This document shows positions 1-64,000 of a stretch of 64,000 nucleotides of DNA, in pieces. The first letter of the stretch is position 1, and each line of letters opens with the position of its first letter. The notes below the pieces were generated by a model that saw only the letters and a program-made list of their open reading frames with translations, made no database searches and had not been told where the DNA came from. Where the stretch lies: assembly GCF_021028975.2 (NCBI RefSeq), contig NC_059425.1:27156001-27220000 (forward strand), written 5' to 3'. The position numbers and the translations under genes were made by a program. The DNA is from Sphaerodactylus townsendi. Its lineage: Eukaryota.

Positions 1-970
1 GCTATGGGTCTCAGCAGGCTTCAGGTTTTCCTCAGCATTTTGAGCCCACACAACAGCACACTCCAGCTATATCTGGGTTAGCCTCAGAAGTAGTTGAGCT
101 GATGTGCTTGGCACGTGCTTTCTCCACCACTACCCAGAAGTAATCAAACAATCTCCTAGGGGTCTGGCAGGAGGGCTCCTTCTGAGTGGTGTGGCTTACT
201 GAAAGGAGAGGTACTGGAGCTCAGAAATCTGTGGATAGATGCCCCTTGATTCTAGATGTGTGTAGGCTGACTGTAGATACCTGGCAGTGGGTGGCTGGCT
301 TGGTTCTAAGAGGCTCTGACACTGCTTTGGGAATGGGACAAGATTCCCCCCTCCCACTGCACCTTAACAAGAGCTCATTTGGCGCTGAAACGGTTTCCTG
401 TTTCTCCTTTCCTGCTTCTTCCAAATATGCTTCTCCCACTCAGACTAAGCCTTTTGAGAAGCAAAGAGAACAACAGAGAAGGGAGCCAGCCCCCCCCCCC
501 CTAATCAGCTGTGTTTATAATAGCCTTAAGAGAGTCATAACTTTTTTTTTTGGCAAATTAGCTTTCCAGTTGTGGAAAAACACTTGCGGCAGGGCTTAAT
601 GGACTTTAGAAAGGATTTGTTTCTTTCCCTTGCAGTTGATCTCTCCTTTGCTTAAGAGGAAAGTGCTGGGGAAGAGGGTGGTCCCCTCTGAGCATGGACT
701 GCCTGTATGTTTCTGAGTTCCTGGCAGTTTCCAGATTTGGGACATGCTGCTAGTTTTTCAGTAGTGGTCCAATTTGGGTTTCTGAGCTGGTAGTAGAGGT
801 GTATTGCTTGTCCCTGTCCCAAGAGGATGTGTACCTTCTGTGTTGGGGGTCCAAGCAACGGGTCCCCAGGTAATTTTTATCTTGAGTGCAGGGAAATAAC
901 TGGAGATATAGGGAGCGTGAGTCAGATGCAGAGCTGTTTTGGGCAGCTATGATGGATGCGTGATCATATA

Positions 971-1129
971 GGGCACTTTCGCACATGCAGAATAATGCAC
1001 TTCCAATCCACTTTCAGTGCACTTTGCTGCTGGATTTTACTGTGCGAAATAGCAAAATCCACTTGCAAACAATTGTGAAAGTGTATTGAAAGTGGCTTGA
1101 AATTATTCTACATGTGCCATAGAAAAGCC
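971..1129. mobile_element. Palindromic MITE (Harbinger-like); second copy at 22313-22454
   Basis: gcacatgcagaataat...attattctacatgtgc inverted arms; both copies share gaa(a)tagcaaaatccacttgcaaac. Confidence 0.75.
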
Positions 1130-1679
1130 GTATCCTGAGATCAGAGTACACTGTTGAAATAACTTTAGAATTGTGTAGACCGTTGAATATCCGCTCAGCA
1201 TTTTCCGTCTGTGGGCACAAGTCGTGTTTTTCCAAACTTCTTTCCAGAGGTCTGGAACCATTGTGTTATTTATTTATTTTTAAAGTAAACCATCTGTTTC
1301 CAATGTGTGTGGCTTTGTGGTATCCAGTTTGCTCTTTACAAGGAAGGAGCCAGAAGACACGGGGGAAAGGGGTTATGAAGTGGTAAACTAGGTACTGGTT
1401 ATAAGTATGTTGTTATATATAGTGGGTGGCAGTAAGAAAATACTGCGTGCCTCTAGAAAACTGAATGTTATTTTTGCCACCCTTTTGACAGGGGCTTGGG
1501 GTTTATGCAGTCATAGGAAACTACCACTTTTCATTAGCAGTTTTTGGTGGGTATCACATTTGGAAAGGTACCAGTGCGTTGTGGATGAGTTCTGTTGACA
1601 GAGAGGGGATGGAGATACCCTCTTGGCTGCTGGGGCTACTCAGCCTGTGTCTTTGTGTTTCCTTAACATTTCTTCCTGA

Positions 1680-1895
<216 letters not shown>

Positions 1896-2684
1896 TAATC
1901 TCAGCTAGAGATGCTGATGCTGATATTCAGTTAGGGTTAGAAGTTCTGATGCAAGATTGGAGTGCCTCTGTGCATGTGCTGGGTGCCTTTCATGGACTGA
2001 AACAAACTTTGCATCTCTGATTAGGAAAACTGTCTTGAAGGTTAGAGGGTGCACCTTCCTGGCAAGTCTGAGTCTCCATGGTCTTTCATTTTGGAATTTA
2101 AGCATCGTACATTTCACCTTGCTGTGCTGTGTGGTGCACAGATACAACACTGTATACACCAGTGTCATAGTCAGGTCCATGATGCAGGGGTGCTGGACCA
2201 GGACCCAGAAGATCTGGATGCATATCCCCACTCAATGAAATTTAATGGGTGAACCTAAGGCAAGTTCCTCTCAGTCTGGCTCACCTCATACTGTGGTTGT
2301 GAAGAGTAAACAGGGAAGGGAGAAACAGGTATCCTGCCCTGAACTCCTTGGAGGAAGGGTGGAGTAAAGATGTGTGAACTTGGACTGAGTTACTGGGCCT
2401 TTCTTGAGCTAGACCTTCAGATAGTGGCAGTGCTCTCTCACTGTAAATCTACAGTTCTCCAGGTAGTCATTGTCAGGATGACTGGTGAGTGTAGAAGAGC
2501 CAGCCAGCAAGATGAAGAGACACTGGAGAAGCAGAGGTGGAGAACTCACATGCAAGCTATTTGCAAAACTGGGATGGAGGTTGTTTCTGTGGCCCTATCT
2601 GTATAGATCTGGATCTGGGCAGGGAATAGTGGTGTTGCTTACCTCGACTCACCTGGCCATCGCAAATGTCTTCTTTTCCAGCAG

Positions 2685-2813
2685 CCAAGAAGGGCCCTGA
2701 TGGTCTGGCCTTGCCCAACAATTACTGCGATTTCTGCCTGGGAGACTCCAAGATCAATAAGAAAACAGGGCAACCGGAGGAGCTGGTTTCATGTTCTGAC
2801 TGCGGGCGATCAG
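2685..2813 (+). CDS. DPF2: DPF2 coding exon, start of PHD1
   Basis: [42 protein letters not shown]; acceptor ttccagcag (NAGNAG, alternative start 2682); donor G|gtgcgt. Confidence 0.96.
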
Positions 2814-3252
2814 GTGCGTGGGTGCAGAGTGGAGGAAACCAGATCCTGAACGAGGTGGCACTATTCTGCCTTTGGTTTTTCTTTGTGAAATATTGCCCTC
2901 ATCACCTGTCTCTTTGGGTTGGCGATTGTGAGGATTACTTCTGAATTTTCCCTTTTCGATGGATCTGCCTATTTGGGAATATGCCGTACGAAACAAAAAA
3001 GTCTTCACCTGCTGGTGAAAGATACCAATAGGAGGCAGATGAATCTCCATGGGGAGGGAATTCCATGTTTTTGGGGCCACAATGGAGAAGGCCCTTTCTC
3101 AAGTCGCCATGCATCTATCCTCAAATGGTGGTGGTGACTGAAACAGAGCCTCTGAGGATGACAGAAGTGAGACTGCTGTAAGGATAAAATGGGCTAATCC
3201 TCAGCAGAGTATTCTGTCCTGATCTCCTTTGAGGCAGGATGGGGGGGTATAA

Positions 3253-3621
<369 letters not shown>

Positions 3622-3786
3622 TAGACGGGGTGGATCTTGTTCCTTGTCTTCTTTGTGGCACAGCATTTCTTTTGTTGCCTCTTCCTCCTTCCAGCCATCA
3701 AGCTGTCTCTCTTCCCTTTTCATTCCCTCTTTAATTTTGGCTTCTTCAAGCTTTCATTGCAACATGGCCAGTATCATGAGGGTTCA

Positions 3787-4098
3787 AGCCAACAAGTTGT
3801 AGTGGATGGGAGCAGGTGGACTCTAATCTGTAGAACCAGGTTTGATTCCCTACTCCTTCACACAAGCAGCAGACTCTTATCTGGTGAATCAGATTTGTTT
3901 CCTCACTCCTACATTTCTGCTGGGTGACTCTGGGTTAATTACAGTTCTTTCTGAACTCTCTCAGCCTTTCCTACCTCACAAGGTATCTATTGAGGGAATT
4001 GGAAGGGAAAGGAGTTTGTAAGCCACCTTGAGTCTCCTTACAGGAGAGAGAGGGAGGGAGAGTATAAATCCAAACACCTCTTCTTCTGCTTCTTCTTC
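3787..4098 (+). mobile_element. Squam3-type tRNA/L2-tail SINE with duplicated head
   Basis: tgtagtgg...ggactctaatctg..gaaccaggtttgattccc with the box-B segment repeated; (CTT)n tail; other copies at ~11293-11840, 23682-24014(-), 24278-24575, 35005-35303(-), 40574-40882 and 53517-53838(-). Confidence 0.8.
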
Positions 4099-4808
4099 AA
4101 TATCCTTCCCCCAATTCCCACATAATTGAACTTTGGTCTCCCCAAAATTAAAGATAGGAAAGTCTCACTTTCACTTGTGTTGAATGTAGCTTGCAAAGAT
4201 TTTCAAACTGTTTGAGGATTCAAGGAACTAACCCCCTCCCCATATGACAAATATGATGAATTGCAGTTGTGGGGGCATGATACTTAGAGATCTGGGAGCA
4301 GTTTAGACCTGGCAAGCATATCCTTTCTACTATTGTGTTCATTTGTGCTGAGCTTCGTTTGTTCAGTTTCTGATGGTTCACTGGCCCTTTCTTGGGCAGT
4401 CGAGATGATTTGGGCTAAGAGAGCCACTCTGCTGGGTCCTTGAGTACAAACAGTTGGCTAGTAGCATCTTTTTTATTCTGTACAGTGGAATGAAAAGGTG
4501 TCAGTTTCTGTTCAGCTCCAGGCAAAGAAAAAGAAAGTTATTCATATTTTTTAAAAAAATAGTCTTGGGAGGGGTGTGAATTGGCCCTCACCCACTTCGG
4601 CGCAGAGATCATCAAACTTGGTTTGTGCCTTTTAACTTTAAAGGAGGGTTGACCATCACAGGATGCTGAATTTTGCCTGAGATCATAGAGCTGGAAGAGA
4701 TCGCAAGGGCCATCAAGTCCACCCCTCTGCCATGTAGAAATACATTTGAAGAGGATTAATGATAAAGGGGATTAATGCACATTTTCTATTGTATCTTCCT
4801 CCCTCCAG

Positions 4809-4890
4809 GACCAGCTACTGTTCTGTGACGATTGTGATCGTGGCTATCACATGTATTGCCTAACCCCACCCATGTCAGAGCCTCCTGAAG
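4809..4890 (+). CDS. DPF2: DPF2 coding exon, PHD2
   Basis: [27 protein letters not shown]; ccctccag| acceptor and G|gtgagt donor. Confidence 0.97.
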
Positions 4891-6289
4891 GTGAGTGTTG
4901 TTGTCCCCCTCCCCCCTCCGTCTTGTTCCTGAATGGTAACTGTCCTTTTATGTACCAATACTGAAGGATTTTCATTCTCAATCAGATTGGAACATTTCCC
5001 CCAGGCTTTCAATCTTGCTTTGTGAAGGTGCAATTAGGAGATCACATTAAGTACCAGATGCTGGCTGTACCTGGCAGCAGGTGGACTGCTGACTCACTTC
5101 CTGCATACCTGCTGACTTAGGGTTTTAAAAGGATGTTTCTAGCAATAGACTTGAGGCCAGAGGTTGTAGGGTAGTTCTGTGTTGGGTTAATCTAAAATTG
5201 TCTGTTAATTTTCACAGTTGGATCACAGTTCAATCTTTTTGTTGTTGTTTTTTGCTGGACTGGAGGGTTTTTCTTTCTGTAACGGCTCTGCTTCAGTCCT
5301 GCCAGCGACTTCTACATTGCATAACTTCCATTAAAACCTCGAAATGAAGGCCTGCCACAATGGCAGAGCACTCATTTCGCATGCACAAGGCCCCTGGTTC
5401 AAGCAACATGTTCTTCTTTTCCAAAGAACTCCAGCTGAGAGAAAGCATTCTGTGTCCCAAGAGCTGCTGCCAGTCCGAAGAGGTAGAATTGATCTAGGCT
5501 TGGAATAAAAGCGCTTGCGTAACTTTCACATGCCTGAGCAACTATGTAATCATCTGTGTGCTACTGGCGACCTTAACCAGGCTGTTCCATCATTAAATAG
5601 TAATGACATGAGTGCATGACCTTGCGTGGCTGCCCCCGGCCCCGGAGTGTCCTTCTGGAGGCTCGCAACAGTGGGCACCTGAGCATTTTCAGAATTTGTC
5701 GCAGGACTTCCATGTTTGGTTATTAATAGCTAAGGTTAAGTCAGTCTGGCGTTAACGTTTTATTTTTACTGCACAACGTCTTAAGCCGTAGCAATGTGCT
5801 CTTGAGTGGATAGATCTATAAATAAATCCTGCTGTGCACGGGAGAATGCCTGAGTGGACCTGTACTACTTCTGAGGAACTCAGAGCCATGTATACAAGAT
5901 CCTGTCACTTTATCTTTCCATGAGACTGAAACTTGGTAACGAATCCAAACTCTGCAGTCTGTGTACTACACTACACTGGGTGTCAGGATGAAAAGCTCAC
6001 ATGGCATCCCATACTCCGGTGCTATAGGAGTGTGGTGTAGATGGTTGGACTAGAACCCTGTCTCAAATTTCCACCCTGCCATGGAAGCTTACTAGATGAC
6101 TTTGGTCCAGTCATACACACTCAGCCTTAACCTACCTCACAGTTTGTTGTGAGGGTTAAATGCAGGAGAAGGGAATAATGTAAGCTGCTTTGAATCCCTG
6201 TCACGGAGAAAGATGGGGTATAAATGAAGTAGACAAACGACTGGCATTCTTGACTGACTGCTTCTTTCCAGAAAACAGCTGCATTTTAG

Positions 6290-6442
<153 letters not shown>

Positions 6443-9400
6443 TGGGTGTCGGAACAGCAGAGAAGAAAGGGGGCTCCGAAGAGGAACCTTTGGCTGTTTG
6501 CTGCATTACAGGGGCTCTTTTTCCTTTCATGGTTTACTCTTTCTTCTACCACCCTTTTGCTCTTGGTCGGCGTCTCCTGCACCAGTTGGATCGGGCCCCT
6601 CACTGGCTCTCGCTGTTGTTCTCTCCACCGTGGTTTGAACCTCACTCGCTTAGCAGTTGCCCTGGGGAGTGAAGGGTCTTACCCCCTGTCCTCCTGAGAC
6701 CTCTGCCCACCTGGAGGTTTCAGGCACATGCCCTGAGGCGACGCAGGGAGCGATCCCGGTTCTCATCCCTGGCTGAGGATCATCATATCTGCAGCTTTAA
6801 TGCTAGGAGGAAAGCTTCTTAAAGTGACCTGGACAGGAAGCCGTGCTTCGCTTGCTGGCAGAAGGGAAGGACCGCCTCCTCACCTCACTAACATTGTGCT
6901 ATTGAATTGAGAGTTGATCCCTAGGCATCTGCCTCTGCAGGTCAGGAAGGCAAGTGGAAAAGGAGAGTGCTTTGAATGCGCTTTCCCCCTTTTCTCTGCT
7001 TTTTCTTTTCCTGCATTCGAACACAACCCATTTGCCTGGAAAAACCTACAGGGAGAAGAAGTTGCCAGCCCTTTTGTCATCTGTTCTCCCACTTCCTGAA
7101 AGAAGTGGTATTATTGCTGGTGTAACGCAAGAGGAACAGGATGCCCAGTCAAGAGCCGCCTGCTAGGCCGTGAAACCAGCAGAGGTTCCCGACTTGGCTC
7201 AGGCAGGTGTGGCTCCATCTACCTATCTGGAGAAGATCTCCTTAGGTTTACTCCTGACTTAGTGGAGATCGGAGGTTGCCCAAAGAATCCCTGTTGAAGC
7301 AAAATCATGTTCATGTTTCTAACAAACATGTAGGATTGTGTGTTTGACTCAGGGCTGTCTTCTGGTGTAGTGGGATCGGAGGGAAGCCCCCCTTTTCCTT
7401 GGAGCAGAGAAATGGTCTCTGGGCTTTCCTCACTCCACCTCAGCAAGCCCCAGATGCATGGGATGTTGATCACAGCCCCAAGCAGGCATATTTGTGTAGC
7501 AGTGGATTTTAGTACATTTTAATCCTTGGGGTGTCTTTCCGGTGTCTCGCCAGCATGATAGATCTCCCACATGCACACCCCATTCTTCTGGTTTTGGGAC
7601 TGTCTGCTGGACAGTCAGTTCGTTGTTTGGCTGGTAAAAGCAAAGGACTTCTTGGGCTGGTAGCTCATTGCCTCGAGGAGTGGGGCTTGTTTAACGGAGC
7701 TCAGCCCTTCAGCTTAACAGCGGATGCCTGCAGTGTTCGTCCCAAGACCGTCCACCGCCCCCCGATGCGTTGCGTGCCTCTCTGGGAGTGTGGGCTGCAA
7801 GTGTCGGGCTGCCTGCCGGGGTTCCCCTTTTGTCTAAGCCTTACTTGACGTCTGTTTGCCACATCCTGGTTCCCCCACATTGTACATGCGTGGTGTCTTC
7901 TTTCAACCCATGCTGCTTTTCGCTAAGAACCCAGTGGGGGTTTGTGTGCTGTCTGGCCTGCCAGACCTGATGTTTGGAAGCATCTTTCTGGGAGCGAAAC
8001 TGTCTCGCTTCTGTCACCCTCTTTGCCTTTTGTGTCCCTTCCTGGGAGGAATCAATCCCATAAGTGACATTTCCGAAGCTCTTCTCGAAGCCCCAGCATT
8101 ATCATTGGCTCTGTTAATGGGAGTTTTCTCCGTTCAACCTGGGTTGTGGTAGAGAGCAGAGGAAGGGAGCGCCTCTGAAACCGGGTGGTGTGTAATAGTG
8201 TACTAACACATGTGCCTGTTTTTTTTCTAAAATTGACTTCAAACCTACCTCCAAAGCCCCCTTTTGCATTTTCCCATGTGCTCTCAAAAAGCGTTTGAAT
8301 CCTTCTCTGCCCACAGTCTCCATTTTCCTGCAGAAGGCAGCGTGGGATGGCTCAGGGCTGTATGTCAAAGTGGGAGGGGGTGGTGATTTTGCCTCACTGG
8401 GCCGTGAGTGCAAATCTAGCCTGCAGTGGGTTTGGCTTCACATGAAAGCCCAACTTGCTACCCTGCCGGTTAGGTTGGTGTCTGACCGGACAAGATTTGG
8501 CCTCTTAGGGATAGCTGTGTGGGAAAGGGGTAAACGGAACGAAAGCTTGTTAGCCCTCCTACCCTGGTTGCTGTGCAGGGTCTTCTTCTTCAGGTGGGTT
8601 AGAGGCTTTCAGGTTTATAAGGCCCTGCGAACTCAGAGTTTATGTGAAACGTGAAGAAGGACCTCTCTGTTGGTGTCATTGTGCACTTACGCTCCTAGAT
8701 CCCCTCAGGGCCCCACCTCCCACAGAGAAGCATCACCCCCCCACCTCCTCCCACACACTTTCCTAAATCTTGCACTTTTTTTCTCCCTTAATTGGGTGGG
8801 GGAGGGAGGGCGGATTGGGGGGGCGGTGGAGGGGGAGGGTTTTGGCCGTTAAGAATCTCGGCTAAGTCGCATTGGGGAAATTGCTGTCCCAATCCTAGCT
8901 GGGGCACGTCTTCGCTCAAAGCATCACACACCGTGTCTTAAATTCACTACCGTAATAAAACACCAAAATGGCTTGTTTTCAGACCTCTGTTTTATTGTAG
9001 TTTCTCGTCTTTTGGGTGGGTGGTAGTGGAGTAATAGGTTGTGGGTGGGGGCAAGTTGTTGTTGTTGTTTTTTAAAAAGCTATGTGAAACCCCCACTGCA
9101 TTGTGGGAATTCCATGCTCAGGTCAATTCTGTCGTTGTGGGGGAGGGACGGAATAGAAAAGCGTAGCCTGGATTCATACATTGGTCGTCTTCAATGCTTT
9201 TGTATTCTGAGGTGAGAAGGAAGAAGGGGCGCCCGCCTCTGTTTCTCTTCCCTGCGTTGCTTCTGTTCCTTGGGCATTTGCAAAAAGACTTCCGGCTTCT
9301 TTTTAAATGCATCCAAGGGCTGGAAGGTAGGCTACAATACCTCAACACTGTGCTTTTGTGGTGTCCCTAAGTCGGTTCTGTAGAGTCCCTTGCGCGCCTG

Positions 9401-9680
9401 GGCTGCCCTTCCTTCTCCCTGCTTCCGCTCCCCATCCATCCTGTCTCCAGCTTAGCATTGAGTTGGTGGCTGTGTTTCTTCTTGTCCCCAAATGTTGCAG
9501 ATGATTTTGTGTGGGAATTCGTTTTCTGTTGTTGCTCTTTTGCTTTTTAATTCTCTTGAGAGTCGCCCACCCGCCATTTTTTTTTTAATTAGCAGGTTAA
9601 GTTGAAGTGTATTTGGCTCTTTTATTTTAAGGTACTGTAATAGGCATTAGTGAATAAATATCATTTTTACACAGGTGGTG
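6443..9680 (+). other. DPF2: DPF2 3' UTR with two candidate poly(A) signals
   Basis: No recognisable TEs until ~9715; AATAAA at 8954-8959 and 9653-9658, each followed by GU/U-rich sequence. Confidence 0.65.
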
Positions 9681-9899
9681 TCTCTTATTTATCTCCCAAC
9701 GATTCAGTGCTGTGGCTCGCACCCAGAAGTTAAGCTGGGCCAGCTTTGGCCAGAATTTGCACGGAAGGCCTCCAAGAAATACCAGGGTCATGACGTGGAG
9801 GCAGGCAACGGCAAACCACCTCTATTACTCCCTTGCCTTGAAAACTCCACCAGGGGTTGCCACAAGTCAGATATGACTTGACAGTAAAAAAAAATGTCA

Positions 9900-10460
9900 C
9901 CTGAGATCATCTTTTCTTGTCCAGGCCCCTTTCCAGTTGTACTTCTCTGGTAAATGACTCAGGGTATACTGGGGTTCATTCGTCTTTCTCTTTTAGCATT
10001 CTTAACCATAGGATCACATCTAGTAATTTTCTAAGTTTACTGAAATCAGCTTTCTTAAAGTCTAGAATGCATGGCTGACTATGCTTGGCATACCCTTTCC
10101 AGTGTATAACAAATTGCAGGAGAACTTGGTCACTCCCACCTAAGGATCCTACCACTTTCACCCCATTAACCACGTCATTGTTGGTTCGGAGCAGCTGTAA
10201 AAATAGCCAGTCCCCTTGTTGCCTTTTCCACCTTCTGGACCATGAAATTGTCTGCAAGGCCATTGAGGAATTTGTTGGACCCATCCCTGCCAGCTTCCTG
10301 ATACTTGTTTATCTGACACAAATTACCTTTATTCAAAAGTTTTGGAACAGCACAAGATCCAATTGCCCTGCAGCACTTCCCTGAAGATCTACCTTTGGGA
10401 TGATACAAAATTAACACCAGCTGGGGATCTATGTTTAACCAATAGAGTTTCCAGCCCAAA
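9900..10460 (-). mobile_element. Old CR1 ORF2 fragment (endonuclease/tether region)
   Basis: Frameshifted FLNGLADNFMVQKVEKATRG, GSLGGSD and ILDFKKADFSKLRKLL segments. Confidence 0.8.
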
Positions 10461-10802
10461 TGTAACCAACGGTCTTGTCCATTAGTATATTATGGAAACC
10501 AATACTTTGTTGAACTCAAGATGCTCCACGTGCTACCAAGCTACTTTTCCGTCAAAAAAAAAAAGACATAAAATTGGTCTTCTATTACTTGTTTTAGTAT
10601 CCTCTCTTTCACTAAGGTCCTTTTCCATTTCCTTTTCATATGCTGTTAACTCCTGTGTTGCAGGCAGAAATTCAGCTGCATCGCCTAGGTGCAGAAATTG
10701 AGGGGAGAGGGGCTTTTTCCTTGCCGAATGTTCCCTGTGAAGGCACACTGCTTTGTTATCATAAAAAGGGAAAGTTGGTAACTTGTGCCTTAACTTGTAA
10801 GA

Positions 10803-11000
10803 TCCAGGTTAGCCTGATTTTGTCAGATCTGGGAAGCTAAGCAGGGTCAGTCCTGTTTATTATCTGGATGGGAGACTACCAAGGAAGTCCGGGGTTGCTG
10901 CATGGAGGCAGGCAATAGCAAATCACCTCTGTATGTCCCTGGCCTTGAAAACTCTATGGGGTTGCCATAAGTCAGCTGTGAGTTTATGACTTTCCACCAC
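10803..11000 (+). mobile_element. 5S rRNA-derived SINE with RTE/Sauria-like tail
   Basis: gtcagatctgggaagctaagcagggtcag...ggatgggagactaccaaggaa matches the 5S internal control region, then gaggcaggcaatagcaaatcacctctg; other copies at ~9718, 11082, 17205(-), 17604, 34663, 35316, 36735(-) and 50710. Confidence 0.82.
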
Positions 11001-11506
11001 AGGGTAATGTATGAGCATGGACTTTTTGACACCATCAAAATGTGTTTGACACCATCAAAATGTCTCCCTGCCTGCCCTGGTGCCCTCACCTGGATGGGCT
11101 CTAAGCTAACTTGGTCTTGTCAGATCTCGGAAGCTACACAGGATCAGTCTGCGGGGTTGCCACAAGTCAGCTGCAGCGTGACAGCACTTTCCAGCGTGAC
11201 AGCACTGAAATACCCAGCCCAGTACTGTTTTCCTGCTTCAAATATTTGGGGAGCTCTAAGTGTAAGAATAAGAACACCCCCACCCACTGCATCCCAGTAT
11301 GGTGTAGTGGCTAACAGCAGTGGACTCTTATCTGGTGAACTGGATTTGTTTTCTTGCTCCTCCACATGAAGCCAGCTGGATGACCTTGGGCTAATCACAG
11401 TTCTGTCTGAACTCTCAGTTCCACCTACTTCACAAGGTGTCTGTTGTGGGGAGAGGAAGGGAAAGGAATTTGTAAGCCACTTTGAGACTCCATATGGATG
11501 AGAAAA

Positions 11507-11790
11507 AAAGGTAAAGGTAAAGTTTCCCCTTCAGTTGTGTTGGACCCTGGGGTACCACTGCAAGCAGTGATTTCATAGGCAAGCCGTTTTTGTGGGGTAG
11601 TTTGCCACTGCTTTCCCTGGCTATTCTTTACCCCCTAGCTATGTGCTAGGTACTCATTTACCGACCAAGAAATGGATGGATGGCTGAGTTGACCCTGAGC
11701 CAGCTGCCAGGATATCTGACCCACAGAGGGCTCGAACTCCTGACGGTGTGAGTGGCAGTGCAAGCACTTAACCACTATGCCACGCGGCTC
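11507..11790 (-). mobile_element. Sauria SINE (Squam1) inserted in a Squam3 copy
   Basis: (ACCTTT)n tail, tRNA-like head GGAGCCGCGTGGCATAGTGGTTAAG, TSD-like atggatgagaaaaa on both sides. Confidence 0.8.
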
Positions 11791-11984
11791 CATATGATGG
11801 ATGAGAAAAATGGGTCATAAATCCAAATTCTTCTTTTCTTCAAGGCTCTATGTTCTCCTGTCCTTTTCTTCAAGGCTCTATGTTCTCCTGTCCAGCAACT
11901 TGCTGGGCCAGATTGGTCCTTGGCAGATTGGTTAGGGCGGTCATCTTGGGTGTGGGCGCTGTAGGTTCAAGCCCAGGTTCTGTC

Positions 11985-12180
11985 TCACAAGAAGGGGTTG
12001 CGGAGCATCTGCTTGGCGTGCTGAAGGATCCAGGTTCAATCCCCAGAATTGCCAGATAAAAGAGTCAGGTACTAAGTAAAAAATTGCTGCCGGAGACCCT
12101 GGAAAGCTGCTGCAAGCCAGAGTAGGCAATACTGACCCTGACAGATGAGTGGTCTGATTCAGCACGAGGCCGCTTCATCC
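11985..12180 (+). mobile_element. tRNA-derived SINE (Squam2-like)
   Basis: gagcatctgcttggcgtgctgaagg.tccaggttcaatcccc head and gagaccctgga.agctgctgc...ggtctgattcag tail; relatives at ~5355-5530, 18535-18680(-) and 63955-64000. Confidence 0.6.
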
Positions 12181-13582
12181 CCAGTTCAGTACAAGTGATC
12201 TTGGTCCTTTTAGCCTGGAAAGAATGAGTCTCGTCGATGCCTTTGACCAGGAATGGGAGTGTGTCTCAGTCGGCTGCGCGTGGAATGCATGGCATCATTT
12301 TTTGCAAAATCTATGAGGGCAGTTGCCAGAGCGTGGCATTTCATAGTTTCTGCAGGTCTTGCCTGCAGCCAGCAAGGGGCAGCAGAAGTCTGCTTAAGTT
12401 TTGGCCTGTTGATTTCTTGTGTTTACCTTTGCCATTTAAATAACACAGAAATTGCATTGATCTCAGGCACAATGTTAGTGGTTTGACACAACCAGGCAAA
12501 TCTCTAGTGCTCTCTAAGGAGAATGCTAAAGGAAGCAGTTATTGTTTCATTCCTCTGATGCAGCCGTTCCCAAAATTCTGTTAATTAAAAGCTCCCATGA
12601 GCCCCGAATAACTGTAGGAGGCTGCCTGCTGCATCTCTGCCTGATTATCACTCTGATGTTGCCTCTTTCCTATTAATTCCAACTCAGACCACATTATTAT
12701 TATTCAGTTACTTCTGAAACAGTGTGTGTTGTTTTAAGTGCTGGCAAATCACCTACAATTTATGGTGACCTGATTAACGTCCTCCAAGACATCCTATCGT
12801 TAACAGCCTTGCTCAGGTCTTGCAACCTGATGGCTGCGGTTTCCTAAGTGAGTTAATCTCATGCTGGGTCTTCCTGTTTTTCTGCTGCAACTTTTCCTAG
12901 CATTATTGTCATTTCTAGTTACTCTTGTCTTTTAGTGTAGCTGAAGTTGATCTAGAACTTGCTTATTTGTCTTTTTGACAGTCCACAGTATCCATAAAAC
13001 TCTCGTCTAACATCACATTTCACTTGAAACAGCACCGAAATAGAATTAACTTTCCTCAGAGGCTGCTCAGTGTATCTCTGCAAGAATCCCTGCACTGGCC
13101 TTCCCTCTTGCATATCCAGATCAGTGACTCATAAAGGGAGCAGCCAAGTCTTTCTTATTCTGACACAATTAAAAAACCGTTCTGTCTCTAATGTTGACTT
13201 AGAAAAACAACCGGGGTCAGCTGTTTGAAGTCTGAGATAGTGGTAGGTACAGGTGCTAATCTTTTATCAAATGGCGATTTACTAAGATAGTCAAATAGTG
13301 GCTTAGTCAGCTGGTGGGGAGGGACATCCCACCACTTGCTTTGTGGGGTTTTGGCTAATACTGCCAATGAGCAGGGGAAACCGGTCAGCCTATGCGGGGG
13401 TGGGGTATGTGTGTGTTTCTGCTGAACTATGTTTTCGAGGCAACTGTCACTCAAGCAATGAGGGAAGTTTTTGTTTTACCTGTATAACTATCACACTAAT
13501 CCTAGAAACCAGGCGCTGAACTCTGAGCTCTGTCAAAGCTTTAGGTCCCATCCACATGCCCACACTTTTAATTTCAAGCCTC

Positions 13583-14450
13583 ATGTGTGTTAAGTGCTGT
13601 GGTGACCCTATGACAGTGATGGCGAACCTTTTTGAGACCGAGTGCCCAAATTGCAACCCCAAACCCACTTATTTATCGCAAAGTGCCAACACGGCAATTT
13701 AACCTGAATACTGAGGTTTTAGTTTAGAAAAAACAATTGGCTCTGAGGCGCGCGTTACTCAGGAGTAAGCTTGGTGGTACTCAGTGGCTTTGCTTTGAAG
13801 CAACCGTGCAACTCTTCGAACATGTGAATCACGACCCTAGGAGGGTTTACTCAGAAGCAAGCCCCATCGCCAGCAACTGAGCTTACTCTCAGGTAAAGGA
13901 TCGCGCTTTAGTTCTTCCCATAAAAATTAGTGGGGTTTAACAGTGCTTCCTCCCCACACACACATGACGCCCTCTGTGTGCACATGCCCGCAGAGAGGGC
14001 TCTGAGTGCCACCTCTGGCACTCGTGCGATAGGTTCACCACCACTGCCCTATGAATCAATGTCCTCATTAACTGTCTTGTTCAGGTCTTGCAAACTGAGA
14101 CTTGCGGCTTTCTGTTTACAGCCAATCCATCTCATGTTCAATCTTCCTCTTTTCCCTCTGCCTTTGACTTTTCGGGGCATTATTGTCTTTTCCAGTACTC
14201 TGTTCACAATGTGACCAAGGTACAGTAGCCTCAATTTAGTCATTTTAGCTTCAAGGGACAGTTCAGCCTTAATTTGTTCTGGAACCCACTGGTTTGTCTT
14301 ATTGGCAGCCCATGGTATCCATAACATTCTCTTCCAACACCCCCGTTCAAAGAAATCTACTTTTCCCCCCTGTCAGCTTTCTTGACATTGTCCAACTTTC
14401 ACACCCATACATACTAATGAGGAATACTATGGCACAAATTAACTTGGTTG
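13583..14450 (-). mobile_element. RTE/BovB-like LINE 3' fragment, interrupted by a hAT element
   Basis: MLWIPWAANKTNQWV.EQIK.ELSLEAKMTKLRL.Y.GHI...LEKTIM...V.G...RGR..MRW; related remnant at ~12720-13025. Confidence 0.85.
13614..14046. mobile_element. hAT non-autonomous element (CAGTGATGGCGAACCT termini)
   Basis: TIRs cagtgatggcgaacct / aggttcaccaccactg; perfect TSD ccctatga. Confidence 0.88.
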
Positions 14451-15299
14451 CTAACGAGCAAATAGTAATTGGATTGGTTTTCCCCTTCGCAAAGTAGCAC
14501 GTGGAATGTCCTAGTTTACTCTAATTTCAGTGCTAGTCCATGCTAAAAGAAAGCTGGATGTTATTGGCTGCCAAGTCTTTCAGGGCCTCTCAGCAGCCTG
14601 GCTCTTCTGTCTTAAAGCAGGTTAGTAACCAATCACAAAAGGACTGGTCTCCTCTGAGGAGGAAATGGGCTAACCCAGTGGAAATAATCCAGATGGAGAC
14701 AGAAGTCTGGGAATGAGATAAAGAAGCAGTTCAGGTCAGGTGGAGATAAGCTGAAACAGAGGTAGGAAAGGGAGAGAAATCTCTAGCAAATTCGGTTTTT
14801 AAAAATTTGCTTGCTAAAAAAGTTTCAAATGGTTATTCTCCCTCATTTGCCATTTTTTACATGATGACGATAACACTATAAAAAAACCTTGTCTCCCTGA
14901 AAGATAGAAGCTCAATTGTGACCAAAGACTCCTCTTCTTCCTGTGGAGTGCTCCCCTATGGGCATGGCTCTTAGGAGTAGACCTATGGGCAGCGCATTCC
15001 ACAGGAAGAAGAGGGGTATTTGGTTCCAATTGAGCTTCTATCTTTTGGTGAGACAAGCATTATCAATTTTAATAGGGAAAAAGCAAGTTACAACACAATG
15101 GATTTCTCAAATTGTGACTTATCCTTGCCTTTAAGTGTCGTAACGTGACATAAGACTTATCACAGTTTTAAGTGTCCTGAAGTCATTAAATCTTCATGTT
15201 TCAGCAATTTCATTCACTTTTTGAGCTGGTTTAACTTTACTGCAGCTCAGGTACTAAAGAACCCTGGAAGGCAACTGAAAACAAAATAAATAGTCTTTT

Positions 15300-17066
15300 A
15301 AAATAAATTAAATCTTTTTATTAAGAGTAAGGTTAGCAGGGCCCATGCATGCTGTGTGCTTAAAGATTAAAGCAACCCCACACCCAGCTAACTTTTGTAC
15401 CAAAGAACAAGCCAAGTGCATGTGCGTACGCTTTCCATAGCCTGTTTTGCTCTTTTCTGAAGAATTTGTGCAAACATAAAAAGGTACACAGAGAAAAAAA
15501 AAACCCTTTCGTTAAAGATACTGGAATAGATGTAAGGTTCACAAATTGTGCGGAAGAAGGTTTTTTCCTATGGACTCTAGATACTGTGGGGCCAGGAACC
15601 TGAGTCTTTCTGCATACATGGGATGGGATAGGATAGGGGGAGCTTTACAGAAAAACAGGCCATTGATACTTAAACCTTTTCCCACTGGCTGCTTTTCCTG
15701 TGCAATCCTTCACCTGGTTTGAAACCTTCTCTCCACTTAAGTGGCTCTTCCATTGGAGGAAGATCCACTTAAGCTGGAGAAAACCCCTTTGGGCTGCAGA
15801 ATATTGCCCATTATGTGTGAAATTCTGCACGCAGGCACATGCGTATAACTCTGATTATGAGTGGACACCTCTTTCCTAATCTCGTACATATTTTTAAAAA
15901 GCGGTTTTGAAAAACTAGTAAGAAATGGACGCTGGCAGGCTTCCAAACAGGGTGAAGTCATTCTTATTATTACTGTAACCCTGGTACTATCAAGTAAGGC
16001 TGATTCACGTAGCTGTGTTCCTCATTTGGTAACTGCATTATCAAGCAGTAAGTTCCATGTGTGAATGTGCTGTGACAGACCCAACTCCACAGCAAGGGCT
16101 CCCGTTTTGCTTCAGATACTCTGCTTCCTGATTTACATACACAAGAGAATGAGATCGTAGGCTCCTAAGGTGGTACAATGGATTGTATTCAGTTTATTGG
16201 GGGGGGGGGGGAGGGGAGACTTCTGACTCTTCTTCGATGTTAAGAAAATTCCCTGCATTGAGCAAACTAACTCAATATGCAGTGAGCTGGACTAAAATCT
16301 TTGATGCCCTCAAAAAGCTTAATGTCTGTCCATGCCACAAGGAAGTGTCCCCATGCTCAAATGGGGTGCAAGCAGATGAGAGAAGTAAACAACAGTCTGT
16401 GCGTTCAGATGTTTCTGGTGCAGCCAAGCTGGATTTGGTGCTGCGCTTGCTGAACCATCAAGAAGGTGCTGTATTGTGCTTAAGAAATCTTAAGTTCTAG
16501 CTGCCGCCCCAGGACTGCAAAAACACAGGCGCTGCAACCTGCAAGGCAGGGTCCTTGTGTGTCACAAGCTTGGTTTGGGGGGCAGAATTAGGACTCCCAA
16601 CAACTGTGAAACAGCCCTTGAAATGTTCTGCATTTTACCACAAGATTCCATCAATGGATTTACTGTAGTCCAAACTTGGCCCCTGAAGAATAAAGATTAG
16701 AACCTGGAGAGCCTCTGTTGATGGCAGCAAATATGTCCAACACCCCGTAGCTCCTGTAACCAGTTATGTTCCCACTGTTGGGAGGCAAACTTTGTAACCT
16801 ATGGGGGTATAACGTTTCCATCCCATTCATTAAGCACAGTTTAAGGTTCGCAGGGACCATGGATAACACTTATCTTTGGAAAAAGTTCACAATGCAGTAG
16901 CTCTGAAAAGTGACTTGTGCCACTGAGGTTCAAATGATGAGTCCTGGCATACGCTGCTGCTGCCTCTAGGCTGTCGCTATGTCCTCCTTGCAAAGGAGTT
17001 TTTGATGGCTGTAGAGATCTTCTCTGTTCATGCCAAGAGTCCTGCGGTTGCCTGTTCATGGGCATG
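15300..17066 (-). other. CHRM1: Candidate spliced terminal (3' UTR) exon of CHRM1
   Basis: Strong minus-strand acceptor tttctcactgtgcttcttcatcttttctccccag|; TE-poor interval; AATAAA at 15317-15322 (minus) with U-rich downstream; partner donor tca|gtgagt at 19858/19857. Confidence 0.45.
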
Positions 17067-18801
17067 CTGGGGAGAAAAGATGAAGAAGCACAGTGAGAAA
17101 AGAGTTGTTAAGGAGCTTGTCCTGCTTGCCCAATTGCTACCAAGAAGGCACAGATGACTTTAAAAGTGAGGTTAGGCAGGTTCATGAAGGATGAGTGTCC
17201 ACAGTGTGTGAGTAAAGTGCCATCAAGTTGCAGCCAACTTATACTGACCCATTGATTCAAGGCAAGAGACTAACAGAGATGGGATGCCATTACCTCCCTC
17301 TGCATAGCGATCCTGGAATTCCTTGGTGGTCTCCCATCCAAATACTAACCAGGGCTGACTTTTGCTTAGCTTTCAGGCTAGCCTGGGCAATCCAGGTCAG
17401 GGTATCAGTAGCTACTAGCCATGATGAATGAATGGAGTCACAGCATCCAAAAGGTGTAAACCTCTGAAGTTAGTGCCAGGAGAGAACCATGGTCTTTATG
17501 TCCTCTTCGGCTGGTCCTCTGTGCAGTCCACTAGCTTGGTGGGACTGGGCAATATTGTTGTGTGAGTGTGTGTGAGAGAGAGATAATATGTATATGTACA
17601 TGTGCCCTGTTCTGGTCTAATCTTGTCAGATCTCAGAAACTAAGCAGAGTCACTCTTGGTTAGTATTTGGATGGGAGACCACCAAAGAATTCAAGGGTTG
17701 CTATGTAGAGGAAGGCAATGCTAAACTACCCCTGTTAATCTATTGCTTTGAAACTCTGTTGGGTTGCTATAAGGCAGTTGTGACTTGACAGCACTTTGCA
17801 CACACACGTTTGTATTTTATATATACACACACAAATATATACACAAATACTCAGGATCTATTTATCCACTTATGATGTCCAAGTAGATCCTGAGCTGAAG
17901 CTGCAGAGGGCAACCAAAGGGATCCAGGAACTGGAGTATCTTTTCCTGCAAAGAAAGGCTGAATAGTTGGGACTTTGGGGGGGCGGGGGAGTATGAGGAT
18001 AGTTTATAGAATTATGACTGGGTAGAAAAAGGGATATTTATCTTCTCTCTCTTTAATTAATACATGGTAGATTCAGGACAGACAAAATAATGTCTTTTAC
18101 CTCAGAGTGCAAAGTTAACATGTGCAATTCTTTGTCACAACCTGTTGTGGTGGCCGCTCACTAAAAAGATTATGCAGTTTAGCAGGGATATGGATCTCAA
18201 CAGGTGTTAGCTGTGATAGCCAAGCAGTCCTCTCGAGGCCTGAGGCAGTCTACCTTTGAGTACAAGATACAAGGGGAAGACAGTAGTGAAGGGTTGTTTG
18301 TTTCCTGCCCTACTTGTGGTCTTTGTCTGGAGGCAAAATGCTGAATGTAATGGCTCTATGATCCAAATCCAGAAGAACAGTTCTTAAATTCTAAGATGAA
18401 GAGAGGTCAGTTAAAGCATGCATTGCACCTGCAATTGACATGCTATTTAAATGGAACTTCTGTGTTCAGAGACAGTTTGTGCCTGAATTCCACATTCTTG
18501 GGCAGCAAGGGCTGATGTCTTCATGCTCTGTCTGCATGGGAGTTTCCCAGAGTTAGACAACTGATCTGCTTTTGAGTGGCATCTCACATCACCTCGTATT
18601 TGATTCTTTTTATTGGAGATGCTGTGAACTGAACCTGGTGCCTTATGCATACAAAGCAGATACTTTATTACTGAACTTTGACCCCTCCTCTCATCTGGCT
18701 GGCTGCCTGCCATTAAAGTCCAGAAGAACTTCTGATTTACTCCACTCAGACAATTCATATGAACAAAATCTGCCTACTGAATCATAACCCAAAAAAGTAT
18801 G

Positions 18802-19706
18802 ATAAGAACATAAGAACAAGCCAGCTGGATCAGACCAGAGTCCATCTAGTCCAGCTCTCTGCTACTCGCAGTGGCCCACCAGGTGCCTTTGGGAGCTCAC
18901 ATGCAGGATGTGAAAGCAATGGCCTTCTGCGGCTGTTGCTCCCGATCACCTGGTCTGTTAAGGCATTTGCAATCTCAGATCAAAGAGGATCAAGATTGGT
19001 AGCCATAAATTGACTTCTCCTCCATAAATCTGTCCAAGCCCCTTTTAAAGCTATCCAGGTGAGTGGCCATCGCCACCCCCTGTGGCAGGACATTCCAAAC
19101 ACCAATCACACGTTGCGTGAAGAAGTGTTTCCTTTTATTAGTCCTAATTCTTCCCCCCAGCATTTTCAATGAACGCCCCCTGGTTCTAGTATTGTGAGAA
19201 AGAGAGAAAAATTTCTCTCTGTCAACATTTTCTACCCCATGCATAATTTTATAGACTTCAATCATATCCCCCCTCAGCCGTCTCCTCTCCAAACTAAAGA
19301 GTCCCAAACGCTGCAGCCTCTCCTCATAGGGAAGGTGCTCCAGTCCCTCAATCATCCTTGTTGCCCTTCTCTGCACTTTTTCTATCTCTTCAATATCCTT
19401 TTTGAGATGCGGCAACCAGAACTGGACACAGTACTCCAAGTGCAGTCGCACCACTGCTTTATATAAGGGCATGACAATCTTTGCAGTTTTATTCTCAATT
19501 CCTTTCCTAATGATCCCCAGCATAGAGTTTGCCTTTTTCACAGCTGCCATGCATTGAGTTGACATTCCCATGGAACTATCAACTAAGACGCCCAAATCCC
19601 TTTCCTGGTTTGTGACTGATAGCACTGACCCTTGTAGCTTGTATGTGAAGTTTGGATTTTTTGCCCCTATGTGCATCACTTTGCATTTTGCTACATTGAA
19701 CTGCAT
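18802..19706 (-). mobile_element. Young 5'-truncated CR1 LINE (ORF2 C-terminus plus 3' UTR)
   Basis: Open frame MQFNVAKCKVMHIG...LEYCVQFW.PHLKKDI...RRRLRGDMIEVYKI; (TTCTTATG)n 3' tail. Confidence 0.95.
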
Positions 19707-19879
19707 GATATGCATTTGGATCAGCTCAGTGCTGTAAAGGATTTTAATGCTGCTGAGATCCTTCAAGTATACCCATCCTCCTTAAATATGCTATCCTTCT
19801 TAAGTATACCCACTCTTAATGCTTTCAGCCCCTCCAAATTGCTAATCTCATACTCACTGACTGGGTATTTTTGCCCTGC

Positions 19880-21424
19880 TCAGCAGTTCGACACACCACA
19901 AGCTCCCTTCTTAGGCATCTTCCGCCAATTATGCCGATTCCAGTGACACTGCAGTAGCATCCGGAAGGTGGTTCGGAAAGACCTGTTGCACAGAGCGTAG
20001 CACATTGGGTTGACAGTGCTGTTGACGTAGCAAAGCCAGTAGCCAAGTTTCCAGAGGCCTTGAGGGATGCATTCTTGGCAGAAAGTTGACACCAGCACCA
20101 TGATGTTGTAGGGTGTCCAGGTAATGATGAAGGCCAACAGGATGGCACTGAGTGTCCGAGCCGCCTTCCTCTCCTTCACCAGTGAAAGTGTCTTCCGCTT
20201 GGAGAGGTGGTTCCTTTGCCGCTGTTTCCTTGGGATCTGCCTTTTGGTCACTACCAGTGACTTATCCCTTAGCGGTATCATTGCTTTCTTGAGTCTCTTG
20301 TCCCCATCTGGAGGTTGTTTGGGAATTGTTACAAGACCCTTTTCTCCAACCCAGTCCCTCTTGGCTGCTGTTTTGGGATCTCGATACTCTGTTTCCCTTG
20401 GTGGCTGTATAACGGTGCTGATCATAGGGAGCCGAATTACCATTGAGCAAATAGAGTGAACTTCGAAGGGTTGTTCCTCTCCTTCAGATGAACTCAAGGA
20501 ATCAGCAGAAGCCTCCTCCACCTCCTCCTCTTCTGTGGTGTTCCAACTTCCATTGCTACTTCGATCTAAGGAGAAGCCTTTAGTTTTATGTCCAGGGAAA
20601 CAGCAAGCCTTCATGGGGACAATTGCCACATCTGAAGAGGTAGCAGGGTGTGACCGTTCTGAGCTGCTACTGCTGCCACCATTTTGGGTTGTTTTGGAAG
20701 CTACTCGTGGGTTACTCTTGAACTCCGAGGCCTGTAATCCAGAGAGCTCCTTTGCTCTCTTCTGGGTTTCTTGGTAGATCCTCCAGTAGAGGGCCACCAT
20801 GATGGTGACGGGGAGATAGAAGGCAGCAATGGCTGTTCCAAATGTGATGGTGGGCACTGAGAGGAACTGAATGTAGCAGTCATTCTCAGGGACAGTTCGC
20901 TTTCCAACCAAGTTCTGCCAGAATAAGATGGCAGGTGCCCACAAGACAAATGAGATAGCCCAAGCCAGGCCGATCATAACAGCTGCTCTCTTGGGCGTTC
21001 GCTTAGCTCTGTAGGTGAGGGGACGGGTAATGGAGAAGTAGCGGTCAAAGCAGATGATCAGGAGGTTCATAACAGAGGCATTGCTGGCCACATAGTCTAG
21101 GGCCAACCACAAGTCGCAGGCCACACTACCCATTGCCCATCGTCCCATGACAATGTATGTGGTATACAGATTCATTGAGATGGTCCCAATAATGAGGTCA
21201 GCACCAGCAAGGCTGAGCAGGTAGTAGTTGTTGACTGTCTTCAGCTCTCGATTGACCTTGAAGGAGACCATCACCAGCAGGTTTCCCACGACTGTGACCA
21301 ATGAGAGGATTCCTGTTGTTACAATAATCAAGACCATCTCCCAAAGGGAGTGGCCTGTTTCTGATGGTGTGCCTTGTACTTCCAGGGAGTCATTGTGTCC
21401 CAGTGGACTGTCTGATAGGTTCAT
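19880..21424 (-). CDS. CHRM1: Muscarinic acetylcholine receptor M1 (514 aa from the Kozak ATG)
   Basis: 7TM GPCR with [10 protein letters not shown] (orthosteric Asp), DRY, WTPYN and NPMCY; M1-specific i3 motifs [14 protein letters not shown] and [13 protein letters not shown]; start context gtcaccATGa; lies next to an SLC22A6-like gene as in human. Confidence 0.95.
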
Positions 21425-21579
21425 GGTGACTCTACGATTTCTCTCCTTGCTGCCTTCCAAGAAAGGGTCCCAGAATGATAGCCACATGAGTGTGTGGGGC
21501 CAGGTTCTTTCCTGATCGCTACTACTGATGTTGGACAGAGTGACAGTGCAGAAATTGTTCTTCAACCGAGGAGCACAAT
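21425..21579 (-). other. CHRM1: 5' UTR part of the CHRM1 coding exon
   Basis: Minus-strand acceptor ttgttttctctttttag|attgtg at 21580/21579; weak-context in-frame upstream ATG at 21487. Confidence 0.7.
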
Positions 21580-21599
21580 CTAAAAAGAGAAAACAAATC

Positions 21600-22300
21600 C
21601 TTTTTTGAGTTTCAGAAAATCTTTATTACACACTTCAACAAACAATAACAAAAAATTATCGAATCTATACTGACATAATTCCGACACAACAAATACAAAT
21701 TAGAAACAAATTAAAAAAACATTTCCTGCAGAAAAAAGAGAAAGATGCATAACAAGAAATAATTATTAACTTTCATGTCTACTCTCAGACGCATAAGCCT
21801 GAACTTGGTATATACTCCCCACATTCTAAGAACATAAGAACAAGCCAGCTGGATCAGACCAGAGTCCATCTAGTCCAGCTCTCTGTTACTCGCAGTGGCC
21901 CACCAGGTGCCATTGGGAGCTCACAAGCAGGATGTGAAAGCAATGGCCTTCTGCGGCTGTTGCTCCGTAGCACCTGGACTGTTAAGGCATTTGCAATCTC
22001 AGATCAAAGAGGATCAAGATTGGTAGCAATAAATCGACTTCTCCATAAATTCTGTTATATTTGTTATGACAGTTTCCTTAAATCAAGACTTTAACACACA
22101 ATTTACATATTTAGATTATTAATTTATGTTATCCTAGTATTATTTTACACATTTGTTCCTAGTCTTCTGAATGTGTACTCTACGCCTGTTAAACATATCT
22201 TAAATTGTTTCGATATATAAGCAATGAAAGGGGACTAGGTCACATTAAATTTTTCCAGGGAGTCTTCTTTCAGTAAGCAAGTCAGCTTGTCTGAAGTAAG
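21600..22300 (-). mobile_element. L1/Tx1-like 3' end, interrupted by the CR1 fragment
   Basis: Minus-strand AATAAA plus short A-tail near 21600-21627; degenerate ORF2 C-terminus (SDKLTCLLKEDSLEKF...SPFIAYI) at ~22200-22300. Confidence 0.55.
21827..22050 (-). mobile_element. CR1 3'-end fragment of the same subfamily as 18802-19706
   Basis: Near-identical to 18803-19030 (taagaacataagaacaagccagctggatcagacc...). Confidence 0.93.
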
Positions 22301-25300
22301 ATAACGTACTGTGGGGCTCATTCCGCGCATGCAGAATAATGCACTTTTAAACTGCTTTCAGTGCTCTTTGAAGCTGTGCGGAATAGCAAAATCCACTTGC
22401 AAACAGTTGTGAAAGTGGTTTGAAAACACATTATTTTGCGTGTGCGGAAGGGGCTTGGGTCATGATGGATTTTGTCCTTGTTGAGAACATCATGAGATAC
22501 GCCACGACTACACTACAATTTTTAAATACCCATTTCAGCCTCCTTACATAATTGTGTTCCTTTACACAATCCAAGTTCTATGAAGAGGCTAAGGTTTTTT
22601 TTTTTTTTTTTTTAGAGAGAGCTTCTCTTTATTCACTGCTCTGGGAAAAAAAGGGAGTCATCTCTTAATTTATTTGCTTGGCTGTAAGCTTTTGTAAACT
22701 AAGTGGGAAGTCTCGTCAAAGTGAAGAAACTCGGCAGTGATCCAGAGGGATTTGTGTGCCATACTGTTTGTGCATATCTGTGCATAATACAATATACATC
22801 CTGTTGCACAAACGGCTTTGAGTCCTTGCCCAAAAGAAGGAAAGGATGGTAGATGTATTTGAAACATGTTTAAATGAATAAAAAAACAACCACCCCTGTA
22901 TGAATCACATGAAGGAGCAATTAGGTATGAAGAAAGATGGCTGCTCCTAACCAGTTTGTCTGCCTGCAGCCTCATATTCTATGCACAAACTCCCAGTCCT
23001 GATTGGCTGCAGTTGACAGATCCCTGTTCCGTTTGTAAAACCGACTTTTGGACAAGATACCAATGAAATGGACAGGAAAGCAGACTTTTTAAAAAAGTTA
23101 GCTGCTCTGATAATGTTTGGAAAACTAAACATTATTCTTCTCACCTAAATAGCTTTTATGTATTTCATTTCCATTTCACCCTTCTTCCAAGGAGCTCAGA
23201 CTGGCATACTTGATTTCTCCCACCCTCTATCCTCACAAAAACAACCCTGAGCAATCTCCTCACAAGAACAACCTCAGGTTCCGCAGAGAGAGAGTGAACG
23301 GCCCTAGGGTCACTCAGAAAGCTTCCGTGGATGTGGGGGTTTGAGCCTGGATCTCCAAGATCCTAATTCAACAATCTAACCACTACATTATGCTGTTTTC
23401 TGCCTATTCCTGCTTCTTCTGCTCCATCTTCTGCCCGACTTACCCCTCTCTAGAAGCTGAGAAACTCTGTAATCTTCAGCTTGCTCCAAGATAGTTCAGC
23501 CCATCTGTCCGTGGCCATTGAATTATTATGTTTTCATATAAATGTTTGAAAATGTCCCTTGGTGTGTGATGAGTTCAGCAAACACTTGACCCAAAATAAG
23601 GGAAAAGAAGCCCAGAAAAACCATCACTGAATCCAATGAGACAAACAGAAGAGGGCAATGTGTACTGTGATGTCTCTGGGCAGAAGAAGAGGAAGAAGAG
23701 GAAGAAGAAGAAGAGGAGGAGGAAGAGGAGGAGTAATTTGGATTTATATCCCCCCTTTCTCTCCTGCAGGAAGCTCAAAGGGGCTGACAATCTCCTTGCC
23801 CTTCCCCCCTCACAACAGACACCCTGTGAGGTGGGTGGGGCTGAGAGAGCTCCAAGAAGCTGTGACTAGCCCAAGGTCACCCAGCTGGCGTGTGTGGGAG
23901 TGTATAGGCTAATCTGAATTCCCCAGATAAGCCTCCACAGCTCAGGCGGCAGAGCGGGGAATCAAACCCGGTTCCTCCAGATTAGATACACGAGCTCTTA
24001 ACCTCCTACGCCACAATTCTACAACTTCTCTAAAAGCTCATGAGGTACATTTAATTTTTGAAAGGATTTCAGCTTTTTTACCATCAACAGTGGGTGATGT
24101 AACATCCATGCATACTGAAGGGCAAGGCCTTGCAGCGACAGACCCAGACCCAGATGCCAACTCTGTCCCTATATCCACCTGGAGAACACAGGACCTAATA
24201 ACATCAACTACACACTATCTTGGGTTCATCCTTCAATGGAATCTATGCCATTGTACGTCAAAAATGTTCTCCTGCTACCAGTGCGGTGTAATGGTTAAGA
24301 GCTGTGGACTCTAATCTGGAGAACTGGGTTTGATTCCCCATTCCTCCACGAGTTGTGGACTCTAATCTGATGAACCAGGTTTGTTTCTCCACTCCTCTAC
24401 ATGAAGCCTGATTGGTTATGTTGAGCTAGTCACAGTTCTCTCTGAACTCTCCCAGCCTCACCTACCTCATAAGGTGTCTGTTGTGGGGAGAGGAAGGAAA
24501 GGAGTTTGTAAACTGCCTTGAGATTCCTTATGGTTGAGAAAAGTGGGCTATAAATCCAAACTCTTTTTCATCTTCTATATTATGACAAACAGTTCAGTCT
24601 AAGCTATGAGGATAAATAGACATAAATCGAACATAAGAGATCAGCATGTTCATTTGCCAGGATGCTCAGTTGCTCAGTCACCTCTAAAGGAGGTTTTGTG
24701 AAACAACTTAGTTCATATTCCAGAAGATGTTTCACTACATTTCCTGAAACTCAAACAAGAATCTGGGATTGCTCACCTGTTTTATGAGTGTGGATCAGCT
24801 TAGCAAACGATGATGCATAATCACCAAAGACTTCTATCATGGATGGTCCCAGAATTGTTCTTTACATTTAGTTTATACATAATTATATCTCATCTTGTAT
24901 TTCCTGCATCTCATGGCCCTTTGATCCTGATCTAAGGTGCCTGTTTATTTTTGCTGTCACAGGCTAAGAAGGCTACTTCTTTGGCATTGTGACTTTCTGG
25001 TTTAGGGTGAGCAACAGATCAAGTCCAGTGCACAGCCTGACTTCGTGGTTCTCTCTTGAAAGCAATACTGGCGTTGTGGTTAATTTCTGCCCTTCTGTTA
25101 AGACGCTTAGGACGACATTCAGGCCTCCCCCTCTGTTATTCTCAGAAAACCTCTGTGAGATAGGCTGAAAGAGAGTGGCCCAAGGTCACTTGGAAAGCTT
25201 CAAAGCAGAGTGGACCCTGTGAAACCGGGTGTGTCCAACACTCTAACCACTATTCCATGAGGCAGCTACCTGGACCATGGCCCCTTCCCAATCCTGATGT

Positions 25301-25831
25301 TTCTATCCAACACAAATGCTCAAAAAGTGGCCAGGAAGGTCTTCCTGAGATGAGGAAAGCAAGACCCGCATTCTGTAAAATCATAACCAAGGAATGAAAT
25401 CTGTCCTACCTGGATATCCTGTGTACAGGGCAAAGGACTCGGCCTGACTTCTGCCATGCCGCTGCCACCCTTCCCCACAGCCTCCTTCACTCTGGTGTTG
25501 GTTTTCTTTTTGGAGAAGTGGAGAAGTCAGGATAATGGTAGTGAGGGAGGGAGCTGCCAGCTGTCCCTTTCCAGCGTCTACGGCCGTTTCTGTTCTCTGT
25601 GGCTTACCCTTGTGTCAATATTAATATTAATGTTTTGCATGTTCAAACAATGCCTTGGAGCACCTTGGAGGCACCTTGAAAGAGATCTTAGTGGAGGTTT
25701 ATTTTCCCAGGTCTTGGTCAGGGAATGGAATCATGCTTAGCAGGAAGCCACGCCTCCTCATCCCAGAAGCTTTTGGGTGGACAGAGGCGTATCAGGGGGA
25801 AATGGTGCCCAGGTGCTTCTGTGTGATCGTG

Positions 25832-26081
25832 CAGGTGTCCAACTCGCGGCCCTCCAGATATTATGGACTGCAGTTCCCATCATCCCCTGCCAGCATCATG
25901 CTGCATCATGCTGGCAGGGGATGATGGGAACTGTAGTCCATAATATCTGGAGGGCCGCGAGTTGGACACCTGCTGATGATGGGAGTCCATAATATCTGGA
26001 GGGCCGTGAGTTTAGTGTAGGGCCGTGTAGTGTAGGGCCGTGTAGTCTATAATATCTGGAGGGCCGTGAGTTTGACACCTG
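25832..26081. mobile_element. Palindromic hAT MITE with reiterated right arm
   Basis: Full hairpin 25832-25972 followed by two further right-arm copies ending gtttgacacctg. Confidence 0.8.
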
Positions 26082-26387
26082 TTACTGCCTGTCCCTGATT
26101 TTTATGGCAGCCGATTCATATTTTGGGAACTGCCCATAAAGATCAGAAACCTTATTCTGGGCAGAGATGGTGTATTGTTTTCAAAAAGGCAGACTAACCA
26201 TGTGTGCCTTAGATGGAATGGCATTTCCATTCAGGAAGAGGGGAGACAGCTATTTCTGCTGATTCTCCTTACCATTTAAGGTTGCCAACTCTTGTTTGGA
26301 AAATTTCTGGAGAATTTGGGGACGGTACTTGGGGACAACAGAGTTTGGGGAGGGAAGAGATTTCAGTGGAGACGTGATGCTGTAGAA

Positions 26388-26573
26388 CAGTGGTTCTCAA
26401 CCTTCCTAATGCCGTGACCCTTTAATACAGTTCCTCATGTTGTGGTGACCCCCAACCCTAACATTTATCCATTTTACAGATGGAGAACACTGATGCAGAG
26501 ACTCTTAGGTGATCCCTGTGAAAGGGTCGTTCGACCCCCAAAGGGGTCCCGGCCCACAGGTTGAGAACCACTG
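26388..26573. mobile_element. SPIN (URR1-like) hAT MITE, 186 bp
   Basis: CAGTGGTTCTCAACCTTCCTAATGCCGTGACCCTTTAATACAGTTCCTCATGTTGTGGTGACCCCCAACC...GGTTGAGAACCACTG; perfect TSD ctgtagaa. Confidence 0.9.
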
Positions 26574-28127
26574 CTGTAGAATCTGCCCTCTGAAGCTACC
26601 TTTTCCTCCAGGGGAACTAACTGAGGTCTGGAGATCCACTATAATTCCTGGAGAATTCCAGGCCCCACCTGCAGGTTGGCAACCTTATTGCCACAGCATG
26701 GACTCAATTTGCCTCCTGTCCTGTTCTGAGCAAACAGTAAAATGAAGGGGGGCATAGTAATGGTAATGACTTTGCTACCCTCTGGAAAAGGAAACCACTG
26801 TGTCACCCCATGTTCAACAAACTGTTAGTTAGAGGATAGAATGAACACATCTCTGTGGCGCAGCAGTGACAGGGCTATCCTGGAATGAAGACGTGCAGGT
26901 TCAAATTCATGCTGTAGAAGTAAGGATGGAGCAGGGACAGAATGGGATTTTAAAACTGCCCAGATGCAAGTGGAACCAAGCAGTCCCCTGGGTAAGTCAT
27001 GTAAAGCACATGGTCGCAAGTCACCTGACGGTTGCTGCTGGTGGGCCTGGCCCCAATGAGATCTCCCTCAAAACCTCAAGCAGTCTTGGAAAGTTCCCCT
27101 CTTCCCCTCCCCTTTCCTTTTATTGGCAAAAGTCAAAACTTGGGCTAGCAATATTGTGGGGGCGCCTAGCAATGGCCATCAACAGCATTCATTTCTTTAA
27201 AGACACTGGATTGGAAAATTCCAGGAAATTTGGTGGTGGTGGTGGTGGTGGGGCTACAGAAGGCAAGGTTGGGGGGGGGGGAACCTCAGTTGAGTATAAT
27301 GCCAGAGTCCACCCTTTAAAGCTGCCATTCCTACAGGGAAATGGATCTCTGTAGTCTAATTCTGGGGTATCTCCATGTCCCACCTGGAGCCTAGCAACCC
27401 TACTACAGGCACTGCTTCTATTATGGGGGAGGGGGCTAATTTTAAAAATGTCAGACTTTTCTGCAAACCAGGGTTTTTTTTAGGTTTGCAGAAAGATCTG
27501 CATTGTCTGTCCATGGCTCCATACTTTGGTTCGAAGTGTCCAGAAATTTGGCCACTGAGAATTGGATACACTGATTCATTAAAACACTTATGTGCTGAAA
27601 TACTTATTTATGATACTCCTTTTCCCCCCAGACCCGTTCTAAATTTTTCATATTTTGAAAAGAGGAGCATAATTTCTCTCCATTAACCCTCTCAAAACAG
27701 ACGATCGCTTATAAACATCTCCGAATTGGGGAGAGGAACGTGTTGCCAAGAGAGGAGCCCCGATGGTGTGGTTTGCGGATCGGGCTGGGAGTGGAGTGCA
27801 GCCGAGGAGGCTCCCTTTTAGATGTCTGTCCCTTGGTGGAAAATATTTATATTAGCTCTGATGAATGGAGATCTGGATCTCATCATGGAGGCAACTGGGG
27901 GGCGGGGGGGGGCGGGGAGCAGCTGCCCTGCCATCATCTCATTCCCTCCATACATCTTGGTGTGGGTGAAGCCAGGAAGCTGGAAGGTTCTAAGAAAGGC
28001 TTAATATCCTGTTGCTCTGCAGGAAGCCAGCAAGCGATCACTAGGGACCCAAGCCAAAGAGAGGCCTCTCATTTGGAAATATGAGGGGCTACCTCAGGTG
28101 CCAGCACAAGAGGTGGAGGGATCGGAC

Positions 28128-28263
28128 CAGTGGTGGGATTCAAATAATTTAACAACCGGTTCTGGTGGTGGCATTCAAATGATTTAACAACTGGTTGTTT
28201 ACAAGCACTATTTTAACAACTGGTTCTGCCAAAGTGGTGCAAACCTGCTGAATCCCATCACTG
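28128..28263. mobile_element. hAT MITE with CAGTGGTGGGATTCA termini
   Basis: TSD gatcggac/gatcagac; internal duplication of the left end; relative at 48401-48592. Confidence 0.82.
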
Positions 28264-28480
28264 GATCAGACCCAAGGGCTGTCAGGAAATTCCCCTGTGC
28301 GAGCCTGACTGAAATGAATGGGAAGTAAACAAGGGCATTGTGCCCCATGCTAATTAATGTATGTGTATGTGTGTAGAGTGGGGAGGGTTTGCACTTTGGA
28401 TTTACTACCTCAGGTCACCTTTCTGCTTTCCTCCCTCAGCTTTATATTGGTGGAATTTTCATTCAGTTTCCAAGATCCTT

Positions 28481-28590
28481 ACAACAGGTTGTGGTGGGTT
28501 TTCCGGGCTGTGTGGCTGTGGTCTGGTGGATCTTGTTCCTAATGTTTCACCTGCATCTGTGACTGGCATCTTCAGAGGTGTATCTGAAGT
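28481..28590 (-). mobile_element. Penelope-like pLTR fragment with degenerate hammerhead (28538-28578)
   Basis: Minus strand CCT CTGAAGA TGCCAGTCACAGATGCAGGT GAAA CATT AGG; homologous to the 37.5-kb element. Confidence 0.7.
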
Positions 28591-28636
28591 GTGTGGCCAC
28601 ATCATCACAGGCAGTGGGCCTACCGTCATCCATGGC

Positions 28637-28637
<1 letters not shown>

Positions 28638-28667
<30 letters not shown>
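28638..28667. repeat. (GT)n microsatellite
   Basis: Direct reading. Confidence 0.95.
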
Positions 28668-28869
28668 GCTTGGCTGTCTTCTGGTCCTAAATTGGACCAA
28701 CTTGATCTGCTCTCTCCATCCAATATTGCTTGCAGCTGTAAGACCTACCACTTGCCCCCTAGACTCATGCCCTTCATGACTGGTGAAGGCCAGCCGTGAG
28801 GCGCTGTGAGACCCCCTGTTGGAAACTGTCAACTACTCCCTATCACAGGGAGTATTGCGGGTGGTGGGG

Positions 28870-29580
28870 TGTTAAAGGAGGCAGTGATATGACTGCTCTT
28901 GGAGAAGCCATCGTTGGTTCCGGAGGATCCAGCCAGGTACTGCCCAATTTAAAATCTATTGTTTCTGGGTAAGATTGTTGAGAGAGTGATTGTGGAACAG
29001 CTGCAGGTGTTTCTGGAGGGTGCATCGGTTTTGGACCCCTTCTAGTCAGGCGTCCGTCCGTACTGGCCATGGGACCAGAGGCATAGCTGGGTCAGAGTGC
29101 ACCCAGTGTGCATTCTGTGTTTTCCACACACCCCTGCCTCCCCACCCCTTAGTTCAGCCTGGAAAAGTGGCCTGTTCCCTTCAGGCTGAAAATGACCTGG
29201 GTGGAACTATACTTCCCATGAGACCTTGGGGCTCGCAAGGTCTCCTGGGAAGTGTAGTTCCCACCAGGCTGTTTTCAGCCTGAAAGGAACAGGCCACTTT
29301 CCCAGCCTGAACTGTTTCAATAAGCTAGGGGGGCGCCATGGGGGGGCGGGGGATTGGGGTGCTGCAGGGGGAGGGGTGATTCCCCCCCCCAGGCATACAC
29401 CCGGTGCAACATGCACCCCCGGCTCCCTGGTAGCTCCGCCTCTGCATGGGACAGAGACCATGCTGGTCAGCATTACTGATGAGCTCTGAATACAGACTGA
29501 GGAAGGTCAGCGTTGCTGGTGCTATTAGATCTCACTGCAGCATTTTACATGGTCAACCAGGATCTTTTGGCCCAGGTTCA
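28870..29580 (+). mobile_element. L2 LINE RT fragment, interrupted by a hAT element
   Basis: Degenerate FLGKIVERV..EQLQ, LDPF.SG, GHGTET.LV and VLLDL.AAF motifs; L2-type 3' tail at ~30330-30505. Confidence 0.75.
29076..29444. mobile_element. hAT non-autonomous element inserted in L2
   Basis: TIRs cagaggcatagct / agctccgcctctg; perfect TSD catgggac; internal long hairpin 29150-29315. Confidence 0.87.
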
Positions 29581-30834
29581 ATGTACTGGTTTTGTTGGGA
29601 TTTTGCAAGTGTCACAACTCAATCATAAAAGGGTTAACTGTTAGTATGTAAACAAGTTGTTGAAGTCACTGTTTATGACCTGGTCTATTGTATAGCTATT
29701 AATCAGTCAGATAGCCATTGCTCACATGTAGTGAGCACGGATATCTGAAGTTACAAAGTTAACTCTGTCTCTTTGTTTGAGCAGACACGACACTGGAGAG
29801 GAGACACTAAGTAGAGACATCATGTGAGACAGCAGATAGGTACCAAGATGTAACCAAACATACGGCAATGTAGATGTGTAACAGGAAAGAAAGGAGGAAA
29901 GGGAAAGAAAGGAGGAAGGGGAAAGTGAGGATGATGTATGAGTCTGAAATTGTGTGCATCGAGGAATGCTGCTGTAAATTTCGTTGTCCGTGCACAATGA
30001 CAATAAAATGCTTATGCTTATGCTTATTGAGCCTCTTTGGTCCTCCGGTAAAAAAATCACCTGGCTGTCCCGGGCCCCAACCACATGCAATTGAAAAGAG
30101 CCAGGACTTTTTCTGCCCCAGCTCCAACCTGGTGAAACTCTCTGTCAGCTGACACAAGGGCCCCGTGGGATCTAAAATAGTTCTGCAGGACCTGTAAGAG
30201 GGAGATGTTCCATCAGGCCTTCAGTTGTGGCCACTCATATGTCCCGATGCCATCTGGTGACCTCCCTGTACCATCTGCACCAACTGTAATGCTAATGCTA
30301 TTTGGCATCACCCCCTTGATTTATTGCCCATGCTTGTCTCATTAAAAGGGGGATCTGTGTCAAGCTGGACTGGGTTGTTTATGGGCTAAAAGTTTTTGCC
30401 ATCTTGGATTTTAATGTTACATTTAAAAAAATGTGTATGCCACTCTGAGCCCAACCTCAGTTGGGGAGGGTGGGATATAAATTTAATAAAAGTAAAATAA
30501 AATACATTCTTCAGGGATCAGAAAATAGGAATAATCTATCACATCCCTGGTGAGCTTTCACCTCTCCCTAGACTCCTCCCCCTCAGGCTCCACCCCCAAA
30601 TCTCCAGGAATTTCCCAGGATGCAGTTGGTCACTGTCATCGAAAGGCAGAAGCCGAGAAAACAAGTGTGTTGCCTAGTAGATTGGGGTGGTAGAGGTGGA
30701 GCATAATGAAAGAGGCCAAGAATAGCTCTTAGTGGCTAGAAATGTGGAGCAAACAGCCAAAGCCAAGCAGAAAATGGCCAATCCTCCCCTTGATTCTGGC
30801 CCATCCTCATGAAATTCTGCTCCTTCCCCTAGAC

Positions 30835-30966
30835 CACAGGTGTCAAACGCGTGGCCCTCCAGATGTTATGGACTACAGTTCCCATCAACCCCTGCCAGAA
30901 TGCTGGCAGGGGATGTTGGGAACTGTAGTCCATAACATCTGGAGGGCCGCGTGTTTGACACCTATG
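30835..30966. mobile_element. Palindromic hAT MITE
   Basis: cacaggtgtcaaac / gtttgacacctatg; perfect TSD ccctagac; degenerate sibling at 31233-31358. Confidence 0.9.
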
Positions 30967-31359
30967 CCCTAGACAGAGGTAGTGTTAGACATTCTGGAAT
31001 CCTGGTTAAAAGTCCAGAATAGAGTCCCAAAAATTACTGCCCCCTGCCCCCCTCTCACTGGGGACAAGCAAGGAATGTCATTCCTTCTGTGTGAGGTGGG
31101 TAAGAGTTAAAGAAAGCTGGGGGCCTGAGCCCCAGTTGGAGCAGGTGCAAACGGTGCCAGGATTCTGATCGTTTTCTTTCCCCTCTCCTTCAAAAGACAG
31201 GACTGAGGACAGTTGGGGACCCAAATGCAGGGCACAGGTGTCAAGCGGCCCTCCGGATGTTATGGACTACAGTTCCCATCATCCCCTGCCAGCATGATGC
31301 AGGGGATGATGGGAACTGTAGTCCATAACATCGGAGGGCTGCAAGTTTCACACCTATGC

Positions 31360-32030
31360 CATAGAGTCTACTTTCCAAAGCCACCATTTTCTCCAAGGGA
31401 GCTAATATGTACAGTTTGGAAATCAGTGGTTACTCCAGGAGATCTCCAGGTCTCACCTGGGAGCTGGCCGTCCTCAGATAGATTGTAATTCTGGGCACAG
31501 TCCAGCCATTCCTGGAGGCTGGCAAAAGGCTCGCCAGATCCAGGCTGGGAGGGGATTTTGGCGGTCAGGCCTGGAAGTTTTGGGGGTCAAGCCTGAGAAT
31601 AGCAGCGTTTGGAGATGGAGGCCTTCAATGGAGTATGACGGCATAAGAGTCCATCTTTCAAAGCTGCTGTTTTCTCCAGGTGAACAGATCTCTGTTGGCT
31701 GGAGATCCAGGGTAATCCCAGGAAATCTGCAGTCATCACCTGGAGGCAGGCAATTTGCCTGGTCTAGGGATGCTTGCCTCCAGGTGGGACCTGGGCATCC
31801 CCTGAAATTACAGCACATCTCCAGAGATCAGCTCCCCTGGAGAAAATGGGTGCTTTGGAGGCAGACTCTATGGTATTATACCCCACTGCAGACTCTATGG
31901 TATTGTACCCCACTGCAGTCCCTGTCCTCTCAGGCTCCATCCCCAGATCTCCAGGTGTCTTCCAACCTGGATCTGACCTCCTTACCCCTGCCATCTCCTG
32001 CTGGTGGCTACAGGAGATACGGAAACTCTA
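31360..32030. repeat. Cluster of AGGGTTGCCA-family dispersed repeats in both orientations
   Basis: Shared ctccag...agatcag(t/c)tcccctggagaaaatgg..gctttgga...ggactctatgg core; other copies at ~26277-26686, 27190-27400, 41595-41750, 51180-51310, 52085-52260 and 60505-61390. Confidence 0.7.
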
Positions 32031-32642
32031 GGCCAGACCTTGAGACAGTCCTTACTATTACAAGAAAGAGGCAGGGTGGCTTGATGAGGTCAAGTAACTG
32101 AGGTGTGTCAGCTGAGACTGTTGAAACCTGGAGAGAGGGAGATGGGTTGAGATGAGAAGCAGGACCTTACGTAGGACAGATGGACTAACTGATGAACCAA
32201 ATAATACAATAGTTAATGTTGACATTACAATGACGCAGCAAAACACAACTAATGTAATCACACACAAGGCTGAGTTGATAGCTAATCATAGTCTGCTGTG
32301 CAACAGACGCACTACATGAAACCATACTCTATCTCAGTTAAAGATGTTAGTTCGGTCAGTTGAAGTGCAGTGGTTGAGACAATTGTATGCTTCCGCCTTA
32401 GAGCATAGTCCTGAACGAATATTAAACTTATCATTCATTTTTATGTGCTGCCTTGTCAAAGCCATTATTTTATGCATTATTAACACGGTACTTTGATAAA
32501 AGAGCATTTATAGTTCATTGAATGATTATCACCAAACTTTCAAACAGATGTGGGGGAGGCAGGGCTAGATAGGCACCAGGATTGAAGCAGAGCACTCTGC
32601 AACAAAGAAGGTCTGGCATGTTGAGTTCTGTGTGGAGGAATA

Positions 32643-33185
32643 CCGTATATACTCGTATATAAGTCAACCCGAATATAAGTCGAGGCACCTAATTTTACCA
32701 CAAAAAACTGGGAAAGCTTATTGACTCGAGTATAAGTCTAGGGTGGGAAGTGCAGCAGCTACTGGTAAATTTCAAAAATAAAAATAGATGTGGTCGGGCG
32801 CTATTTGGGGGTCTCTGCCTCTGACCCCCCATCTCACCAATCCCAAGGTCTCTGCCACTGACCTCTCCATCCTGCAGCTTGTCCAGCTCACCCAGGTTGA
32901 CTGGCTGTCACCGTCGAGAGCCAGGGACCGGCCACCGCTGAGAAGAAGGCAGAGGCAGAGAAAGCGGCTGAAAGGGCAGAGGCATAGAAGAAGGCAGAGG
33001 AGAGCAAAGCAGAGGCAGAGAAAGCGGCTGAAAGGGGGAAGGCAGAGAAGAAGGCAGGAGAGAGTGAAGATGAGAGAGGGGAAACACTGCACAAGAATTG
33101 TGGGACCCTCACGTATAAGTCAAGGGGTTTTTTTTCAGCACAAAAAATGTGCTGGAAAAGTTGACTGATACGCGAGTATATAAGG
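32643..33185. mobile_element. Tc1/mariner-type non-autonomous element with internal minisatellite
   Basis: TA+CCGTATATACTCG...CGAGTATATAAGG+TA; internal aggcagaggcagagaaagcggctgaaaggg repeats. Confidence 0.8.
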
Positions 33186-33367
33186 TATACAATCTACTAT
33201 CACTTTTTTGTGAGTTAGAGTATAGCAGATGCAACACAGCAGCAGATTTAACCTAACCAGTTGCCAAGCAAAACAGAGCTGCAGGTTCATATTAAAATAT
33301 ACAATGCATTTAAAATCACCAGCAACACTGAAGACTGAACACATGTGCAAACAGGTATGTGCTAGAG

Positions 33368-33670
33368 CAGCGATTCCCAACCAGGGTTCCGTATTACCCT
33401 GGCGTGCCGTGAGCATGTCCCAGGGGTACCACGGCAACACTACCGCCCCCCCTCAAATTTGCGGTGTCTCCCGCTGACACCAGCAAGGACATGGAGCTGG
33501 GCCAGGGGGCAGGGCCTGCCGCAAGGTCAGCAGCCACTTCCCACCCACCCCCACCCCCGTGCTTCCCTTCACCCTGGGAGGGGAAGGTGGGGGGAGGATG
33601 GCAGGGGTACCGTGAGATATGAAGAGTGAGGTCAAGGGTACCATGACGTCGAAAAGGTTGGAAAACACTG
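33368..33670. mobile_element. hAT (Charlie-like) MITE
   Basis: cagcgattcccaacc / ggttggaaaacactg; perfect TSD tgctagag. Confidence 0.87.
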
Positions 33671-35762
33671 TGCTAGAGACAGGCATTGTGTTGGATCCGA
33701 CCAGTTTTTCTGCTAGTGAAAAATGAAGGGGAGTGCTACATTGGGGAAAAGGTAAGAAAGAGGAGTCGGAAGAAGAAAACTGCCCCTTAGGACTCAGAGG
33801 GGCTGTGTGCTGTTGGCATGAAGGGAATGGGCAGGGACAGTTGTACTTTGGAGGTGGCAGCATCTGGGGGCTCAGCCAGCCAGTGGCAACAGCGTTAAGG
33901 AGGGAGGGGCAGAATGCTTGCTCTGCCCCCTCCTTAGCCTACAAAAAAACCCTCTGACTACCTTCAAGAAAAATTCAGTTCTCTCAAACTATGAGAGGCC
34001 ATTGAGAAAGCAGGCCGATTTGCGAAAGCAATATGCTTACAGGGTGAGTCACAGTGCTGCCGTGCATTCAGTAGTTTTTTAAACCTCGCTGTTTCGAGCC
34101 CTCAGGAATCTGCTGAAGCGTGTTCTTCCTCATGTTCTGTTTATGGAATAAAATTGCCGTGTGACACATCCCCTCTGCCCGCCTTCATCTCCCTACAAAC
34201 TAAGAAGAGCCGATCTATTTTAGGGATTCACGTACACAAGGTTGGCGTGTGCTGTTTGCAATGGATGATGCTCACAGAAGAATGGGAAGATGTAGCTTTC
34301 AATTGGCTGGGGTTGGAGGTGGCTGTGTTTTTAGCGGATAAGGTCATTAGTGCTTGATGGATAGTCAGCCTCATTGGCTAATATATTCCTCCGCTCTGCT
34401 GCTAGCAACTCCACTAAAAGCCAATGTTTTAAGAAGGCTACAAATGTTCCTACTCGATTTGAAGACTATGTGAGATATTAATAAAGGTAACTGAACCTAG
34501 ACATGTGCAGAATGCCTTCCTTTAGCACAACAGTGTGATTTGGCCTCCTTTGAACTAGTGGGAAGACAATACAGAGGTAAACTTGGAGCTGAAGCTAATG
34601 CGGAAGTGACCCACTATAACCTACAATTGCGCTGATATTCTTAAAGGAATGCATGTACAGAAGGCCCTATCCTGGATGGTCCTGGCCAGCCCAATCTTGT
34701 CAGATCCTTGTTCTGGTTCATACTTGAATGGGAGACCACCAAGGAAATCCAGCGGACTATACAAAGGGAGGCAGTGGCAAACCACCTCTGTTTCTCTTGC
34801 TTTGAAAACCTTGCTTGGTTGCCACAACAAGTCAGATGCAACTTGATTATGCTTCCCACTACTGCCAGGCACAGAAGATTATTATTGCAGAGGAGGACCA
34901 GCAGGTAGACAGAAAGTGCTTAATCCTTTTCCCTTGAATTATTTAAATATCCCCCCCCCCCCTCTTGAAATCCAGTATGGGAGGGAGGGAATACATAGCT
35001 CCTAAGAAGAAGAAAAGTTTGGATTTATACACCATTTTTCTCAACTGGAGTCACAAAGCGGCTTATAAACGCCTTCCCCACCTTCCCCCACAACAGACAG
35101 CTGTGATGTAGGTGCGGCTGAGAGAGTTCTAAAGAATTGTGATTCGCTCAAGGTCACCCAGCATGTGGAAGAGTGGGGAAGAGTGGGGAAACAAACCTGG
35201 TTCACCAGATAAGAATCAGCTGCTCATGTGGAAGAGTGGGGAATCAAACCTGATCCTCCAGATTAGAGTCAACCTGGGTCTTAACTACTACACCATGCTT
35301 GCTCTAATATCTTTTCTGACCTGGATACCCTGTCAGATCTCAGAAGCTAAGCAGGGTCGACCCTGGAAAGAATTTGAATGCGAGTCCTCCATGGAATACC
35401 ACACCAGGGTCATGATGTGGAGGTAGGCAATGGCTAACTGGGGATTTTTAATGGAAAAAGGAACACAGGACAGGATTCATTAGCTTCTGTTCCTGCACCT
35501 CTCCCATCATCTTCTCAAGATGTTTATCACCAGCAGTTGCTAGGCCTAATAAAAATGTTACCTCTTTAATATATTTTCAATGCCAAACCTCAGTATGTAG
35601 GTATATGGGTATATGAGGGCGCTTCTGGGCATGAGAAGAAAACCTTTTCCATGCTACTTGAGAACGATAGCAGCACACTCACACCTGGGAGCAGGTTTCT
35701 TGCAGATCCCAGAGCAATGGGGTATAGTTTCTCTTTCATGGGGAAGAAAAGTTATGTACATA

Positions 35763-36732
35763 TGTAGTCTGTCCTGAAAAACAAAGAGGTTTAGGCCTAG
35801 GCCTGATTAGTAGATCACAGTAGACTTTGGTAGACTTGAGGCCAGAACTGGCTAGCGTATCACACTAGCTGACGCATCAGACTAGCTGATCTGTGTATAG
35901 GCTTGTGGCCATTTGCATTTTTAGCAAAGGCTGATGGGGTATGCTGTTGAAATGATAACCATAACACTAAAAGGTGGTCTAAAGCAGGATTGGCCAAGGT
36001 AAAAGAACAAGAGGGAGTTGACTGAGAAACACTGGAGGCAGTCTTCTCTGAAGGGCAAAGAACCGAACAGAGAGATCTAAATTTGTTAGCTGGAAGAACT
36101 TGATTGTCTTCCTTGAGAACTGCAGAACCTGGGAAGAGCTGAACAATCCTTCAGAGCAGAAGCGACTGGAAAGAGGAAGGAACAGGACTTGCCATCGCCG
36201 AACTCTTGAAGAACTGCACCAAAGCATCCTAGTACAGAGCTGCCCCACCTTGTCTTGCCAGGAGAAAAGGGAAACTGCTCCTAGGGCACAGGTGTCAAAC
36301 TCAAGGCCCTCCAGATGTTCATGAACTACAATTTCCATCAGCCCTTGCCAGTATAGCCAATGCTCATTTTGGGGGGGACTGATGGGAATTGTAGTTCATG
36401 AACATCTGGAGGGCCTCGAGTTTGACACCCCTGTCCTAGGGCAATGACTAAGCTCGAAGACTCATCTGGCATCTTTCCAGGAAGGGTTCCTGCTGTGGCA
36501 AGAATGATGTTTTTGGGACTCTGCTCCAGACTTGGCCTCGAGAAAAATGCACAGCGCTATCTGCAAAGGACTGTGAAGAGGACTCTTGTATAAGACAGCG
36601 GTTAGTGAACCAGTGCTAATGTTTTTGGGAATGTTCCCTTTCTGTTTTATTTTAATAAATTGGATTTATATTTGGAGTTTATTAGAATTATACTAGATTT
36701 TGAAACTGACTTTGGGGACTCAAGGAGTTACA
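35763..36732. mobile_element. Solo LTR (Gypsy/ERV-type) with nested MITE
   Basis: TGTA...TACA termini flanked by 4-bp TSD cata/cata (35759-62, 36733-36); AATAAA near the 3' end (~36655). Confidence 0.6.
36287..36433. mobile_element. Palindromic hAT MITE nested in the solo LTR
   Basis: Perfect TSD tcctaggg. Confidence 0.9.
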
Positions 36733-37485
36733 CATATTTAAGTGCTCTCAAGTCCCAACCAACCTACAGTGACCCCAGCAAGGAAGGGGCTCTCAAGGCA
36801 AGTGAGACGCAGAGGTGGTTTGCCATCACTTTCCTCTGCTGAGCCTTCCTTGGCGGCCTCCCAGCCAAGTACCTATCCTGCGTAGCTTCTCAGATTTGAT
36901 AAGATCAGACGATACCATGCTGCTTTCCCTCTTGGAGAACAGCGGCACCTGCCAAAATCTCTTCTGCCTGATTATGGAAAACCCACTACCATTTGCAGCC
37001 GGTATGTCTTGCCCTCCATCCTTGCTGACAGTGCTCCCCACAGGATCCCATTGTACTGGATCCTGATGGTGCAATCTGGCATTTCAACCCTCTTGCTTAC
37101 ACTGGAAAGCCCCCCCCCCCCCCCCCCCCCAATATGTTTTCTCTTGCCCCGAGTCTGTTCTGGGACTGCAATGTTCACGTTTTGCTTGTAAAAGCTGCCT
37201 CTTGAGCTCTGGATTCTGTCTTGAGCAGCCACACTGCTGGCGGGAGTTCAGAGTGTGGGATTCAGCCCCTCTGAAGATGCACTTGCTCGTGGGCAAAAGA
37301 CTGGAAACAAAGAAAGGGGGTCTGTTCGATTTGCCAGAAGCTAGCCTGCCCCCTTCAGAGGTGGCCATTTTTAAATGCCGTTTATTCGAACGATTTGACC
37401 CCTTCCCCAGCTTCCATGTTGAAAGGGCCCTCAAGGCAGTTTAAAACAAAATATGCTAATCTCAAAATTTTAACATTCTAACATG

Positions 37486-37721
37486 TGCGATGCAGTCTGG
37501 TTTCCGGGCTGTATGGCTGTGTTCTAGCAGCATTCTCTCCTGACGTTTCGCCTGCATCTGTGGCTGGCATCTTCAGAGGATCTGATTCAGATCTTCTGAA
37601 GATGCCAGCCACAGATGCAGGCAAAACGTCAGGAGAGAATGCTGCTAGAACACGGCCATACAGCCCGGAAACCAGACAGCACCGCAGTGATTCCAGCCGT
37701 GAAAGCCTTCGACAATACATT
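37486..37721. mobile_element. Penelope-like element remnant: inverted pLTR pair plus 3' tail
   Basis: ~100-bp arms inverted about 37586; right arm continues into ...gtgattccagccgtgaaagccttcgacaatacatt; each arm carries a CTGAAGA...GAAAC-type hammerhead motif typical of Penelope pLTRs. Confidence 0.8.
37538..37580 (-). ncRNA. Minimal type I hammerhead ribozyme motif, intact core
   Basis: Minus strand reads TCCT CTGAAGA T GCCAGC CACAGAT GCAGGC GAAA CGTC AGGA: stem I TCCT/AGGA, CUGAnGA box, stem II, GAAA box, GUC cleavage triplet. Confidence 0.78.
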
Positions 37722-38589
37722 CTAATATGTGATTTCTGCATCATTTAACATTTAACGTTCATGCTTAAAATGCTATTTCTGCAGTTCCATTACAATGTTT
37801 ATTGGATGTCCCAACTTGTTGATTGTGTTGATTTACACTGTGTAATCTATCTTTAGTCTCAGTGACCCCAGTGGAGTGTAAGTAAACTTTATAAAATAAA
37901 TACTAAAAATGATCAGGGTTATAATCAAAACAACAAAACCCCTACAGCTGCAGACCAAAATATTCAATAGAAATTAGTATTAAAAACATCATGGAGCAAA
38001 GTAACACAACGATCAACTAAGGACAATGTATCGATCAATCAGTCCTTAACCTAATCCTCTGAATGACTCACTCTGTGTAACAAAATAATTTCAAAAGCTC
38101 TCTGAAAAAGATTGGTGCTTATGTTATACCCAAGAGAACAGAAGCAGACCCATTTGCAAAGACAGAGTGTCTTTGAGGAAGAGGAGGTGCAAAATCTGAG
38201 TTTTCTGCTCCCCGCATGGACGACCGCCCTCCCCCACCACGACCAAACTTTTTTTGTACCAGGTCTTAAAAACAGAGTATGGACCATGGGGGAAGGAGGA
38301 GGGTTGTGGGAGCAATTTTCTGCCCCATATGTGACTAAATGGCCACAGCCCGGGGGCATTTGACTCCATATGTCCCCCTGGGCGGTACACCCCTTGGAGA
38401 GGCCAAAGCTGAAAATGATCAGCCATGTGTGCCTGCAGATAGAAATGAACAGCAATGCACATCTCTCAGCCATCTTTGTGAGGTTTGTGCAAAAGATTAT
38501 GCTCATAGGGTTGTCAGCTTCCAGAGTGGGGGCGCTGGAGTTCTTCTGGAATTATGAATTGACCTCTAGACTTAGAGCATCTCTAAAAT

Positions 38590-40445
38590 GAGGAAGCTGG
38601 TGAAAAGGGAATCAAAAGTCACAGTTTGAAGGGTTAAATCTCTGGAAATGGCTTGGGGGGTGGGTTACTTAAGTCCTCAATACTAGAGACTCAGCTAGAT
38701 TGTATACCACAGATCAGGAAAGGTAGGATAAACTGCCAGAGGTCACTGCCATGACTAATGGATAAGATGAAGGAAGCTATTAGAGAAAAAAGTCTTCCTT
38801 TGGAAACTGGAAGACTAGCCCAAAAAAGGCAAACACAAACTTGCTTGAAGGAAGTGCAAGCAAAGAATTAGAGACACACAAAAGGATTTTGAAGGACATA
38901 TCGTTAAACACAACAAGACTAACAATAAGAAATTCTTTAAGTGCTTTAGGAGCAGGAAGCCAACTAGGCAAGCAGTTGGACCCTTGGATGACAAGGGGAG
39001 TAAAGAAATATAAGGGAGGATAAGGTGATTGCTAGGAAGTATTCTTCCCATATGTCTTCACTGTTGAAGATAACCTTTTCCTGAACACATGTTTCAGGGA
39101 AAGAGAATGAGAAGCTGGGGCAAGCAGTAACAACAGGCCAGGAAGTTTTAGAATGTATGAACAAAGTGAAAACTAACAAGTCACCGGGACCAGATGGTTC
39201 TTTTCCATCAAGAACTCAAATGGAAAATCGTTTAATTTCTAACAACTGCATGTAACATGTCCCTAAAGATAAGCCTCTGTACCAGAGGACTGGAGAATGG
39301 CCAATGTAACACCCATTTATAAAAGGAGTTTGGAGGAGGGGGGACCCAGAAAATTACAGGTCAATTATCTTAACATCTGTTCCAGGTAAACTGATAGAAA
39401 ACATTATTAAAAATAGAATCGTCAAGCATATATAAGGGCAAACCCTGCTGAACAAAACCCGGCTTCTGAAAAGGTAGGGAGCATTTTCCCCATGGCCAAT
39501 ATATCCTGGGATAAGGAAGTGAACCATCCCAGTTCGGCCATGACTTCCGCATGGCTTCTGGGTCTAACTCGGCCCTGCCCCTTGAGATTTCCCTTATCAT
39601 GCGCCTTTCGAAAACCGATAAAATTGGCGGGTCTTTTTAAAAAACCCACACCCCTCTCGCTCCCATGCAAACACTGTGGGAGATGGGCTGGTTTATTTTT
39701 CCCGCCTCGCTCGCTGCAGCCAATCAAAATGCCGGAAAAACGGGACAGTTTGCGCATGCGTGGAAACGTTGGTGAGGAAAATGAAAGTAAACTGCTGGCC
39801 ATGCGTAATCACCTGGAGTTCTTTCTCCCGGCCTGAACGTGCTGACAGGCTGTCGTGTGGAGGGAGGAACCGAGATGGAAACATCCCAGTATGTATGATC
39901 CCCCCCCCCCCCGGGGATGTTTTGGCTGTGGGGAAAACGCCCCTGTCTCTCCAACCTTATAGAGTTTTTTCGAAAGTGTCAATAAACATGTGGATAGGAA
40001 TGAGCCAACGGACATTGTGTATTTGGATTTCCAAAAGGCTTTTGACAAACTCCCCCACGAAAGATTGCAAGGCAAATTTCATAGTCGTGGGATAAGAGGA
40101 CAAGTTCTCTTATGGACTGAGAGCTGATTAATAAATAGGAAGCACAGAGTAGGAAAAAATGGTCAGATTTCACAATGAATGGGTGTGAGCAGTGGGGTCC
40201 TTCAGTGGGATCTTTGTTGGGACCAGTACTTTTCAGCCTGTTCATCAGTGTCCTGGAGCTGGGGGTGAAAACTGAGGTGACCGAGTTTGCAGATGATCCC
40301 ACATTATTAGGATGGTTAAAACAAAAACAGATTGTGAAAAGCTCCAAATGGATCTCTCCAAACTGGAGGAATGAGTATTAAGATGGCAAATGAGATTCAG
40401 TGTGAATAAGTGTAAAGTGTTGTTTATGGAGCAAAAACTTCACAT
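38590..40445 (+). mobile_element. Degenerate CR1 ORF2 (RT) fragment with a nested insertion
   Basis: KSPGPDG, VPEDWRMANVTPIYK, YLDFQKAFDK, SGV..GSLLGPVLF and FADD motifs across frameshifts. Confidence 0.85.
39477..39943. mobile_element. Non-autonomous DNA transposon (Harbinger-like) inserted in CR1
   Basis: TIR-like gcattttccccatggcc / ggctgtggggaaaacgc; interrupts the CR1 GF.KGR|SCL.NL motif. Confidence 0.6.
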
Positions 40446-42019
40446 ATATGCATATGCATAGATCAAGAAAAGGATCCTAAGCTTTGTATCTTTAAGGCAT
40501 TTAGTGACAGGACTCTTGTTAGAATCAGCAGCTGTAAGGAGAGAACCAGAGTAGGTAGTCATGGAATGGGAACCAACATAGTGTAGTCAGTGGTTAAAAC
40601 CAGGGAGACTCTAATCTGGAGAACTGGGTTTGATTCCCCACTCCTCCACATGACCAACTGACTCTAACCTAGCGAACCAGGTTTGTTTCTTCACTTCTCT
40701 GCATGAAACCTACTGGGTGATCTTGGGCCAGTCATAGTTCTCTCCAAACTCTCTGAGCCCCACCAATCTCACAAGGTATCTGTTGTCGGGAGAGGAAGGG
40801 AAAGGAGTTTGTAAACCACTTTGAGATTCCTTAAGATTGAGAAAAGGGGTGGGGTATAAATCCAAGCTCCTCTTCTTCTTCATCCTACCAAGTTGGCAGC
40901 CCAAAGGCACCTGGTGGGCCACTGCGAGTAGCAGAGTGCTGGACTAGATGGACTCTGGCCTGATCCAGCAGGCTTGTTCTTATGTTTATCCTGGGACAAG
41001 GAGTTCCACCATTTAATTATATGCTCTGTGAAGAATGGAATGGAAAGGCTGAAAGGGCTCCTGGAAGGGGTGGGACCTTGCACCGGTGTATTTGCCTTCT
41101 CTGGGACACTTATTCCGATGGAGGAGGCAGATGCATTGGTGACTGCGCATCCCGCAGCCCCAGTGCCACAAAAACCGGAGGTTCAGGCTGTGGCAGAGCA
41201 GCGCTGGTATCCTGCTCAGATATCAGCACTGGGGTGGTGGACTGGGGCATTTCTGGGAATGGAGCTGACATTAGTTCAGGGTCAGCCTATAGACTGTGAT
41301 TTGATTTAATAGTAAAAGACTGTTGGGGATGGACCAGGGCTACTGTCTTGGGTATGGGGAAGAGGTTCAGCAGTGGTGTAGAGCCAAGGGGGCAGGGTGG
41401 TGGTGTGCGATGCATCAGGTGTGTGCCAGTGCGGGGGCATGGTGGGGGCGTAGTGTGGCGGGTGGGGCTGCAGGGCGCACGTGTGCCCCAGTCGCAGTTC
41501 TTCCTTGCTCCGACCTTGAGATTCCGTCACCCCGTCTTCTTCTCATCTGCCTGTTAGCCTGGTTTGGGGTGGGGAGAAAGACAGGCACTGAAATTATGGT
41601 TGCCATCTCCAGTGGGAAGTTTCTGGAGTTTTTGCAGGAGGGAGCCTGGGAAGGAGAGAGTTTTGGAAGGGGGAGAGTCATAGAGTCCACCCTGGCCATC
41701 AAATGAAATTCTGGGAGCTCTCCAGGCCCCAGCCAGAGGTTGGCAATCCTAACTGAGGCTAATGACAGTTTAGAATTAGGATTTCTATCAGAGAAATAGT
41801 GCTAGGAGAAAGAATTAAACCCCCATCCGAACTGGGTCTCTCCACAGCTGTATTTTGATGGAAAAAATATCTCAGAAATTATTTTGATCCTCATTCAGAG
41901 AATGAATAGATTCTTCTTCTGTAACTTTGGTGGGCTTTCCTTTCAAGTCCTTAATAATTAAGACATGTTTATCAATGACTATTGGTTATAATGCTAAATG
42001 GACCCTCCATATTCTAAGG

Positions 42020-42154
42020 CACAGGTGTCAAATTTGCGGCCCTCCAGATGTTATGGACTACAGTTCCCATAATCCTCTGCCAGCATGATGCTGGCAGGGG
42101 ATTATGGGAACACTAGTCCATAACATCTGGAGGGCCACGAATTTGACACCTATG
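42020..42154. mobile_element. Palindromic hAT MITE
   Basis: Perfect TSD ttctaagg. Confidence 0.9.
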
Positions 42155-42719
42155 TTCTAAGGTAATCTACTCCTGAGTACCAGCCATGAGGAAGAAGATG
42201 GCCTTTGTGATATGCTCGTGAGATTCCGGAGCCATCCGGCTGGTTTCTGCTGGAAACAGAAATGGGTTGTAGGGCTGCAGGCCTGATGTGTTCATACACT
42301 GTTACGTTCCTTGATCTGGAGACTCATCCATTCTCGGATTGTGCCCAGAGTCAGCTACTGTCTCTCTGCTTATGTTTATTTGATTTCTCTTCAACTGAAA
42401 GCCTTAATTTAAAACAGAAGGCGGTTGTTTACAATCCCAAGAAGGCTCTATCTAGGAACTTGAAATGTGTGCACAAGAGACAGATGATTTTTTGGGGTGG
42501 AGGGAGAGAGAAAGGTTTGGTCTTGCTCAAGATCTCTGATGGGGGTTCACCCACTGAATTTTGACTGGGCAGGAGTCTGGTCAGCATTTGGGAGGAGCCC
42601 TTTTTAAAAATGTATCAATCCTGTCAGAGCAATCCCACATCCTATCCTCCATCACCACTTCCTGATGGTGGGACTTTGGGATTTACCACTGTCACCACGT
42701 TAGATTTATTGCGCTTGTT

Positions 42720-43145
42720 TCTCTTTTTAATTTGAAAGTTCTATTTATTTTGCACATATAGACTACGGATGCAGAAACAGAAACAGTCCAAATCTGGTTT
42801 CTCTTCCCCCCCTACAGTAATAATAACAATAATAATAATTAGAAATCCTAAATAAAAGAAAAAGAAAAAAGAAAACACACAAACGCATCCCTACACATAC
42901 ATATGGTGACTTCCAGCTATCTCTCTAGATCCAAATGCGAATCTAGGTCCGTGCTTATGATTAATATCTGCATTTTTTCACTTTTAGTCTTTTTCTAAAA
43001 CAGCTTTAGTCCAATATGCTATTTTCGTTTAAGTCTCAAATCTCCCATTATTTCTCTATTTGTATATGTTTTCAATAAGTAGACTGCAAAAGATTTCCAA
43101 TCTTTAAGGAAATTGTCCATGTTCTTGTCTCTTATAAATACGCTT
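42720..43145 (-). mobile_element. L1/Tx1-like 3' end
   Basis: Minus frame FIRDKNMDNFLKDWKSFAVYLL followed by an AT-rich 3' UTR. Confidence 0.55.
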
Positions 43146-43159
43146 GTTTCTAATGTTGA

Positions 43160-44100
43160 GTTAAGTATTTATTTTTATTTTAAACATTTGTATGCTGCCT
43201 TTCCGCCCAACTTTGGGTTCCCAAGGTGGCAAATGATCAAAACAATGTTAAAATACTAATAAAATACTAATAAAAATATTATTAGTATTAGTAAAAAATA
43301 AACATACTAATAAACATACTAATAAAATACAGAGCCCTTTGGGGGTGTAAATTCAATTATAAATAAATAAATATACATACATACATGAAATAATTCCAGC
43401 AATTAAATAAAACGTAAACACACAGATAGGGAGGAGGGTCAGCGAGAGTCAGTGAGAGAATGCCAGACAAAACAAAAGTCTTCTCTCACTGGTTGAAGAC
43501 AACTGTTGGGGGAGGCAGATGAATCTCCCTGGCGAGTGAGTTCCAGAGTTTGGGCAACCATGACTGAAAAAGCTCTTTCTCAGGTGCCACCCATCTAGCC
43601 TCAGGTGGCAGGGGCCCTCAAAAGGCCTCTGAAAATGAGTGAAGTGATCAGGTATGTCGATATTAAAATTGATGGTCTTTCTTGCCTGAGCCATATAGGA
43701 CTTTAAATGTCAATACCAGCACGCAGAATTGGGTAGAGAAGCAAATTGGGAGCCAGCATAGATGGCACAATATGGTCACTATAACCCACTCTAGTCAACA
43801 CTCTGGACAACCTTCAAGGGCAACCCCATGTAAAGCACATTGCAGTAGCCTATGCTCATTTTACCAGGTAATGCATCACAATAGATCTTTTCTGTCTGGA
43901 AGCAGCTGCAGCTGGTTCACCAGTCAAAGCTGGTGAAAGACACGGATGCCATCTGTTTATCCAGTCGGAGGCCTGGATCTAGCAGCACCCTCAAGCTACA
44001 AACCTGCTCTTTTGGGTGGAGTGCAATTCCTCCTAGAACAAGAGATGTCCCATGTCCTGGGCCAAACTTTCTAGTCTCTAATAGCGCCTCCTTTTTTGTC
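43160..44100 (-). mobile_element. L2 LINE 3' fragment
   Basis: L2-type tail (tttatt...tgctgcctttcc...ccaaggtggc) and degenerate ORF2 C-terminal sequence. Confidence 0.6.
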
Positions 44101-46562
44101 AGGATTAATTTTGCGGGGATGAAAGAAAGGGACTCTGGAGAGTTAATTTCTCGCAGCTGGAGACTGCCACGAAAACAGCTTCTGGCTTCAAATTCTGAGC
44201 CCCAACTTGCTTTAGCATGAAACAGTATTTTGGGTATTTTACAGGGGGCTGATTATTGCCTTTGCCTAGTTTTCGCTGGCAGGAGAAAAGGAGCCTTTTG
44301 AATACCATGGGTAGAGAAGATAAATCATCCCAGCACTTGCAATTTGGAAAGGCATGCAGGGAAGAACGCACAAGCATTTTGCCCTGCTGCCTTGACTGAG
44401 AGGTGGTTAATGTTCCTTCTGAAAGTAGCAGAGAAACAGCTGGCCCTGCTCCCCTCTTCCCCGAATTAAGGTTATGTCTTATTTTCCTCCTTGTGTGCTG
44501 GGCAGTCTCATTCCACATGTCCATGCACACCATGTGCTTGCAATTCTGTTGAATCCATTAGCTATTCTAAACATGCCCTGGGAGAACAGAACAGAGCTCC
44601 CAGGCTTCATTCCATTGCCTTTGCTGAAACCTCAGACACCTGCAATGGTCTACAGTCCCAGTGGCCCCATAGAAAAAAGATCATAGCCTAGAACAGGGAA
44701 AAGTTCAGAACGGGAAAACTGGGCTTAGGGGAAAAAAGATGCCCATGAACAGAACTTTCCAGAGTCCCACGCAAGCATCCCCGTCCAGTTTCAGGTTAGG
44801 ATTACAACGAGGGGGGGGGGGGGTTTGGCTGGGAGTTTAACCCTTTCATTCCAATGAAATTCTCACCCATTGCCTGCAGTTAGCCCTGGGGAGAGGGCAA
44901 TCCCAGCCACCCCATCTTTACCAAGCAGATGTGATTAAGATCACATGAATTTCTATCGGTCTGTACAAAATAAATTGCACGCGCACACAACAGCCGTTTG
45001 GAGCATGGTTGCTCAGGAAGGAAAGAGGGGATTTAACCTTTCACCCTCCCACCCCCCCCACTTGGTTTCATCAATCAAAACCGCCTTCTGTTCCCCCAGA
45101 CTATTATAATTTTGAATAGAAAAAGATGAGTTTTTAAAGGATAGGACAACTTATGTGTGTTGTGGGTATGCGTGCAGGTTTGATGGGTATCTCAGAACTC
45201 TTGATACTGGGCACATAGAACAGGGGTTTCTTTTCTAGGAGGCATCTGACTGACCCCTGTTGGAAACAGGATGTTGAACTAGATGGTCTGAGCCAGCAGA
45301 GCTTATCTGATCTTCTTACAAAGTGGCAACAACATTTCTTCTGAGCATGTAGCACATTTCTGGAGTTAATAAGGAGGTTTTAGTTCTTCCCAGCAGGACA
45401 GAACCATCTCTGCTCTAATTTCTGGGGATTAAGCTCCATCTTTAGACAATTGATTCTGAACCAGTTGTTTTAAAATATGTGACATTTTAACCCTTCAGTG
45501 CCCACAAAGTTGCTTTGTTAATCTGGTATTGGCATTAACAAGCCCTCAAGTCATTGTCTTTAAAAAGTGACAAACAGTAGACGTAGTTGGTGGTGACTCT
45601 GGTTTACTTTAAAAATAAGAAATTGTGACTAAGGATTATGTTTTACAGTCAAGCGCACAACCATGTAAGAAATGTGACTGGGGCCTTCGTAGTGTTGCTA
45701 ACAACCCGGAGAAAACATGCTCTGACCCTTTGACAGGATGCTATTTACCAGGGGAGGTTATTTTACTTCCATGGTATGGATCAGGCTTGAACTTCACCCA
45801 GATTTCTGCAGGGCACTACCAACTTTTGCAATGCCAGCACCAGGAAACTGGGGACCCTCCGGACTCTCTTACTCTGAAAAAGATAAGGCCATGCAATCTG
45901 GGAATTCTCTCTTGCTGCCTTTCTTGGGTGTCGCAAGCAAGAACTTGTTGGACTCCAGCAAATGCCCAACCTGGTCAGCCAGGAGCAACTGTTGTGTTTC
46001 AAAGTTGGAGTCCAAAATCTATTTGCGTGTGTGTTAAGTGCTGTCGAGTTGCTTCCGACCTATGGCAACCATATGAATTCGGGATTCGCTTCTGAAGAAA
46101 CATGTCATAAAACAGATTTTCCCGTGCTGGGATCCCTAATCGTTACCCTTGCGAGGCAGACTATGCTTCACAGTAAAATCACGAATAAACCCCACCCCGC
46201 CCTGTCCCCTCCCCATCACATTTGGACTAGTTGGGGAGATGTGGAAGGGTCAGGACATTTGCAAGTCTGTTGCTGTGGGATTATTTCATCTTTCTGCCAC
46301 CATCAGTGCAAGCCTGTCCCTGAGTTAAGCTCCTCTTCACTTACACTAAGTGTACAGGGTACTACAAGTATAATAAATAAATAAAACCAGTAGGACCCGA
46401 AAGAACCCTGTGATAACAAGACTGTCTGTAGCCCTGTGCCGTCTCCCTGGGTCAAATCTGCCTTATTGCAGTCCCCCTTCCATTTGATACAAAAGAAGGA
46501 TGCTCATCACAGCTTGCAAGACCCCATAAGACGGAAAACCGATCGGCCAAATCCGCACTTAC

Positions 46563-46800
46563 CTGTCTTGGTTCTACACCAGGTCCTCTCTCTCCATAGT
46601 CCTTCCAGGTGAGATGCCCACCGGTCTCTGCTTTCTTCGAGAATGAAATGCTTGTCTGGCTAGCGGAGGGGCTCTTGCTCTTTCTAAATGTGAAAACACC
46701 CAGCTCTCCTGCAAACCCTTCTCTTCTCCTCCGCTCCCTCTGCTGGATATGATGCTGAGAGGTTGCTGGCTTTCTGCATGTACATAGAGGACAACGGTGG
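46563..46800 (-). promoter_or_regulatory. Candidate non-coding first exon / promoter-proximal region of CHRM1
   Basis: Perfect minus-strand donor CAG|GTAAGT at 46563/46562 in non-repetitive sequence with some CpGs; mammalian CHRM1 has a non-coding first exon; 5' boundary unknown. Confidence 0.4.
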
Positions 46801-47260
46801 TGTTGCCAGATATGAAAGGTGTTCTTGTATATTTTGCACAGTCATAGAAGCAAATGCATGATCAAGTCATCTGTGTGTTTCAGTGCTCTGCCAGTGTAGT
46901 GCACAAAAACTGATATATTCTAGGTCTGATGGCTGGGAACAGGAAGTGGAGATTTTGGAGGAAGCCTGATGGAAGATTTCTACCTGTCCATCCCATTTAT
47001 GTCTCCTCTGTTCCTTTTCCTCATTCATTTCAATGAAAGTGAATTTACATCAGAGACTGCACCCACATAGGGCAGATTCCCCATTCTCTGATTGCTGCTA
47101 GAAATGGCAACAGGTCTACACAGTATTGCCTTGAGCCTGCCCTCCTGCCCCCTTGCTGATGGAAGCCAAAGTAAGCTCCACTGCATTTTTGTTGGGGGAG
47201 AACTTGGAGCTAAAAGCCAGCACAGAAGCAATTTCAGTATTTCTTTTCACGGCTGGACTC

Positions 47261-47410
47261 AACTGGTTGTTGTGGGCTTTCTGGGCTGCGTGGCTGTGGT
47301 CTGGTGAATATTGTTCCTAATGTTTCGCCTGCATGTGTGACTGGCTAATACACCTCTGAAGATCTACCAAACCCCAGCCACACAGCCTGGAAAGCCCACA
47401 ACAACCAGTT
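47261..47410. mobile_element. Penelope-like inverted pLTR remnant, internally deleted
   Basis: aactggttgttgtgggctttc...gaaagcccacaacaaccagtt inverted arms containing broken hammerhead halves. Confidence 0.7.
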
Positions 47411-47628
47411 TCAGTATCACTCACTGTGTCCTGTGGTAGCTGCTTGGGATCTCAGGCAGAGAAAACTATTTCCCGACAGCTGGTACCCAAGATCCTTTCA
47501 CAGTAGAAGGCCATAAGGAGCGTTTCTCCGTGGCAACTCCTGTTTTGACTTTCTCTGCTATTGATCCCACAAGCATCCCCTTTCTAACAAAACAAAAGAA
47601 GTTTAACAATTTCTCTGACCTTTTAGAC

Positions 47629-47814
47629 CAGTGGTTCTCAACCTTCTTAATCCCGTGACCCTTTAATGCAGTTCCTCATGTTGTGGTGACCCCCAACCCT
47701 AACATTTATCCATTTTACAGATGGAGAACACTAGTGCAGAGAGTATTAGGTGACCCCTGTGAAAGGGTCATTCAACCCCCAAAGGGGTCCCGACTCCCAG
47801 GTTGAGAACCACTG
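47629..47814. mobile_element. SPIN (URR1-like) hAT MITE, second copy
   Basis: Same 186-bp structure; perfect TSD ttttagac. Confidence 0.9.
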
Positions 47815-48592
47815 TTTTAGACCCTATTTGGTGTAGTGGTTAGAATTTCATTCTAGGATCAAGGAGATCCAGGTTTGAATACCCACGCTGCCTCACAGGG
47901 TTGCTGGCAGACTTGGGCCCAGTCACATCCTCTCAGCTTGATTTGAGCATAATTCTTCTGCATGTCTGCAGCTTTCTAGTTGCCACATGGGTTCATTCTC
48001 TTACAGTCATAACATTACTGAGTTTTCCACATCATTGGCAACATCACAGCACCACGACCTTTTTTGTGTGTGGATGTGCTATATAGATATACTAATAGAG
48101 GGGACTATGCCCCTTCTCCCCCCCCCCCCAATACAATTTACTGACTGTACAGCCGCTTTCCTGCCATGTTGATTTGGAATGTAGTGACAAAGACATTCTT
48201 TAGCATTGTTTCAAATGGCAGTTCTCAGGATTGTACTAAAGGTGCTTCTTGTATGTACAAAGTTACTACCCACAGTGCAAATTGATTTGGTGACTGGCTG
48301 AAGAATTGCCATGATGGTCGTTCTCTGATCAGTTGCAGCACCAAAAAATGTGCATGCGTGAGAATTGCCATTTGACTTCACCCAAAGAAGAAGTGATTAG
48401 CAGAGGTGGGATCCAACCAGTTCTCACCACTTCTCTAGAAGTGGTTACTAATTTTTTCTGAGTGCCAAGAAGGGGTCACTAAAGCAACCTCCCTGTCCAA
48501 TAGGGACTGGAGGTGCGTGTGTGTGGCGGCCCCACTGTTTGAATCCCACCACCATCGGAACCTGTTATTAAAATTTTTGGATCCCACCACTG

Positions 48593-48810
48593 ACTATTAG
48601 GAAGAATTTCCTGACCGTCAGGGCTGTTTGACAGTGGAATTCACTGCCTTGGAGAATGGTGGAGTCTCCTTCTATGGAGGTTTTTATCAGAGGCTGGATG
48701 ATCATATGTTGGGAGTGCTTTGATTGTGTGTTCCTGCATTGCAGGGGTTGGACTTGATGGCCCTTGGGCTCTCTTCCAACTCTATGATTCGATTCTATGA
48801 TTCTATGATA
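48593..48810 (+). mobile_element. CR1 3' end
   Basis: aggaagaatttcctgac...tggaattcactgcc...cttccaactctatgatt with (CTATGATT)n tail; a further remnant at ~59475-59560. Confidence 0.8.
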
Positions 48811-50985
48811 ACAAGTGCCCCCCAAATATCAGAATAAGAAGACATTTTTGAGGATCTATAGAAGGGTTATTGAGAGGCACAAAAGCACATCTTATATCAA
48901 TATATTGCTATTAGAAGTGTGTTTATTTAAAACACACACACGTGTGTAAGCCACTATAAGAAAAAAAAAGCATTCTTTCCATGACCTGGTGGGAGAAAAT
49001 GGAATTTAAGAAGTGGAGGGACCTCAGCAGGGCACAGATCTAATCACACCTGGTAGTTGCCAGATTGCTGGCATTGTTAAAGCCCTTTAAATTGCTGTTA
49101 TATTGATATTGCTGTGGTTGTTGTTATATCAATATTGTAGCCCCTTTTCAAAAATAATCCCCCCCAACCTGTAAAAGAGACAAAGCAGTTCCCTAGACCA
49201 AACTCTGCTGAAGAAGGGGACCATGTCCTAGAACTGATATTCTTCCTCCCCACCATACTTCCTGCCACTGCTACTGCCACAGGAGGAGAGAGAGACTTTT
49301 TATTTTGATATTCCTTGGTATTTGAATATTCCTGTACAAATGCTTGAAGTTCTAAAAAGTCTTCCTGGTCATCAGGGAGGGCAGAAGTAGAGTGTGGGAG
49401 GCAGGGGTGTATCTGCCAGAGGGACCTTGGACGCCACCCATTAGCTCATGAGGGGGGCGCAAAATTGCCCCCACACCTCTCACATGGAGAGGTGCCCTCG
49501 CCTGGTGCTTCCCCCTCCACTGGGAGCTGCAGAGCCGGGTGCCCCTTGGCCTGGCTCCAGTTTTTCAGAAAAATCTTAAACCTAAAAAAAATGGTTAAAA
49601 AAACCATGAATGAGCCCCTTTTATTATGACTTCCATCTGTCTGAGACCCTGGTGAGTTGCTGCCTGTCTGAGTAAGCAGAACTGACCTTGATAGATCAAT
49701 GAAGCTGACGCAGAATAAGAAAGTACCACGAATTTTGCATGTGCTTTTGTCTTCCTCCAGGATGAAGAGTTTCCAGTTGGGACAGTTAATTATGGCTCTG
49801 TTGTTTGTGTATGAACTTAATCATTGTTAAGGCAGCAAACCTGGGTTCGCTTAAACACAGGGCCAAGCATTTGATGGGACGATCTGCAGACCCCCAAGGC
49901 CAGCTCCCTACATGTTGTGCAGAGGAGATCAGGGGGAACATCCCACCTTTCTAAACAGAAGCAGCGTTTACTTTGACATTCATAGAAACAGCTGCGGCAT
50001 TTCAACATTTCTCCTTTGTCCGGAGTAAAGACTGTTTGTGAGAACTCCACGGATCCTGGGCCTAGATTAATGGGGTGTGCTTGCCACGGGACACAGCTGT
50101 GCCTTTGGCAGTGGCCTCAGCATTTTCGAAGAACTTCAACTGCTGAGCTGCTCTGAGGCAAACAATGGAGACCGGAGTGTTTTATTTGCTGCCGGGCTTT
50201 TGCTGTTCGCTTCCTGTTGGCAGGGCTATATGTTCTGTTTCTGGGCAGGAGCCTGTTTGGAATACAGAAGCTGGCATTCTGAACGTCTGCTCTCGCTCCT
50301 CCGCCTTTCTAACCAAGCAATTTTGGTAGCCTCCTTGGCCGTTAGGAAAAAAATTGGGTTTGTTTTGTTGTGGCTTTATAGAAGACCTTGTGCATGCTAC
50401 AGAACTTTCTCCTGTGGCCATGAGATTTAGCCAATAGGCCAAGGCAGCATTGAAGATTTGAGCGTGTGTGTGTGTGTGTGTGGTATGCATAACTCTGTTT
50501 TTCAGCTCACATGATTTATATATTAGGCAGACCTGTTTCTCTTTAACTTAGCAGTTTTGTGTAGAGCCCATCCTTGCCAATATAGCTAAATTGGTATGGA
50601 TAAGTCCCAACTATGTGTGATGGAGTTCTGTAAACAGGATCTTCTGTATTTTTTTGTTTTTGAAAACAGTTTGCAGGAAGCAGGGGAGAGCAGGTGGTCC
50701 AATTACATGAGATCTTGGAATCTAAGCAGGGTCATTGCTTGGATGGGTGACCACCAAGGAAGGCTCTGCAGAAGGCTGCAATGGCAAACCACCTCTGGTT
50801 TTCACTTGCCTTGAAAGCCCTTTGCTGGGGTCTCCAAAAGGTGGTTGTGATTTGATGCCATTATGAAGGGAGCACAGAGGAATTTGGATTAAGGTTGTGA
50901 GACAATTTTTTTAACCTTGTCCCTCCATGCACCAGGTTTCAGTCAACCTCTCCTCCTTTGCCTTACTTCAAAAGTTGCTATATGC

Positions 50986-51118
50986 CAGTGGTGGCGAACC
51001 TTTGGCACTCCAGATGTTATGGACTACAATTCCCATCAGCCCCAATTGGCCATGCTGGAAGGGGCTGATGGGAATTGTAGTCCATAACATCTGGAGTGCC
51101 AAAGGTTCGCCACCACGG
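50986..51118. mobile_element. Palindromic hAT MITE, CAGTGGTGGCGAACC termini
   Basis: Perfect TSD ctatatgc; same core as the 30835 copy. Confidence 0.9.
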
Positions 51119-51434
51119 CTATATGCCCTATAAGACAGACACCATTATAGGTAAACAGCAGCTCTGGTATGTGTATAAGAGTTCACCTGGAGAAAATGAC
51201 TGATTTGGAGGATGAACTCTATGACATTGTACGTTACTGAGGTTCCTGATCTTTCCAGGATCCACCCACAAATCTCCAGGAGTTTCCCAGTCTGGATTTG
51301 GTAATCCTAGCCTGTAAAGCTGAATTCAGGAAATACATTTCAATTTTTCTCTCCTTATAATGCAGTTCTGCACTGCAGCCACTAGGGGCACAGGGAAGGC
51401 AAAGCAGAGTGAATAATAATAGCTCAGTCTCACA

Positions 51435-51569
51435 CAGGGGTCTGCAACCTGCGGCTCTCCAGATGTTCATGGACTACAATTCCCATCAGCCCCTGCCACC
51501 ATGGTTAATTGGGGCTGATGAGAATTGTAGTCCATGAACATCTGGAGAGCCAAAGGTTGCAGACCCCTG
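51435..51569. mobile_element. Palindromic hAT MITE, CAGGGGTCTGCAACC termini
   Basis: TSD gtctcaca/gtctaaca; same core. Confidence 0.88.
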
Positions 51570-52639
51570 GTCTAACAGTTCACTGGGCTGTTCTACAACG
51601 GATCTGAGGCTGATTATGCACAATGCGTTTGCTGCGTGGAGGGGTGAATGTCCATTGCAGCAGATGTCTTGCATGGTATATTTCTTCAAGCCCCACTTTC
51701 ACTTTTCATTCTCCCTGCACAGCAAGCAAGACTACTTTTAGCATGAATTTAATTTTGCTTAACCGTCAGAGCGGGACAGATTTGCCAGTGGGCACAGCTT
51801 TGCCCTGGACATGCCTTTCCCTCTGCCCAGGGCCAGCCCTGCCACTCCCTCACGCTGCTTTGCATTCCTCCTCCCCCCCCCCCACGTAGTCAGCTCTTAC
51901 TGCTTCTCCAAATACCTCTGTAGATATATTAACATTATTATAACAACATCCGGTGCACACTCCAGGCACACCCTCTGGCATATTATTCTTTCCCCTCTTT
52001 CCCCTCCTGCAGCAGGGCAAGGCTCCACAGCTCGGGAGTCTGGGATCCAGTGACACTTTCTCCCTATTATGCTCGGGTCGCAGTCACTTTGCCTGGCTCC
52101 CCCCTCCCCCGATCTGTTCGACTGGAGAAAATGGCTGCTTTGGAAAGTGAACTCTATGGCATTATATCCTACCGAGGTTCCTCCCTTCCCCTAACCCAGC
52201 TCTCCCCAGACTCTACCCCCCAAATATCCTGGTATTTCCCAATTTAGAGCTGGCAACCCTGATTATTTAAAACATTTTGATGTGTTCCATAAACACTCTG
52301 TTATTATGTGTTGCCTATTGTATGATAACCTGGCCCTGGATATTCCAATTCCTTTCAATTTTGGCACTCTAACTTCCATGATCATCCTGAAGTTGATGAC
52401 CAGTTTTAAGATTCCGAGCTGTATTTTCTGATACACAAATGGACAGAGAGATGGACACACTGATTTTTTAATTGTAATAATAGCAAGCCAAATTGTTGTG
52501 ATATTTGGTTTGGATTGGGGGTCAACTTGAGTGGCCCAGGTGGAATCTTTCTCTGACGATGCATGGTGACTCCTGGCTTTTCCAACCAACCACTCAACAC
52601 TGTTTAGGAAGACTGGCGATTCCCAGCTGATGGTGTCAT

Positions 52640-52730
52640 TCACAGTCTGCCATCTTGTGATACCTCTTGGCTCACTTTCCTCAGCAACACATTTTCTTGG
52701 CCTTTGGCAATGCATTGTTCTGGTATCCTT
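52640..52730 (-). CDS. SLC22A6: SLC22A6-like terminal coding exon
   Basis: ttcccaacag| acceptor; phase-2 join gives GRIPEQCIAKGQENVLLRKVSQEVSQDGRL* (OAT1 ends QEKNGL); possible ATTAAA at 52467-52472 (minus). OAT1 versus another OAT paralog is not certain. Confidence 0.7.
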
Positions 52731-53885
52731 CTGTTGGGAACAAAGGACAATCAGGGTTCAGAACTGCACCTCAGCTCTTTAGATATCATGTCAAACTGTG
52801 GTTTGCATGAATCATCACGTAGAATCCAAACCCAAGTTCCAAATGGTTGTTTTCCATCAGCTCAGCTCAGAACCCCTGTCTCCAGGTGTAGCAGCCTCCA
52901 GAAGTAGAGCAATTTAGGATTTCTGAATTCACACCAAACCAACATGAGCACAAACCAGGGTTTGCAAACTTCACTTCAAACGTCAGGTTTTGGCTGGCAA
53001 ACCAGAATCAGTAGCAATCCATGATATGACCCTTCAGAAAAACCTCAGTTAAGCTTCCTGTTAGTTGCCAAGAGGCTTGAAGAAAAATGCCCCATTTCTT
53101 CAGCAGAAGCTTACTATGCAGAAATGGGCAGCGGAAGTGTTTCATGGCTTAGAGATAAATAAAAGTCCATTAAGCCTATATTAAATAGATAGGATACATT
53201 TTTTCCTGGCCAGTTGGCAGCTCTGTTTTCCATTTGAATTGAGCCAATGTATTTCAACATCAAGTGTACCTGTAAATATGGCTTTTGGGGTTATTATATG
53301 AAATGAGAACTACTGGGCTCAGTTTTCTGACCCTCTGTTGTTAAGATCAAAATTTAAAATCCAAATCCTGTTCCAAGGAACGTTTCAGAATATGTTAGAA
53401 CAAATTAAGAACTCCCTTGCTGAGTCAGGCCAAAAGGCCTGCCACTTTCATCTGGCAACCTGTTTCCAATGATGGACAGCCTCTGGAAAGTTCACAAGGA
53501 ACACAGAAAGCTTTTAAGAAGAAGAAGTTTGGATTTATATCCCTCCTTCTCTCCTGTAAAGAGGCTCAAAGTGGCCTACAAACTCCTTTTCCCTTCCTCC
53601 CCCTACAACAGACACCTTGTGAAGTAGGTGGGGCTGAGCGAGTTCCAAAGAACAGTGACTAGCCCGAAGTCACCCTGCAGGGATGTAGGAGTGGGGAATT
53701 TGGTTCACCAGATAAGAGTCTGCCATTCATGTGGCAGGAATCAAACCCGGGAATCATGTGGCGAGAATCAAACCCAGGAATCAAACCTGGGTCTCCAGAG
53801 TAGAGTCCACTGCTGTTAACCACTACACCACACTGGCTGTCAAGGCAGAGAGAGAATTCGGACCTGGCTCTCTGTTATCCAAGTC

Positions 53886-54237
53886 CAGGAATACCCAACC
53901 TTTTTGAGCCTCTGAGCACCTTTGGAATTCTCACACTGTGGCGATGACAGCCATAAAATGACTGCTTCAGAAGGCAGAGCCAGCCACAAAAATGGCAGCT
54001 GCAGTTTACTTTCAGTCACAAAATGAAGATTGTTGAGCTGTGGTGGCAGCTGCTGCCAAAAAAAAAAAAAGGGTTTAAAATTGTCACAGGCTCTCAAGTC
54101 TCCAACAGCCAATCAGAAATCTAGTTGGGCAAAAAAAAACCACTGGCCCCACCCACTTTCTAAAAACACTTGGTGGGCACGATGAAAGATGTTGGCAGGT
54201 GCCACGATGCCCACAGACACTACTTTGGGGACCCCTG
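53886..54237. mobile_element. hAT MITE, older
   Basis: caggaatacccaacc / tttggggacccctg; TSD tccaagtc/tcctaatc (6 of 8). Confidence 0.65.
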
Positions 54238-54567
54238 TCCTAATCTAACATTCAACCACCATACCATACTATATCACATCACCATATGATGGCTGTTCCT
54301 TTTTCTTTATCCCCATCAGCTGCCTATGTCCATGGATATTTTAACCACCATGGCTAATACCTACTGATAATCTTAGGCTCCTCAATTAATCTGTTTTAAT
54401 AGAGTTGTGACATTTGAATTTAACACAAGACTTTAGAATCTTACCTGTTATACTATACCAGTTTTTTTCTAGACAATGCCACCTCTGCTTTGTTCGCATC
54501 ATGTACTATGTTGGTGCTAGCCTGTTAGCAAATAATAGTGGATGAAGAAGCCCTGAAAGCGACTCAC

Positions 54568-54771
54568 CCGCTCTCAACATCTTCGATGGTGTCCGGAAGT
54601 GGCACGTTGCGTGTCTCCGGCAGGAAGATGGCAGCAAACCCTGACAGGATCGGGGCCGTCCCATATATGATTGGTGGGAGGTATGGGAAATATTCCCCCG
54701 TTATCCTTACCATCGGCGCCACTATGCCCCCAACACGAGCCAGGGTGCTGCCCAGCCCCATCCCGGTCTGT
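54568..54771 (-). CDS. SLC22A6: SLC22A6-like coding exon (204 bp)
   Basis: QTGMGLGSTLARVGGIVAPMV...LPETRNVPLPDTIEDVES; ttgcag| acceptor and |gtgagt donor. Confidence 0.93.
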
Positions 54772-54964
54772 CTGCAAGTGTAGAAAACAACCTTTAAAGG
54801 AGAAACCATAGATTTGTAAAAACAAAGAGCAGATTTCTTTGGGTTCTCTAAACACAATGACCAAAATCTCCCAAGATCTCATCTGTTTTGATCTTAATTG
54901 CTGTAATTACTGTAATCCTCTCTTTAGTATGGTATGTCAAACTTTAGACAGTTTTGTTGCCTTA

Positions 54965-57304
54965 GGCCTTTTCTACACAAGTTGTTTACAATATATCTTG
55001 TCTAATGCTACATTTTTCTTTTAATTTTTGTGTCCCCCCCCCATTGTTTTGGGGCTTTCCCCCCTTGTCTCTTCAGTTGCATTTATTCCACACATTACTA
55101 CTGAAAATGTACTAACCCTGATAATGGTGGGATATCACCTGTAATGCAGAAGAACACCCTCTTCCTTTCACAGGTGCTCTAGTGTTACTGCACTGTTACA
55201 TTTTGAAGCGGCAATTCAAAAACGTCACAGCCTCCATTTCTACACTTGAGAACTACCAACCCAAAATAGAACCTAAAACAACTCCTGGACCAGGTGCCAT
55301 TACATGAAGGAATGGAAACATGTAGCCCACCCTCCCACACAGAGAAAGAGAACCACATTTGTTGGCCAAATTTGATCTGCAGTAACTCACAATTGTTCCT
55401 GCAGCAGTCCCCAATTACATGCAGCAGTTACTCCTAGTGCTCTTTTCAATTGCCCCAGGCTGCTGCAAAACCACTCTCTGCCCTAAAGTTACATTGGGAG
55501 TTCAATATGAAATTGACAAAGCTGATCCAACTGACCGTGCTAGTTTGTATCTCTGCCTAAATGTTAAGATCTCAAATTCTATGTGAATTTTAAAAGCTGA
55601 TCCAATCGAACATGTTAGTTTGTATCTCTACCATGCTAGTTTATATCTCTGCTATTTTTCCGATCCATTTCTGAGTCAGCTGCCCTTGAGTGTACAATTA
55701 TGTTGAAACGGCTTTTATACCTCTGCCCCACCCAACACCTGGCCCTTATCCATGCCCCCATGTAGTCACCCAACCTCCTCTTCAGACATTTTCTTCTTCC
55801 CATCATCCTCTGTTTTAAAAATAACTTTTAATTTTTTTCTCTTTGTCTCATATTAGTGATGTAATGTTAGGGCACAGACACAAGCCAGGCTGATTGTATC
55901 AGCTTTGTCAATTTCATCTTGAATTAGCAATGTAACCTTACGGCAACAATATACCTTGTCTCCTGTTAAGAGTGGATGTAATTGACAAAGAAAGTTGCTT
56001 TTGAAGGAGGAATTGACAAGCACTTGATGCAATAATGATTATATGTTAGTACAGCTCTAATTTGGCTGGGAAATGTGGTTCTTTGAGATAGGGAGGAGGG
56101 GGTACATATTTCTGTTTCTTCATTTTGGGGGTTTCCACCCTTGCCTCTTCAGTTGCATTTATTCCACAGACTACTGCTGAAAATGTATTATTTCTGATGG
56201 TGGTGGGATGTCATCAATAATGCAGAAGAATAACCCTCCCCCCCTTTTTATTCTTTTGCACAGTCAGTCTAGTGTTACTGTGCTGTTATCTCTACCTCAG
56301 TGACACATTGCTAGTTCAATAAGACAAACAGGAAAAAATAATTTAAAATTCCATTACCTGACAAAACAGAAATAGTATTATTTTTGCTTCCACTTTGTGC
56401 AAACACCTGGCTTTTATCCATGCCCCACGTAGTTGCCCAACCGCCCCTTCAGCCATTTCCCCCTCCTCTTCTGTTTTCAAAAGGAATTTTAAATTAATTT
56501 TTCTGTTTGTCATATTGAACTAGCGATGTGTCGCTGAGGCAGTGATAACTGCGTAGTAACGCTAGAGCAGACCTGGGCATTATACGGCCCACGGGCCACA
56601 TCCGGCCCGCCGGATGACCCTGACTGGCCCCTGCTTTAAAAGAACCCGTCATCAAAATGGCGGCCGGGAGAAGCGGCGCGAGACTGGGATTATAAAAAAA
56701 AGCCTCTCTCGGTCATTCACACACGCGTGAGCACGTCCCCCTCTTGGGAGCCCCACCTTCTTATGCAGGCGCAGTGTCAGGAACAGACGGGGAGGATCGC
56801 GAAAGAGTTTTTAAAAAGCTGTAGTTCTCTCCCCCACCCTTGGAGCCCCGCCACATTGCGCAAGCGCCGTGAGAGGAAAAGGTGGGGAGGGTGGTGAGAG
56901 CGAGTGACTGTTGCTATGCGAACTGCCGCCGAAGGGCAAGGAGCGGGAAGGGCTGACCTGAGCACGCCCCCTCTGGATGGGAGGAGGGCCCGGCCCTCCA
57001 CAATATTTTCTGTTTCTTATGCGGCCCCATGGAAAAAATAATTGCCCACCCCTGCGCTAGAGTGACTGTGCAAAAGAATAAAAAAAGGGGGAGGGTTATT
57101 CTTCTACATCCTGGATGATATCCCACCACCATCAGGAATGACACATTTTCAGCAATAGTGGTGGAATAAATGCAATTGAAACCCCCCCTAATGATGAGGG
57201 GGGAGGGGGGAACAGGTGTGCAGAATGATTTTACGGAAAATTTCCAAAACACAAGGTTTGACCACTGAGAAAATCTGAGGTAAGCTGAGCATGAAGAAAA
57301 GGCC
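54965..57304. mobile_element. Large non-autonomous PIF/Harbinger-like fold-back element in an SLC22A6 intron
   Basis: TTA+GGCCTTTTCT...AGAAAAGGCC+TTA; internal direct and inverted ~130-200-bp modules. Confidence 0.65.
56568..57054. mobile_element. hAT (Charlie-like) element nested in the fold-back element
   Basis: cagacctgggca / tgcccacccctg; perfect TSD cgctagag; CpG-rich interior. Confidence 0.87.
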
Positions 57305-58197
57305 TTAAACAGGTTTTTTCACTTGTGTTTTCTTTCAGTTCTTCAGTCCCAGCACCACGGCGTAGTTTTATTCCTTAGACACCTTTGCTGTCTGACTGAA
57401 TTGTTTTTATCATATTCGGTAACCTGCTTTGAGTCTCAGTGAGAAAGGTTGGCTATAAACAAAGATGATGACTGTTATACCGATGATGATGATATTAATA
57501 ACTAGCAATAAAGCCCGTTGTGTGAGAATACACAACAGGCTTTAGCAAACTTTAAAAAGTGGGTTGGTGTATTGATTTCCACTCATGTTTTAAAGAGCTG
57601 CACAGGCGAGTTTGTGTCAGCGCGGCCTATCCCCTCTGCTCCACTGATGTGACTGTACCTGCACAGCTCTTTAAAAAGTGAGTTGTTGCCAGTACTGCTT
57701 GCCTTTTAAATAATAGGATATTCTTTAAATTTCAGTGGCTAAACCAGCCAGCTCAAGTGTGTGGGTATGTGATTGGCCTTTTATGTACTAAAATAACATA
57801 CTTGAGAATAAACTGACCCGAATATAAGCCAAGGCACCTAATTTTACCACAAATAACTGGGAAATTTATTGACTCAAGTATAAGCCTTCGAACTTGACTC
57901 AGTAGCAGCTAAAAGGAGAAGATTTGGGAGCAAGATGAGATAGAGTTGCTTAACAGAGTTTGCATTAGGAATGAGCAGCTTTCCAGCACTCTAGGAACAC
58001 AAATGAACAACTGTTTCCTCCAAATGTAGAATAATTCAGGGATTCATAGCCATGGCAGCCTAAACTTTGCTCCAAAGAAAGTCTTTGTCTTCAGCAACAT
58101 CAGTATTTGGCAGTAAGCTACTGTATGAAGAATTGTATTCATCTAGAATGCAATGCCCCAATAACCCTTAGGAGAGAAATGCCTCGGTTTCTTTTAA

Positions 58198-58299
58198 CAC
58201 ACCCACACCCACACCCACACCCACACCCACACCCCCACCCCCACCCCCACCCCCACTCCCACTCCCACACACCCACTCCCACACACCCACACCCACACC
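58198..58299. repeat. (CACACC/CACCCC)n hexamer microsatellite
   Basis: Direct reading; explains the HP/GV-repeat ORFs in the ORF track. Confidence 0.95.
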
Positions 58300-58426
58300 C
58301 TATCTGTAATGCTATGCAGGCTGTCACAGCTTGTTTTTACGGCTCTCTGGTGAGTTTGAAAAAAAGCAGCAACATGCTTACCTGATCCCCACAGCAGCCC
58401 CAGCTCCGGCTGGCATCTTGGAATTA

Positions 58427-58520
58427 CCGTATATACTCGAGTATAAGCCGAGGCGGGGGGGGGGGCTTTTTCAGCATAAAAGTGTGCTGAAAAGGTCAGC
58501 TTATACTCGGGTATATACGG
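58427..58520. mobile_element. Tc1/mariner-type MITE, 94 bp
   Basis: TA+CCGTATATACTCGAGTATAAG...CTTATACTCGGGTATATACGG+TA; related left end at ~57800-57885. Confidence 0.85.
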
Positions 58521-58617
58521 TACATAATTTTTTACAAAAGGTTTCAAAGTGGGGTTGGTTTTAAAGGGCTAAGTTAAAAACACAGCATCAGCAAATGAGA
58601 AGGGGGGAGGAACACAC

Positions 58618-58726
58618 CTGATCACCGTTGGGAAAAGTTCTCCTGTGTAGAGATAGAGACAATTGAAGGATGATGCCAGGCATCCTTTCCCAAGTACCGC
58701 CAAGGATGTTCTCAGGGTCTGGAGAT
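58618..58726 (-). CDS. SLC22A6: SLC22A6-like coding exon (109 bp)
   Basis: [37 protein letters not shown] (ELxPTxxR motif; GKGCLA.SFNC is OAT1-like). Confidence 0.93.
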
Positions 58727-59724
58727 CTTAAAGGGGGGTACAGGATAAAGGCAAAGCAAGAGGTTTATTGAGAGTTTTACTGTTTGGTTTTCTAAACTTG
58801 GCTGAAGATTTTTCACTACTTGTAGGGAGTACAGTGTGACCACTATATGAAAGAAGATGCTGGACTTGATTGATCATTTCCTCTGATCTAGCATGGATGC
58901 GCTTATATTCTTATAACTGTTTCAACAAGTACTGGAATATGGAAATGTAATAATACAGAGAGAGTCTTCTAAACATATGCAGAATGCTCATCATCCCTTG
59001 CCATTTCGTAACACAACCAACTCCGGCACATGTGGGTTGGCCCCAAACAGTCCCAGACCATTATCTGAGAGCAGGGTTGCCAACTGAACAGTTCTCCATC
59101 CATATGATTAAGCCCCTCCCCTCCTTCGGGTCCATTGCCAGATTAAGGTTTCCTGACCCCCTCCCCCATCCCTCTTATATGGAAGGAACAAGAGAAAGAC
59201 TTTTTAAAACATTATTTTAAATACTTTAAAAACATTCTTATTTAGTGTTTTTCTCATGACTGAAATGACGCAGATGAAGTCATTGCAGCCGCAAGGGAAA
59301 TGGGTGGGAGGAGCATGCCGGTGGGTGGCTTCTAAAGGCCATTTTGGCTCCCTTCCCCTCCCTAGATTGGTCACAGAGCAGCCTCCTGTCCTTGCAAAAT
59401 TTGCATCTTCCAAGCTTTGGTAACTGTGTGAATGGCACACCCCATCTCATCTCCCCCTAAGACTCTTTGGAAATGTCAGGAGTGCTTTGATTGTGTGTTC
59501 CTGCATGGCAGGGGGTTGGACTTGATGGCCCTTGTGGTCCCTTCCAACTCTATGACTATGTTCTGGAGGATTCTGGGAGTACAACTGACTGCCTTTGGCT
59601 GGTTGTTTGTACCCTCTGCTATGGGAAAATAGAGAAGAGAGTGCTTCTGAGCATTTCCTAAACAACACCCCCTCTGCTCTATGCAATCCAGCCATAAAGT
59701 CCATATGCCCCAACAGTATCTCAC

Positions 59725-59939
59725 CATGGGGTACAAATATATTGGCCAGGATGGCCAAGCCAGCCAAAATAACAGACAAAGCCTGTGTAGTTCGCCGTCC
59801 AATGTAGCTCATACCGATGGCAGCAATCAGCTTGGCTGGGATATCAATAGAACCAAAAGCCACCTGTATCAGATAGATGCTGAAACCAAAGTTCTGAAGA
59901 TCCATGGCGAGGCCGTAGTAGGAGAAACTAGTAGCAAAC
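59725..59939 (-). CDS. SLC22A6: SLC22A6-like coding exon (215 bp)
   Basis: FATSFSYYGLAMDLQNFGFSIYLIQVAFGSIDIPAKLIAAIGMSYIGRRTTQALSVILAGLAILANIFVPH; canonical splice sites. Confidence 0.93.
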
Positions 59940-60253
59940 CTGACAACAGAGTACAAAGGCACAGGAAAAAAGACATTAAGTGGCTTGCTCCTGGTTGTTG
60001 CTGTCTGTCTAAATAGGCTACACTATCACACAGATTGGGCATAATGGCCAATGTGATTACTGCAGCCAAGGGGGCATGGCTGGTGTCATTACTCATGTAG
60101 CAGAGTCCTTGCCCTCATTCTTAGAAAACAGAGGGCTTGAATTTCACATTAGCAAGATGGGTGTGATCAGGGCCTGCCCTTTATTCTGACACTTGCAGGT
60201 CCCCCCAGAGTACCTTTGTGGATCAGAATTTGTGAAATGCTGATCTAGCATAC

Positions 60254-60369
60254 CAAACACTGGAAATGCAGCACGAGATCCGGCGTACGGTGGGCGTTCG
60301 GACCAAGCTGACAAAAGTGTGGGAAGTATTTGCCAGGGCCATTTCTTTCTGCATGTTAGATTTCAAAAC
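60254..60369 (-). CDS. SLC22A6: SLC22A6-like coding exon (116 bp)
   Basis: VLKSNMQKEMALANTSHTFVSLVRTPTVRRISCCISSVW; ctgcag| acceptor and |gtatgc donor; frame continuous with neighbours. Confidence 0.88.
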
Positions 60370-60570
60370 CTGCAGAATGACACAGAGCAAATCAAACATT
60401 TTGACTAGTCACCATTATAAATACTTCCCTGGTCTTTCTGGATCATCATTTTCCACTCCACCCCAGGACCACAGCAGGAAAGTACAGACTTTGTAATGGA
60501 GATAGGGATGTCCACCTTCAGGTGGGTCCTGGGGAACCCCCAGAATTACATCATATCTCCAGAATACAGA

Positions 60571-61281
60571 GGTTGATTCCCCATGGTCAATTAATCGTGT
60601 GATACGCACACAAAATATCAAGGTTTCAGCAAAAACTCCCCACTGCTTGAGCGACCAACAGGGATTCATACTGTTTCTGGCGCTCATTCTCCCTCTTATC
60701 CTGCATCCCTGCAGAACCTTCTTGCAAGTACAACTTTTCCCCTTAGCACGCTTTTGATCCAGTTTCATAGGGAGGAATGGGGGTTTGATCTGTGTTTGAA
60801 ATTCCCACCATAGAACGCAAGTCTAGCAACCAATCAGCTCTTGGTGGGCGCGGAGCGATGCATGCGCAGCCTATTCCAGGTTTCAATTTCGCCATTGGTC
60901 TCGGCGAAAGATGTTATCATAACGAAAAACTGCTTAAATGATTGACCGTTCACCCTTCCAAACAAGCGAAAACCCACTCAGCGCCTAAACGCTTAACTGT
61001 TCATCCTTGCAAACGAGCGAACCTCAGGTTAGCAAGTCACAGGGAAAAATTTCCCGCCCAAAATAGGTTCCACCCCAACATAGCACGCCAGCCAATCAGG
61101 AGAGACCCACAAAGGAGATCGCGTGGTCGTGGGGATTGCTACATTTCTGGGATCCAAGATAGGCCTACATGTCTTCGCTGAACACATGCTGCGGTGGGGA
61201 GGTTTAAACCTCGATGAAAAGGTGCGGTTTCTTTACAAACTTGGTTTGATCTAGATAGAAATTCCCCGTGGGGAATCGACC
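60571..61281. mobile_element. Harbinger-like non-autonomous element
   Basis: TIRs ggttgattccccatgg / ccgtggggaatcgacc; 3-bp TSD aga; splits an AGGGTTGCCA-family repeat. Confidence 0.7.
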
Positions 61282-62960
61282 AGAGATTAGTTTCCCTGGA
61301 AAAAATGGATGCTTTGGAAGGTGATTCTGTCCTCCCCAGGCTCCATCCCCAAAGCTCCAGAAATTTCCTTACCTGGATCTAGCAACTCTACTCCTAATTG
61401 GAGGCTTTGACATGGAATTTGGTGACTTGGAAATCTTAGCTTCCATATTTTAAAAAAATGCCTAAACTTAGTGAATTGTTTGCTTCATTGTCTACTGCTG
61501 GAGGCTGAGGACAGTATTTGCAGGCTGTTGAAAATGGGACCTGTTCCATTTTCCCTTCTTTCGATCTCAAATGAACAAGGAGAGCCAAGTTCTTAACCCT
61601 GCAAGATCCTTTTGTTCACAGGTGGCATGTAAGTGTCTGCCATGCCTCTGTTAAAACACACTCTCTTCAAAAAATAAAAACACTCTTACTTTTAAAAACA
61701 AATGTCTGTCACCAGCCTAAGACAACCTTAATTAGAATCATTATCCTTTATAACTTGTGTTTTCCTGCTCAACAAACTTTGGGATGAGATTACCACTAAT
61801 ACTACAATTTCATAGCATGGGGAAACTGAGGCAACAGATGATCACATTAGGAAATCCAATCCTTCTTGCCTGTAAGAGTTTACAGTGGGTTCATCACTGA
61901 CTTGAATTCAATGGAGGGATGTAGACTGTGATTTGAGGATGACTAACTGGTCACGAAGCAGCCAGAGTGATCTGAACTCACCTTCTTAAAAGCAAGCCCA
62001 AATATTTGTGAAGTGGCCCACTTGTGTTTGATAATGAAATGCAGAGCTCAGAGTGGTGACAGACAGTTATTATGAAGAGAGACGAAAGTGTTGGGGGAGA
62101 TGTTTCGTTCCCATGGTAGAGGCACATGTTTGTTTGTTTGCTGGCCCAAAGTGGCCTGGTCAAACAGGTTTTTGAAACAATGCAAGAACTCATTTTGTCC
62201 AGAGTCAAAAATAGAACGCCTACATACCCCAGAAGTATCTTTTCCAAACCACCTTCAGGTCTCTGAAGCTACTCTCGTTTATCTCCAGGTGGCAGGAAGC
62301 CATGGCCTCAAAGAACTGAGGAAAAGCTCTCTCCACACACAACACACGCTCAATCACGTGTATCTCCCTCTATAGTGACAGCAAAACCTACAGTTGCCAG
62401 GGGACTGTTTGAAAACAAACATCGATCTTCTGCAAGTGATTCCACCCAGTGGAGAAGAGCAGAACGCTCTCTGAGGAAAATTAGCTGGGAGTAAGCATCG
62501 TTCAAGTCAGTGGGATTTACTTCTAAGTGGATATGAATAGGATCTGGCTGCAGTTCTTTCTCTTGGAGTTAAGGGGGCAGAATCTTGTATTCTCTCTCCC
62601 CCTTTTCCTTGTCCCATTTCTGTTGATTAATTCTTTTTGAGAATCCCAGATTCATACCAGGGTGACATCGATTGGCATTCACACCCAAATGCTCAGAGAT
62701 GAGTTTTTTGAATGTTTGAGGTATTTCACATTAGTTACCTTGGAAAGGGTGAATAGAATTTTAAGACCAAGTTTTTGCTAAGGTGCCCTTAAAAAGCCAA
62801 AGTTGAAAATACCAAAATTTCAATTTTTGACAAACTGCAATGAACATTTCAAATTTTAACATTTCAGACTTTAAGAATCCCATCCCAAATTTGAATTTTG
62901 TTCCTTCTTTAATGACAGATAAAAAGAGTCCGTACATTCTGGCTTCAAACCCTTTTGTAC

Positions 62961-63084
62961 CTCTGTTGTGAGCTTTTCTCCTTCTTCCTTTTTTCCATTG
63001 ATCTCTGCCACCTTCTTGAGGACTTCTACAGCTTGCTCTGGCTTGCCGGAGAGAACCAGCCAACGAGCAGATTCAGCAAACCAC
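62961..63084 (-). CDS. SLC22A6: SLC22A6/OAT1-like organic anion transporter coding exon (124 bp)
   Basis: WFAESARWLVLSGKPEQAVEVLKKVAEINGKKEEGEKLTTE (ESARW motif); ccaag| acceptor and |gtacaa donor. Confidence 0.9.
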
Positions 63085-64000
63085 CTTGGAGAAAGAGTCA
63101 GACCTGACACTGCTGGAGGCATAAGTGTGATGCAAATGCTCTTAACTGGGTTCTCCTCTGGTCAATAAATTGAGCTCACTGATTAGAAATTGGAGGTTTG
63201 CTTAGCTCTTGCTAACTTTTAAAGCTAACTTTTAAAGCAAGAATAGAAGACTCTCATGTATTCTGTATGAGCTGCAGTTCTGTGCATGCTTTCTGATTTG
63301 GAGGGAAGCCAGCCCAGAGCAGCGACATGTGCAAAAACACAACAGTAATCTTGAAGTTTCACATACTTTTGTTGGTTTCTTCTCTATATTAGAAGTAACT
63401 GACTGATCTTGTCTCACCTAAAACATAGCAAAATAATTCTTCTACAGTAGAAGTGGCAAGTAACTCATGCAGAGATGCAGCTGATAGATGCAAGTATATT
63501 ACTCTTGCTTATTGTCTGTTCTAGAACCACTGTGAGATACTCATTAAAAGCTTTGGAAGAAGACACAGGAGACAGAAATCCAAACTCCAGTCATTAAATC
63601 CCATGGGTTCTCTTGGGCCTAACCAAGATGAACCAAAGTATCACACAATAGTTGTAAGCTTTTGAAGAGTACACACATTGATTATGCAAGCTTCTGGGTT
63701 CTCCAGAATTCTTCATCATAGAGATTTTTGTAAAAAGGGGAGTGGGAAGAGACATTTCAGGCTCTAATCTTAAAACCTCCTGTTTGTATCCTGTGTATAA
63801 TGCCAGGAAGAACTGAACAGATAAAATGGCAATAGATCATTGCCAGCATGTACATTTTGGCCTTCTGGGAATTAGAAGGGGAAATGCCAGCATGCAGTTA
63901 ATAATATGAAAACCAGGTGGCGATCAAATGTCTCCCCAACATCATTTTAAGGAGAAGGGCCATGGACTAATGGTAGAACAAATTCTTTACATGCAGAAGT

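What the first reader, a model, noticed from the sequence alone, without database searches (positions are those of the whole stretch)
26388..26573. SPIN MITEs whose interior looks like a captured MIR/CORE-SINE fragment
Seen: two 186-bp copies (26388-26573 and 47629-47814) with perfect 8-bp nnnTAnnn TSDs. Their ends match SPIN/URR1, and both carry the same ~45-bp filler aacatttatccattttacagatggagaacact(ga/ag)tgcagaga. Known: SPIN is a horizontally transferred hAT found in several mammals, squamates, frog and a triatomine bug. The filler resembles the MIR core ATCCCCATTTTACAGATGAGGAAACTGAGGCACAGAGA. Inference: the filler is a lineage barcode. If the same filler and breakpoints occur in an unrelated host (from memory the opossum and Rhodnius SPIN MITEs are of similar size; unverified), the non-autonomous element itself crossed species carrying amniote SINE DNA, which would help polarise the transfer.
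Basis: partly seen in the sequence, partly recalled or inferred. Interest (0 to 1): 0.7.

Follow-up and report, generated by a model that had tools for sequence, protein, structure and literature searches.

The report
Mini-transposon carrying an old SINE scrap
This is a 186-base jumping element with thousands of copies in a likely gecko genome; its middle likely came from an old host repeat picked up during DNA repair, and every other species found carrying it looks like a close relative, so it likely spread by ordinary inheritance rather than by jumping between distant hosts.

Summary
In detail: two 186-bp copies with perfect 8-bp target duplications and SPIN termini. They belong to a SPIN (hAT) MITE subfamily of about 12,000-17,000 units (6,184 exact core hits). 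The 44-bp interior is not in the genome's long SPIN copies. It aligns with the CORE block of published Ther1/MIR (28 of 33 bases, exact 14-mer) and with a genomic MIR copy. The match is good as a targeted test but marginal against a large library, and no donor locus was found. Cross-species transfer of the MITE is not supported. Of 6 coded organisms laid, 3 carry the filler; all 3 also share this genome's other SPIN subfamilies, and the 2 tested share its squamate SINE. In the other 3, the SPIN arms run into different interiors. Several independent subfamilies here also measure 185-189 bp, so similar size is no sign of transfer. Opossum and Rhodnius could not be tested by name. Side result: the element carries its own target site. 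A nested insertion shows that the site is used, and 416 matching tandem junctions mark 122-bp arrays that sit toward chromosome ends. Verdict: a new member of a known kind.

The parts
26388..26573 (-). SPIN MITE copy 1, 186 bp (the transposase sense of the parent element is the minus strand)
26380..26387 (.). left 8-bp target site duplication of copy 1
26574..26581 (.). right 8-bp target site duplication of copy 1
26388..26457 (-). SPIN 3' arm (70 bp) with 16-bp terminal inverted repeat at 26388-26403
   Evidence: matches the 3' end of long SPIN copies L070 and L074; repeat as printed in PMC3014272
26458..26501 (-). 44-bp filler, likely a Ther1/MIR CORE fragment; its first 8 bases match native SPIN at 6 of 8, so the left break is at 26457 or 26465
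26502..26573 (-). SPIN 5' arm (72 bp) with terminal inverted repeat at 26558-26573
   Evidence: matches the 5' end of L073, L074 and L076
26502..26509 (+). internal SPIN target site (element 115-122, GTCTTAGG in most copies; the first base is changed in this copy)
   Evidence: duplicated around a nested copy in L216; forms the junction of the tandem arrays
47629..47814 (-). SPIN MITE copy 2, 186 bp; filler at 47699-47742
47621..47628 (.). left 8-bp target site duplication of copy 2
47815..47822 (.). right 8-bp target site duplication of copy 2

Best explanation
The two copies belong to an abundant non-autonomous SPIN (hAT) subfamily whose 44-base interior was likely copied from an old Ther1/MIR SINE during repair of an excision gap in an ancestor of this lizard lineage, and which was then likely spread by SPIN transposase and inherited vertically. 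Shown: SPIN arms, target duplications, copy number, absence of the filler from long SPIN copies, the MIR-like alignment, and the distribution among six laid organisms. Inferred: gap repair with a template switch at short imperfect homology (6 of 8 bases on the left, about 1 base on the right), a local donor, and a length near 186 bp that suits transposition. The element also holds a SPIN target site at 115-122. Self-insertion there is shown once, and it likely seeded the 122-bp tandem arrays, which likely grew by recombination in distal chromosome regions.
For: Filler not in SPIN: chance-level scores against five long copies that together cover both ends and the ORF, and no BLAST hit where sister subfamilies' interiors map on SPIN, one inverted at 97%. 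MIR match: by eye, 28 of 33 bases with an exact 14-mer against Ther1 and 29 of 33 against MIR1_AMi in supplement 2 of PMC7983390. A hand score of 35 gives E 3e-6 for one consensus. Against genomic MIR-like copy L175 the score is 30 with a shuffle maximum of 26, p=0.002. Full-CORE copies exist locally: 9 of 30 motif loci are not MITEs, and their upstream flanks match the window's SINE, p=0.002. The base next to the core is C as in the reptile consensuses, not T as in the mammalian ones (one site). Age equals the resident SPIN burst: left-arm non-CpG divergence 0.026-0.031 in two chromosome-wide samples against 0.029 for filler-less SPIN. Organisms H, A and B have contigs spanning the filler and its junctions, plus loose ends that match other G000 SPIN subfamilies. 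H and B hold the adjacent Squam3B-like SINE. In C, contigs join across the filler and 22-83 contigs leave the arms into other sequence. In D (125 contigs) and J the arms also run into other interiors, and J has next to none of the SINE.
Against: No donor locus was found: 47 of 399 candidate hits were read and all were broken MITE copies. The MIR match is weak on a large search space (E about 0.02 for 2 Mb, about 1 for 100 Mb). Outside the selected motif, the filler did not score above shuffles against nine decayed genomic copies (p=0.12 and 0.29). L175 was reached through a motif-selected query, so that test is partly circular. The abundant Squam3 SINEs lack this block, so the donor must be a rarer old copy. 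Organisms are coded, so the kinship of A, B and H rests on shared repeats, not on orthologous flanks, which had no cover. A distal C1 sample gave a higher divergence, 0.045.
Confidence: 0.75

Rival explanations
1. The MITE itself was transferred between unrelated hosts with its SINE filler, so the filler marks the donor.
For: SPIN is a repeatedly transferred element (PMC3157835 and PMC11614815, passages). No donor locus was found in G000.
Against: All 3 filler-positive organisms share other G000 SPIN subfamilies, and 2 of 2 tested share its squamate SINE. The organism without that SINE (J) has other interiors. The filler subfamily is no older than the resident SPINs. Size near 186 bp recurs independently. 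The one diagnostic base favours a reptile-type donor.
Confidence: 0.06
2. The MITE is local and vertical, but its filler is not from MIR: it is unrelated genomic DNA or repair synthesis that resembles the CORE block by chance.
For: E about 1 on a 100-Mb space; non-significant flank tests against decayed copies; no donor found. Another subfamily has a mostly unmapped AT-rich interior (L035, L050).
Against: An exact 14-mer (chance 6e-5 for one consensus) extends to 28-29 of 33 bases. The filler aligns along nearly its whole length (33 matches over bases 4-44, with gaps) with L175.
Confidence: 0.12
3. The filler subfamily moved horizontally only among squamates, together with the rest of the SPIN subfamilies.
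For: Organism D holds the same SINE yet shows another interior, so the filler is patchy among SINE carriers. The kinship of A, B and H is not fixed by unique DNA.
Against: Joint transfer of several subfamilies plus the tandem junction (seen in B and H) is less simple than descent from one invaded ancestor.
Confidence: 0.07

Closest known systems
Non-autonomous SPIN families, e.g. SPIN_NA11_AC (273 bp) and SPIN_NA1_AC (745 bp) of Anolis (PMC3014272, passages and Table 1) and copperhead SPIN MITEs (PMC3157835, passages)
   Same: Same 16-bp terminal repeat, 8-bp target with central TA, high copy number, divergence of a few per cent (about 6% reported in copperhead).
   Different: 186 bp with a non-SPIN 44-bp interior. 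Their sequences could not be seen, so identity with a named Repbase or Dfam family is untested.
hobo_AC non-autonomous hAT families of Anolis that carry SINE, CR1 and Penelope fragments as filler DNA (PMC3014272, passages)
   Same: A hAT element takes up genomic DNA holding an older retroelement fragment and multiplies it.
   Different: The cargo here is only 44 bp, the carrier is SPIN, and the copy number is above ten thousand.
Ther1/MIR CORE-SINEs, MIR1_AMi, MIR_Testu and tuaMIRa (PMC7983390, part 1 of the text, passages and supplement 2)
   Same: The filler matches the CORE block over 33 bases.
   Different: No tRNA head or LINE tail; it moves as DNA. The squamate derivative Squam3 has deleted this very block.
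SINE-derived satellites of squamates, sSats (PMC10702118, abstract and discussion)
   Same: Tandem units made of part of a mobile element with one longer terminal unit, biased to chromosome ends.
   Different: The source here is a DNA transposon, and the unit boundary coincides with a transposase target site inside the element.

Membership tests
SPIN (hAT) MITE | 16-bp SPIN terminal inverted repeats | tested here: met
SPIN (hAT) MITE | 8-bp target duplication with central TA | tested here: met
   2 of 2 window copies; 28 of 31 best hits within one mismatch; about 23 of 40 position-ordered copies, with TA at 4-5 in 28 of 40 (one empty row discounted)
SPIN (hAT) MITE | arms derived from an autonomous hAT element in the same genome | tested here: met
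   arms match L070, L073 and L074; L070 holds a 602-aa ORF with a weak PF05699 hit below the curated cut-off. The name SPIN rests on the printed terminal repeat.
SPIN (hAT) MITE | short, non-coding, high copy | tested here: met
   186 bp, 6,184 exact core hits
named SPIN_NA or URR1 family | identity to a Repbase or Dfam consensus | not testable with these tools
   primary papers not held; supplements gave no sequence
Ther1/MIR-derived fragment | alignment to the CORE block | tested here: met
   28-29 of 33 bases by eye; p=0.002 against L175; marginal on a large library
Ther1/MIR-derived fragment | donor locus with MIR continuing past both junctions | tested here: inconclusive
   0 of 47 candidates read, out of 399 hits
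horizontally transferred non-autonomous element | same interior and junctions in an unrelated host | tested here: not met

The most novel reading that the evidence does not exclude
Probability: 0.06. Interest if true: 0.7.

Novelty: new member of a known kind. Interest (0 to 1): 0.25.

Why it matters
As it stands, this is a lineage marker. The filler and its junctions define one clade's SPIN invasion and can date it, and more than ten thousand copies of a CORE-SINE block were spread again by a DNA transposon. The self-target site gives a concrete and testable route from a MITE to distal tandem arrays, and the repeated arrival at 185-189 bp suggests a preferred length for SPIN transposition. 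Had the MITE crossed to an unrelated host, the filler would give the direction of a SPIN transfer, which near-identical SPIN sequences cannot do.

Tried and rejected
Filler as part of autonomous SPIN: rejected. Tandem arrays as the donor: rejected, they are made of element positions 1-122. Squam3 as the donor: rejected, the block is deleted in it. Donor hunt by a pattern excluding the right arm: 399 hits; 48 fetched, 47 readable, none a donor; the one-mismatch hits were never listed. Filler core in metagenome and viral contigs: 0 and 0; in paper full text: 0. Zero depth over the filler in C and in D and J is recorded here only: contigs drop rare variants and a hole proves nothing. Word shares of the unlaid organisms E, F, G and I are no evidence. 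Flanks of L021 had no cover in any run, so orthology was not tested. Domestication of the open ORF in L070: not supported, private changes are 4 synonymous and 15 non-synonymous (ratio 1.02), two acidic residues that look catalytic are changed, and the 5' end is missing. In-place microhomology with the target duplication as the cause of the tandem junction: the TA registers differ by one base. A gecko SPIN literature search returned only adhesion papers, and another returned none. No earlier scan note matched the sequence.

Full report
Observation. Both copies lie where stated, are 186 bp, differ at 13 sites and have perfect 8-bp target duplications with TA at positions 4-5. Their 16-bp terminal repeat is the one printed for SPIN_AC in PMC3014272 Table 1 (passages seen). 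Copy 1 lies about 4.8 kb upstream of a 7-transmembrane receptor ORF on the minus strand (19880-21622). Nothing points to a function there. The window's SINEs match the published Squam3B consensus by eye, a subfamily reported for Gekkota and Lacertoidea (PMC7983390), so the host is a lizard, likely a gecko.

The family. A 21-nt filler core has 6,184 exact hits in G000 against 0 for the control. With 3-5% divergence per site this implies roughly 12,000-17,000 units, tandem units included. Target duplications within one mismatch were found for 28 of 31 best hits and about 23 of 40 copies taken in order of position. A pattern for the SPIN arm not followed by the filler gave 1,052 hits, so this is the largest SPIN subfamily here by these counts. 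Among the first 30 of those hits, 26 had both ends, and 10 of the 26 measure 185-189 bp although they belong to several different interiors. A length near 186 bp therefore arose several times in this one genome and says nothing about transfer.

Is the filler SPIN? No. Long copies L070, L072, L073, L074 and L084 overlap to cover both ends and a 602-aa hAT ORF. The 44-bp filler scores 17-20 against them, as shuffles do. By contrast, four of six sister copies tested have interiors that map on SPIN over 21-39 bases, one of them inverted at 97% identity, and two map only over 13-14 bases. This is the pattern expected from template switching during gap repair (established knowledge; gap repair as the source of non-autonomous elements is stated in PMC3014272).

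Is it MIR? Likely. By eye against supplement 2 of PMC7983390, the minus strand of the filler matches Ther1 at 28 of 33 bases with an exact 14-mer, and alligator MIR1_AMi at 29 of 33. A conservative hand score of 35 gives E 3e-6 for one consensus, 0.02 for 2 Mb and about 1 for 100 Mb. The base beside the core is C in the filler and in the reptile consensuses but T in the mammalian ones; this is a single site. Squam3 lacks the block, so the donor was an older full-CORE copy. Such copies exist in G000: 9 of 30 loci with a core motif are not MITEs and their upstream flanks resemble the window's SINE (p=0.002). Locus L175 aligns with the filler along nearly its whole length (score 30, shuffle maximum 26), though it was reached through a motif-selected query. 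Against the reading, the filler's flanks did not beat shuffles on the nine decayed copies (p=0.12 and 0.29), and no donor turned up among 47 candidates read of 399 hits.

Did the MITE cross species? The run index returned 24 runs from 10 coded organisms, with a best share of 0.75. Six organisms were laid. H, A and B have contigs spanning the filler and its junctions. Their loose ends match other SPIN subfamilies of G000, B and H show the tandem junction, and both hold the Squam3B-like SINE next to the MITE in L021. In C, contigs join across the filler and the arms run into other sequence. D holds the SINE but its arm runs into another interior, and J has abundant SPIN with native continuations and next to none of the SINE. 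The filler thus follows kinship, not SPIN. The subfamily's age equals that of the resident SPINs (left arm, non-CpG: 0.031 and 0.026 against 0.029; a distal sample gave 0.045), so it does not look like an older import. The primary SPIN papers were not held. The Anolis supplement, which may hold SPIN_NA consensuses, could not be read, and the Rhodnius paper's supplement had no such sequence. The subfamily may already have a library name.

Tandem arrays. Clustered filler hits are head-to-tail runs of element positions 1-122 that end in one full copy, up to 17 units; 3 of 5 arrays printed are flanked by one target duplication. The junction has 416 exact hits. On C1 all 15 junction loci lie within 20 Mb of an end, against 9 of 27 variant monomer loci (p=1e-5) and 13 of 100 filler-less SPINs in the span compared (p=6e-7). 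Locus L216 shows why the junction falls at 122: an inverted inner copy sits between two copies of positions 115-122, so this internal site is a real SPIN target. No same-direction nest with its right-hand remainder was found. Array loci carry different right-arm variants and locus-specific changes shared by their units (by eye). I infer seeding by self-insertion and then growth and spread by recombination in distal regions. The interiors of long arrays are noisy and may hold assembly errors. The picture parallels the SINE-derived satellites of squamates (PMC10702118, abstract and discussion). One search listing for MITE self-insertion arrays showed no paper with that term, which is a thin check.

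Verdict. This is a real, abundant SPIN MITE subfamily with a captured MIR-like interior, likely captured locally and inherited vertically. Capture of SINE fragments by lizard hAT elements is already described for hobo_AC. It is a new member of a known kind, interest 0.25. The transfer reading keeps about 6%.

Noticed in passing
L061, L062, L063, L066 (G000:C1 12.94, 17.38, 6.73, 7.44 Mb); L216 (G000:C4:23796.7-23797.0 kb): 122-bp tandem arrays of this MITE, biased to chromosome ends, with a junction set by an internal SPIN target site; one nested insertion shows that the site is used.
   Followed up: yes
L070:2246-4054: SPIN transposase copy with an open 602-aa frame, no 5' end and two changed acidic residues; private changes look neutral (ratio 1.02).
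   Followed up: partly
L031-L060: Several independent SPIN MITE subfamilies of 185-189 and 198 bp, one with an inverted internal SPIN piece as its interior; this suggests a preferred length.
   Followed up: partly
L048:1449-2705; L135: Filler MITEs interrupted by an insertion with an AGAACATA-type repeat tail, likely a LINE 3' end (family name not tested).
   Followed up: no
L023:1501-3052: A 1.36-kb local duplication that includes one MITE with the same target duplication; the second copy is noisy and may be an assembly artefact.
   Followed up: no
window 19880-21622 (-): Single-exon 7-transmembrane receptor ORF (PF00001); it looks like a muscarinic receptor from recall. PHD-finger-like and anion-transporter-like exons lie near 3.5 kb and 59.7 kb (recalled, no Pfam hit).
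   Followed up: partly
window 3255-3411, 25831-26088, 30824-30973, 42013-42165, 50980-51124: A palindromic MITE family with one core and several different ends, as earlier scan notes describe for this genome.
   Followed up: no
L175:~1490-1600: An unusually well kept full-CORE MIR-like copy, possibly conserved.
   Followed up: no
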